A stretch of DNA of 63,811 nt from Tricharina praecox. Its lineage: Eukaryota. The stretch spans positions 806,001 to 869,811 of the forward strand of contig NW_026250419.1 in the NCBI RefSeq assembly GCF_024521635.1. The letters run 5' to 3'. Below the pieces are notes generated by a model. That model was not told where the DNA came from. It did not search any database and saw only the letters and a program-made list of their open reading frames with translations. Shown piece by piece: positions 1-63,811 of this stretch. The position numbers and the translations under genes are program-made. Each line of letters begins with the position of its first letter. Position 1 is the first letter of the stretch.

Positions 1-1583
1 TCCTCGTCACCATCGATCAAGTGCTCGGATTAAATACAGCAGCCTTGTAGCCAAGAAGTGCCTACCCAAGTAAGCAAGTGTCCAGCTCCACGCCGTAGAC
101 AAGCATTGCAAGGATCACCTTCGAGACACCTGCGACTGCAGCGCACTAGAGCTCTTTTTCTTTTTTTTTTTCTTTCGCTTTTTCTCGCTCGCGTGAGGGC
201 GGGCCCGAAACGATTGGTGTTCCGGAGATCGGGCCGCAGGAGTCGTCAGTTCGTCAGTGGTTAGTCGTCAGGCCAGTCAAATGTTTCCAGAGTTCGGATG
301 TAGCATACCCACGGTACGCTCGCCTCCAAAGCTGACCACGCACGCGTCAAAATCGCTCGCTCGCTCGATCGCGGTCCATTCGGCCTTCGCAGCCGTTTCA
401 TCCTTCGTTCTCTGCCGTCTTCTTCTTTCGCTTCATTCGTTTGTCGGCCCTGGGGCGTTCCTGACTTGTCGGACGGCCATCCCGATCTCGACCACCTGTA
501 TGGCTCAACCATAGAGTGCCGCACACCCATCCATGGCGATAATAACAATACCACACGCACCGGCAATCATAACGCCCATGTCGAGTACACTCGATCTACA
601 TGCCAACCGTCCACCGCCCACCTATCTGCCTATCCTTTCTATCTCCATCCTGCTGCCGATGAGCTGACTCGCCTCGTCCACCAGCGCCTCAACTGACCGT
701 CCTCCGCCTCCTCCTCCTCCTCTCCCTCCTCCTCCGCGCCTCGCCTAGAATTGCGCCGTGAGTCCTCTCCGCATTCCGCAGCTGACACCCGCCACTTGCC
801 CCACATTGTCTCAGCTCGGCGTTCCGTTGCCAATCCCGGAGACTCTGCGGCGCAAAACCGCATCATTCAACGCACTCATCCAGCTAGCATGACCGCCTCC
901 GACCAGGTGTGGGTGTCACCCACACTCCGCCTTCTGACTCCCGGACCACTCTGCCAGCTCTAGGCATACATCATCGACACCGCAGCGACACCAGCAGCAG
1001 CGAAGCCAGCAAACCTTCGCGAAACTGACGCTGGCAACCACTCTGTCCGAGACTTACTGCGAACCAGACCTGGGTAGAGTAGAGTACTGCGAGCCAGAGT
1101 GAGGTACATTCATTCCTTCCCCGATAGTTACAGCCCACCCGCACTCCTTCGCCCCCCCTCCTCCCGAAATAAATAAAAACCCTCTCCGTCTCTTCCGACC
1201 CCCGGTCCAACTGACTGACTCTACTTCCCTTTATCCACCGCCGCCTCATTCTCCTCCTTCTCCTTCTGCTTCATTCTTCCCCCCCCCCATTCAACTCATC
1301 CACCTACAGAAACCTCTCACAACCCACTATATTCTATTCCATCACCCCGTTTTTACCCCGCCGACGCGTCGGAACAACTTGAAAAGCAAACGGAATTTAA
1401 TATAAAAAAAAACCCCCCTCCCCCACCACCGGTCGAACCCGAATCGAGAATCCGAATACGAACCCCCCTTCGCACCACGAACCACCCAGTTGCAGCTCCC
1501 ATAACCTCTCCCGCCACCTTTCGTCTGCCCGAACTGGCTCCCCCACGCCAGCTATACAAGTCTCCGAACCTCCTACGACCACC

Positions 1584-2075
1584 ATGAGTCCCGTAAATGC
1601 ACATGCCCTGAACACCACATCACATGCGTCGACTCCTCGTCGAGCCTCCTCCGCCCGAACCTCCATCTCGAGCAGCACAATGCACCACACCCTAGAACCG
1701 CTGCGGCCCACAACTACCACTACCCGCAAGCCCGCTGGCACCGGTCCAAACCGCATGCGTGCCACATCCATCACGGTCGTCGAACCGATCCGCGAGAAGC
1801 TCGTGCCCACACCACCCCCGAAACCCTCAAAGGCAAAGAAGACACTCAAGGTCCTGGGCGATGGCCTCGGCATGCTCGCCTACATGCTCTGCATCTGCTG
1901 CGTGCTCAGCGGAGAGCAGCGTCCTCAGGCGAAGAAGACTAGTAAGGGGTACTATTACCAGTACGATGAGGGGTTCGCTGAGATGGAGGGGACGAGAGTG
2001 AGGAAGGTTGAGAGCAGTGGGCAAACCTCCGTCGGCTCGAAGCCGAGGAGTGAAAGGGTCGAGAGAGTTCGGTAG
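1584..2075 (+). CDS. Hypothetical 163-aa protein, S/T/P-rich N-terminus with one Cys-rich hydrophobic segment
   Basis: ATG in good context (ACCACCATG), open to TAG 2073-2075. Pyrimidine-rich leader upstream and T-rich 3' region. Segment GLGMLAYMLCICCVLSG may be a palmitoylated membrane anchor. Confidence 0.55.
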   Translation: MSPVNAHALNTTSHASTPRRASSARTSISSSTMHHTLEPLRPTTTTTRKPAGTGPNRMRATSITVVEPIREKLVPTPPPKPSKAKKTLKVLGDGLGMLAYMLCICCVLSGEQRPQAKKTSKGYYYQYDEGFAEMEGTRVRKVESSGQTSVGSKPRSERVERVR

Positions 2076-4088
2076 GCCGATACTCTTCTCGCGATGGCTT
2101 TGGAGGAGGAGGAGGAGGAGGAGGAGGAGGGGCGGGTGGAGGAGGAGGATCGGCAGACATTGGATCAACACTGGCGCAGGTATGGCCCTGCAGCAAACCG
2201 GAATTGTGGGAACGGGGAATGAGAAAGGCAGCCTTGATGGGGAATGGAGAACACCGGTTTCCTTTGCTTCACTTTACTTCTGCGAGTGATCGACACGATT
2301 ACACTGCCGCCTGTGGTGTGTTTCAAGCATCCTTCTATGCAGCCTTCCAGCCTGTTTTGTTTTGTGAGATGCCGCCGGATGCAGAGTGCTGGTATTTCTT
2401 GTTTTTTTTGCTTTGCTTTGCGTTGCGCTGCTCTGTATCACCACTATGCTACCATACCGTACCGTACTATACCCTGTTTTTCTTTTTGTTCTTTCTTCTG
2501 TCTGTACACGGGTGTAAGGGTAAGTGGTGTACCTTCTTAAGCGCCATTTCGCGGTGGTGGTGCATCACTTACCCTCACACCCGAGTACTCAACATGGCCT
2601 CTAGCCTTTCTTTTCATTTCTTTTCTCGCCTTTTTTTTCACTACTCTACCATAGATTGGTCGGTCGGTCGGTGGGGCGGTGGGCGCTGGGTGGGGGAGTA
2701 ATCGGGACTGCGAATATGCTCACGTTTTCACATACCACTTTGGTAATGCATGCCTGTAGTTACATACTGCAGTGTGTCGAAAGGCAAGCGCTTGCTATCA
2801 TATCTGTTACCACGGTTCATGCGTGGGTGGGATATGCACTGGGAGGGGGTGTCGGTATTATATCGGCGACGTGGGGGAAAGCTTGGCGTAGCTGGCGTGC
2901 GTAGCTGGCGTAACTGGCGTGGCGGGCGTGGCGACAGGGCTGACTGGCCCACTGCCAAGGGAAGTCCAGGGGCAGAATTTGACGCCGGGGGATATGTCGG
3001 GGCCCGAGGAGAATGAGGGGCGGACCGTGGGGTGGGGGGGTATAGCGACGAGTGTTATACTATAGGTGAGGGATAACCATAGCACCTGGATTATTATGAC
3101 AGCTGGCGGCACACTATCGGAGCGATAGATGCGGTGATCACGCCGTATCACTCGGGAGACAACTTATCGCGCGCGCACGCATGGGAAATGCTTCACCGGG
3201 CTCTCCTGGGTCCTGGGAACTCTCCTGGGCGCTCTTCTGGGCGCTCTTTGTCGGGTTGGGGACGGACGTAAATACATAAATGATATGCGTCATGCTTGAA
3301 GCGAGGACGCCTAATGCGAAATGCGTGAATTTTTGTTTTGCAAGTACCTGGGGTACCTGGGGTAGAGAATATTGCGGCTTATCGAAGCTGCGGCTTATCG
3401 AATTGCAGATTTGTGGCGCAGGCTGGGTGGGCGGGGGCGGCTGGGGTGGTGGCTACTGGGGTAAGAGAAGAAGGAGGCAGTGCGTTGCTGACCGGGCCTA
3501 CTATTCTCGTATATCTACTCTACAGCTCTATATGAGTAGGAGCCAAAGGCGGAGGAAACGAAGGCGGAGGAGTAGGTTGGTGACTGGGGCTGGTGACTGT
3601 GGCTGGAGCTGGAGCTCGTGACTGGTCGTTGGGGCTGGTGACCGGAGCTGGTGACTGATGACGGTCAAGTGAGAACTTGAGAAAGCCCGAGAGCTGGAGG
3701 AGTTCCCAGAGGCCGTGTTAAGTACAATGGACTTCTTACTTGCTATACGGTAGGTAGATGAGAGTGATGTAGCATGATTCTTCACGTTTCTTTCCCGCGC
3801 TTGGGTCCACACAATATTAATACATCAAAGATCTGTCGCTAAACAGTAGAAGAAAAAAGGCAATGAAAGTAGGCCCAGCTTCTCTTGAAGTAAGAAGAAC
3901 CAGAAAATGGAAAAACAAACCTGTCCAGTAATCAGAAGCAACAAGGGTAAGAATTCAGCAGACAGAGACAATGAACAAACATAGAAGCAACAACACAATG
4001 AATGGCAAGTATCCTCCAGCAAAGAAGATAAGCAACCGTCAGTATGCAAGAGCGGGAGTCACAGCAGTAATATCACACACCATCCCCA

Positions 4089-5224
4089 TCACAAAACATC
4101 GTACCAATGCAACGTGTCACTCTCCATGCTAGCATACGACGCACATTCATCACAAAGCACTTTTTCTTGAGTAATTTCCGAAGCATCATCGGGCAGGATG
4201 TCCCTCTCCATCCACGTTGCGATCGTTGTCACGAGCGTGGCAAAGCCCAGATCCAGCGCGGCAGCAGAAGCGATATTGAACCAGGTGACGCCGTTGGGGC
4301 AGATCAGGAACGCGCACAGGACGTTGATGGCAACCAGCGAGGTCACAATGTTGAGCCCGGCATCGACGATGGCTTTCTTTTTCTGCTTGCGCTGCTGGAG
4401 GTATTGCTCCGGCGGGTGGATGGTGGGGTGGTATGGAGATGCGACGTCGGCCAGTATGAGCCGGTCTCGCCGGAGATAGGGCCAGACGGAGGACATCGAG
4501 ATGAAGAGGCATACCACAGTCGTGTAGACTAGGAGGTAGGTTGTGGCTGGGACGAAGGACATTCCGATGCTGCAGGTTTTGGTGGGACTGGTGGGGATTA
4601 CGTCGTAACTGAGGATGTCAGTGAGCTGCGAATGACGAGCTGGTGAATGGAGTGCCATACGAGCTGAAGACCCAGAGCAGGGCTACCATGTATGGTCCCA
4701 AGATGGCGATATTGGCCGTGATGTTGAAGACGTTGGCCCGGCTCGTGGCCAGTCCCTCGCTCTTCCAGTGAGAGTATACCTGCCAACAGTTCAGCACACA
4801 GTCCGCGAGGCATCAAGGCTACCAAACCTTCTCACTGTACCACATGTACAGCATACTCTTTCCCATCAGCCAGAACGCAGCACAGACCATATACAGCGTC
4901 TCGCAATTCTGGAGTGAAGCATCGCTGCCGAACCACACTATCGCAGTAGCCATGCTCAAGACATAGCACTGGGTGATGACACAGATCGCGGCGGCATCTG
5001 TTGTTTGTGATGGCCTCAGTCAGCTCCACTCTCGTTTCCCAGCCGAGTGTCAATGTGCATCACGAACTGATTTTCCTCCAGTAAGCATTGAAGTCCGCAT
5101 GAGAACACATGGTCAGAGTTGCAAGCATGACCGAAGTAAACGAAAGCCCAAGAAGAACCACGAATGAGAAAGGAGCGAGGTTGTCCTGTGCGAAAGAGAA
5201 GGGAGTGAGTTCGACAGACGACAT
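4089..5224 (-). CDS. Multi-pass (about 7 TM) membrane protein, GPCR-like, 321 aa, 4 exons
   Basis: Exons 5224-5068, 4997-4828, 4779-4661 and 4608-4089 total 966 nt in frame. Three GT-AG introns of 70, 48 and 52 nt with CTGAC/CTGAA-type branch sites. Translation MSSVELTPFSFAQDNLAPFSFVVLLGLSF...KSMLYMWYSEKVYSHW...TCSIGMSFVPATTYLLVYTTVV...WFNIASAAALDLGFATLVTTIAT has about 7 hydrophobic segments. Confidence 0.8.
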
Positions 5225-5530
5225 GGTCACTGCAAAACGAAAGTGATTGTATGATGATAGTGTTCAGTGAGGTATGAGGGAATGTTGATGGATTCAGATG
5301 ATGACCGCAGCACACAAGTGAATTATAGGTGGCTGACGTACAAGGAATGTTTACATATACGGAATGTAGGTACAACACCGAAAATGCGAGTGACCCTAAC
5401 GGTAACGGCGAAATCACGTGACAGTCTCCCTCGGCAACTACCGTTGAAACCCCATTATGTAAATCCAAACCCGGCGCGAGACCGACGCCAGGCAACTGCT
5501 CTCAACAACACCACGACCATCGCCACCACA

Positions 5531-6660
5531 ATGTCAACAGATTCGACTCCCGTGCCGTCGGCACCTTCCTCGCGCACGACCACACCCAATCACTTCACCA
5601 GCCACACCGATACGCTCGAAGATGCGCTGAAGAACCAGACCGTTGGTCTCGTACACCTCGCCGACTTTAAGAAACGTAGGACCGAGCTTGCGGAGCAGCG
5701 CGATCGCCAGGCGGCAGAGAAGTTCCAGTCCACGAGAGGCGGGTCCGGAAACACGTCGAGAGAGGGCTCCGCCGGCCCCGATCAAGCTGCAAAGAAGAAA
5801 CGGAAGCCGGCGGTCGCAAAGGGAAAGCTGTCGTTTGGATTTGATGATGACGAGGAGGGTGGGGAGTCGAGGGGGAGCAGTGAGGAGAAGGACCGGTCGA
5901 GATCTGTTTCGAGGGGACCGGTGGAGGGCAGTGATGAAGGCGAGGCGATGAAGGAGGCGCCCGAGAAGAAGAGAAAGTTCAATCCGAAGCTGAAGGCGCC
6001 GCCACCGAAGGCTCTGACGAAAAGTACGCTGTTGAGGGAGGCCCAGGAGAGGGAAATGCTGCGGAGGGAATTTCTTCAATTGCAAGATAAGATCAAGAAT
6101 GAGGAGATCACGATACCATTTGTCTTTTACGACGGTAGGCTCATCCTCTCACTTATTGGCCGTGGACTTTGAAGGTTGATTAGATGTCTCCAGGCACGAA
6201 CGTAGCACCACCGAACGGCGAAGGAGTCACAGTCAAGAAGGGCGAGGCAGTCTGGCTTTTCTTGGAGCGCGCTAGACGTATGTCCGGACGACGGGAATGG
6301 CTCCGGGTTTCCGTCGACGATCTTTTACTAGTTCGCGGCGAGGTGATAATACCACACCACTACGAATTCTACTACTTCATCGCCAATCGGACGGTTGGAC
6401 CTCACGGGCTACTCTTCGATTATCCATCGGAACTGGACACTGCGAACCCAAACCCCAAGCCAGAATCGTCGTCGAATTCCGCCGAAACGGCACAGGGCGG
6501 TAAAGAGGATCCCACCATGACCAAGGTTGTCGACAGACGGTGGTACGAGAGGAACAAACACATATTCCCTGCCAGCATCTGGACGGACTTCGACCCGAAT
6601 GTGGATTACAAGGGAATGGTCAGGCGGGATTTGGGTGGGAATGCGTTCTTTTTTGGGTGA
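5531..6660 (+). CDS. xap5: XAP5/FAM50 family nuclear protein, 356 aa
   Basis: Exons 5531-6134 and 6194-6660 (59-nt GTAGGC..CAG intron). Family motifs LKNQTVGLVHLADFKKRR, KLSF, EEITIPFVFYDG-TN, VSVDDLLLVRGEVIIPHHYEFYYFI and KVVDRRWYERNKHIFPASIW. Confidence 0.95.
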
Positions 6661-7306
6661 TGGGACTTTGCGATGGGTGTACGATATGAAGCGTGTACTT
6701 TCGGGATGATATGTGAATCGAAGCTACAGCATGGACAAATACCTGCCTTAAGATTTGCAGCACGTGTACACGATGGTGTGCTGTTCCTCTGAGCGGGATG
6801 CTCTATTTACAATGATCTGGGCATTCTTCAGAGACAATATGAGTAATTTTTACCTAGTAATCGTTTGCTCTACATCAGAACGGGTATTTGGTAGTCTGAT
6901 ATCCTGTGTAAAAGGTGTCGCTCGATCAACCAGCCCACGACATCAACTGATAGTCCACCAACTCATATGAGTGAGTAGAAGACCATACCTGGTATCTTAC
7001 TAGACTGTGGTGACCACAAACCCGACCATTCCTGCCAGTTCCGAGTCCATAAAGAAGATTACCCAACTCGTCGCTGCTCGTCGCCCAATCGAGTGACTAA
7101 TCATGCGGGCTGCCATTTGTGTCTTGTCCCACCCGTCCTATCTCTTCTCGCCATTCAGACCAACCCCTCTCCACTGTCTCCCCACTTCATTCGCCCTCAA
7201 TTATTGCTGCACAAACGCCCAAACATACTTCTACCGCACGAACAACCCGCCTCGCCTTTTACGCACAGACTCGTATCGAACATACTCCGCACCGAGAGCC
7301 GTCACA

Positions 7307-8623
7307 ATGGGGGATTTCACATTAACCTGCAATGGCTGCCGCAGCGATCTAGGCTCAAGTGCGCTCATTACACGTTGCTGGTGACTGAACCATTTTCTCC
7401 ATTCGTCCAGAAGTCCCTCTAACGCCGTGAAGTCACATTTTCTGTGGACGGTGCAACGCCAGCAAAGTCGTCGTCGCCGAGAGGCAATGTGCGATCTGCA
7501 ATGAAACGTTGCAATCGGAGAACTTCATTGTTCAAAGAGCGTTAAAACCATCCGAAGAAGAGAGAGCGACGATGCTCTATGGATTGTCGCCGACGACCAT
7601 CATGGATATCTGTTGGCGCAGCCTCGAGTTTTGGAATTACCAGGAGGAGCAGGAGCGGTAAGTTCCTCCCCCTCTTCCGAAGGCACCATGTACTGAGGTT
7701 TATGGATAGACGCTATCAGGCGACAAATATGGAAAGACTGCAGAATAACTACAACCAGCTGCTCCATGCGCACCAGAGAAGCGTTGGGTTGGCGAACAGT
7801 AAGATGTTTGAGCTTAGGGAACGAATAAAGACCTTGCTCAGCAATGAACAGGAGTTGCGGCAGCAAGCAGACAAGGCAAGAGAGGAACTGAAGAGGATTG
7901 AGCCTAAGCTACTTCAGATGCAAGTCTGTTTCGCTGTATCATGCTTTTGTGGTCCGCAAGCCTAATGTGTTGCTGTAGGCGACGAACGAGAGAAACAGGC
8001 ATTCCCGTCACCTATCAGTCATGACGGCTCGGAGTACGGATAGGTCTTCAGCTGTAGACCTTACGGGAGAAGACCGGTTGCCGCAGCTCTCGCGAGGGCA
8101 ACACTGGCGGCCTTCTGTGGGCGCGGACTCGGGTGTTTCATTGTCCGGTTATCCTTCCCCTACTGGGACCATGGGCGGACCGCCTTATAAGCGTTATAGA
8201 ATGGAAACATCAGCAATAGACCAAGTTGCATTCCCGGGTACGTATGATCCCGCACATGCAATGCTCACATACTGACATGGATGGTTTAAAGCTCGTGATG
8301 ATCCGGCTTATAGGCCTACGGGGTTCTCTCCTCGGTCTAGAGCACAAAGACCTGTGGGCTTCGAGAGACGTGGGAATGAAGGAGAAGCGAGTATCTCTGG
8401 AAACCAGCTGCCTGGACAAAGAAACGCTGGGAAACGCCTAAACGCCAGTCCACTCTTCGCTGGCGGACCGCTAGAGAGGCCCGTAGTAGGGGAATCTCGG
8501 TCTCGCGCGGCATTCGGTGGGGATTATGTGAACGAGAGAGCCAGTGATGCCGGGCGTGGTTATGGTATGGGCAATAGGCCTCCCGGGGGAAATGGCGGTG
8601 GTGGCTTTGATTACAGAGTTTGA
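7307..8623 (+). CDS. hei10: HEI10/CCNB1IP1-like RING E3 ligase (meiotic crossover factor), 367 aa, 5 exons
   Basis: Exons 7307-7380, 7433-7657, 7710-7923, 7979-8237 and 8292-8623 total 1104 nt. N-terminal RING LTCNGCR...ITRCCHIFCGRC...QCAIC is followed by the HEI10 signature LKPSEEERATMLYGLSPTTIMDICWRSLEFWNYQ, then a coiled coil and a disordered tail. Confidence 0.88.
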
Positions 8624-8998
8624 GGCAGTGGCGAGGAGGAAAGAGCATTATCGGGCACTTGTATTCGTTATTGTGGCGGTTTGTGCTTGGGGTTTTGTAC
8701 GATTCTTAAGTACCTGCTTAAGTATGTGCCTCAGCACTTATCTATGGAACGGTGGTAGCAATTGCATTTTAGTATGATGCGGCATTTGACATGGATACCA
8801 TACCTGTTCATCCTATTTGGGTGTTTCCTAGTGTGCCTGACATTGATAGCATCCGCTCAACTCCACGCATAATCTATAACCTTACGTCCTGCTGCTCACC
8901 GCATCTTCGTACAATACCTCACGAGACATAGGCAGCCACATTTTCCCATCGACGACACCGCCCTGGGATCGAAAACTACAGCGAGACTTCATCGAATC

Positions 8999-11524
8999 AT
9001 GGGGACTGGTCTCTACGACTACGACGAAAAGCCCTGGGTTGTTTCTCAAACGGTGGCCTCATGGATCTCCGTCCTCGGCGTCGCCTTCGCCCTCTGGGCC
9101 ATCGTTCAAGAGCGAATCCAGCGAGTTCGCAGCCGGGACGATGCCCGCATCGCCACAGACCCGGTGAAGATGGACTACTTCTACGTCAAGCGTGCTTCGT
9201 GGCTGGCCACATTTTTGGGAGGAAGCACGGACCCACCCCAGCTGACCACTATCCGTGGGCTCATAGAAGCGGGGGATAACGGCTTGTGGACGTCTGCGGC
9301 CATCGACCAGGTGCGGAGGAGCTGGCATGATGAGATCTGTTGGGTCCCGCTTTATAGGTCTATCTTCAAGATGGTGGCAGAGGGCGAGGGACTACCAGGG
9401 GAGATGGAGTTCACGCCAGTCGTGAAGGAGTATATCAACAGGGCGCGGGAAGATGTTCGCAACGAGAAGCTGAGACATGCAGAAAAGATGGCGGAATGGG
9501 AGGAGTTGAAGCTGCACATCAATTCGGAGATTGAACCGCCGGATGGTCTTCCCGTGGTACTGGAGCAGTTGAAGCAGGATGTGCAAAGTCTAGGGGAACG
9601 ACATGTTCCTCCTCTGAGATCGCAACTCTACGAAGGCATGCCGGAGGGCGTAATTGCTGCAGCACCGTCGATTTCCAGGCTCGCAAGTTTTCCGGCACTG
9701 GAGACGTTATTCCAGTCCGGCCTTAGTTACGTCCGTGGAAAGAGCGATGCAGAGAAGACCCCCGAAGCCAGTGATGATACTCCTGTGGAAGCAAGGCTTC
9801 GACAACCACTACTAGTCCGCTGCATGAGAAGCCTCGAGCAGCCGAAAGTAGTGAGCCATTCGCCCGCAGTCCGACCACATTTTTCTAGAGCCAGAAGTAC
9901 GGGTATGATACCGGGCCGTGCAAAGCTCACTCGCTTTCATTCGTCCACGACTATCCACTCCGTATCCTCATCAATTTCCTCAAAAGTCCAGCTGAATGAG
10001 ATTGGCCGGCAGTTTAATAAGTGGCTTGGTTCCAGCGCGCTATCACTCGACCACCCTGGAAGTGGGGGTAGAGTGCCGACTTCGGAAGATTTTCTGCCCG
10101 AAGACGTGATGTTTCGACAGTTGAACAGCGGGCTCAATGATACCAGATCCAGCTGGATGTTGAATGGGAGAGCTTGCATCGAGGTTTCGCGGGAATCACT
10201 GGCAGCGTTGGCGCTCATCCTCGGTATCAGGCTCACAGTCAATGACTTCTCAAGTTCCATCTCGGGGTTTGGCGCGTTCGGTGCTTCGCTATATGTTTCG
10301 CAGTCTGGCGGGTATTGGAAACTCACCTTGCAATTTAGCAGCAGGGCACCGAGCCATGGTCACTCTCAGGGAAGTGGGTATGTCTCCCGAGCCCTCCGCT
10401 CAACTTTGAACTTGCTAACAGATCTAGTTATACCACATTGATGGCGAAGCATATTGCATGCGGCAGCATTCCATTCGCAAACTCAATTGTCCGGGTTCAG
10501 TCGATATACGTCACGTCTTCTGTGCTAAAGGCTATCAGAGAAGGCCGTCACATCAAGGACAGTGAGGAGTTTGGTGGCAGCTCACTGGAATACCTCCGCC
10601 GATTGCCGTCCGCAAAACAAGTCGATGCTTTCTATGGGACTACGAAGGAACCGGCTGATCTTCTCGGAGCGAAGATGAAGCGAGAGCTACGGGGGAAAGA
10701 GAGCGGTATGTTCATCACTACCACGAGAGACCGTTGATGCTAATGCCGCCTAAGGCTCTCGTGCTTCCCTCTCTTTCGACCTCCCACCGATGCATACACC
10801 GTCAACTTCTGCCCAAAAACACCCACTAGGCGTAATACTCGACGCCTGTGGCTCCCCTGTTGGTAGCAACTGTACCTGGCCACGTGCCGTCGTCGGCATC
10901 GCTTTCGGCGGACTCGTCCCTCAAGCCGCGCCCAACCTTGTTTCTGCGGTCCGCTTCACTATCAGCGGCTCCACTGGCAGCTGTGTCACTGCACTCGAAG
11001 AGCTAATCAACAAGCTCCACGGGCTAGCTAAAGAGTCCGAAGCATTCGGCCCTTACGTCGCTCACCGAGCGAGATACGGCGTTACAGTCGAGAACGTGGA
11101 TTATTGCGTGCCGGTACGCAGCCATCCCCGTGAAGCTGCTGCTCGGTTTTCTCGGTATGCCAACCTCATCGAGCGCCTAGTTGCCTGTTGCGACGTTCCG
11201 AACCCACTAGACGCTGTCTTCGAAGCATCCTGCGAACTCCTCGAGAACACATACCTCTCTGCTGTCCTTCAGGACGGAAAATACTCTGACGATCTCGGAC
11301 TAGCCGTGAAGAACGTTACCAGCGCCCTGCGTCGAAATGTGAGGGTTAAGGAATGTGCGGTTATCGTTAGATGTGTCCTAGCCGCGTGGGCGGAGCAGGT
11401 ACCGTTTGTTGAGCTTGTGGAGGAGGGACGGGGCAGCGAAGAGGGGGTGGAGGGAGTACAGTGGTGTCGCGCGAACCGGCAGGCTACATTGGAGGATTTG
11501 CCGGCAGTCTCGGCGATTGGTTGA
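8999..11524 (+). CDS. Conserved-looking hypothetical protein, 808 aa, with N-terminal transmembrane helix
   Basis: Exons 8999-10377, 10428-10705 and 10755-11524 total 2427 nt. Both introns have GTATGT donors and CTAAC/CTAAT branch points. Spliced junction reads GSGYTTLMAKHIACGSIPF. TM segment ASWISVLGVAFALWAIV. Confidence 0.8.
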
Positions 11525-12169
11525 ATTGTGTTTGTCTGGTTCATGACTGGCAAGTCATGGTGTATAATATTGGACGTTTTGAGAAGAGGAGACGGTGGAG
11601 TGACCACATTCTTGGTACAATTGGAAGTGGCAAGGTGGAATTTCAGTTGCAAGCGGAGCAACAGAGGTAGCTATTGATAGCAACTCACATTCGCTATCCT
11701 CTCTGCTCTCCGCCATATGCAACGTGTTTGAACGGACACCATTCGACACCTGGCGGTATTGCTTGTGAGTGATACCCAGTGACTGTACCTTGGCACGGCT
11801 GCCCAGTGCCGAGCCCCCGGGCCCGACTCTAGGGCCGCTGCCAATTTCCTCCATGCATCGCTAGACAATCCAACAGTGGGCTCACCTCATCATCGAGTAA
11901 CTAACACCCGCCAAACCGACATAACTGCGACTCTTCATGCGCGGTCCCCAGTCCCGCCGTACATCAACATGATATCCATCTTCACTTACTAATTTCTCAC
12001 CTTACTTTACTTACTTACCTTTCGCCTCGGACCCCCGCACCGCCCGACCTATCCGACCCCTACTGCGACGTAGTTCTCCGTCACTCCTTGAATTTCTCTC
12101 GACTCCGTTTTCTCCTACCTTTCACATCCTCACGTCGCGCGGCCGATCTTACCTTCTTCTCTCGACACC

Positions 12170-13933
12170 ATGTCGAGCCCGTTACATACCATGCAGCAAG
12201 CGGCGCTGTCACGGAATTTCACCTCGTTCCCAGAAGCAACACCAATACTACTCCCTTATCCTCCGTCCGACCTCCTCGCGGGGGCAAACGACACAACGCC
12301 ACTACGATGGTTCGTGGTGGAAATCCTCAACGGCGAGGACACGGAGGACAATCTGAAGCGGTGGTCGTCGTTCATAGGCATCATTATCGCCATCGCGGGA
12401 AACGTCCTCATTTCGCTAGCGTTGAATGTGCAGAAGTACGCGCACACACGGCTGGAGCGAGAAGCGGAGGGGAGGCGAGTGCGGAGGCTGAAGTCACGGA
12501 TAGCTGGGCGCCGAGATCCCGAATCGCCGGATGTCGAGGGCGCAGAGGGCGCGGGGGAGAATGCGCCGCTGCTGGGTAGGGGGGAAAGTAATGGGACGCT
12601 ACGAAGTGCGAAGGACGAGGTGGATTTGGACTCGGAAGCCCCAGTCAGCTATGTCTCGTCGCCGTATTGGATCTTGGGTTTGGTTATGATGTTTTTTGGC
12701 GAGTGTGGAAATTTCCTTGCGTATGCGTTCTGCGCGGCGAGTATTGTCTCGCCGCTAGGCGTGGTGGCATTGATCTCGAACTGTATCATCGCGCCGGTGC
12801 TGCTTAAAGAGCCGTTCCGCGCGAGGGATGTCATGGGGGTTATTGTCAGTGTCGCCGGCGCAGTGGTAATCGTCTGGAGTGCCGAGAAGGAGGAGACGAA
12901 GCTCGGGCCTGACGAGATTCTGGATGCGATATCGCAGACCGCCTTCGAGGTCTACTTTGCCGTCACGTGTGTCATGATCGTGGTGCTGATGCGGCTGTCG
13001 TCGAAGTATGGCCATAAGACGGTTATGATCGACCTGGGATTGGTGGCGCTGTTCGGTGGATACACGGTCCTGTCGACGAAAGGCATCTCGTCGCTGATCT
13101 CGTCGTCGTTCTACCACATCTTCCAGTATCCCATCGCCTACCTCTTCACCTTCGTCCTGGCATCCACCGCTGTCCTGCAGGTCAAATACATCAACCGTGC
13201 GCTCCGACGCTTCGACTCCACCGAAGTAATTCCCACGCAATTCGTACTCTTCACGATCTCGGTCATTGTCGGCTCCGCCATTCTCTACCGAGACTTTGAG
13301 ACCGTCAGTAATAGGAAGATGATCCTCTTCGGCATCGGTTGCTGGCTCACATTCACGGGAGTCTATCTCATCTCATCCCGTCGCAAGCGCGGCTCTTCCA
13401 GTTCCTCAAGCTTTATCGACTCCGCAGAAGACGAAGACGGCGACGTTGCAATGCCAATCCCCATCCTCCCCGCCTCTAGCTCCCGTCCCGGCACCTCAAT
13501 CCCCCCTTCCCCATCCCACAGCACCCGCCCGTCCTTTTACCGCACCATCTCTGCAGTCTCCTCCAACGCCGTCTCTACCCCCGGTCTTTCCACCTCACCG
13601 CCGGAAGCTGTAGCTCACGGTCTCCAAACCGCCGCCTCAGACCCGCTCTTCCCCGGCGCCCACCGCCGGCGCCCTTCCGAGAGCGAACAGCTGCAGCGTG
13701 CCTTCGGCCTCATGCCCGGTAGCAACCTCATGACCGGGTACCAACTGCAAACCGTCATCGCCGAACGCACCCTCGCAAGGCAGCGTAGCTACGAGACGAC
13801 GGAGGGCTCGCCAAGAGCACGCAGGAGTAGTCTTTCTGTCATGTTGGATTTTGTCAAGGGGAAGCGGAAAGCTGATGCCGATGTTGCGGAGGTGCAGGCG
13901 GAGGATGATAATGGTGGCGAGGGGAGGGCGTAA
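12170..13933 (+). CDS. NIPA/DUF803 magnesium transporter-like protein, 587 aa
   Basis: Intronless ORF with motifs IAIAGNVLISLALNVQKYAH, GECGNFLAYAF, SIVSPLGVVALISNCIIAP, LFGGYTVLSTKG and VIPTQFVLFTISVIVGSAILYRDF. About 9 TM segments. Confidence 0.92.
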   Translation: MSSPLHTMQQAALSRNFTSFPEATPILLPYPPSDLLAGANDTTPLRWFVVEILNGEDTEDNLKRWSSFIGIIIAIAGNVLISLALNVQKYAHTRLEREAEGRRVRRLKSRIAGRRDPESPDVEGAEGAGENAPLLGRGESNGTLRSAKDEVDLDSEAPVSYVSSPYWILGLVMMFFGECGNFLAYAFCAASIVSPLGVVALISNCIIAPVLLKEPFRARDVMGVIVSVAGAVVIVWSAEKEETKLGPDEILDAISQTAFEVYFAVTCVMIVVLMRLSSKYGHKTVMIDLGLVALFGGYTVLSTKGISSLISSSFYHIFQYPIAYLFTFVLASTAVLQVKYINRALRRFDSTEVIPTQFVLFTISVIVGSAILYRDFETVSNRKMILFGIGCWLTFTGVYLISSRRKRGSSSSSSFIDSAEDEDGDVAMPIPILPASSSRPGTSIPPSPSHSTRPSFYRTISAVSSNAVSTPGLSTSPPEAVAHGLQTAASDPLFPGAHRRRPSESEQLQRAFGLMPGSNLMTGYQLQTVIAERTLARQRSYETTEGSPRARRSSLSVMLDFVKGKRKADADVAEVQAEDDNGGEGRA

Positions 13934-14876
13934 CTTCACTCTAGACTTGTGATACTTTTTTTGATTATTTCCTTCCGTAACATATACCGTTCCTTCTTGC
14001 ATGTATTTGATTTGTAGTCCCGGTTTCGTTTATTGGCTGGATTTTTGTGCTGTTTGGACTGCTTTATACCATCCGTCCGTTCATTTCGTCTTATACTTTG
14101 TTTTATTTGGTGGTATTCACTGCCGCGGAGTTTTCTTTGTAAGATAGGAGGAAGGAGAGAGGGGGGATTGAACTTATTACTGGCGGATTGGATGAGAAGC
14201 GCTTATGTAAGTAATTATGTAAAATCTTTGAAACTCGAACCTGTGCTGGTGCAGCTACCCGCGAGTGACGTCTCATGCCAAACGACGAGCCGTCTGTAAA
14301 ATGACGTCTGTCACAGTTCGGACGGAATGGGAATCATGAGCACGATCGCCGCCTCGGTAGAGCAACCATCAATGAGCATCGGTCTCACCTTCTGATGGCA
14401 GCGAATGACATCCGATGACACCGGCACCCCGCACTCGCAGTTACCCTGCATCCCCCTCTCGAGGCTCGTCGTGCGCCCAAACAAAAAAAAACATCCCGCC
14501 AAATTCCGTTTCCGAGAGCCGCTTATCCGCCGCAAGCCTACGCCCACGCCCTCGTCCACGCCCACGCCACAAACTCGCAGGGGCTCATAAGCTGAGACGA
14601 CCTCTCCCCACTTCGACACTTGCACCAATTGAGCGGACAGCCGCCATCATACCTCCCACCTCCGCATCGCATCTTCATCCACTCCGCTCACTGCGAATTA
14701 CCGTACACTCGTTTCATTCAACCTTCAACCTACATCCTCCGCTCGACCGCACGCATCACCACTACCACCACCACCAGTTCCCTCAACCCATCTGATCGAA
14801 AACCCCATCACCACTACACCCCATCACCACCACCACCCCACTAAACCACACCCCGCCACTCCCCGCAAACGAAACA

Positions 14877-15149
14877 ATGCCCCCCGCGCTGCACCCAAAG
14901 TCGTTCAGCACAGCCTCGCTGTTCACCTCGACCGCGATCCTGGCGTTCCTAGTAGTGGGAGCGCCGCACTTGCTGCCGTGTCCGGCGCCCAGACGACAGA
15001 TTGCCGATGACGGATCGGCGCGGCCCGTACGCAGGGTGAAGGATAGAGGGAATTGTCCCATACCCCGGCCTGGGGCGGAGAATGGCGAGGAGAAGGGGAT
15101 GGGGGTGGCGGAGGGGTTGGCGGGGAAGGTGGTGGTTGTTGAGCGGTAA
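14877..15149 (+). CDS. coa2: Cytochrome c oxidase assembly factor Coa2-like small protein, 90 aa
   Basis: ACAATG start. SLFTSTAILAFLVVGAPHLLPCPAP resembles the Coa2 family motif (hydrophobic stretch followed by LPCPA). Confidence 0.7.
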   Translation: MPPALHPKSFSTASLFTSTAILAFLVVGAPHLLPCPAPRRQIADDGSARPVRRVKDRGNCPIPRPGAENGEEKGMGVAEGLAGKVVVVER

Positions 15150-15413
15150 CGGGGTGGGGACGGGGGACGGGGAAAAGGGAACGGGAACTGCGGAGGGAAT
15201 TGTAGGGTCTTGCTTAAGTGGACCGAGCGCTGGGCTGGGCTGCGTGTTACGGTGGTGTGTGGCGTGTACATACTAGAGCTGAGCATTGGGCTGGTGGTGT
15301 GGCTTACGCCGAAACATATTGATTGTCTGGCTGGAGAGTACTGTATTCCGCCCAGCATTGATCATCGGGTTGCCATAGTACACTCATTTACGTATTGCTC
15401 GCCCTCGCACTCC

Positions 15414-16237
15414 TCACGGATAAGTTTCACACTCCCTCCAACCCCCCTCCACGCCCTCCCCCTTCACATCCTCGCCCACCCACCACCAGACCCACCTCCT
15501 CGCCCGCCCCTCATCCGCCGCCAGATCCACCCGCTCGACCACGTTCGGCACCACGACACCGACCCTCATATTCCCCCTGGCAATCTTCGAGATCCCTTCA
15601 TCAGCCAGCACGTCCTTATCCTCAACCTTCCCCCCTTGACCAGTCCCCCCACATCACTCCCCAGCGGCGCGCCAGGCGGAGGATTCGCAAAGCTGCCCCT
15701 CATGGCAGGCGCCAGATTTCCAAAATGCGCCTGCACCTCCTTCCTCCAACTAAACTCTCCCTCCCCCCCCCCCTGCTCCCTCTTGCGCAGCCTATCCGTA
15801 ACCTCCCCCGGCGGCACCGCCTCCTCCTCCGACAGAAGAAAACACCTCCCTCGAATCCGCCACTGATTCTGCGTTTCCGCAACCCAGAAACACGCCTCGA
15901 CCTCTTGCCCGCCCGTCGTGTCCCCGCCAAGGACTTTACTCGTCCGCGCGTCCGTCGTGAACGTTGGCAGGTCGCTGTCCCATACCCGCGCGTTGTGGTG
16001 CAGTAAAGGGTTGTGTGTGTTCTCTGGGAGGCGGCAAAGGTTGCCGCGGTGGATCAGTGTGCGGCAGCGCGGAGACGGTGGCGGAGGCTGGTGAAGGGGT
16101 GGTGGGATGGGGGAGGGGTACAAGGAGGAGGTTGGTGAGGGCGCGGTAGATTGCGTGGCGAGTGTGAAGGTGCATGGCTTGAGGTGCGCGATGTGGGATT
16201 GCAGGAGGGGCGCCCAGGGCGCTTGCGGCGGGGGCAT
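15414..16237 (-). CDS. Pyridoxamine 5'-phosphate oxidase-like FMN-binding protein (Pyridox_oxase_2 type), about 274 aa, with an apparent 1-nt frameshift
   Basis: Motifs APW, FTLAT, PRCRTLIHRG, PTFTTDARTSK, VEACFW...QWRIRGRCF and LAPAMRGSFANPPPG. The family C-terminus (ARGNMRVGVVVPNVVERVDL...RRW...ETYP) lies in another frame. Adding one base to the C6 run at 15630-15635 joins the two frames. Confidence 0.85.
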
Positions 16238-17393
16238 CTTGTCTTGGTTGTTTTCGCGGGTTGAGGGTGGGATCGAAGGTATTGGTGGGAGTGGGAGTGT
16301 ATGGAGAAGATGGAAGAGCGACAGGACGGGGCGGGGTTAATGCGTGCGACGGACGGGATGACGACAGCCCAGTATGGCGGGGTGTAACTATGTAGATCGG
16401 AACCTAAAAAGAGGTATCACAATTGTGCTCCTGCTGGCATCGGCGTCAATCGATCCGTGTTGGCCCATGGCCATTGGCCGTATGATATAATCATACAATC
16501 ATGATGCGTCCATTTCCACTGAGCTCCAGCGTCTCATTCCCGAGTAGGTACCTAGTCCGTCCCGTACCTATCTCTAGCATAAAGCTACGGGAATACATCC
16601 GTACGTACAGCTCGTCTGCCATCGGGAACTCGAATTCATCACACAACCGCAACGTTACAAAATCCCAAAAGTCTCTCCTAAGTATGTATATTGTGTATGA
16701 CTTGTCGTCCTAATATTACACCATCCACCGCCGTCCCATCCGGCCCGCCCGCCAAATTCCAATTGCTTCTACATCCAGTAGGACATAAAAAAGAGTAGAG
16801 AGTATCGTCTATCGCCGCTGACCGCCTGAGCCATCCCCCCATCCGCCATCAACCACCTCAAAGATATAAAAAAGCAAAACCACCAACGCCTGCCCAAACC
16901 CATAAGTATGAAATGAAACAAAAAGAGATGCGGAAGAGGAAAGCAAACACCCACTCAATTAGATATCAGCACAATTTTGCAATACTTTCCCCAGAAGCCC
17001 GCTTTAGTGCGAAAATGAAAAGAGGTATGAATGAAACAAAAATGAAGAAAAAAACAGATTCAATCAAAACTCGATAGAACCCGCCCCAATAAGGAAGAAA
17101 AGAAAAATGCAAATAAAAATCAATGAATTGTCCATATGACGAAAACGAAAAAGAAACAGAAACGCAAGAAACCCCCACCCATCCACCCTTTCCCCATCCA
17201 GTTTCCGTATCCCCTCTATCCAGCAAAAGGAAAAACCAAAGAGAAAAAAAAAGAAAACACCAGAAACACGAAAGCAGACCCTAGACAAATGAAAAATGAA
17301 AGGAAAAAAAACACCGTTAAATGATCAGACCCGGAACCAAGGGAAAATAAAAGTTTCCAACGCTGCACGCAGACGTGGAAGGTGATGACTCGC

Positions 17394-20300
17394 TCAAGCA
17401 TCGGGCTGATCGCTCATACGAACAAGATCGAGGACTCTGGCGATAACGGCACTGGGGTAACCGCGTCCCATCATCTCATCGACAATCTTCTTAGCGTTCT
17501 CCCTGTCTTGGACGGCGAGGTAGGCGCGGGTCATGGCTTCGTAGGTGCTGGGCTCGCGACGGGCCGTACCCGCACGAGATCCGAGCATATCGTAGATTTC
17601 GCGCGCCTTCTCGATGTCCTTCTGCATGGCCCATCCGTGGATGAGCGTGTTGGCGATGTACGGAGTCATCTGGATGCGCTTGTGTTCCATGTCTTTGACC
17701 CAGCGGGGAGTCTCGGAGACGAGGTGGTTGGCAACGTAGCACTCAAGAAGAGCCTGGTAAAGGGTGCTGTCGGGAACGATCTTGCCTCCGTTGATGACCT
17801 TCTCAAAGTGCTCGACCGCGGCGGGGATATCGTGCAGGACGCATCCCTTGGCGTGAATGAGGGCGGCGTGGTGTCCAGACTCGATGGGAAGACCACTGGC
17901 GGCGATCGTATCGAGAATACCTTCCGCAGCAGCCATATCCGGCTCATCGAGAGTAGCATTCGCCTCAATCATGAGCTTATAAGTGTGTCCGGTAGGAGCG
18001 ATACCACGCGCGAGCATGCGGTTGTAGTAGTTGAGGACCTTGGTGCGATCACGCTTGGTCGTGATGAAGAACTGGATCAGTGAGTTGTAGGGGGCTGGTC
18101 GAGGTTTGTAGTTGGGCATCGACTCCATCTCCTGGAAAAGCTCCTCCGCGAAAGTCTCGTCGCCCACACGGGTGAGCGCGTTGATCATCGTTCCATAGGT
18201 CACCGAGGTAGGCTTGATTCTAGCAAGGCGCATGGAGGTGAAGAAGGCAAGACAATCATCCACCCTTCTCGCCTTCGCGAGCTTTCCTATAACTGCGTTG
18301 TAGAGGAAGGAAGTGGGCAGGACATTCTCGTTGACAGCTTCCTGGAAGATGGTGACAGCCTCAGAGGCCTCATCGTAGGTCTGATGAGTGGCCTTGAGGG
18401 AGACGATGTAAAGTCCATAGGTATTGGCGGAAGGCGAAAGGTTGTAGCTCGACATCTCCTTGTGGAAGGTGCGGGCCTTGTCGCGATGTCCAAGGTTCAG
18501 CTGAGCGGCAATCATAGCGTCCAACAGAGAACCCCAACCGAATCTGGCGACGGGATACTCGAGTGATCCGGGAGGACAATCGATCTTAGCGTTCCTCATG
18601 ATCTCATCCATAAAGTCCTCGTGCATGCCAGTGCGAGCAGCGGCGGTGATGATCTTGGCCAGGGTGGTCAGCCGAAGAGTGCGGCCTTGTCGTCGGGAGC
18701 TGCGGTACATGCGCCTCAGATCGGCAATCTTGTTGTACTTGGAGCGATCGAGGATGACGTCGATAGAGTCAGAGGTCTTGACATCGATTTTCGCGAAGTA
18801 CGGATCGTAGTGCTTGTCGATGGGGTTTTCGTGTTCGTTCACCGCCACAAGGGTGGGAGAGACGGAAACCATGGAAACGGGCGTAGCGGTCCTGAAAAAC
18901 TCCTGCTGCACGTATTGCTTCCAGGTTTCCTCCATGTCGGGGAAAACGGAAGCGAGCATAGCAGCACCACGTCCAAGGAGCTCCGCGATCGGTCCGGAGA
19001 TCGGGAACTGATGACCCAGAGCGAGACCGAACATAGTGTGGAAGGTTGCACTATCATTGGGCCAAAGTGGCATTCCGGACTCCAGGCTGGTCTTCATCAA
19101 GTTGTACTGGATTTGAAGAACGAGTGCGAGCTGAGACGCAGTCAAACCCATCAGTCTGGTGCGGTCGAAAAGTCCGACAACACGCCTTGAAGCTTCGAGT
19201 CCGAGTCCGTTGCAGTGCACCAGGCTGAAACCGGCGATGTCGAGAGCAATGCTAGGACTGAGGAGACTCCTCGCTGAAAGGCTCACGATCACGTGCTCGA
19301 AACCCTCGCGGAGAGCGGTGCGCTTGGCCTCGATATCGAAGATGGGATCCGGAACTTGGTTCATGGTGGGATACTCGAGGAAGAAGTTACTAAACTGGTT
19401 GAGCACGACGAGCGCCTCGTTAGGGTATGATTGGCGGAAGAGGAGGCCGACGTATGCGAGTGTCGCCGAGATGTCGGGACCGGTCGACGTGTTGCGATCC
19501 CAGAGGTCACGCCAGAGATCGCGGGCGAGATCGACGTTCTCGCCGCGGATGCAGAGCGCGAGACCGGACATCTGGCATTCGGCGGTGGTTTGCTGTTTCT
19601 GGATGTTGTTGAGCTCCATGTTGTCGAAGTTGATGGTGTTGTATATTTGTCGGGAGAAGTCGAGTTCGTCTTGATCTGCGATCCGGGTCATCAAGCGGGC
19701 AAGCCACTCGCTAGGTGTAAATTGAATTGCCAGCTGAGAAGTCCACTTCTTGGCGGCGGCGATGTCACCTTGCGCGACAAACCCTTCAACGACGGCGCGC
19801 TTGAGCCATTCAATGCGTTCTCTTTCGCGGCTGATGTCGACAACCTTTGAAAGGAAAGTTAGGGCGCCAGCCGCATCACCTGCGTCCATGTAGGCCTTGA
19901 TAAGATCGGTGTAGACTTGATATCTTTGATCCATCATAGCGGGGTCCTGCGCGATACCCATCTGCAACCAGCAGTTATATGTCTCGACCGCGGCGCGGAC
20001 ATCCCCGGTCCTGCCGAATCCCCGGATGAGCGATCTGATGATTTCCGGCGTAGGTGCGACTCCGTGCGTCTCCATGTGAGCATACACCTTCAGCATGTCG
20101 TCGTCGCGCTTGTACTTGGAGCAAGCGTGGATCAGTGTCTGGTAGACGAAGGTCGGGAAAACGCGCTCGATGCGGACTTCGGTACTGTCGTAGAATAGGC
20201 TGAGAGCCAGGTCCATTGCGCCTTCATTCTTCATATCTTCGACCTGCTGTGTCTTGGATTCGAGTGTAACGCCGAACCGTTGGGCGTCGCGTTCGGCATC

Positions 20301-21158
20301 GGTGGCGATCTTGAGGGATCCCAATGCGCGCGCCGAGAGGAAGTCGATCAAGATGGTGTAAGTGCTCGTCGTCGGGATCAGCTTCTGCCGAAGCATCGCC
20401 GAGTAAACATCGATTACTTGCGCGACATATCGAGGCCGTAGGCTGACCATGGAGTCGAGAAGCAGATTATACGAGGCCGTATTCGGCGTGTATCCCTGCT
20501 CAGTCATATGCCGGAAGACCATAGTTACCTCCTCCCATCGTCTCTGATCGCGCAACGACTGCAACTGCGCGTTGAGTTCCCTCGTTTCCGGGGTCTCAGG
20601 CTCCTGCAGAAGGACATCTTCAAGGGAAGCCTGTGGCTCCTCCGTCGTCGTCACCTCCTCCGCCGCAGCTTCAACTTCATCCACAACCGCCGCCTCCGCC
20701 TCCTTCGAAGCACCGGCCTCGAGTTCGACAATGGCCTCCTCCTCCGCAACCGAGCCGAGAGAATCCGATCGTGTTCGGACCGACAGGGGCTCGGCTATGG
20801 GTTCGGGCATCGCGCCGAGCAGCTGTTTCTGCTGTTGCTGATGCTGGGCTTTGGACCAGAGTATCTTCTTCGAGAAGAGATATTTTCGGTCCTCCTTGTC
20901 ATCCGCCGCCGACTGTGCCGCGAAGTAAGCATTCACGCTCTCACTTCCGGAGCCGTCCTTGGGCGCGGCGCGGCCCGAATGGGCACCACCGAAGGCATTC
21001 TGGATCTTGGCCGGAGCATTGTTCTGGCCGAACTTGATGGGGATCGTCGACGAGGCATACGACGATTGGGTGGCGGCTACGACCGACTGTGCGTATCCAT
21101 TGACGAGGTGCCTCGAGATGCTCTGACGAGCGAGAGTGGTGAACGGTTTGAACACCAT
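17394..21158 (-). CDS. Mitochondrial pentatricopeptide repeat (PPR) protein, 1254 aa (probably Ppr5/Rpm2-like lineage; orthology uncertain)
   Basis: Intronless CDS with a basic presequence-like N-terminus (MVFKPFTTLARQSISRH). Many 35-aa PPR motifs, for example PNTASYNLLLDSM, PTSFLYNAVIGKLAKARRVDDC, PTSVTYGTMINALTRVGD and PDSTLYQALLECY. A CTGAC..CTACAG acceptor at about 21174-21195 suggests a 5'UTR intron. Confidence 0.92.
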   Translation of the reverse strand: MVFKPFTTLARQSISRHLVNGYAQSVVAATQSSYASSTIPIKFGQNNAPAKIQNAFGGAHSGRAAPKDGSGSESVNAYFAAQSAADDKEDRKYLFSKKILWSKAQHQQQQKQLLGAMPEPIAEPLSVRTRSDSLGSVAEEEAIVELEAGASKEAEAAVVDEVEAAAEEVTTTEEPQASLEDVLLQEPETPETRELNAQLQSLRDQRRWEEVTMVFRHMTEQGYTPNTASYNLLLDSMVSLRPRYVAQVIDVYSAMLRQKLIPTTSTYTILIDFLSARALGSLKIATDAERDAQRFGVTLESKTQQVEDMKNEGAMDLALSLFYDSTEVRIERVFPTFVYQTLIHACSKYKRDDDMLKVYAHMETHGVAPTPEIIRSLIRGFGRTGDVRAAVETYNCWLQMGIAQDPAMMDQRYQVYTDLIKAYMDAGDAAGALTFLSKVVDISRERERIEWLKRAVVEGFVAQGDIAAAKKWTSQLAIQFTPSEWLARLMTRIADQDELDFSRQIYNTINFDNMELNNIQKQQTTAECQMSGLALCIRGENVDLARDLWRDLWDRNTSTGPDISATLAYVGLLFRQSYPNEALVVLNQFSNFFLEYPTMNQVPDPIFDIEAKRTALREGFEHVIVSLSARSLLSPSIALDIAGFSLVHCNGLGLEASRRVVGLFDRTRLMGLTASQLALVLQIQYNLMKTSLESGMPLWPNDSATFHTMFGLALGHQFPISGPIAELLGRGAAMLASVFPDMEETWKQYVQQEFFRTATPVSMVSVSPTLVAVNEHENPIDKHYDPYFAKIDVKTSDSIDVILDRSKYNKIADLRRMYRSSRRQGRTLRLTTLAKIITAAARTGMHEDFMDEIMRNAKIDCPPGSLEYPVARFGWGSLLDAMIAAQLNLGHRDKARTFHKEMSSYNLSPSANTYGLYIVSLKATHQTYDEASEAVTIFQEAVNENVLPTSFLYNAVIGKLAKARRVDDCLAFFTSMRLARIKPTSVTYGTMINALTRVGDETFAEELFQEMESMPNYKPRPAPYNSLIQFFITTKRDRTKVLNYYNRMLARGIAPTGHTYKLMIEANATLDEPDMAAAEGILDTIAASGLPIESGHHAALIHAKGCVLHDIPAAVEHFEKVINGGKIVPDSTLYQALLECYVANHLVSETPRWVKDMEHKRIQMTPYIANTLIHGWAMQKDIEKAREIYDMLGSRAGTARREPSTYEAMTRAYLAVQDRENAKKIVDEMMGRGYPSAVIARVLDLVRMSDQPDA

Positions 21159-24100
21159 TCAGACAGCGAAATTCTGTAGAGCGAGTCAGGTCAGCACACT
21201 CCTCCGCCGCCGCCGCTGCCGCCTCCTCCGCCGGGACCGGAGATCACGAACCTGTTTAGATGGTGATACTGGCTTTTGTACTCATTGGACGGACGACTGC
21301 GAAGGTCGTCGGTACGCGTGTGGGATGGTGTGGGGGAGGATATTCTCGGCGGGGGAGGAGATTGAATCGATGATGACACCGAACGGAGTGGTAGTGCTTC
21401 TTCTCGGAAGGCTTATCGAATGAGTGCGTGCGTGTGGGACCTCGAGAGGGAAGAATCGAAAGAAAGCGATTCTATAGAGTCGAGTACGGTGATGACGAAG
21501 GAGGAAAGAGGAGAAAAGGAATATGGAGGAGTGAATGGACGGAGTAAGTAGGCGGGCGGGCGGGCAGGAAGGCAGTCAGAACGAAAGGCCGAGCTGGGGG
21601 AGGCAGGGTGTGTGTGACACAAACACTCAAAGTTCGAAGAGAAATTTTCGGATGCGCGACCGCTGGGCAGTCGGCAGTGCTAAGGAATGGACTACACTTT
21701 CCCACATCGAGCATGGGATGGCTGCGCCGTGATGGATGGCGTACAGTGCTAGTATACACTAGGGCACGGTCTCTGATGGAGTCTGCATAGACGCTACTTC
21801 TTTGGAGCTGGAGAATCGAGATGGGTGTCGAATGGAAGGGCTGGTATGGAGATATGTATCTGCTCTACATTCGCAGTATCTATACCAATTACACTGTAGT
21901 CATGTATATACGTATTTGCGTGGTGTAGATTGAAGTAAAGATACATATAATACACGCGCTGTGTACGCAATATTTGCGGGGGATCCTCCTGGAGAAAGGG
22001 ACCGAACCAGAACTCTCTGGAGTCCCAAGTCCTGCGATCTGCTTTCCATATCTACTATATACCGTATATACGGCGTATGTATACCCACTTTGCTGGTATG
22101 TACCGAGATGGCCGTTACGTAGCAGCCGAGCGTCGCGGGTGTCTCCATGTAGAATAGCGAGACGTTGGATGTCCCGGGCTGGCTAGGTTCACACATCGGT
22201 ATGCTCTGGCGGCCGAAGCTTCCTGCGGATTCTGCCCCACGCCCCTCGATCGGACCCAGGATGCACCCAGCTCTTCTCATCGACCGTCACGGTCCATCTC
22301 TTCTTCGTCTTCGTCTTCTCCTTCTTCTTCAACGAGAAACAAAACTCCCCGTGGTCACACCCGCAAAGGAGCCAATCGTAGCGAAAAGGCGGGGAAAGCC
22401 AGTCATCCGTACATACATATCATACATATCTACACCCATACACACGCACGACCATCCTCCGAACAAAATATCGGCATGAATCATGGACGTTTGCTTGGTG
22501 TGCTCATCATATTTTTTTTCTTTCTTTTCTTTTTCTCCTCCTTCTTCACCCTACTCGTCCCGAATCTTTTTCTTCGAGAACACCTAGCGCGCTGCGAGGT
22601 GGGATTTGATTGCTCCGAGCACTTACGTCAACTTTCAAGGTTACTCCCTGGCCGCCCCCTCAGTTGGGTGGTGCCCACCCCCTCAGGAGGAGGGAGGGAG
22701 GGAGGGAGGGAGGGAGGGAGTCAGGATGCGATGCGAGCCGGCCATCTAGGTAGCATCATCGATCGGTGTTTTTTCTCTTCGGGGGAGTGGCCGCGGCATC
22801 CGTGTTGCCGGGGCCGGAGCCGGGAGGGAGGAGGGGGAGCCTATCATATCAGATCATCTCTTCTCTTCGCGCCCTTCTGCGTTCCGGATTAATTTCTGCG
22901 GCCACGGTAGGCTTTCGACTCTCGACTCTCGAGCTGACGAGAAGGGATCTCGACTGCTCGATTTCGAGCACACGCGCGCGCAATTACGATATCTATGCAT
23001 CATGGATGCGATAAGCTGAGTGAAGATCGTTGACTATAAACAAGCAGTAGGTATCACGAGGACACTCCTGCCGTCCTCTCCGTCAGAAACAACCGCCCCG
23101 AAATTCGCCGGAAGATGTATACTTACATATGTGGTTCTTCGAGGGGGGTGGGGGGCTAGCCTAGGTACCTTCACAGCCTCACCCCGAATTATGGTAACTG
23201 TCCTTAACGAGCTGTGAACAACTCTCTTTCGCCGCCACGTCCCAGCCGGTCCAAGTTACATAACCCCCCTCCCTCTCCTCCCCCCGCCTCCCCCCGCTCC
23301 TCCGCCTCCCCCTCGGCCCCGTTCCCCCGGCCGGACCTTCTGTCCGACCGAAACCGGCACCCCCCGCAATCCGGCGCATCCTGACCACTGCCCTCACCCA
23401 CCACCCATCCATCCACCCACCCATCCACCATCCATCCATCCCTCGTCTCCCGCTAACCTCGCGTGTACTCTAGACTCCATGTAACTTACATATCGATCCT
23501 CGATCGGGACACATGGCGTGAGTCACGACGAGCTGTGCGCGCGCGGCGGCGGCGCGGCGACGTTTGGCATGTGAATCGCTTCCTGGCCTTCCTGTCCTTC
23601 CTTCCTCAGCAGAGTGGTGGGCAGCGGGGCGGTGTAGTTAACGGGCGTCGTCGGGAGCCGGTCGGAACACCGAGCCACGTGACACAACTAGCAGTTCGCG
23701 CTCGGGCTTCCGTGTCTCATTTTAGGTCGCGTCGCGTCGCATTGGTGTCGGTGATGTCGTTCGCGTGCGGATCTGCCGCGACTGTCCGCTGCAAATGTGC
23801 ATCGCCGTATGCAGGGACTCCGGCCGCCGAGTGCTCTGCTGGTGCACGGCCCTGATCCTACGTACACGCCGGAAGGCGCAAGCCGCAGTTCGACACGCGG
23901 TGGCCAGAGGAAGCGTATTGCACACTGGCACCAGCTAGCAATCATCGCATGCTGAGGTTTTGGATGCTCCGTCGATACCGGTATATATATGTTTGGTGAC
24001 ATGCTCGCTCGGCCGCCGAGTCAAGCTTCTAGGTAACTACCATGTACTGCAGCAGTTTCCGGACACACACAGAAATCGGACCACATAGATGGTCACTCCA

Positions 24101-24249
24101 CAGCAGCTCCGAGTCCGAGTAGGCACACAGATACATAATCAATCGCGGGATTGGAGAAGCTTCAACTCTACAGGGTATCTCTAAACGACTCAAATTCCAA
24201 AAATCCTCTCTACACATATATACTTGGATGCCCATCCCCATCACATCAA

Positions 24250-27078
24250 TCACCCTCCCCCAAGCGGCATACCACCGCCCTGCTCGGGCGCCCCTCCATC
24301 CAGCGGCAATCCAAAATGCGCCTCCCAGCCGAACCAATCAAAGTCCAGCGGGCCCCTCGTAGCAGCCTGCTCCATCCTCATCTGGAACCCCAGCGGCTCC
24401 GCGATGAGCGTTTCTATATCCGTGTTTGTTATGCCGCTGTGGGGCAGCGGCATATCCCCTCCGCCTCCGCCTGCACCTCCGCCGCCAAAGATGTCCGGCG
24501 CATCTGTGGTCTGCGGTGCAGATCCGTAGTTGAGCTTGCTACCGGCGTTGGGGCTGTCGTCCGTGCTCGAGCCGGGCGCAGTCATGGGCGGCGATGGCCA
24601 CCGCAGGAACGACGTCGTCTCAAGATCCACGCCCGGTAGTACTTCCTGTGCCGGTGGTGCCGTGGCGACGGGGGGACAGGCCTTTAGGTAGTGCCGCGAG
24701 TACCTAGGATTCCTGACGCCTGTGGGAGGCAGTGGGTATAATGGCGGGAGGTTGTCTTCGGCTTCCGACGTCCGCCGTGCTTCGTCCTCTTTCCGCGGAC
24801 GTTTTCGCGCCCGGGTAGGGGGTGAGTCGGAGCCCGAGCCCGAGCCGCCCACTTGTCGCCGGTAGTTGTGCAGGAAGGAGATGGCGACGTTCGTGAATGC
24901 CGTGGCTACGCTGCGTAGCCGCGCAGCGCTCTCGTAGTTGCGGTCTTGCATCTCGCGGAAGTAGTCAACCAGCGCTTGCATCAGCGGGAGATCCACCTTG
25001 GTAGATGAGGGTGCGGCGGGGTTGCGGATGATGTTGGAGAATAGCAGGAAGAAGCTGGTGAACGGTTTGCAGTTGAAGAGCCTGTGACACATCTCGGTCA
25101 GTCTCCGTTGACAATTCCGAGTGCATGCGGAAGCCTACATACCATAGCATCAAGCCGGTATTGGCCAGGTCGGGCGCGCTGGCTACCACCTCCATCGTCA
25201 TCTTGATCGCCGCCCGCGCACTCTCCAAAGCCTTCCGCTGACTTTGCGCGTACTCGGCCATCCCCGGTCTCGCAATGCGGTTGATCAGAGTCACGCTCGA
25301 GTAATACCCAAACTTGAGCTGTACGTGCTCGAACAGGTCAATGGTCTTGAACGACCTATCCTTATTCAAGTAGTTCACCGTGTCACTCCAACGCTCCCAC
25401 CACCCATCCACCTCCCTATCGAGCTCTAGGATTGCCACCCCAAGATCATGCTCGCTCTGCATCGCTGCCTGCGCCGAGTACAGCCGGATGTATATCGACG
25501 AGTGAATCCGTGCCAGCTCGATCTCGGCCAGAAAGTTCTTGAAGAATGGATTCCTCCCGTCGTCGACGGGTAACTCAACGTCGCAGTCGAACTCTGGGAG
25601 TGATGCCGAGCGACCAAAGACCAGTGACATCTCCTTGTCGAGGATGTATATGCACCAGAACAGCGCTTTCCTCTCCTCGTCATGAACGCGTGACGCGGAT
25701 TGTTGCGGCTTCCCGCGCCGGTGGAGACCGAGTGCCTGTGCGGATCTGGCGGCTTGCGACAGAAGACTCCAGCAGAGTGCGGGTCGCGAGAGCTCGATGG
25801 AGCAGAGAGACATTGTGAATAGCGCCTGCACGTTTCGTAGTTTCGGCGTCATGGTGACTTCCAGGTCGTCGAGGGCAGACCATGCATTGTAGAAGTGTGT
25901 CTGCTTGCGCTGCGTACTGTACGAATCGATGACCTTGCGCTCGTGTGATGTGGCGTTCATGGACTTCCCGTAGTGGCCGAAGAGGATCACGCTGTTGAAT
26001 AGAACCATCCATGCACCGTCTCTCTGCATCACCTCTGGCTCCGCATACATCCTGTCCAAATCCCTACGGAACGACTCTTCATTGATGATCGGGAACCAGT
26101 GATACATGGAATTAAAAAACTCATCCACCATCTCCAGCGCCTCGGCCTTCCACGGAATATACTGTTTCACCTGCGCCGCTCCCTCGCGGATGAGGTGATG
26201 TCCGTACGATGGAATCGCCGCTGCCAACGTTGCGGACGAATGCGACATATCCTCGAGGCTACTCGCACCATCAGCACCACCACCCGCGGGCGCCATCCCA
26301 TGATCCAGCAGCCTTCGCGGGAGCAGATTCGCCGACTTCAGCTTTTCTTCCGCCAGGCTTTGCGCCTCGGTCGTGAGCGACAGAATCGACGAAGACCCAA
26401 GGTACTGCGGCGTGCCTAGCGCATCCTTCACAAACTGCTTTCCGGAATTGTCGTTGCCGTCGGCGGTGTTCAGAAACGGCGCGGTAATCGAACTCGCCAC
26501 CAGCGACGTGGCAAAACTCGGATTGTGCAATCGCGCACGCGGTCGTCTATCGATCTCCTCCGCCGCCGCCGCCGCCGTCGACTTCTCTCCACATGTACAC
26601 TGCCCCACCCTCCCTCCTCCCCCGCCTCCTCCCCCTCCCCCTCGCATTTGCGATTGCACCAGCCTCGTCAGATTGCCGATAGCATTCTCGATCCTATCCA
26701 GACGACCATTCACCTCCTCGAAGCGGTGTACATTCCTTGAGACCTCCGGCGCGCGCTTCTGCGGTTCGGTGTAGGAGCAGTCTGTTCGCGACGCGCGGCA
26801 GTGCTGGCACGTTGGGCGCTCGCGGGAGCAGCGGATTTTCTTTTCGCGGCAGTGGTCGCACGCGGGGTTTTTCTGGCTCTGGCTCTGCGACTGGTATAAC
26901 GGATTGTTGTGGTTGTGGTTGTGCGGGTGTTTACCGGTCGTGGTCTGGCTTGAGGGTCAAGAGCACTCTTCGTCAGCACACCGGCGACCGCTGTGTAAGG
27001 GGAGAAGTAATTACTCACACCTGCGGCTTCCGAGGGCGACTCCCGGTCGTAGGTCGAGTCGTTTTCGGGTTGCGACAT
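24250..27078 (-). CDS. Zn(II)2Cys6 transcription factor with fungal-specific TF (Fungal_trans) domain, about 897 aa
   Basis: Exons 27078-27019, 26944-25143 and 25081-24250 total 2694 nt. Binuclear cluster CDHCREKKIRCSRERPTCQHCRASRTDC. Middle homology region AARSAQALGLHR...EERKALFWCIYILDKEMSLVFGR. The exon 1 acceptor choice is less certain. Confidence 0.92.
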
Positions 27079-29078
27079 TGATTTCCTCTCGGTCTAAGAA
27101 TTTCTCCGTGTTGCAGTCGTATGTAGGTAACCGTGAGAGTTGTGGAGACTCGAGAGAGAGGGACCTATCTAGAGTACGCGGTCATCCTGCCGCGCACTGT
27201 AGTTAGAGTACCTATCCGACTTGGGATCGGAGGTTCCTGGTTCGTCGGTGCAAGGATGCGCAACACGGCAGACAGTGCGCGTCTTTGCTGACCTAGTCGG
27301 CGCGACGGACAGCCGGGAAGAATCATGCCGACGGACTGCCTCTCTCCGCACGGACAGCTCGTTGAAACCCCTGTCTGAGGATTGGAAATTTAACATGACA
27401 TCCTACATAAATGAGATCTCTTCAACGCATTGTGGAACTCCTATTCTTCGTTGTCGTCCTCATTTTCATTATTCTTTGAGGCCAGTGATGTCTTTGTATG
27501 AAGCGTTCAAGCCGCTGTAGGTAGTAAATGTCACCATGCAATTCGATGTACGTGAGGGAGAGCGGCCACTCGATGTCAAACCGCTTGATATAGTGATAGC
27601 AGGGGCAGCTACCCACGTTTAGCTATGCTAAGTACGCACTACGCGATGGCTTGAAACGAGCGGAAAATCCCCGGAGAACGAGTGCGAAACTGTGGTGCTG
27701 AAAATGCTTCACCGGATCGCACACATTCCTCGATATAGTACTTTGATACACGTTCGTCTGGTATCTGTCCCACTGTACTGTACCTATTATACTTACCTGG
27801 ACCCAACCGAAGCAACCGCAGATCTTCACAAAATCTAAAAGAGGTGAGTGACTGCTTGTGCAGCCGGGTTTTTCTTTGGTCCAGTTCAGTTCTCTTTCGG
27901 CATTTTATCGTCCACGATAGGTAGCCGGCACAGCGAATCCCATCTCCCCAGTGATTGATTTACTCTATATGCACCCTCTTCAGAAATAAAGCTGATCGTT
28001 TCCTTAATCTGCCGGTTCCTACATGCCCCTCTTAGTGAGGAATCGCGTCTCCAACCATTTCATCGAAAATCACTCGCTGCCCGCGATATCGTAGCTGCAA
28101 TGACTGCCAATCTCGAGGGCGGGAGGAGACCCGGGGTGACCACCTCGAACTATTTGCCTAGGTAGACGGTGGATAGCAAGGGGGAAAAATGTACGCCGCC
28201 ATAGTGAATGCGACTACGCTCAAACCAAAAAATAACAAAGGAGTCGATCTCGTGGATGAGGCATCGGCGAACATGACATGGCTAGTGCTGATCTATGGGG
28301 CTGAGTTTGTGGCAGACAGCACTACCTATGCTTGCTTGCTATCGACTCGCTGTTCCAAAAACCCTAGGTATGCTACATATCTCTGTCATGGCTCACACAA
28401 ACATACTCGGTGTAAGTTGTTGCTCCGTCATGCTCCCTCTGAGGAACCGGCTTTCTTCGCTACCTACTTTCTGAACAGGCTGCCCACGAGGATGAGGATA
28501 CGCCTGGAAGAAGTACACAACAGCATAGTTAGAGACTAGGATCCCCTATTTCCAGTTATCGATTCCCGGGACATGTCCCGATGTGAATGATGTGCACAAG
28601 CAATCACTCGCAGTTTGCGCTGCACGGTTCCGGAAGGTTGGCCGTGGACGTGGGTGTGGACTCTTTTAACTTTGACAGACAGACCAGACTAGGCACTGAG
28701 GAGTCCTTGTGGTCTTGACTCTCAGGGAACGAACTTCGTGTATATACTTGAAACTATCATGGCCGGGCTTGGGCGGATACTATCACAGGATGATAAAACA
28801 AGAACTTTCCACAGTGGAGTGGAGCGAGGGGCATCTGCTGTGTTGGAAATAAATTATGGTAAGTGATCTTTGAACTTTCTAACGGGAGCTTCTCCACGTT
28901 CTCAACTGCTGCGTTGGAATGCAGAACGAAAAATGCGCCAGTTTTCAGCAGCACGTCTCGTCGTCTCCAGCTGAATCGTCGCCTGTTGCCTATGTTGATA
29001 GAGCTGCGAAAGCTGGAAGAATTCATTGATAATCCCGAGTTGGCTCTGGTTTGAGAAGTCTGCATATCATCTTGATAT

Positions 29079-29670
29079 CTAGCACCCCTCTCCACCCTTC
29101 GCCCAAACCTCGGCCTCATACCCCTCAACGAGCTGCACATACTCCTCACCAGCCCCAACCCATCCTTTGATCCCGCCCTCAAGTGCAACGCTCTTGATCG
29201 TCTCGTCACCCTTCTCATTGATGTAATCCTGCAGCCATGCTGAAGCACGGGGGCCACGGCCGTTGGAGGAGCCTTTTCAGCCGTGTTAGTGCGTGTACCT
29301 AGGACAACATGAGGGAGGTGAGGGGAGGAAACATACCACAGTAGAAGATGGCGAGAGACACTCCGGCGCCGTGGAGGAGGTTGTAGATGGCCTCGCGGGT
29401 CGGATAGAGGGAGTGGGCGGGAAGGTTGATGGAGTGTTTAATTGTGCCACCCTGAGAATATCATCGTCAATAACTGCGGAAGAGTAGTAGGCAGAAGGCT
29501 GGAGTTACCTCGAAGTCGGTACGGCGCACGTCAACGAGGATGAAATCTTTCCCCGCAGTCTTCGCCTCAAAGAGCTTGCGGGTCTCTTCTCGGGTGACGA
29601 AGGTGGCCTTCGACACCGGCGCCGGAAAGGCGGCGTGCCAAGGCGCTGGCTTCTGCTCTGTGGTTGCCAT
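29079..29670 (-). CDS. acr2: Rhodanese/Cdc25-like arsenate reductase (Acr2/Arc2-type), 156 aa, 3 exons
   Basis: Exons 29670-29509, 29451-29337 and 29272-29079 total 471 nt. Translation PWHAAFPAP...DFILVDVRRTDFE|GGTIKHSINLPAHSLYPT...IFYC|GSSNGRGPRASAWLQDY...LEGGIKGW contains the CX5R active-site loop. Divergent from ACR3. Confidence 0.88.
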
Positions 29671-30070
29671 GTTTCGGAAGTGAATCTGGAGAGTGATGGG
29701 TATTTTTGGGGAAAGAGCTGGGGATCTGAAGCTTCTGGGAGGAACTCGAGCTTTATACAAACTACGGAGAGGTGGAAATAACATTGGTGAATCTGAGCAG
29801 AGTATCCCGCCATTTGTTTGCTGGGCAGTGGGGTGGAGTAGGGTTGAGGCTGTCGGATCCCTGCATATGCGAGAATTTGCCGGTGGCCAATCAGAGTTGG
29901 CCAGCGACAACACTCGCGCACATAGCTGGCTGCCATAAAAAAGGGCCATGGGGCCGAGTATCAGAATACCCATCAACCAGCGCCTGTATTCGCAACTTTC
30001 TTATCCCATTGCCACTCCAGCAACATTGGTTTTCCCGTATTGATTCTTATCTTCCCGGAAGCAGCGAAAG
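29671..30070. promoter_or_regulatory. 400-bp bidirectional promoter shared by acr2 and acr3
   Basis: Head-to-head ATGs. TATA-like TATAAA on the minus strand at about 29752-29757 and CATAAAAA on the plus strand at about 29934-29941. Central inverted repeat TGGCCAA-N6-TTGGCCA at 29884-29903 includes CCAAT. Confidence 0.7.
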
Positions 30071-31343
30071 ATGGATCGCCCCAGCGACGATGAAAAGAAC
30101 CTCGAGAATGGGAACTGCGTGACTGGATGTTTGTTGCCTTTCTTCGTTGTTTACTTCTCATCATCTTGATATTGACTATAAACAAACACGCAGGTGATTC
30201 CGCTCCCGCGGCATCGTCGTTCAAGCAGCTGTCATTCCTCGACCGCTTCCTGGCCATATGGATTTTTCTTGCCATGGCCATCGGCATCATCCTCGGTTAC
30301 TTCGTCCCTGAAACTAGTCCCGCGCTGCAGCGCGGAAAGTTCGTCGATGTCTCCATCCCTATCGGTACGTAGCTTCACATTGAATTGAGCCTCCATTTAC
30401 TCGGCTAACATGCATCACAGCCGTCGGTCTTTTGATCATGATGTACCCCATCCTCGTCAAAGTGCGCTACGAGATGCTTCCCAGGCTCCTTCGCCTCCGC
30501 GAGCTCTGGATCCAAATCTTCTTCTCGGTGATCGCCAACTGGGTGATAGCGCCGCTCTTCATGCTCGCGCTCTCCTGGGCCTTCCTCCCGGACCGCCCCG
30601 AGCTCCGCGAGGGTCTCATCCTCGTCGGTGTAGCCCGATGCATCGCCATGGTGCTGATCTGGACCGACCTCGCCGGCGGCGACGGCGAATACTGTGCCAT
30701 GCTTGTGGCGTTCAACAGCATGCTCCAGATCGTCCTCTTCGCTCCGCTCGCGGTCTTTTACATCCGTGTTGTTTCCCGCTCTTCTTCATCCGTCGACATC
30801 AGCTACGAAGTCGTTGCCAAGTCGGTCGCCGTGTTCCTCGGGATCCCCTTGGCTGCCGCCGTCGTCACCCGCTTCGTCGTGCTGTTCGGAATCTTCAAGG
30901 GCGACATCGACCGCTGGAACAAGAACTTTGTCCGCTGGATCGCGCCCTGGTCGCTCATCGGACTGCTGTTCACGATTCTCGTTCTGTTTGCCAGTCAGTC
31001 CCGCAACGTCGTGGGCAAGATCACCTCCGTCCTCCGGGTTTGCGCGCCGTTGGTCGTCTACTTCCTCATGATCTTTGCGGCCTCCGTCTGGGCATGTAGG
31101 TTGCTCGGTCATGGAGGGAAGCGCGCCCGCTGGGGTTACGAAAAGACCGCCACTCAGAGTTTGACCGCTGCGAGTAACAACTTTGAGCTTGCCATTGCTG
31201 TTGCCGTGGCGTGCTATGGTGCTGGGAGCGAGCAGGCCCTCGCTGCAACCGTTGGTCCGCTGGTTGAGGTGCCGGTGCTGTTGGCTCTTGTCGAGGCCCT
31301 GAAGTGGTTGAAGCCAAGGATGAAGTGGGAGGATGACGAGTAG
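30071..31343 (+). CDS. acr3: Arsenite efflux transporter Acr3 (BART superfamily), 383 aa
   Basis: Exons 30071-30128, 30194-30364 and 30421-31343 total 1152 nt. Signatures LSFLDRFLAIWIFLAM, GLLIMMYPIL, GVARCIAMVLIW, ASNNFELAIAVA and VGPLVEVPVL. The exon 1 donor (GTTTGT) was chosen by phase. Confidence 0.95.
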
Positions 31344-31442
31344 GTGTATCATGGAAACGTAGGATGATAGAGGTGATTTATGGATGGATGGATGTGGTCT
31401 CAATAATATTGCTTTTTGTTTCTTGGGGCTTGTGTGTATATA

Positions 31443-32999
31443 CCATATCGAGCTGTGTACTAAAGTCAAAAGCATTATGGCAGCTATACATGGGGGCGAT
31501 TTTGGCACTACACTCTTGACGAAAAAATACTAATATTAGTATTTTTTCCCCAAAAGTCTTGTCGTAAAATAAGGCTTAGTCAGGGTTTTCAAATTCTAGC
31601 TCTGATTGTTGAATATGGCTTCCTCAATACTGAGTCCAGTGAAAATTAGTCCCGACTCATAAGCCTTCTGCAACGCCTACTGGCCGGCCCGCCTTAGAAG
31701 CTCATAAGGGCTCCATATGGGCTCTGTAGGGAATTTTGAAAGATAAGGATTAGTCAGGCTTATACGCTCATAAGTATTCCCTAATGACTTCTTTTACAAC
31801 AAGCCTCACCTCTTGCAATGCTTATCAATTATCGATGCTCTTAATTTGACGATGACTATCACTTGTTCCGTACCCTTATATACCTAAACTACTCTTCTTC
31901 CCCGCTCCCTAGTCTCCCACTCACAACACTGTGTCCCCTACTGCTCCTCGCCGTGGATACAGCCCTGCCTGCGCAGCAAAGTAGTAGCACTGAGTCCTGC
32001 TGAATTACTGCTTCTCGCCGTGGATACCGCGCTGGTAGCGACAGGAGGAAGAGGAGAAAGTGATGGAAGAGTGCGACGGTAACCGTAAGAGATAGCAGCT
32101 ATTAGCAAGAGAATCTATCCGGGAAAAGAGGAACAGCGGCGAAAGAAGGAGCTATATGAGAGATGAGATATCAGCGGGGAGTAGCAGTAGCAGTTGCGGT
32201 GAGAGGGGGAAGTGGAGGAAGTGATGCAGGAGCTGTGGGCGAGATGAGGAGGTGTTAGAAAGATGAGGAGGAGTTGTTGGCGAGAGGATAAGCCGTGGGC
32301 TCGGGGGTTTTAAACTTCAAAATAAGCTTCATCATATCTGTCTTCAGAAAACTCTGCGCCTAACAATATGTTAGGACATCTGGCGGGTTTGATGCTGTCC
32401 GAGCTGCCTCTCTCTCTCACCCTCACCTACAGAATACCTAGACGGCCAACCTCCCATCTCCGCTCTCTCCGCTCTCTCCGCTCTCTCCTCTCGACCTGCC
32501 GCCGCTGCCGATGTCAAGCAGGCTGATTTTCGCATATGCACTACTAACTCATAAGAGTGATAGAACCCATGGTTTTGAACGAGGCTCATTGAAGGCGTGT
32601 ATAACGCATGTGAAGAGATTGAGCGTGTAGTGTTCTAAGGATTTTTTGTCTCAAACTGATATATCCCATAATGCTTCACAAAACCTGCCAAGTTCACAAT
32701 CATTATTGTACGGCAGTGCTGGGCATTTCAACAATGAAGATATAGGCCTGACGGAAGCGATAAGGCTCACAGAGTGAGAAGGCCGATGTATACGATGGTG
32801 GTTTTCGCTGCATAGGCATTACATCGGAGTTACGACAATTTGAGGCAAAAGAGAATATCAGCCTTATTTTGACAAAGCCCTTACGGAGGCCTCACGAGTT
32901 CAACACGCTTATAGCTAGATTATACGAGGACTGTTTTATTTCGTAGGCCTATTCAAGCCCTACATAAGGCTAAAGACATTAGTACACGGCTCGATATGG
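31443..32999. mobile_element. Degenerate Tc1/mariner-type DNA transposon (non-autonomous relic), 1557 bp
   Basis: 25-bp TIRs CCATATCGAGCTGTGTACTAAAGTC (31443-31467) and GACATTAGTACACGGCTCGATATGG (32975-32999) have 2 mismatches, and each is flanked by TA. Stop-interrupted remnant RLIEGVYNACEEIERVVF*GFF...YIP*CF at about 32582-32690 resembles a Tc1/IS630 transposase C-terminus. Confidence 0.75.
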
Positions 33000-33830
33000 T
33001 AGATACCGGTAGATAAAGCAAAAGAGACGGATTAATAGAGTTTCCGACTTAAAGATTGGGCCCACTGCGCTTGCTGAGCATCGAGTGAACCCGACGTTTC
33101 CCACAGTGTGCTGCCTGCTACCAGGGAGTAGGTGAACGCGCGTTGATACTTTAAGAATGAGGTCGTTGGGAGGGAAAGGTTTTTGGTGAATATGTAGGTA
33201 ATTTGCTGCCATATGTACCAAGGGAGATGAAATGAAGAAGAAGAAGAAGAAGATAAATACCATCCCCGCCCCCGTGTCGCCTGGTCTATCATACCAACCC
33301 CACCCCCCGAATCCCTGCCTAGGCCGCACGACGTCTCCGGCTCGTCCATGACCCTATCTCTGTGTCTTCGTTCCTGGCATCCGCTTCTCGCCCCGGGCAC
33401 CGGAGACTTCCTTCGCGGTTGTGTGTGTGTCAGCACTTAAACATGCTAGATAGGCGAGTGCCGTACTTAAACCCCAACCTGAGTCTTGGAGTGCAAGGAT
33501 CAATCATCAACATCAAATACACGAAATTCAAGCGAGCCGACATATACAGACGGAGGTTTAAAGATGGCCGGGTGTGTGCTCACTGCTCAGTTGCCGTTCT
33601 CAAAGCCATTTCTTGAGCGAGTCGGCTGTGCCTTTCTGCGGTACCAGACACTCTCAAGTGAACATACTCTGTCACTCGAGAGGAGAAACGGGGGGAGAAT
33701 TGTGCAAGCACACGTTGGCAGTGACAGTGTGCAGATACTTGGGGACTATGGTAATAAACTTGGAAGGCAACCCCTCCCCTGAAAAGAACGGCCCGTTATG
33801 AGATATTGATTGAAGTTGGACATCAGATCT

Positions 33831-34045
33831 TTATTCGTAAACACTCACAATGCAGTATCCCTCCGCCTCCGCCTAAACCAAGAGTGTGGTCACCCGTAGA
33901 TATTGCTCCTTATTTATACGGACCACCCGTTCATGTCGTTATCCGTAAACACTCACAATCCAGTATTCCATCCGCCTCCGCCTAAATCACGAGTTTAGCA
34001 ACCCGTAGATATTGATTCTTAGTCATACCGACCACCCCCTCCATG
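33831..34045. repeat. Diverged ~108-bp tandem duplication of the 3' end of the F-box/ankyrin gene
   Basis: 33831-33935 and 33939-34045 share CGTAAACACTCACAAT, TCCGCCTCCGCCTAAA, ACCCGTAGATATTG and GACCACCC. Confidence 0.8.
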
Positions 34046-34710
34046 AGGAGAGCCAAGGCATCGGGTTCAGACCCATTATACCCGCGGGCGCCGTTCTCAA
34101 CCAACAATTTAATCACCTCGAAACGACCACAGTGCGGATCATAAATATAGCTGTTGACGGCGGCACACAGCGGCGCATACCCCCATACGTAGCCGGTGTC
34201 CAGCACTTCATTGACTTTTGCGCCGTAACTCAGCAGGACCTTGCAGCAGGCGAGACTGCCGGCGGGCGTGGATTCCAAGGAATTCCACGAGTAGGCGGCG
34301 ACCGAGAGGGGCGTGTAGTGCGGCGTCGAATTCACATCGGCGCCACGGCTGAGGAGCAGCTCGATGATACTGCTGCGGCCATAGGCTATGGCGTAGATCA
34401 GGAGTGTGTCCCTCTCGGGTAACCCCCTGGAGGTGTTCACTGGGAGTCCGGCGTCGAGGCAGTGACGGAGGAGGCCGAGGATGTTGTTGAAAATGGCGAA
34501 CCGCCATGGGGCACACCGGTGACGGGTTTCGCGGAACGAGCTGTCGGCGGCAACCGCTAACTTGTAGAGCTTTGGCCGCAGGTAGCAGGCCAGGGTGCGG
34601 CTGGTGGAGGCCAAGGCGGCGCGGGATTGGTGGGTGGGCAGGTGCTTGAAGATCTCGAGGAAGATCTCGGGCGGAAGGTAGGGGACCACAGAGTGAACCT
34701 TGCTCGACAT
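33982..34710 (-). CDS. F-box plus ankyrin-repeat protein, 242 aa
   Basis: N-terminal F-box-like YLPPEIFLEIFKHL...AALASTSRTL...LY. Ankyrin repeats TLLIYAIAYGRSSIIELLLSRGADVN, TPLSVAA...CCKVLLSYGAKVN and APLCAAV...VIKLLVENGA. Confidence 0.85.
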   Translation of the reverse strand: MSSKVHSVVPYLPPEIFLEIFKHLPTHQSRAALASTSRTLACYLRPKLYKLAVAADSSFRETRHRCAPWRFAIFNNILGLLRHCLDAGLPVNTSRGLPERDTLLIYAIAYGRSSIIELLLSRGADVNSTPHYTPLSVAAYSWNSLESTPAGSLACCKVLLSYGAKVNEVLDTGYVWGYAPLCAAVNSYIYDPHCGRFEVIKLLVENGARGYNGSEPDALALLMEGVVGMTKNQYLRVAKLVI

Positions 34711-35027
34711 GACGGCGGTGGGGACGAAGCGACTTCAATTTGATTGTGAGGGCGGATAGTAAGTGACGAGTTCAAATGGGGGGGGGGGGGGGTGCAGAGA
34801 TTGGATTACCTTTAAAATTGCGCAGGCAATTTAGATAGAAGCGTGCAGCGTTGGAGGTAGAGAAAGAAGTGAATTCGAGGAGTTCGTGCAGCGCAGGTTA
34901 TAAAGAAGAAGAAGGGCCCGTTTGGATGGCCTCAGTTTTCAGTTTCCGGTTTTAGAGCCAAATTCAGTTCCCCACCAGGACACCGAATTGTTCAATTTCA
35001 GTTTCCGGAAAACCTTGAGGTGAACTG

Positions 35028-35663
35028 AGTAGTCTATAATGCCATAGTTTTTAAAAAAAAAAGTCTAGAATGCCATAGTTTTGTTTGACGTTTCAACCAC
35101 CACTTAAACCAACCACCACTCAAACCCCCCAACACTCAAATCCGCCACCACGTAAACTCACTGCCGCAAGCGGTAGAGAAGCTGTCGGCGAGAGGAGGGA
35201 GCCAAAGGACTTGTCGGTGGGAGGAAGCGGATGTGATTAGTACTTAGTGAGCATCAACGTTGGCGGGGCCAGCGATTCGCCTGCCCTCTCCGCCGTCTGC
35301 TTCTTCTTCTTCTTCTTCTTTCTCTCTCATCGTCTACAGAATAGTCAATAAACATCTACATCCTCTCTCCCCTTGCGTGTTCTCCTTCTGTCGACCCGCT
35401 TCTCGGCCAGGAGAGGCATTGGCAAGTAGACGGGTGTTTTAGTGGTGGTGGTTTTGCGAGGGCTCTTTGCCAACTCCAGGCCGACAGGAGTCCTCTTTAA
35501 CTTTCTCCTCTCGCCGACAGCTTCTCCACCGCTCGCGGCAGTGGGTTTACGTGGTGGGTGGTGGTGGGTTTGAGCGGTGGTTGGTTTAAGTGGTGGTGGA
35601 AACGTCGAACAAAACTATGGAATTTTAGACTTTTTTTTCAAAACTATGGCATCATAGACTACT
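35028..35663. mobile_element. Non-autonomous foldback/MITE-like element with ~185-bp terminal inverted repeats (Mutator-like?)
   Basis: 35028-35217 is a diverged reverse complement of 35481-35663 (AGTAGTCTATAATGCCATAGTTTT ... AAAACTATGGCATCATAGACTACT). Each arm has an internal duplicated AGTCTANAATGCCATAGTTTT motif. No coding capacity and no clear TSD. Confidence 0.8.
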
Positions 35664-36482
35664 GTGCCAAAAGCTATGGCATTACAGACGTTTGCCGTTA
35701 AAGTAATTGAGGTATTAGGGCACGAGCATCTCGGGCGGCATGTCTTCTCTCTACCGCAACCGTACCACCCGTGAAACTTACATCGAGGTGTGGTGAAAGG
35801 CTTGATGGAGCAGCAGAAAAAGGTTATTACACACTTCCAGCATGGTGGATTGCGAGCTGTATCCACCTGGTGAATGATCGCCATGTTGATTTGATGGAAC
35901 AGGTTGTTCTTTGAGCTGGCAGGAAATGGTACTGCCATCGCATACTTGAAGGATTTTATACCCGATACGATTCTTACACCCCGTAAAACATGCAGTATGT
36001 AGAATCGACAAGGTCGCTTCTACATCGGCGATCAAAGAATATCACTAGACTCCGTGCTGGATATCGAAATTTCCCTGCGTCTTGGTCTTGCAGTTGCAAG
36101 TATTGACACCTCCAGATTACACGCCTCGAGGAATTCTAGCATCGGCTGAGGTCAATGTTTTGATGAAAGCCCCGTAAAGATCTAGAGATCTCTGTCGTTT
36201 TGTCATCTCGAAAGCAGTGTTCTACATAGTCCAGTCCAGTTAGGCCCAGTCAGTCCGGGCCCGGACCCATAGACGAGACGTACTATTTTTGCAGCGCAAG
36301 CGGCGGAGAGGGTTGAGCAGGGAGGGTTGAGCGGAGAGCAATAGGGAACCCGTATCGAGCTCGCGGCCATCGGTCGGCGCCAGAGACCCAGTGGAAACGG
36401 GTATGTAATCTGCCATGATCCAACAAGGTTGAATGCAATGATGATTAAACTATAAAGGAGCCGGCATCACAAGGCGTGCCAT

Positions 36483-36758
36483 GTCACGTGATGACTGCTA
36501 CCGAGTGAGATTCTGTGCTTCACACATGATGCCAAAAACAAAAACCATCACCACCCCCGGCGGGTGGCTTGGAAACCCAAAGAGCTGAATACATAAGGCA
36601 TTCACCCGGCTTTGAACCGGAGACTTTCCCTCAGCTCCCCTCGTCGATTGCGTGGTCCTAGACTACTAGACCACGCAGGGGTTTTTTCCGTGATGGAAAT
36701 AGCAAATTGGAAAATATGAAGTGGTGGGTGCCCTCCCGCGATGAACAATAACAACAAC
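36483..36758 (-). mobile_element. Dispersed ~280-bp repeat containing a tRNA-derived (SINE-like/Pol III) unit, copy 1
   Basis: High-identity reverse-complement match to 54806-55089. On the minus strand it carries A-box-like TGGTCTAGTAG, T-arm/B-box CCGGTTCAAAGCCGG and a (TTTTTG)n tail. Abuts a C46 run at 36776-36821. Confidence 0.7.
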
Positions 36759-36774
36759 TCTGCTTTCCCGATAC

Positions 36775-36821
<47 letters not shown>

Positions 36822-36823
<2 letters not shown>

Positions 36824-37170
36824 ACGCACGGCGCGGATGGTGTCGCTACAAGACCTAGACTCGGAAGCACCTCTTCAATTGCTGCCCGGAATTGAAGAGC
36901 CAGCAGAAGATTCTGTGGGCAGAGGTTCGGGAGCAGACGGGGGGAGGCGAGGATCGCTTTATGATCCGTGACCTCTTAGCAGACGAGCAGTGCAGCCAGG
37001 CCATCTTAGGCTTTCTCGCGGCCACCACTAATGTGGAAGGGCGGATCCCGGAGGTGCTAGGGAAGAGGCGGCAAGTGAGGTGTCCGAGTGGGAGTTCAGG
37101 GAGCGGGAAGAGAGATGGGCGGAGAGAGACGAGAGGAGGAGGCGGGCACTGAGGTCAATGAGCTAGGGTC
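36822..37170 (+). pseudogene. 3' fragment of a non-LTR retrotransposon (Tad1-like LINE) ORF2, zinc-knuckle/C-terminus
   Basis: GWCRYKT*TRKHLFNCCPELKSQQKILWAEVR...IRDLLADEQCSQAILGFLAAT, then frameshifted SEVSEWEFRERE. In-frame TAG at 36856-36858 sits where Q (CAG) is expected. Confidence 0.8.
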
Positions 37171-39269
37171 ACTCCTGCTTATGATCCTTTTGCGCTGCTA
37201 CTACTGCGCTCCTGTAACTGTATGGCAGTATGAACGGAGGGCGCCAAAATACATATCTGACCATATTTATGCCATCACCACCATTTCCTAAAATAACAGA
37301 TGGTAATACCACGATGTTTTCCCGCTTGACATCGTCGCGGGTACCAGTGCCTCGATGTTAAGACATAACCAACCGTCAGCACGAGTCACTTCGGATGATT
37401 CTTTTCCCCATAATAGGTGGTCGTCTCGCGTCCCCCCAATTTTATCCACCAAAACTAATATTCATAACTACCTTCAGTGATCACTCCGCGGAACGGAAGA
37501 ACCCGCACAGTGGAATTTACTAGAGAGATACCCCCTGCGGTCGACTCGAGAATCGCCACAGTAAGGAGGCTGCGGGAGCGGTGCGATGGCAGATCATCAT
37601 CCTCCCACTTCGATGATACTCTTGGAGGCGTTCAACGAAGACTCAAATTCGGCGTCTATCGAGCTGTAGATTAACGCGGTCCGTCACGGTCGACTTACCT
37701 ACCCAGCATTGCATTGCATTCTTACTCAAGTATGTAATTACTAGCATGTGCCATGATTAGAGTATATGCATATATCCAATCAAGGGAGTATGTACTATGC
37801 ATAGGATTTATGCTACCGACATGTAGTACCGGTATCCGGATTCCACGCATGATCGGCCGTTTCACATGGTGCCACTGGGTGAATACGTGTTTTGGCCGCG
37901 TTGGTGATGTAAAAAACAGTGCAGTGCATCGTTGAAGTAGAAATTACTTCCAGTATTTGTTTCCAAGTATGCCACCTTGTTGAATGTTCGGCACCATCAT
38001 ACCGGTGCTCGTGATAGGCGTCGCTATCCAGATACTTTATGCCTGCCGCGAGTATCGATACGGTAAATAATAGCCTGCCCCCCGCCTTCCCTTCCCTTTG
38101 ATTAAGAAAGTATACAGTTGATACGAAACGAGTATCTATCCAGCGCGAAACCAAGATCCCCCACACCTAACTATACAGTACCTACCGTACTTACTTGGTC
38201 AGGTCATACGAGATCAGTGAAGAAACAAACAAGACGAAGAAGAGTAAACAGGTGCTCACTTGCTTGAATAGCCTTCGTTCTGGGCCGGGCACAACTTTCT
38301 TCATGGCCATCTAATCTCCAATTTTCTAGGTAGGTGATGTTGGTACCTACAGCCTACACTAGGTAGAGTAGAGTAGACATCCGCGTCCACCATCCATCCG
38401 AAGAGCTTCACATGCCCCGCCATGTCCGCCGGCCGCTCCTGCTGAATCTGCAGCTCCATTCTGCATCATGACGACTGTGGCTTTTCCTCAACTCTACGCC
38501 GTAGCATACCAAATTCACATGCTTCCTCGTCCACTCCACCAACAATCAAAATTATAGGTGACACCTGCATAATTATATCCTCATGTTTCATGTCACCGCT
38601 CCACTTCACCCCTGCACTGACCCAGCCTATCGGTAGCCTAAAAGATACTCATACAATAAGGAATAAAAGAAATCCCACGCTCAAAACTCAGTAGAAAAAG
38701 AAAAAAACACCTGCAAGGCAATCAAGAAAACAAGTACAAAAAACGCCTTTGGCGCCCCGTCCCCGGACCAAAATTCAGAAGCCAGCCTGCTCAACGAACC
38801 ACGCAAGTCCAAACGAGAAAAAAAAAATGGAAAAAACCCGTCCCTGTCCCCAAACAAAGTAAGAAAAGAACGCTGCTCTAAGCTAAGCGAGGGGAAGAAA
38901 GAAAGAACACCCGAAAGAAATTATTACAAAGTGTAATATCGTAAAGCAAAGTAAAATAAACCCCGAAACCGCACCGAAGCCCAGACGTAAAAGAGAAACC
39001 CCCGAAAAGCTGAAATGGAAACGAAGGGTGGATAACGATGACAGAAACACCAAAAAGATTGAAAACAAGATGCAAATGCTAGATCACCCCATCTACCAGC
39101 CTTCCGTCCGTCCGATGCGATGCCGATGCCGATGCCGATGCCGATGAGCGCCCCGTGCCGAAAAAAGGAACAATTGGAAAGAAAAAAAAAGAAACTGGAA
39201 AACTCGTGATACAACCCGTAGAAGGATCAAAACGAAGGGACGGAGTTCCCGCAAATCAACCGCAGGGTA

Positions 39270-42200
39270 TTAGCCCGAATCCTCGACCCCACAGATCCAT
39301 CTGCCAACGCCTTCTGTGAGACAGTTGCCGCCCCATCGGGCTCCAGGATCGCCATTGACCACTTCACCGACGACACGTTGAAGTGCGCCCAAGATGGCAT
39401 CCTTGCATTTGCCACCTTCACATTCGTCAATCACTCGCTCTACTGCACTCGCGAGCGTGTCATCGACATCGACCAGGATCTCCTCATCAATGATTTCCTC
39501 CTCCTTTTCCTCGAGGCCGACAGCGAGATATCCATTGAACTGTCCCTGCAGCGGGGTCACCATGCTCTGCGACGCCTTCTTTGTCCGCCGCCGAAGGCGC
39601 ATCCGCTTGATCTGCAGCCGCTTTGTGTCTGCGATCAAGACCTCGGAGACGGTGGTCCACTTATCGCCACCGGGGGTGGACGAAGAACCGGTTTCCGACC
39701 AGGGAGTGAGGCCCGTGGAAGCAGGAGTTGGCTCGCTACGCATAGCGCGTTGGATGTCTGCTTCGATCTCAGCATACGGCTTGACCGCCTGGAGGACAAA
39801 GTCCGGATGGAAGCGCTCGTCCTCGATCCAGCCAGCCACATTATAGCTTTGGTCATCGTCGGGGTGAACGGTGGGAGGTGGTGGAGGGACGAAAGGACGT
39901 CCCATACCAAGACTCGAGTGCAAATGCGGCATCGCCCACGACGATGGAGGTGACGACAGCGGCGAGGTGAAGTTGACGATGGAGAGGTCTAGGGGAACAT
40001 TGATAGCACCGTCCACATCATCTACCGAGAGTTGCTCCATCGCTGGCAGTGATCCAGTGAGGAACGGCGAGAATGGTTGTGGCGGTCCTTGGGATGACTC
40101 ATCGTCAAGGATGTAATTCATATCCAATGGTTCCTCATCGTCATGTCCCTTCGACGACGACGACAATGTGACGCGACGCTGCTGCTGCTGCGCAACATGC
40201 TCCTCGGGCTGTAAGGACGCCTCACTCGTGGCTGTAGATGAGCGTGACTTCGGATTGCTCCAGAAACTGAGAAAGCTACCCCAGCCGGTCGAATCCATGG
40301 AGGTGTTTGTGGTTCCGGACCTCTTGAGCGTCGACATGAGATTGATGCTGGCGGCGCTTCCACTGCTGCCAGGCCGTATGATCCCACGGGCACCTGCAGG
40401 AGCGCTGGCCACACACGTCGCCGAACTTGGTAAGGTGACGAGTGTTGTTCCGGTGCTCTCTCGTTGGTTGCGCAAGGAGGTAGGAACCGGTGGCAAAGGC
40501 AACACCGACGAAGATGAGAGACTACTGCTGCCGGTGGGTATGGTCCAGCCAGCCAAACCGGCTCCATCGACGCCATCGTCCGGTTCGCTCTCGCTGGACA
40601 CCGCCATGTTGAGTTTGCTGGGCTTCTTCCTGGCCTTTCGTCTCAGCGATCCGCAATTACTCACGGGCGCGCTAATGCTTCCGGTTGCAAGGAAGCTCGG
40701 CGGCGATTGAGAGAGATGGTGAACTGAGGAAGCTCTGGATGGGGAAGGTAAAGATTCTAAGGTCTGGTGCGCCTTGGCTGGTAGGAATGCCGAGAGGAGG
40801 TATATTAACCTCCTAGCGGAAATCCGATCCGAAGTCATTATGATGGTCCTCCTGGGAATCGCACTATCCTCCGGATTACTCCGCGCTTCAAGTTGCTGCT
40901 TGTGACGCCGTTTGTAAGCGTCGGGTCCCAGCACATCGAGCCATTCCGTATGGTGACCGAGGAAGGATGTAAGCAGGGTGAGGAAGAAACTGTGACACAA
41001 CAGCAAGTCAAGTCAGCAAACTGATCCCCCCTTCCCAGTAACAAATGCGATGCGCAGCAACAAGGTGCAGAAAACAACATGGATAAAAACGCGAGTCAAA
41101 CGAGAAAAAGGAGCAGAGGTCAACTGACAAATTCATATCCCTGCCGCCAAAGCGATGATTCGCCCATTTGGCTTCCTCCTGCCAGAGGTCCCATCGGCCC
41201 TGTCCCACCACTACGCGAGGCATGCTGATTCCAGTCACAACGCGCCACCGCATGCGTTCCACCTCGGATCGCACAACGTCGTCACGCATCAGCGCCATCC
41301 TGCGCAGTTCCGGTCTGTTGCTCAGGTACTTGCCACCATGAACACCGGAACCCGGTTGCGGCGACATCAAGCGCGCCGAGGTGAGGTTTTCGAGAATCCG
41401 TGCCTGAGCGATCCGTTGAAGATCCGACAGCGCCCGACTGATGACGTCCCAATGCTTGGTGATGAGATCCATCCTACCGTCGCTAGCCGCTGCTGCGGCA
41501 TGCAGATCATCCAGCCCACAACCCGATCTGAGTCCTCCGGCTGGCAGGGATTGGTGGTGATAATGCTGGTACTCATCGTCGAAGAAGCTCGGTGGCGTAG
41601 GACAGCAGTATTCGTGGCGGTGAGGGGGAAACTCGGAATCGTACGACAGTAATGGCTTGTGCTGGCAACATCGCATCGGAAACGAGCCGGAAGGGGAAGC
41701 GGAAGCAGGGGGCAGGTATATGATCAATCCAATAGCGAACATGGATGACTTCAAAGGCTTGATCAGCTTCGGCGCAGTGGAAGCGGTGCTACCGTTGCTA
41801 CTCGTCTGACCACCAGTCTTTGGGAAGGGGAACCCGTTTGTGGAACCGACTGAGCTCGCTGGGGTTGACAGCAGATGCTCCCCGGATCCCGATTGGGGTA
41901 TGGTGCGTGCGCCGCCGCCGACGCCTCCATCGACGATCGTCGGTGTGGAACAGGGGGGTACGGCCACCGAGAATAGTCGAGTGATCAGCACAGCTTTGCG
42001 CTTCTCCTTCTCCTTCCCCTGCTGCTGCTGTGGCTGCTGTGGTTGATATGTCGCTTTGTGACGATCGTCGCGCACCGATCCACTCCTCGAAGGAAACAAC
42101 GTGCTGGTGACCGAAGCCCTGCGTTCCTCAATGGCAGGCAAAATGTGTACCTTTGTCGACGGTCCTTTGTACGACAATGGAGCCACACCAAACATGCAGT

Positions 42201-42774
42201 CCGTAACGACCCTCAACTCATCATCCGGGCCACCAGGGACACAGCCACCACCTCCTCCCAACGCTGACGCATGCTGCCCGCCGGCCGAGTACTGATTCCG
42301 TCGACGGGACCATCCCAAGGGGCCAGGCGCATTGCCACCGCCAGGAGCACCAAGCGTCGGTGATGTTGGACCTTCCTCAAGCGGCGGGCCGGTCGAACCC
42401 TGGAGATGTGGTGGTTGTTGTGGCGGTGGTTGTGATTGCGGTGGAAGCGCGCTACTAGGCTTAGAGTCGTAGACTACGAGCTTAATGTGCTCGGAAGCGA
42501 CAGCGTCTTGTGCGATTATGACGCGCACATCCCGAGAAGCTTCGAGGTCAACGTTGTCGGCGGCGCCATAACTGCTCACGCTGCTCTGCGACTGCGCGAG
42601 GCTGAACGACGAGTGGAAGGAGGAAGCGACCGAGGAGGTGGAGGAGGAATCGGGGTATAGTAGGTTTCGTGTGTAGAGCTCGTCGCTCTCGAGTGCGTGG
42701 GAGGTTGACGGGCGCGTTCCGCTGGGGGATGTGTTCGCGGTGGATGTAGCGGTGCTGAAGAGACGGCCGAGCAT
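39270..42774 (-). CDS. lst4: Folliculin-interacting protein / Lst4 homolog (FNIP_N longin domain), 1121 aa
   Basis: Exons 42774-41129 and 40989-39270 total 3366 nt with a 139-nt GTCAGT..CAG intron. Motifs DVRVIIAQD, DCMFGVAPLSYKGPSTKVHILP, VLITRLFSV, NFFFLTLLTSFLGHHTEWL, RTIIMTSDRISARRLIYLLSAFLP and FHPDFVLQAVKPY. Confidence 0.85.
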
Positions 42775-43655
42775 GTTTGCGCGCGACTGTCAAATATCGA
42801 ATAGGTTTTGAGTAGTACGGAACTGACGGCGCGAATTTGAGGCAAGGTAAAAGGCGCGATATTGTGGGGGAGGGGGTTTAATTACGCCGTAACTGGGCGA
42901 AAGCCATGGTCGCAAACGGGTTCAGAAGTGTGATGAAGGGGGGGCAACGAGAATAGGCTCGGGTTAAGTATTGTGGGTTGTGGACAGTGAGCTGTGATTG
43001 TGGGATGTGTGGGATGTGTGGGATGTGTGGGATGTGTGGGTTGTATGGGTTGTGTTGGTGATGATAGCTAAGCTACGGATGGGCTATTCTATGGAAGGGG
43101 GAGGGGTGGGTGTATGAGGGAGTGAGTGAGCACAGCTGTGGACGGGGTGGATTTCGCCGTGGGAAGGGAGGTGTTGGGGGAGGGTTCAACGGCTTAGGTG
43201 GAGGGAGCGGTGGGTATAGTAGTATGTAGGATGAAGGGACGAAGGGAGAGCTGTTGGAAGCTGGGGGGGGTGGGATAAGCTCGGGCTCAGGGAAGGCAGT
43301 TGAGCAGGATGGGCGAAGCGAGAAGCGAGCAGGTGAGAGAGTGAGAATGTCCGAGAGGACAGGAACTCAAATAATCGAGCTTCGAAGGGGGTGTGAGAGT
43401 CCGGTTTAGCGTGTCGCGTGCGTTGCTTGCGTCTCACACACTCGAGAGTCGAGAAGGTGTCGGTGTTTCACAACGATCCAGCTTGCGTATGCGACGTTGT
43501 AGACGGAGGTATATATGGCTGTATCGTCGAGTGAGTGGCCGGCGACAAGGAGAGAGGGGAGAGAGAGAGATTAACCCTGTGCTGAGGATGAGAGCAGAGC
43601 GATGGCCGAGAGGAGATGAGGGCTTAGAAGTCGCGAGGAGGGGAGAGTGGCTGCT

Positions 43656-43839
43656 GTTGTGGTTGTTTTTGAGGTTGTGGTTGTTTTTGAGGTTGTGGTT
43701 GTTTTTGAGGTTGTGGTTGTTTTTGAGGTTGTGGTTGTTTTTGAGGTTGTGGTTGTTTTTGAGGTTGTGGTTGTTTTTGAGGTTGTGGTTGTGGTTGTTT
43801 TTGAGGTTGTGGTTGTGGTTGTTTTTGAGGTTGTGGTTG
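43656..43839. repeat. Minisatellite (GTTGTGGTTGTTTTTGAG)n, about 9 units of 18 or 24 bp
   Basis: Tandem array visible directly in the sequence. Confidence 0.95.
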
Positions 43840-45439
43840 CGGTGGCGGTGCTGTCGGCGATGGTTGTGATGAGAATGCTGACGATGACGATGATGATGAA
43901 GATACTGTTATACGGGAGGAGAGACGAGACGGTAGTGACCGGCGATGCAGACGGAGCTGCTCTTGCTGCTGCCGCTGCTGCTGCTGCTGCTGTGCGCTGC
44001 CGCCACAAAAACAACAACCACCACCACGGTAACTAGCCTTTCAAGTATCTATGCGTCCGCGAATCCACGAGTAACTATTCTACCACTCGCCTCTCGTCTC
44101 CGTCTTCGTGGGGTGGACGTGTCTCCGGAAACGGACAGACAGAGGAATCCGGGGGGGGGGGGAGGGGGGGATGTCGATGATGTCGGACGATGCGTTGTGT
44201 GGATCGTGGCTGTCCAACCAGGCGGATGAAGCAGGCTGCGTGTGACGACTCCGAGGGGACCAACCAAATGGATCTCGAGCGACGATGGTAGCGGAGAGGG
44301 CGGCCGGGAGATGGAGAGATAGGTGAGTAAGTGGATGTGCCGACTCGGAATAATGGTGGTTCGCTATAGGCTTCTCTCTCTCTGGTGGGGGTTCTGGCTC
44401 GTGGGGTGTCGGTCCGCGTTCACCCTCCGGACTCGACAACCGAAATCGATTAGTAGTGGCTGGAGTGGGAGTGTTCGATCGAACACGGGAGGCCGTGTGA
44501 ATGCCCAGGCTCGTTGGACTTGTTGGCTTGTCGCTGGCTCGTCCTGTCCTGCGCGTTCTCTATTTCCTCCTCCTTCGAGTCCGTCTCGCTGCTGTCTGCT
44601 GTCGCTCGCTCGTCGGTCCGTCCGAATTGGCTCCAATCGCAGGCGGTCTGAGGGTGTCGATGTGAGCGATCCGGTGTCGGTGTGAGCGATTCGATGGCGA
44701 TACCGTAATGGCGACTATCACGATCGGTGCTGTTGCAATGTCGTAGTATGTATTTTTGGCTTTCGCGGGGAGAGAGAAGAAACAACCCTCCTTCACCGTC
44801 TTCGTCTTCTTCTTCGTCTTGTCGCCCACGATGCCCCGGGGCACCCGGGGTACAAGTACTCTACTCCACCAAGCTACGCTCCTCTCCGCGCCATCAAGAG
44901 TAACCACCATGCCGACATCCTCGACACCACCACCCGCGCCAGCACTAAACGAATCCGCACCGCACCGCTGCTGCAACTGCAACTGCACCTACGCCTACAC
45001 GAGACTAGACCAAAGCACCCCAAGGCCTCTAGAGCAGAGGAGACTCTAACCACTAGCGGAGAGAGAGAGACGGTGATCCATGGGGTGCCGATTCGACAGA
45101 AAGAGGGAAGAGGGACAGCCAAGAAGAACGATGGATGGCAAAAAAGAACGACGACGACGTCGCAAGATGCAAGATGCAGAAAAAGAAGACGCTGAAGAAA
45201 AAGCAGGCGGGCGAGCAGGCGGGCTACCTGTGCTAGGCAGTTACGAGTAACCAAGTAACCACTAGCACTCTAGCTTCGTGCTGGTCAGTGAATAGTTCCA
45301 CAGTCCACTGCACTCTGAACTCTGGCGGCCACTCACGATCCGCGGACCATTCCTCACTCGGAACCAGGATGACAGGAGCGACTTGTTCTGTTTGGGCGAT
45401 GCGCATGTGTGGAGGGGGAGGAGGAGGAGACGAGGAGAC

Positions 45440-45668
45440 CACGGCCACGACCAAGGCCACGGCCACGACCACGACGATAATCACGACGACCACGACCACG
45501 ACGATAATCACGACGACCACGACGACCACGACCACGACGACCACGACGATAATCACGACGACCACGACGACCACGACCACGACGACCACGACGATAATCA
45601 CGACGACCACGACGACCACGACCACGACGATAATCACGACGACCACGACGACCACGACGACCACGACG
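45440..45668. repeat. Compound microsatellite (ACGACC / ACGATAATC)n
   Basis: Visible directly, with higher-order repetition of GATAATCACGACGACCAC. Confidence 0.95.
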
Positions 45669-46156
45669 AGGAGGGAGACTCTCTGCGCAGGCAGCCAACA
45701 ACGCTGCCCCTCGAACACTCGCTACTCTACTCTACCTCCTAGTCAGTACTCCACTGCCTCACCTCCGCGGAGTACATACGACAATCGTGACTGCTGCAGC
45801 CGACTCTGCAGCGGTATGTATGACTTCACTCCGATCCCACCCCATCCAGGCCGGTCAGGTAGCCAGAGTAGGTACATGTCAGAAGCGCCCGCCGAAAGAT
45901 ATCCCCGGTTCAATATCTAGATAATCCCACCAGCTGCTCCCCCGGAAACGCTGCTCCCCCGGAAACGCCGCACCCCGGGACAAAGCCCACTTCGGATTGT
46001 AGAAATGGACGGAGAGATGAAGAAGGTGTAGAGTATGTGTACCTGAAACCTCTGACGGAAATGGAAATAGAAACAAATGGCATCTATCCACCATCTCCTT
46101 CCCTCCTTCTCTCCTTCCTTCCGTCTCTCCTTCCCTCTCCCACTCTTCCCTTATTC

Positions 46157-46260
46157 TTTCCCTTTCCCTCCCTTCATGCCTTCCTCTTTCCCTTTCCCTC
46201 CCTTCATGCCTTCCTCCCTCCCTTTCCCTCCCTTCATGCCTTCCTCCCTCCCTTCCTCCC
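46157..46260. repeat. 28-bp polypyrimidine minisatellite (TTCCCTTTCCCTCCCTTCATGCCTTCCT-like), 3 copies
   Basis: CCCTTCATGCCTTCCTC recurs at 28-bp spacing. Confidence 0.85.
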
Positions 46261-47289
46261 TCTTCTTCCCCAGACGAACCGAGAGACTTCATCCACTACT
46301 ATATCTACCGTCACGCGGGAAATAGAGTAGATAGAGTACATACTCTAGATAGAGCACCTACCATGATACCATCTGCATCTAACCGTATCGCCGGCGGAAC
46401 ATCATGTCCGATCATGCACCGCGCTGCACTCCTCCCATCCCCCCCGGTCTGCGCATGTTTGCCTACCCACATACCAGCCAGCCAGCGTCGCCCCGGGCCC
46501 ACAGTCGACATTCCGGCACAGATTGTCCCCCGGGGGGCCCGGGGGGGGGGGGGGGGGGGAACTTGGAGGCAGAACTGCTGCGAAAGGTGAATAGTGAATC
46601 CAGAGTGCTCATTGCTCAGTGCTCAGCGACCAGAGAACCCCTCCTCGTCATTTGCACCACCATCACCACCACCACCGTCGAATCCACATGTAGGTATTGA
46701 TCGTAAGATAGTTGTGTACCACCACCACCACCACCACCACTACCACATGTAAAGTGCAGATCGTAAGATAGGCAGTTACCGGTACCGGTACACTGCGTCC
46801 ACCAAAGAAGCTATGCACAAACGATTGTCTCCTAAACGACACCCACAACCCCGTCGAAACTGCACCGTCAGACGCCTCTTTGAAGGAAGCCGCAAAACAT
46901 GTCTCCACTGTCGTCCAGTCTTGATCCCAACCCACCATCGACTCGCTACGCATGTATGTACATTGAGCAGATAACCATAGTACATATCATACTTGCCTAA
47001 CCCTCCAGGGTGCAGTCCACCCACACCCACCGTCTCCCGAGCCGTCGCCCAGAGATGGCAGACAGAAACAAAAAAGCCCCCGGCGTTTCCGCCGGACGGA
47101 ATATCCCGTGCCCATCCCGTGCCCATCCCTCCCATCCCATCAAGCCAGCCAACCAGCCAGCTCGCAACTCGCAACTCCGTGTGTGAGAGGAGAAACAAGG
47201 ACTTCGAGTCTTGAGAGTCGAGCTGACAGTCATCCGAGAGGCGAATATCAACAATGCGATGGGTAGCTGGGTATCTCCCCGTCCCGTCA

Positions 47290-47390
47290 CTTCCCTTCCC
47301 TTCCCTTCCCTTCCCTCCCCTTCCCTTCCCTCCCCTTCCCTTCCCTCCCCTTCCCTTCCCTTCCCTTCCCTTCCCTTCCCTTCCCTTCCC
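47290..47390. repeat. (TTCCC)n microsatellite
   Basis: Visible directly in the sequence. Confidence 0.95.
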
Positions 47391-50300
47391 TTTGCCATCT
47401 GTCCGTCCGTCTGTCTGAAGCTGCCCTTCCCGCCCCTCTCCCCGCCGCCCCCGCGCCCACCACACTTCTCGAACCGGCTGTTGTCGCGAAAAGAAGGGAT
47501 TCCTACGTATGATGAAGACGAAGAGAGCGACACGCATGCTCCACGCCGGGATGGCGTCCACATTGCAACTAGAGCATGGAGGAAGTCGGAGTTACATAAC
47601 CCACTGCCCGGTGCCCACTGCCCGGTGCCCACTAGTTAGCTGCTGCCCACATCCACCCACGTCCATCCATCCAGCACGGACGATGGAAGGATGCAACGCG
47701 ACGACACGCAGGAAGCCGCGGCCGCTGTTACCGCAGTGGAAAATACTCGACCAGAATCGGAATGAAAACACATTTCCCCACACTTGTAGACCCTAGCCCG
47801 TTGCAGCTAGTAACTCCACAGTAATTCGACCGATCGATCAAAAATATGGGGGTTTCTTTTACGGTATTTACACTACATACCAGCTCCCACGAAACGTTTC
47901 CTGGCGGTTTTGACTTTAAACTTTTTTCGCTTTCGTTCTTTCTTTTTCTTTCTTTTCTTTTCTTTTCCACGGGAGCGCCGTGGTGAAGGGGTTGGAGTCT
48001 TGGAGAGACAGAAGAAACCGAAGCGAAAGCTTGCCTTGCCTTAACTTGCTTGCTGCTTCGCTGGGCGCTGGACTCCTGGACTCCTGGCCTCTGGCCTCTG
48101 GGCTCTCCAGAGCCCAGAGGCATAGTTACATCCCGATCTGAGTTCATGTGCGAGATCTCAGATCCCATCCCCCAAAACTCCCCCATCCCTCCCTCTTTCC
48201 CTTAAACTTTGCCTTTTTTCCTTTTGGTATTTTTGTTTTGCGGGGATCTGGATGCAAACGAATGTCTATGCTACGAAGAAGGGGGGAGAAGAGGGGCGTG
48301 AGGGGGGAAAAAACGACCGAAAGGACGGAAAACATGTCACGGCTCACCTCCACCTCCACCTCCGTCCGTCTCGACTCTCTCGACGACGCACGCTCGCTCG
48401 CGAACCCGCAGCGAACCCGAGCTGGGTGCCTACATACCTCATACATCACATCATGCGGTGCGGGGCGGGGCGGGGCGAGATCACGGTCGTGGGAAAAAAA
48501 GAAGGATGGAAGCAGAACAACGCAAAGCAGAGCAAAGCAAAGCAGAGCAAAGCAAAGCAATCGGTATCGATCGCGCACGGTCGGTCGGTCACCCCCCCTC
48601 CCCCGCGGAGGTCGGTTAGATGCGGAGGGGGGAAACAAAGTTTCGTTTGCATTTCTCCCCGCCCCAAAATTCCCCCGCGTGGTACGGTACATACGGTAGG
48701 TAGGCAGAAGAAGGAACATCTCGGCACTCCGGGCAGGCAGGTAGATACCTACGGTACCCAGTCTACAGCCTACAGGTCTCACGAGGTCTGGTGGAGATGC
48801 GGGATCTGGCGATTGTTTCGGGTTTTATTTGTGGGCAGATGTTTTTGTTTTGTTTTCTTTTTCTTTTTGGGTTTGGGGGGTTCTTTAGTGACTATGTACT
48901 AGTAGATACCAGTAGTGCTGAATGGCAGTCAGTGGAAGTGGTGGTTTTCCGACAAGGTATGACACCTAGTATGATGGCAAGCAAGCAGCGAGCGCGGAAA
49001 AACATTGCTGCGGGCTGCCCGGACTGCCCGATGTCATCTGGCCCCTGGGAGACCTCTGTAGATATAAAGTATAGGCCGAGATTCTCCCGAGAAGTCAGGG
49101 AACGACGGATAGAACGGACTACCTCAGAGTCTAGAGTACTCTAGCCACTCTACTCCAGCAAGGGCACGGAAGGGTTGATCTGACAGCTCGTTGATTTGAT
49201 ATCCAGTTAACGCTGGCTGCTTGTGGATGGCACGGCTCGAAATACCGACACCCAGGCAACCCCAGGTCCCCGCGTACCGTATGTACACGGCCGAGGCTGC
49301 TCTATGTATGCTCTATCTCCGTACCGAACAGCTCGCGAGCTCGCGAGCAAGCACAGCAGATACAGGCAACCCCCAGCACGGGCAGCGAGCATTCAACACG
49401 TGTTTCCCTCGTTCATTCCCAAGAACCGGGATACCCTACTCCCCGGTAGAATTTGCGCCTTAGGTAGATAGGAGGTAGGAGCTCTGCTATGATAGCATAG
49501 CATAGCATAGCCCCGAAAGGACCATAACTCCCTCGAGCTCGACCGGTCCATCCCATGGGGCTGGCCATTGTACCAGTACTTACCCAGAGTACCTATGCAC
49601 ATCTACGGCCCTCCGAACGGAACACATCTCCATCCGCCATCCCCATCTCTTATCGAGTCCGCGAGGTTTCCCGACGCGAGTTGCAGGCAGGTATCCCCAT
49701 CCACATCCCATCCACATCCCATACCCATCCAATCCACATCCCCAGGCCCCGTCCGCCTCTGCTGTTTGCATCATATGTAGCTGCTGCCTGTCTGATTCCA
49801 TTCCACCCGCCCGCCTTATCTCCACCCTGGCTGGCCCATAGGTAATAGGTATGTACGCGCATAATAGGTGGGTCAGCACAGGTGCACCGACGGAGCAAAA
49901 CACCGCAGCACCCCGTCTCCGTCTCTGGTGTCTCCGTCTCTGGTGTCGAAACCTCGAAGGCGAGCGGCGCCTTGACTTACGGATCGTGGAACACCGTCTG
50001 CCCGGGCGAGACGAGACGAGGCGGGGCGGAGCACAGTGTTCGTGACTAGAACGTAGTACTATGTTACGATGGTTCGCCTGGTAGTTGACACACCGAGCGA
50101 GAGCGTGACCGTGCGCGTGCGTCATATCGTACCCCACACAGTGACACGACTGGTTCGCATAGGGGAGCGCCGGAGAAATGGACGGAGAGATGGAACCCAG
50201 GGCCGCGCCTCCGTTGCCTAAGGGTGGGTCTGTGCTGTGCTGTTGTTCCCGTTTTGTGACGGTGAGATGGTCATGGATGATATGAATAACGGTGGTGGTG

Positions 50301-51462
50301 ATGTGTAATATATCCGAGGCGGGTGCACGTGTCTGGACACGGTAGATGGCGACGATGGTTGCGGTGGTGGTGATGGTCGTAGTCGAATCTTAGCGATCGG
50401 GCTCGCTGGGACTCGGGAGAGGGAGAGGAGTCATATGGAGAACCTAGGTGTCACTCGTATGGCGGCGGTTGCGAGAGCGTTGTTTCCTTCGTCCCTCCTC
50501 CTGGACTAGGAGCTGAGCAATGAAGCTCTGCTGATTCGAAACGCTGTTTCCGATTCGCGGAGCTACCTACAGTTAGCCTCGTCTTGCGCGTCTAGTACCG
50601 CACCGTACCCCACGATAGCCATCCAGGTCGCGTCGACCAGCACGACGACAACGCCCTTCCCCTACATCCGGAACCAGCGTTGAGGATTTCAAACGAGGCT
50701 ACCTAGGCCGGTACTTACCTTCTTCCCAACCTATGAGAGAAAGCGAGCTGGCAAGTCCAGTCCACCGATCGGGGCCCATCACGAGGCAGACTTTTCCCTT
50801 TTCCCACGATTGCCGATGCGTCGTCCCCCCGCGTCCCCCGAAGGCCGAACGCGTCCTCTTCCCCCGTGGACCCTTAAGCTTAACGACGATGGTTTATGTC
50901 GCTACACCGCTACACCGCGCTGGTCGCGTGCCGCCCTAAACCTCAACATGCGCACGCACGCACGCAACGTGCTGACCCCAGTGATGATGAGTGGCTGCCA
51001 GCTGTTAGTTAACCAAGTAGCAACACTTCTCGGACCGGAGCGCCGGTACTCTGGAGTAACTACTAGCAGGTAGATACTGTCTCTACACAGGCTAGAGAGT
51101 ACGTGGCAACGCTCATATCACACATCATCATATGTACAAGCAGTATGCGAGACGGGTGAGGCTTGCGCCTGGGAGTGGGAGTGGGGGAGCGCGCGACGTC
51201 CGAGACATCGTGAACTTTCTCACCTTACCGAAAATCGAGTGGGGTTCAGTGTTGACGATGGCATCAAAGAGAGCCTATGTGTACTACCACTTACCTACAT
51301 AGGCGCAGACACGGTGGCCGGGCGCTCTGGCGATGAGAAACGGCCGTCCGGATGGCTGTCGAACGCGTCAACGTCGGCGTCAACGTTAACGCCAACGTCA
51401 ACGTCGACACCAATGCCGGAACCGTGAACTGGTCCGAGATGTGCGTGGCCCGAACGAGCCAG

Positions 51463-51590
51463 CAAACAAAAACAACAACAAAAACAACAACAAAAACAAA
51501 AACAACAACAAAAACAAAAACAACAACAAAAACAAAAACAAAAACAACAACAACAAAAACAAAAACAAACACAAAAACAAAACAAAACAC
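51463..51590. repeat. (AAAAC/AAC)n microsatellite
   Basis: Visible directly in the sequence. Confidence 0.95.
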
Positions 51591-54500
51591 CATCATCATC
51601 ATCATCGTCAGCCACCATTCCATCCTTCCATCCATCCGCCCATCCGCCCGTCACCGTCACGATGGCATAGAAGCGTTACGCAGAGCAAACCGCATCTTCC
51701 GAGTATGCCCGGCCATGCTGCCATCGAGATCCACCGGACAGGCAAAGCAAATACGTATGAAAACAACCCACGGGGCCGCGGAGTAGGTTGAAGTAGTTAC
51801 CGTACCCAGGTGACGGACGGACGGTAGTTGAGAAACCGATGTTCACCGTCGATGCCGATACATCATACGACGTGGCAAAGCAAAACAAACAAGCCACACG
51901 GAGGATACCCACTCTTCTCTACGGTACTATACACGCAGATGGATATCGGTACCTTCCTCTATCTACTGCCTACCAGAGTATGATTGTTCACTGACTTCTG
52001 ACTCGTGTGTACATGGTTAACTACCGCATGTACCCCCCACATCTCGAGATCGAACCCCTCGCACACAGCTCAATCCGAACTCAATCCAAATCCAATCCAA
52101 TCCAATTTCGAATCCAGCTCCCTCGCCCTCCTCCTCGTCCTCCTACTCCTCATCCTCCTCCTCCACCTCTCCACCCCCCACCTCACCCCCGCGCACCTCG
52201 ATCCTAACCGCTTCGAGAAAGCCCATGCGCATCCCCGCTAAACCGCATCCGATTTCTCCGACCTGATCCGTGAATGCACTAGTGGTTATCAGGCTAAAAA
52301 AGGACCGCGGAGAAACTCGCTTGACACAACAACTATGCTTGCGGGGATCAATAGCGACGCTGCACTGTGCAGCTCCGGCGGGGGGGACCCTGAATTGAAA
52401 ATCAACGAGGGGGGCCGGGGGGTGGAGGCGGACAGGACAGGACAGGGTCCACTCCGCTGCTCAGTGCTCACTCTCACGACTGAGCTGAGGATGGAGGGAG
52501 GGAGGGCTGGATGGGAAAGAGGGACGGATGGATGGATGGGAGAGAGGGACGGATGGAGAGGCGGACGGCGACGAACCGTGTTTTGTTTTTCGTCGTACAT
52601 AACGGGGAAGTGGAAGGGACTCGTCTCTCGTCGTCTCGTCTCGTCTTGTCTTCTCTCGTCTTCTCTCGACGGGCATACGTACCCCTCTCGTTCCTTCTCG
52701 CTGTTTCTCGCAGATCCAGGGTAACTACTCCTCTACTCTAGAGTCTGATGCACATGGCCACCGTGACGCCTCCTCCCCCGTGACGTACGTAAGAAAGTAA
52801 GAAACCTGCAAACCTCCATCTAGACTCGAGCCGTACACAACAAGTTTTGCCCCCCTCCAGGCCCCATCCCCAGGGCCTCATCGTTGCAACTTGCGCCCTC
52901 GAGATATGTATCTACCTGGGTACTTATCGAACTACTGCTACTTGTGCTAGGTATAGTAGCGCGGCGCCTGTGCGGTGGCCATGGCTCATTGCTCATGGCG
53001 TGATGTATAGCACGGAGATCTAGATGCACGAGATCTGGATACAAGGTATGTATAGTTACATACTTGTCCCATCCTACGTACATACGTACATACGTACATA
53101 CGGTCCATACATACCGTATACATATCCAAGCGCTGCGGCTGCTCAGTGCTGACGTCGGAGTGGAGTATCGTTGAACTAGGTACTCTACGCAGGGTCCAGA
53201 CAGCTACATAACTACAAGGGGAACCAGAAGGATCTACTGTTCTCCACGTAGATTAGGTGCTAGGCAAAGTACGGTAGGTGGTGGTGATGAACGTCATGTG
53301 ATCGCACTCGACGAATTGCGGGGATGCCATTACCGTTTCCGGGTTATTGCCACCCGCCGTGAGCTTTTGAGGCGGAGGGCGGAGCTCGGAGGTTTCAATA
53401 TATACCCAAGTACTCTATCTAAGTGTGTAGCGGGTAATGACGCTCAAACGACCGGACATGCGGCCTCACGCTCCTGCTACCTACTGAGTACTCTACTCTA
53501 CATACAGGCTGCACTCGCCCGTCCAGGCAGAATGGCAGAATGTCGTTGGTGGCTTCCGAAGCTGCGGAAGGACTCTCGTCGGCCGTAGGGCAAGCGTTAT
53601 GACGCAGTAGATGCCCGGAGTCCGGAGGCTTTAACGTTGCTCGGTTGCGGATTCCAACTGGAGTGGGTATGTAGTACCGTGTGTACTTAGGCATGTCGAT
53701 GCGCTGGAAGTGAGTGAGCCTCGTGTTTCGTTAGCCTCGGATACTATCATATCGTACTGCTAGTAGCAGCCAGCGGAGTGGCGACGGTTTGCGTAGAGTT
53801 GGGTGGTTACTTTGTTACTGGAGTCCGGCCAGCAGACGGAGGTATCTCGCGCGGTGAATCCTCCGGAATGATATCATGTGACCCGTGGGCGGCGGCCACG
53901 TTGGTGGCGTTTGTAGATCGGTCGGCGATAGCATGTACTGAGTACATAACATGCATCCCCACGGAAGGGAGTATGCATGGACTTGAGTCATCCTACTATA
54001 GCTGCTAGTGGATTATGGCTACGTACATACTCCAGCTGCTTCTCTAGCCTCGCCGTCGACTGTCTTCACTCTTGAGACGACGCCCGCATTGCCCTGAACG
54101 TTGCATCGCCGGGAGAGGCCGATAACCCTGTCGGCTGAGTTCCGGTACGAACGGAGTTAAGCAGGGGATTGCTAAGTGAGACTCACATTGGGTCTTCGAT
54201 GCCGTGGAGAGAAAGATAGGAAGCCACCTAGATCTTGAGAGAGGGTAGAAACCACTGTTATCACTCGCAACGCCGAAGGGTTGAACGCTTGCGTTTGTTC
54301 TACATACCGAGGCATTCGATTCTCCACTCTGGCTCGGCTACGCAACCATTCTTCAAAGTTGCTGTGCACAGTCCGCAGTCCAGGCAACTGGTTGGGTGTG
54401 GAAGCTCCGTCTCCGCCTGGGCACCGAGAAGTGATGAGCGCACCAGCAGAGGAGCGGGTGAAGAGCAAAGTGCAGTGTCCGGAGCAATTCTTGCAGTGTG

Positions 54501-54805
54501 TTACGTATTCTTGGGTCGGCCTAGCTATCCTCGTATATGCCACTTTCCGATCCGGCCCCTCATACCGGTCTATGCGCATGTGCTTTCCCCAACAGTGGTA
54601 TCCTTCCGACGGAGGACTCAGGAGGTATCAAGAGTACATACTTCGCTTCTTCGAAGGCACATCTCCTTTGCGGAGGCCAGTGTCTCGGAGCGTCGAAGCA
54701 GGAGATATATGCCGCAGCGTGAGATGGAAGAATCATCTAGACGCTCAGCTGCGGGGGGGGGGGGGGGGAGCAAAATATGCACCGACTTAACGGGTGTCAC
54801 TTCAT

Positions 54806-55089
54806 CGTCGCTGTTACTGTCCCATCGCGGGGTGGCACGTACCACTTCATATTTTCCAATTTGCTATTTCCATCACGGAAAAAACCCCGCATGGTCCAGT
54901 GGTCTAGGGCCACGTAATCGACGAGGGGAGCTGAGTGAAAGTCCCCGGTTCAAAACCGGGTGAATGGCCGTATGTATTCAGCTCTTGGGGTTTCCAAGCC
55001 ACCCGCCGGGGGTGGTGACGGTTTTTGTTTTTGTTTTTGACATCACGGGTGGGGCATGAAATATCACTCGACAATATGTCGTCACGTGA
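54806..55089 (+). mobile_element. Dispersed ~280-bp repeat containing a tRNA-derived (SINE-like/Pol III) unit, copy 2
   Basis: A box TGGTCCAGTGG at 54892-54902 lies within a D-arm. B box GGTTCAAAACC at 54947-54957 lies in stem CCCGG/CCGGG. T-runs at 55022-55038 and a G16 run at 54753-54768 upstream. Matches 36483-36758 in inverted orientation. Confidence 0.7.
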
Positions 55090-55244
55090 TACGTCTTGCG
55101 CTGCCACCTGTGGAGGTGATAGGTTGCATGTGAAAATCTCTCTCTCTCTCCCTGTAGAGGTAAGGACGGGTGAATAATTACCATTATCTACATAGGTCGC
55201 ATGAAATCAATGAATAGACTCAAAAATGTGGAGGCCTGGTGTTG

Positions 55245-55485
55245 TACTGGTTGAGGGGGCGGGGGCCCTCCACTCCGCGTGCGGTGGGGTTGTCAGCTGC
55301 TCGTTTGGCCCATTCGTCGGCCTTCTCGTTTCCGGGGACGCCTTTGTGTGCTGGGCACCATCTGATAATGGTGATCTCGGACTCCCTTCGACGGAGGCGG
55401 CGATGTGCTTTCGTGCCTGGAAGGCGTACTTCTGTCTTGGGGCGGGGCATCGTACGTCTTCCTTCTAATAGCCGCCTGCGCATCT
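55245..55485 (-). pseudogene. RNase H fragment of a Tad1-like LINE
   Basis: Frameshifted DAQAAIRR / QKYAFQARKHIA / IRWCPAHKGVPGNEKADEWAKRAA, the typical non-LTR RNase H motif. Confidence 0.85.
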
Positions 55486-56223
55486 AACTACCGTTGTAGG
55501 GCTGCGGGCCGGTGTTTTCCGATTCGGTTGCGAGTGCGCCAACATGCTTCGGGCTCCGGCCGGGTATTTTCAGAATCGGTTTCCGAGTGATTCCATATGC
55601 CGGGCTTTAGATAAGGGAATACGCGGCTACAAAAGACGATTGGTGCAAGAGGGATGCAACAAAAGCAAAAGTTTATGAGATTCGCTAGTAATATTCACAT
55701 TTGCAAGTATTCCAAGCAACGCTTTTCTTTCTGCTCCGCCAAAACCCACGACACAACAACCCTCCTTCCTTCCTACAACAACCTCGACCGATCATCCTCA
55801 AGTCTAAGCTTCTCTCTTCAAAAAACTTCCCATTCTCATCTATCTCGAATAATACCTCTGCTCGTCATCCTCAAGTGTAAGATTCTTACTTCCACACCCG
55901 CCCTTCCCATTCTCACCACTCCCAAAGACAATCTCTGGTCATCACAACCGACATCTCTCATCGACCCCCCGCACAATAGCACTGCTACCTCTAATCTCAC
56001 CGCGACACCCACCTCACTTCCTCTACCCACCCGCTCCACATATCTCTCTTTATCCCATCCTACCAGTTCTCCTCTCCTATCCTCTCGCTAGTTGAGCACT
56101 CGTCCTGACTCCTCGACCCCACAGCAGCAGCAACAATATCATAATATCCTCACCACAAGCTTCACTCAAGGTAAATTCACCTCCCCAGATCACTTAATTT
56201 AAATATGTGCCGACACCCTTCAG

Positions 56224-56668
56224 ATGTCTTGGTCTCCCCGCCGCAGCACCCGGAGGATTACCCGCAGCCATCCGCGGGACCCGACCGTGATTGCGATGTT
56301 AGCCAAGATCCGCGAAGCTAGGAAGGCTAAGGCTGCGATGTCTGGGAACATCGTGGCTTCCAACAAGAAGCCCGAGGCCAAAGAGCCTCGCAAGGCCTTG
56401 GCCGAGGTCAAGAACTCCGGCGCGACCACGGGGGTCGTTGCCATCAAAAACAAGTGCGGAGACGAAGGCGTAAGCTTTTCCGGCGACGAGGGCACGGCTA
56501 GTTATCGCTGACGAGATCGTTTCCATCAAGCAGGAGGGCACAGCCACCCCTAAGAATGCCAACAAGCGCAAGCGCTCGGTGGAGGGAGATGGTGCCGGCG
56601 AAGACACTAAGGCGAAGAAGGCCAGGCCGGCCCCGAGGAGTGCAGTTCGTCGCCTCTTCAAGAATTAG
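56224..56668 (+). CDS. Small basic orphan protein, about 127 aa, with D-box, NLS and RxL motifs
   Basis: Exons 56224-56469 and 56531(or 56534)-56668, with GTAAGC donor, GCTGAC branch and tandem AAG/CAG acceptors. Probable 5'UTR intron 56171-56223 ends directly at the ATG. AATAAA at about 56773. Confidence 0.75.
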
Positions 56669-57787
56669 AGGAAAGCCGGCCTGGCCACCGGCGAGGAGCG
56701 TTTTTTGCTGCCTCGTCGGGGTTTATAGAGTGTATAGGCAAGTAGGACACATAAGTGCCTACTTGTCCAATGAATAAAGTATTATTTTTAATTTAGCCAG
56801 CGCAGTCTTGGATCGAAATCGCGTGATTGATTTCGGCTCTGTTCAGTGATAACTAATATATATAGAACCGGTGAGTATACCTATTACCTAGGTAAATTGT
56901 TGTAATGTAGAGTTGGTACGTACCGAAAATGTAGAGGAAGAAAATTTTCTGGATGGATTGAGAGAGGTACTAAATCTGTAGATATAAATCGTGGTGGATG
57001 TCTGGAATATCCATCCATGAAATTCCGTCTTCACGACAATCACGGCAAGTATCCCCCCAACCGCCCCCCCCTCCCCTCTTCAACCACAACACTCTTTACA
57101 ACCACACTATCTTACCCCCCTCCAACCCCAGTGAAATATTACTCTTTCGGCCATCACTTCCTCATTACTCGGCGACGTTAGAAGAAGGGCAAGAGTCTGA
57201 CAGGCGACCTGTTGAAGAAGACATCGGCGTACGAAACCACCCGCTAGGCCCAAAACGACTTGGATTACGGTTCGTGTATCTGCGGATCCTGAAGGGATTG
57301 CTAATGATTGCCGTGTCGCAAGGACAGCGTCCCCGAGGTGTGGATCGCACGATAAAAGCACAGGCCTCGGTGCAAAAATCCGGGACGAAGAGAACGGTGG
57401 TAGTGAGGGGGGGAGAAAGTGGCAGCGGTGGAGAGGTTAGATTTGTGGAAATTGCTGCGCTATCTACGAAACCCAATCCAAGGCTTGATCGCAACTGTGC
57501 GATCACGTTATTGGGTTGGGGGAAGGAACTGACAGTGTAACTCCACAACTCGCTGGACACCATCGGAACGACACTCGAGACTTCAAGCTTTAGGGGTTTC
57601 AATCGTACATGGATTTCTTCCAGAACGAGTCGCACCATTCAGAAATAACCAAGATTACAACAGAAAAGGCACACACATTCCCCAGCACTATTATTCCCCT
57701 CATTTATCCCGTTACAAACTGCCCGGCGCCCCTGCTAATACAAACTATAGTACCAATCGCCCATCAAGCTTTCTCCACCGCAAAATC

Positions 57788-58105
57788 TCAGACACACGGG
57801 CACCTCATGCTCCAAGCATTGAAATCGAACTTGCTCCAGCCCTCACGATCGACCATGGCACGAGTTCCCGTGCACCCACTCCCCGCGTAGATGGTGCATT
57901 GGTAGTGGCCGCCCGCCCAGCCGGAAACAAAGGGACCGCCGATGAGATTTATGCAGGTGTCGTCGCTACTCACGCCGAGGCAGTTGCGCTTGCCCTGTTG
58001 CTTGCAGAGTTGGAGCGTGCCGCCGTCCTTCCATGGGACGCACCAGGCGTCGACTGTGCTTGCGGCCGTGGCGACGGCGAGGATGAGGAAGGAGGAGCAG
58101 CGCAT
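57788..58105 (-). CDS. Small secreted cysteine-rich protein (effector/antimicrobial-like), 105 aa
   Basis: Signal peptide MRCSSFLILAVATAASTVDA and 8 Cys in the mature part. TATAAAA on the minus strand at about 58243-58249. Confidence 0.85.
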   Translation of the reverse strand: MRCSSFLILAVATAASTVDAWCVPWKDGGTLQLCKQQGKRNCLGVSSDDTCINLIGGPFVSGWAGGHYQCTIYAGSGCTGTRAMVDREGWSKFDFNAWSMRCPCV

Positions 58106-60466
58106 GATCGTTGAAGCTTGAGCTGGAAAGTGGGACTGTGTAGAGGTCTCGGGAGAATATTCCTAATCTTTGATTGATCTGTTGCTTGGTCGATGCCGGT
58201 GATGGTGATGCTCCTTTCGTGGGAGTTGGAGCCTGGAGGGGCTTTTATAACCAGAATATTTCTTGCACATACTGTATGTACGACCTCTAGGATTACGTCG
58301 AGGACTCCGTGAGACCTCTCTTCCAACTGCGCAAGTTCAGCCTCACAGACAACCGCAGTCACAACTGCAGCCGTCACTCGCCATCATTGGACGTCCGAAG
58401 CTGCAAGGCTCTATCCACCAACCAGATACATCTTTCTTCCTCTATTCACCAGCCAGAACGGGCTAGGATCGGAAATGGGTGGCCGATGGTAGGCCAGCCG
58501 ACCGCTGCTAGTGGGTGCGGTCACAGGAGAATGTAATCTCGGGGAGCATCCCTTCAAGCGCAGTAATTGAGCTGAAAGCCCAGTGGCAGGAGGTCAGACA
58601 GGAAGCCTGTCGGACCAAATCGTGCACGAGGAATGGGGGGGGGGGGGCAAATACGAGGATCAGCATGCAAATTGCCGTCGAAAGAGGTAGTCCGCTCGTA
58701 CTGGACTTCCCACGCACTACAAGTGCTGGCTGACTGGTGTTTAGGGCGGCGGGTGACGACGACGCGGCAGAGATTACGGCGAGGGTAGCATCGGTGGCGG
58801 AGGTAGGCGCGTTCCTTCCGCAGCGGAAGCGGAAGGGAGAGGGGGGCATGAGGGACGAGGTGAAAGAGAGGGTAGTACCGGTTCGTCTCGTGTTGCCGCG
58901 TAAATCGAGTACCTAATCAAGGAATACGAGTTTGCAGCAAACGAAAACAGCATACAAGATACTCGTAGTGTGTCTTACCGACTTCTATGGTCCAGAAAGG
59001 TCGTATTCAGTCGGGGGAAAGAAGAATATTATTCGCCAGGCCGTATACCAAGTGATATGAAGTGAAACGAATTACATCAGTGCAGTTTTATTTCTTGGGT
59101 AAAGGACGACTCAGTCCTGACACCTGATTCGGCGAGTCCTGAGTCATCAACGACTCAAGCCGGTGCTTCAAGCAGTAGATGGGGGTGTGTCACCGTAGTG
59201 GTACGGGATTCCATTGGCTGGAACGATCGTTGTCGGCTGGGCGTTTATTCAAGTTCTTGAAGTGGGAGCCAGCGCTTTATTGGCTCGTGTCGATGATGCG
59301 TATTTGTTGACTGTAGCTGAGAGTCGGCCGCAATACGAACCGTGTCATCAGCAGCCTTACTGTTAGTTCATTCGCTACCGGAAATATTTAACTCCTGAGT
59401 CTACAGTCCGCCATATTTTTTCGGACCGAACTGACCGTAGCGAAAGCTGAGGTGAATGCAGTGCATTCATTCCTTCGTTCGGCTTTCCCGGGGGTATTAT
59501 AGTCCTGCGAGCCTATTCGTTGGTGTGTGCAGAAAGCATTGCCGTCGGTTGGTTACTAACAGGCATCCGATCAGCCGTGCGACTTCTGCATGATACGGGT
59601 ATTCAGGTCGGTTTGTCCAGGGTTCGTATGGTGCTACATTGTCCATCCACAGCTCATATCTCCACAGCTCCACAGCTCTAATCTTGAAGTTCTACGAACG
59701 ATCCCAGCTGATAACCGGTGACTGTTCAGCCACAAGCTCATCCGAGCGCGAAGAACCTCCCTACGTATCCGATAGCACACTACTATGCCCTCATTTCCGC
59801 ACTCGGATGCAAGTCGCGCACAGAAGACAGCAGGCCTCGTGTTCTGTATCAGCAGGTGGAGCATCTGGAAAGCGGTGACGTCTCCGGAGCGAGCTGTAGT
59901 AGAGGGTAGTATTCGAGGCCAGGCTGGCGGCGCCGTATGGGCGGGTGAGGCACCGGTGATGGATGGTTTATGGGTATTAGCAGTGTTTATGTGATTGAGA
60001 GAGAGAAAAGCATTGCCTATACTTTGTGAGCGATTTTCCTTGTTTCAGCTTTTTATCGGTGTGAATTCACCCTTCTCGGTCCATACGAAGCCATCATCTC
60101 AGTTGGAATCGCTCCCCGTTCAAGTCTTCACTCTATACCAAGAACGACTCGTCTCCGCATGGTTCCTCTGTTCGGCAACTCTATTACCCGGGGTTCATCT
60201 CATGGTGTTGCAGTTTCTGCATGAAGAAATGCATTACTTCATCATAACTTCTAGAAAAGGATCACCGACATGCTCGGTTGAGGCCTGGGAATACCGGTAG
60301 TCTGTCTGGACGGAAAACTATTAGGGCCTGGCGACGCGGTCCCGTCCGGGACGAGGATTTGCCGGACCAGAGCATCCAGTCCGAAGTCCAAAATGCCCGG
60401 AGTCCGACTGGGACCCCGTAGGGCCTGGAAATGTTTATTGTGGTTCCAGCTAACCGGAAAGCGGTA

Positions 60467-61415
60467 TCAACTTCCTCCCTCGACTCTTCCGCTCCCTCGA
60501 CTAGGACACTCCCTCAACTGTTGCGGAGCCTTGACTGTTCCGCGGCCTTGAATCTTCCCCGCCCTGATCTTGCTCCCTCAAGCGGCCCGTTCCCTCAACT
60601 CCTCAGCGCCATCTTGAATCGGCCGCTCTCTCAACTCCTCAGCGCCATCTTGAATCGGCCGCTCTCTCAACTCATCGGTGTCGTCGTCTCATCGCCGCCA
60701 TCATCTCATCGCCGCCGTCATCTCATCGCCGCCGCCAACTCAACTCATTCGTGGCGTCAACTCTTCGCTGCCGTCAACTCGTCGGTGCCGTCAACCCGAC
60801 CCTTTCGTGCCGTCAACCCTTCCGTTCCATGATTCTTCTATGCCGTGTAATCTTCCGTGCTATCAAACCTTCCATTCCTTGACTGTTCTGTAACGTCAAC
60901 TCTTCGCCGCTGTCAACCCTTCCGTTCCACGTGTATTCCGTTCCTTGAAGCGTGAGTGCCCTCATTCCGCTCCGTCAACTCCTCCGTACCTTCAAATCTT
61001 CCGCCGCCGTCAACTCTTTGGCACCTTCAACTCTTCGGCGCCGTCGACTGTTACGTGCCGTCAACCCTTCCGTTCCTTGACTCTTCCGCGCCCTCATCCT
61101 GATCCCTCAGCTTTTCTGTGCCATCACCTCATCCGTGCCATCATCTCTCCGCCGCCCTCAACTCCTCTGTTGCTTGACTAGCTCCCTCAACTTTTCCGAG
61201 GCCTTCAACTCTTGACTCTCCCGCTCCATGTCGATTCCGCTCCGTGACTCGTCCGTGGCATCGACTTCCTCACTCAACTCTTCCCCGCCGTCAACCCCTC
61301 CGCGCCGTCAACTCTTTCATTCCTTGACTCTTCGGTGCAGTCAGCTCGCCCCCGCTATCAACCCTTCCGCGCCGTCAAGACTCAGCCGTTCCGCAGTGAT
61401 CACTCCACAAGCTAG
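60467..61415 (+). repeat. Subtelomeric degenerate 16/17-bp minisatellite block 1 (CCGTCAACTCTTCCGTG / CCTTGACTCTTCCG)
   Basis: Dozens of diverged units, including an exact 36-bp duplication at 60594-60665. Ends in CTAG|T at 61412-61416. Confidence 0.8.
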
Positions 61416-61736
61416 TAAATCTCGTTCCAAGTAGTTCAGTAGTTAAATCAAGGTGGCTGTTCACTACCCCTACGGCGGGCATATTCACGACCCGGTTAGG
61501 TGTAGGATGCGGACACGCACGATGGACCTTATCGGGTCATAACCAGCCAGGGCGCGCCCCGCTCACATCTTACTGTGCTGTAATGATATGTAATGCGCAG
61601 TGCCGACCGGTACAGTATAGAGGCCTTTTGTTGCTAGACGATGGTACCGAACTCGCAGTAGCAGACTGTCGCCGCGTGTTACCCGCGGCCGCGGCTATTA
61701 GCACACATTTCGTTGGCACCGCACAGTAAAATTCAG

Positions 61737-62000
61737 CACTGCTTAGTACAGAGTAGTACCGCGGTCGCCGCATCGCCGGGCGCAGTACTGATGGGTACTG
61801 CCTGCGGCTGCGGTGGGCATAATACATTGGCCCATAGGTCAGGAATTGTCCGTACTGCTCAGTACAGAGCGGGATCGCTATCGCCGCATCGACGGGTGCG
61901 GTACTCACCAGTACTGCCTGCAGCTGCGGTCGGCAGGATACATTGGCTGGTACAACTCTGCAATCAGCCGTAATTTTCAGTACGGAGCGGTACTGCCTCA
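61737..62000. repeat. ~116-bp diverged tandem repeat rich in CAGTAC/GTACTG
   Basis: AGTACRGAG at 61745, 61861 and 61979. GTACTGCCTGC.GCTGCGGT and ATACATTGGC are each duplicated. Confidence 0.75.
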
Positions 62001-62300
62001 GTGTTCTCTATCGTTCGGTCCGGACGGTTGCAAAATTTCTCCGTCAGGTCCGAGCCTGGGACGGACGGGTCAGTCCTGGTCCGGCAGAGGAGGACGACCT
62101 CAGGAAAAAAAAATCTACTCAATTAGGCAGTCGACTGCGTCTTTATGTAATGCCACGGTGAATGCGGTGGGTGCATAGAGAAAGGTGGTAGGGCTTTCCA
62201 CCCTGCCATGAATGATCTTCCGTGGGCACGACGCTAGGTGAGCATTCGAGCATCTTGTAGATTCATTGATATCAGGGAACCTATCTACATAACAGCAGTA

Positions 62301-63451
62301 TCCGCCCTGTCCATACAGCCCGTCCGCTCCCTCCCTCTTCCGTGCTCCCACAACCCATCGGCGCCGTCGCCTCTTCCGTGCCTGTCAAGGCGCCTAGCTC
62401 GTAGACTGGGAGGCTATAGAGAGAAGACTGGTTTACTGCACAGAATAGGGGGTTTTGAGGGGCGCGATACGCAGTTGAGAGAAATCAGCCATGACGTTGA
62501 TGGATAAATCGATGGTGATGTTCTATTTACGCTAAGAGATTCCTTCTTCTAGACGCTCATGGCGCCAAGACCGTCGGCCTTGGCGCATGTGACGGCGATA
62601 GCTGCCTTCCCGACCCGATCCCGTCGGTGCCGTCTTGGCAACCGTGACAGTGCCGTCACCTCTTCCATGCCGTCACCACTTCCGGCCCTTGGACTCGTCC
62701 GTGCCGTCAGCTTTTCCGGCCGGTGGTCTGGCTCCTTTACTCTTCCGCTCCTTGACTTGTTCGCAGCATGGACTTCCTCCTACACCTCTTTCGCTCTCAC
62801 ACCTCTTCCGCTCCTAAACCTCTTCTGGCCATCAACTCGTCGGTGTGTGAACTCGAACATTCCGTGCTCGTCGGTGTCGTCAACTCGACCCTTCCGGCGG
62901 CGTCATTTCTTCCGTAGTCCCACAAATCTTTCTTGCTCCAAAAAGTCTTCCGTGTTCCCACAACTCTTCCGCTCCTTCAACTCTTTCATGCCCTCTCATT
63001 CTTTCCTGCCGCGAGCTCTTCCATGCTCCCTCCCTCTTCCGTGCTCCTACCACTCTTGTCACAGTTCAGAAATCCTGGCCTTAAGTAGCTACTGGGTTGA
63101 TGGCCTTCAGCCATCAAAATACCTTTTGGCCGAGTGGTATAGTACTTTCCCAGTGTACTTTATTACAACTCTTCTGTGCCGGCATCTCATCCACGCTGTC
63201 AACGCTTCCCCGTCCATGCCCTTGACTGGCCCTCTGCCAAAATTTCTGTGCTCGCTCACTCTTCCATGATCCCACAATTCTTCCTTGCTCTCTTATCCTT
63301 CCTTTCTCTTTCATTCCTTTGTGCTCCCACATCTCTTCCGGGGTCTTGACTCTTCCTGGGCCTTGACCCTTCCGGGGCCCTGACTCTTCCGTGCCATAAA
63401 CGCGTCAGTGCCATCAGCTCGTCGCTGCTGTCGAGGAGTTGACGGCACTAG
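62301..63451 (+). repeat. Subtelomeric degenerate 16/17-bp minisatellite block 2, same family as block 1
   Basis: Units such as CTTGACTCTTCC, CGTCAACTCG and CTCTTCCGTGC, interrupted by unrelated stretches. Terminal hairpin at about 63408-63448 followed by CTAG|T. The left boundary is uncertain. Confidence 0.7.
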
Positions 63452-63654
63452 TTAGCTGTTAAGCTTTGGGCAGCGCCATGCTGACGTCACCTAGCACATG
63501 GGGTAAAAACATAGGACGAACAAATACCCCCGCTGGCAGCACTGTAAACGCGATCTCTCCCTACTTTTCCTCGCCCTTCCCGTCCCGACCGAATAACACC
63601 GAGGCAGGGACAGAGGTAACAGTTGTTGAATTAACAAGTTGCTGCACGAAGAAC

Positions 63655-63811
63655 TTAGGGTTAGGGTTATGGGTTAGGGTTAGGGTTAGGGTTAGGGTTA
63701 GGGTTAGGGTTAGGGTTAGGGTTAGGGTTAGGGTTAGGGTTAGGGTTAGGGTTAGGGTTAGGGTTAGGGTTAGGGTTAGGGTTAGGGTTAGGGTTAGGGT
63801 TAGGGTTAGGG
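63655..63811 (+). repeat. Telomere (TTAGGG)n
   Basis: Two TTAGGG, one variant TTATGGG (63667-63673), then 23 perfect TTAGGG to the window end. The G-rich strand runs outward. Confidence 0.99.

Follow-up and report, generated by a model that had tools for sequence, protein, structure and literature searches.

Background

SINEs are described as elements headed by a Pol III promoter whose 3' end generally derives from a LINE (PMC3747384), and the fungal SINEs presented in PMC5063351 are defined with TSDs. In primates, the snaR genes are reported to encode structured Pol III RNAs of about 120 nt, which are SINE-derived, carry internal indels and have spread in clusters with variable flank (PMC3337139). 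TRE3 is described as inserting about 100 bp downstream of Dictyostelium tRNA genes (PMC5006619, PMC5911963), and of the genomes that the review covers, dictyostelids alone showed downstream targeting (PMC5911963 / PMC5006619).

The DNA analyzed here, called the window, is the whole stretch of 63,811 nt. It contains two copies of a small structured unit, which were followed through the genome of this ascomycete (38.4 Mb, 104 contigs), a host that we take to belong to the Pyronemataceae; for one gene of the window, the closest named proteins carry the labels Tricharina (98%) and Pyronema (81-82%). No description of such a family was found in the full text of open-licence papers and preprints.

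Anatomy of the two copies

An earlier note, made from the letters of the window, had paired the regions 54806-55089 (+), hereafter copy A, and 36483-36758 (-), copy B, as a two-copy tRNA-headed element. Their homology is confirmed: 241 of the 274 aligned bases are identical over that span, as are 140/151 in the predicted RNA part, and these copies are the sole family members found within the window. Both have the D-arm/A-box and the T-arm/B-box and lack acceptor and anticodon stems, as had been described. A tRNA gene was rejected, there being no cloverleaf: ARAGORN gives 0 tRNA genes in the window, and Rfam gives no match over copy A or copy B, no tRNA match, and nothing over the unit in 6 further loci that cover the three types and the second lineage described below.

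The long-range stem with the T-arm inside is present, and the CCACCC/GGGTGG hairpin, the (TTTTTG)n run and the TCACGTGA motif lie where they had been placed (Table 1). The CTTGG/CCAAG hairpin proposed beside them can form in 65 of the 90 type I copies, in 0/21 type II and in 0/5 type III copies; in folds of the full predicted RNA its bases pair with the 5' leader instead. The length of about 140 nt given to the unit is replaced by about 150 nt for the predicted type I RNA. The sharing of upstream sequence is real, a part of it being the leader and closing stem, since the start of the predicted RNA lies about 14 nt ahead of the tRNA-like head; conservation does run past the predicted Pol III transcript, with at least 30 nt upstream in common for 90/97 copies. 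The long upstream G tract was rejected as a family mark: 10 G or more within 200 nt upstream are found in 2/116 copies only, A and B themselves, and the window holds six G/C tracts of at least 12. LINE relics adjoin both copies as claimed, that of copy A at about 55230-55490 (-).

Table 1. Features of the window; positions are those of the whole stretch.
Feature	Position	Strand	Remark
ACR3-type arsenite transporter gene	30384-31343	+	
F-box plus ankyrin protein gene	33982-34734	-	
LINE 3' UTR and tail behind copy B	36308-36456	+	tail-to-tail, antisense to the unit
Copy B T-run (36533-36544) and downstream motifs	36483-36544	-	end is ATCACGTGAC (36483-36492)
Copy B predicted Pol III transcript, type I	36540-36691	-	fold z -3.5
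Copy B 3' hairpin	36551-36567	-	
Copy B T-arm	36605-36621	-	
Copy B A-box hairpin	36650-36676	-	
Copy B TATA-like box	36713-36720	-	
G46 tract	36776-36821	-	joint of copy B shared flank and LINE relic
LINE ORF2 3'-end relic	36817-37199	+	head-to-head with copy B
Folliculin-interacting protein gene	39270-42789	-	
Copy A upstream flank	54210-54845	+	about 570-665 nt common to three clade mates: C8:82472, C2:1134171, C14:513400
G16 tract	54753-54768	+	local expansion of a G-rich spot in the flank of copy A's clade
Copy A TATA-like box	54846-54853	+	28 nt before predicted start
Copy A predicted Pol III transcript, type I, about 150 nt	54875-55026	+	ends in first T5; start predicted from TATA and A-box spacing
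Copy A 5' leader	54875-54888	+	pairs with 54987-54995 (closing stem); 94% identity to type I majority sequence
Copy A A-box hairpin (extended tRNA D-arm)	54889-54915	+	95% of cells paired
Copy A type I central module	54928-54984	+	long stem (GAGCTGA 54928-54934 x TCAGCTC 54978-54984) round T-arm/B-box 54944-54960
Copy A closing stem 3' arm (54987-54995) and 3' hairpin (54999-55015)	54987-55015	+	nearly invariant in three types and second lineage
Copy A (TTTTTG)3 run, predicted terminator	55022-55039	+	T5 in 78/80 type I copies
Copy A conserved downstream motifs ATATCACTCG and TCACGTGA	55061-55090	+	inverted repeat in several type III copies
Two serial short LINE 3'-end insertions at one site behind copy A	55107-55234	+	
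(TC)n-tailed LINE piece behind copy A	55117-55150		
A-tailed LINE piece behind copy A	55161-55226		
Target sequence, three copies bordering the LINE pieces of copy A	55107-55116, 55151-55160, 55227-55234		
LINE ORF2 relic (RNase H region) beside copy A	55231-55490	-	

One further observation concerns the gene content of the window. A short cysteine-rich ORF with a hydrophobic N-terminus and no Pfam match (57788-58162, minus strand) looks like a small secreted protein.

Size and architecture of the family

The unit is far from being a two-copy element. A 26-nt motif of its 3' part has 97 matches in the genome (3 mismatches or fewer) vs 0 for the reversed control, and a profile search gives 113 non-redundant matches in 90 loci. 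A motif of the 5' part has 73 matches (control 1), of which 19 were new and 17 of these real, and queries with other subfamilies added further copies. The union of the searches amounts to at least 157 places, fragments included, a lower bound in which over a dozen places are known from match tables only. Both ends could be placed in 116 copies (111 in the genome itself and 5 in metagenomes), distributed as follows: 90 of type I, 21 of type II and 5 of type III. More type III copies are present on contig C2, where they account for 13 among 27 anchors in the 17 loci examined, leaving out one row labelled III that is a deleted type I.

All three types are built on a common frame: TATA-like box, leader, A-box hairpin, central module, closing arm, 3' hairpin and T-run. 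The TATA-like box lies exactly 28 nt upstream in 60/80 type I and 12/17 type II copies, a spacing that is constant though the spacer sequence differs between subfamilies. The central modules of the three types are unrelated in sequence, each of them folding into a stem in the one frame, and several copies are chimeras in which upstream, central and downstream modules come from different types. The B-box is inside the RNA in 62/90 type I copies and behind the T-run in 15/21 type II copies. Strict patterns recognize the A box in 66/80 type I copies and the B box in 48/80; the T-arm aligns with the genome's own tRNAs. All signals are kept in 22/80 type I copies, A and B included. Downstream of the T-run, TCACTCG (with at most 1 mismatch) is found in 83/90 type I copies. 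The motifs ATCACTCG and ATCACGTG of this zone (55061-55090) resemble what we take to be bHLH sites of the Cbf1/SREBP type, and the inverted-repeat form of the downstream motif seen in type III also occurs in locus L128.

Scanning JGI metagenomes for the exact motif yielded 6 contigs, i.e. 5 distinct loci, from another lineage; viral contigs gave 0 matches to the 5' motif. Similarity between this second lineage and the host genome spans the TATA-like box and the predicted transcript and ends at the T-run, the flanks being otherwise unalignable. No single-copy gene is present on the second-lineage contigs. One of them has a LINE piece about 73% identical to the LINE of the host genome, and locus L130 carries a tailed insertion with a 6-nt duplication at a site that is empty in L129/L132.

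Constraint on the predicted RNA

In 12 disjoint pairs of copies with at least 170 nt upstream in common, divergence is 178/1623 (0.110) in the RNA vs 489/3355 (0.146) in the flank (p=4e-4). In copy A's clade the RNA has diverged by 3-7% vs 15-19% for the upstream flank. Across the family the contrast is missing in several pairs (e.g. C44/C59, 0.129 vs 0.090; C16/C16, 0.131 vs 0.119). Identity to the majority sequence is 94-95% for the leader, linker, closing arm and 3' hairpin, and 75-79% for the spacers. The mean fold z, from 20 shuffles per copy, is -2.5 for type I (n=90), -1.7 for type II and -1.1 for type III, vs about 0 to -0.5 for flank (0.0 for upstream flank of equal length in type I).

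Signals of base pairing are fainter. Stem changes to G-U exceed those to A-C (71 vs 48, p=0.04), a weak strand-specific bias. Covariation is not significant among 36 of the 84 type I sequences, with a double change in 1/26 pairs and a score reached by 114/500 shuffles, and none of the covariation measures exceeds the shuffled level; the single double-changed pair separates the host lineage from the second one. The ratio of pair-keeping to pair-breaking changes does not differ between internal (32:40) and terminal branches (133:170). RNAalifold finds almost no consensus structure in 90 type I sequences, which we ascribe to the decay of copies and to indels that were misaligned. For this reason the T-arm was scored alignment-free, and it forms on average 4.2 of 5 pairs vs 3.0 in the control (86 copies). 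The tree of 80 type I copies, 5 being omitted as duplicates or off-length, is star-like (branch sums 10.5 terminal, 1.9 internal). Selection on the RNA appears to be present but weak, most copies decaying. What is seen would be selection acting on the source copies and then decay, a course as compatible with a selfish element as with a birth-and-death gene family.

Flanks, ends and known classes

Copies share far more flank than other Pol III loci do. On either side, the longest stretch of shared flank has a median length of 111 nt (97 copies), vs 8 and 21 nt for 31 tRNA/5S loci, and its breakpoints are graded, with no common end. TSDs at the level of the unit, sought as poly(A)-plus-TSD round whole units, are found in 2/111 copies vs a control mean of 1.4, and in 2 vs 1.0 in the antisense version, a test weakened by the age of the copies, whose nearest neighbours show a median divergence of 16%. 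Unit-level TIRs do not exceed the control, and the 22 candidate empty sites among 116 copies are all due to tandem neighbours or other repeats.

Three readings had been offered for the unit. The best fit is the structured Pol III unit present in many copies and provided with an external TATA; the larger mobile unit with defined ends is unsupported, given the graded breakpoints and the lack of TSD, TIR or empty site. Dependence on a LINE is possible, some signs agreeing with LINE transduction. A classical tRNA-SINE (SINE2) fits the head with its A/B boxes. Upstream sharing beyond the predicted transcript rules against it, since copying of the Pol III transcript, as in a SINE, would leave no such flank, as do the absence of TSDs and a 3' end that has no match to the LINE 3' end (12 relics). 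The family departs from SINE2 in these three defining tests and is therefore not filed there; it is not a classical SINE. A 5S-derived SINE (SINE3) was rejected, the 3' part having no resemblance to 5S rRNA beyond chance: the local score against the genome's own 5S is 19.5 vs a shuffled mean of 21.0. Cassandra-type TRIMs have fixed termini, a TSD and an internal region common to paired copies. A solo LTR or TRIM was rejected on the graded breakpoints and on the spacers of same-strand neighbours, which are not common family-wide, and 30 RT loci of 3.5 kb contain 0 unit matches. Nine regions taken as LINE or DIRS candidates have no unit and no intact LINE. Among RT-containing ORFs, those at L164:2044-4491 and L166:3557-5917 (816 and 787 aa) are of neither common LTR type nor LINE, and we assume them to be DIRS/Ngaro-like.

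Genomic distribution

The nearest relative of a copy lies within 60 kb in 12/80 cases vs 1.3 expected (p=2e-4), and within 5 kb in 1/80. Adjacent copies are rarely nearest relatives, so that simple tandem duplication leaves the clusters unexplained. The region C2:0.99-1.19 Mb contains 30 places on both strands with unrelated genes between them, and a copy in this cluster has only about 50-330 bp in common with its best match there, in comparisons unmasked by overlapping neighbours. Copies are enriched about twofold within 100 kb of contig ends (38/89 vs 18.5 expected). The apparent mode of spread is local copying of short patches, and not tandem duplication of large segments.

Two pairs of copies, C1:1883986 with C70:23555 and C27:90683 with C59:19829, are identical over the whole 3 kb compared and would be recent segmental duplicates or assembly duplicates. 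Other Pol III genes are also grouped in this genome. tRNA genes are clustered by contig, with at least 12 near-identical CTT-anticodon copies on C94 and several TCC-anticodon copies on C22, C28 being also listed; the clustered copies occur on both strands and have only about 10 nt of flank in common. The 5S rRNA genes form a tandem repeat with an 8451-nt period on C77, together with dispersed single copies with unrelated flanks (C77 and 17 other places). It may be a general trait of this genome that Pol III genes multiply locally.

A TIR element of about 1.4-1.7 kb, whose termini start with CCCTAGGGTAC, splits one unit inside the A-box hairpin with a 4-nt duplication (L067:4440-6140 = C2:1032940-1034640), and also lies in the flanks of C21:67612, C8:961686, C16:254691 and C83:435631. 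Its termini are found in 17/127 unit flanks, neighbours being counted twice, vs 0/78 control loci.

Association with a LINE

The LINE next to copies A and B belongs to an abundant genome-wide LINE (277 candidates, 150 scored), which we assume to be of the Tad1 clade. The related LINE fragment in locus L131 has a Pfam RNase_H match; no intact LINE RT was recovered from the RT loci examined. LINE pieces are present within 600 nt of 30/80 type I and 9/17 type II copies, vs 4/36 tRNA/5S loci. The LINE tail motif is found 50-300 nt behind the closing arm in 23/108 copies, vs 3 in the like upstream window and 0/35 tRNA/5S loci (p=0.001).

At five unit sites or more the LINE pieces have distinct TSDs: C72:567468, C26:33158, C2:1035579 and C29:268731 each have their own LINE junction and their own TSD, and behind copy A two LINE tails follow each other, with a copy of the target sequence before, between and after them. 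Having TSDs of their own, the LINE pieces are therefore separate insertions and not the tail of the unit. They occur in both orientations; many of the antisense tails share a continuation and may descend from few events. Of the 111 units, only 8 have one of the 144 ORF2-end relics within 1 kb. For LINE 3' ends, the stretch immediately downstream of the terminator is an insertion hot spot, which TFIIIC-related tethering or simply open chromatin might bring about. As regards the LINE itself, two tail types coexist, one ending in an A-run and the other in (TC)n, as in the pieces behind copy A.

Upstream of the units, LINE pieces at 150-900 nt are on the unit strand in 20 cases vs 6 on the opposite strand (p=0.009, for copies that are not independent). 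C8:61642 and C2:1134171 have a common LINE tail joined at the same upstream point; at C2:1134171 the LINE piece starts at the hot spot of the preceding copy, and no TSD is found at C8:61642.

Discussion

The reading that we favor, at about an even chance of being right, is that of a small Pol III RNA gene family, derived from a tRNA/SINE, which would have spread with its promoter by short DNA-patch copying under birth-and-death, in the manner of snaR. From general Pol III biology, TFIIIC would bind the two boxes A and B, of which B is inside the RNA in types I and III and directly follows the T-run in type II; TFIIIB would bind the TATA at -28, and Pol III would make an RNA of 115-150 nt, in copy A from 54875 to the T-run. 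This RNA would fold into the closing stem, the A-box hairpin, a variable central stem and the 3' hairpin, followed by U's. More tentatively, the invariant closing stem and 3' hairpin might be a protein-binding surface, which selection would maintain in a minority of sources, the bulk of the copies decaying. Breaks next to an active unit, plausibly nicks made by the LINE endonuclease in the open chromatin behind it, might be repaired or copied from a unit, carrying 200-900 bp of flank and leaving no defined ends. New copies would mostly land within the same chromosome region, and recombination in the two invariant blocks could swap upstream, central and downstream modules. Copy number, the TATA at -28 in subfamilies and second lineage, shared flanks, constraint on the RNA, fold z and local spread speak for this reading. 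The lack of significant covariation and the star-like tree speak against it, as does the number of intact copies, which is what a selfish repeat would be expected to show. As for contigs, four contig-only sequencing runs were compared. One of them (X1), which we guess to be RNA, has contigs identical to the window elsewhere, e.g. over 57634-58207 and thus over the cysteine-rich ORF, and diverged family contigs over the unit, which extend past the predicted transcript and show neither ends nor strand; the other three (X2-X4) have nothing there.

The same flanks and clusters could have arisen through the LINE, which would copy long read-through RNAs by 3' or 5' transduction, the unit being a passenger retro-copied with its promoter. 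We regard this, the main rival reading, as possible and rather unlikely. Truncation at the 5' side would give the ragged upstream ends and, since the LINE prefers the site behind units, new copies would fall beside old ones and make mixed clusters, in which neighbours are indeed not sisters. The same-strand bias of the upstream LINE pieces fits transduction better than patch copying, and the junction common to C8:61642 and C2:1134171, with a C2 piece that begins at the preceding copy's hot spot, points the same way. Fragments with only the 3' part (9/97) are somewhat more frequent than those with only the 5' part (2/71, p=0.12), and SVA elements are described as carrying 5' and 3' transductions (PMC12593883). 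Transduction is opposed by the near-control number of poly(A)-plus-TSD units in either orientation, in a test weakened by copy age, by the missing TSD at C8:61642, by the lack of a true empty site, and by the regional clustering of subfamilies; one 5'-only/3'-only pair is moreover a single copy split by the TIR element. An ancient ordinary tRNA-SINE, whose retro-copying ceased and which then underwent unselected segmental duplication, its RNA having no present role, would account for the tRNA-like boxes, the star-like tree, the wide decay and the non-significant covariation. We think it improbable: it leaves unexplained the fixed-spacing TATA in three subfamilies and two lineages and the lower divergence of RNA than of flank, copies starting at the predicted +1 are absent, and the unit's 3' end is unlike that of the LINE.

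Two further readings were considered. A DNA-level element, i.e. a TFIIIC/TFIIIB landing pad or a chromatin boundary with incidental RNA, agrees with the conserved signals outside the transcript (TATA, ATATCACTCG, CACGTG), with a B-box that can sit inside or behind it, and with the enrichment near contig ends. The leader, linker, closing arm and 3' hairpin are nevertheless as conserved as the boxes, and the weak G-U bias and a fold stability above that of the flank also make such an element quite improbable. The last reading is a non-autonomous rolling-circle element of the HINE/Helentron kind, in which leader and closing arm would be subterminal inverted repeats and the 3' hairpin an end signal. 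Ragged flank capture and local clustering are Helitron-like traits, and both occur in the family. The imperfect inverted repeat, hairpin and T's resemble the 3' end of HINEs as described in PMC4067079; the boundaries given there are defined and flanked by T's 2-4 nt from the 5' subTIR, whereas here conservation runs on at both sides and there are no 5' T's. The genome has 0 Helitron_like_N matches, in a search where no positive control matched, and its 3 PIF1 loci all lack a Rep motif and have no unit nearby. With no defined T-flanked ends this reading is largely refuted, and we give it hardly any weight.

Returning to the snaR-like family, a bolder version of it is tentative and in our view doubtful: dozens of loci would express the structured Pol III RNAs of a lineage-specific fungal family, in which the centres are exchangeable and the protein-binding frame is invariant, and the family would propagate in partnership with a LINE, such that an active unit draws LINE insertion behind its terminator and these events copy the unit with its promoter. 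If so, fungi would have a snaR-like family of their own, and LINE targeting directed downstream of Pol III units would occur outside amoebae. SINE-like repeats of fungi tend to be classed as inert retro-copies; the Tricharina family breaks the defining rule of SINEs in keeping an external promoter and sharing flanks. Its modular RNA architecture is found again, conserved, in a second lineage, and the family marks a hot spot of LINE insertion. If expressed, it would be an uncatalogued fungal Pol III RNA class and a compact test system for the passage from SINE to gene family and for LINE site choice near Pol III units. Without expression, there would still be a repeat family whose route of copying is unexplained.

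Comparison with known systems

HINE/DINE-1 Helentrons, as presented in PMC4067079, share with the family an inverted repeat, a 3' hairpin and a T-run. The Tricharina family differs in being without defined ends and without a 5' T flank, RepHel was not found, and it has the anatomy of a Pol III promoter instead. Dictyostelium TRE3 and Skipper-2 are described with insertions downstream of Pol III units, at distances from some tens to about 150 bp (PMC5911963, PMC5006619), and a preferred downstream distance with independent insertions is found here also. The strict tRNA-gene targeting given for TRE3 in these sources is not: the Tricharina LINE is genome-wide, has no such insertion zone behind the 35 tRNA/5S loci, and inserts in both orientations.

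The fungal tRNA-SINEs MgSINE, SINE2-1_BG and AfuSINE2 are reported with tRNA-derived A/B boxes, lengths of 140-490 bp, tens to about a hundred copies and a LINE in the same genome (PMC5063351, PMC3747384), all of which brings them close to the present family. In the same sources they have TSDs and several have a LINE-derived 3' end; the Tricharina family has neither. Its copies, in contrast, have upstream flank and TATA in common, and their central modules are interchangeable.

Primate snaR, according to PMC3337139, is Alu-derived, expressed and NF90-bound, and lies in multi-kb duplicons and tandem arrays, whereas the fungal family is of tRNA-like origin, has a conserved upstream TATA, lies in patches of 200-900 bp between unrelated genes, and has an RNA predicted from sequence. 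The likeness would be that of a structured, SINE-derived Pol III RNA remodelled by indels, carried with variable flank and gathered in non-random clusters (PMC3337139). As an analogy, and with no homology claimed, it is primate snaR that the family would work most like.
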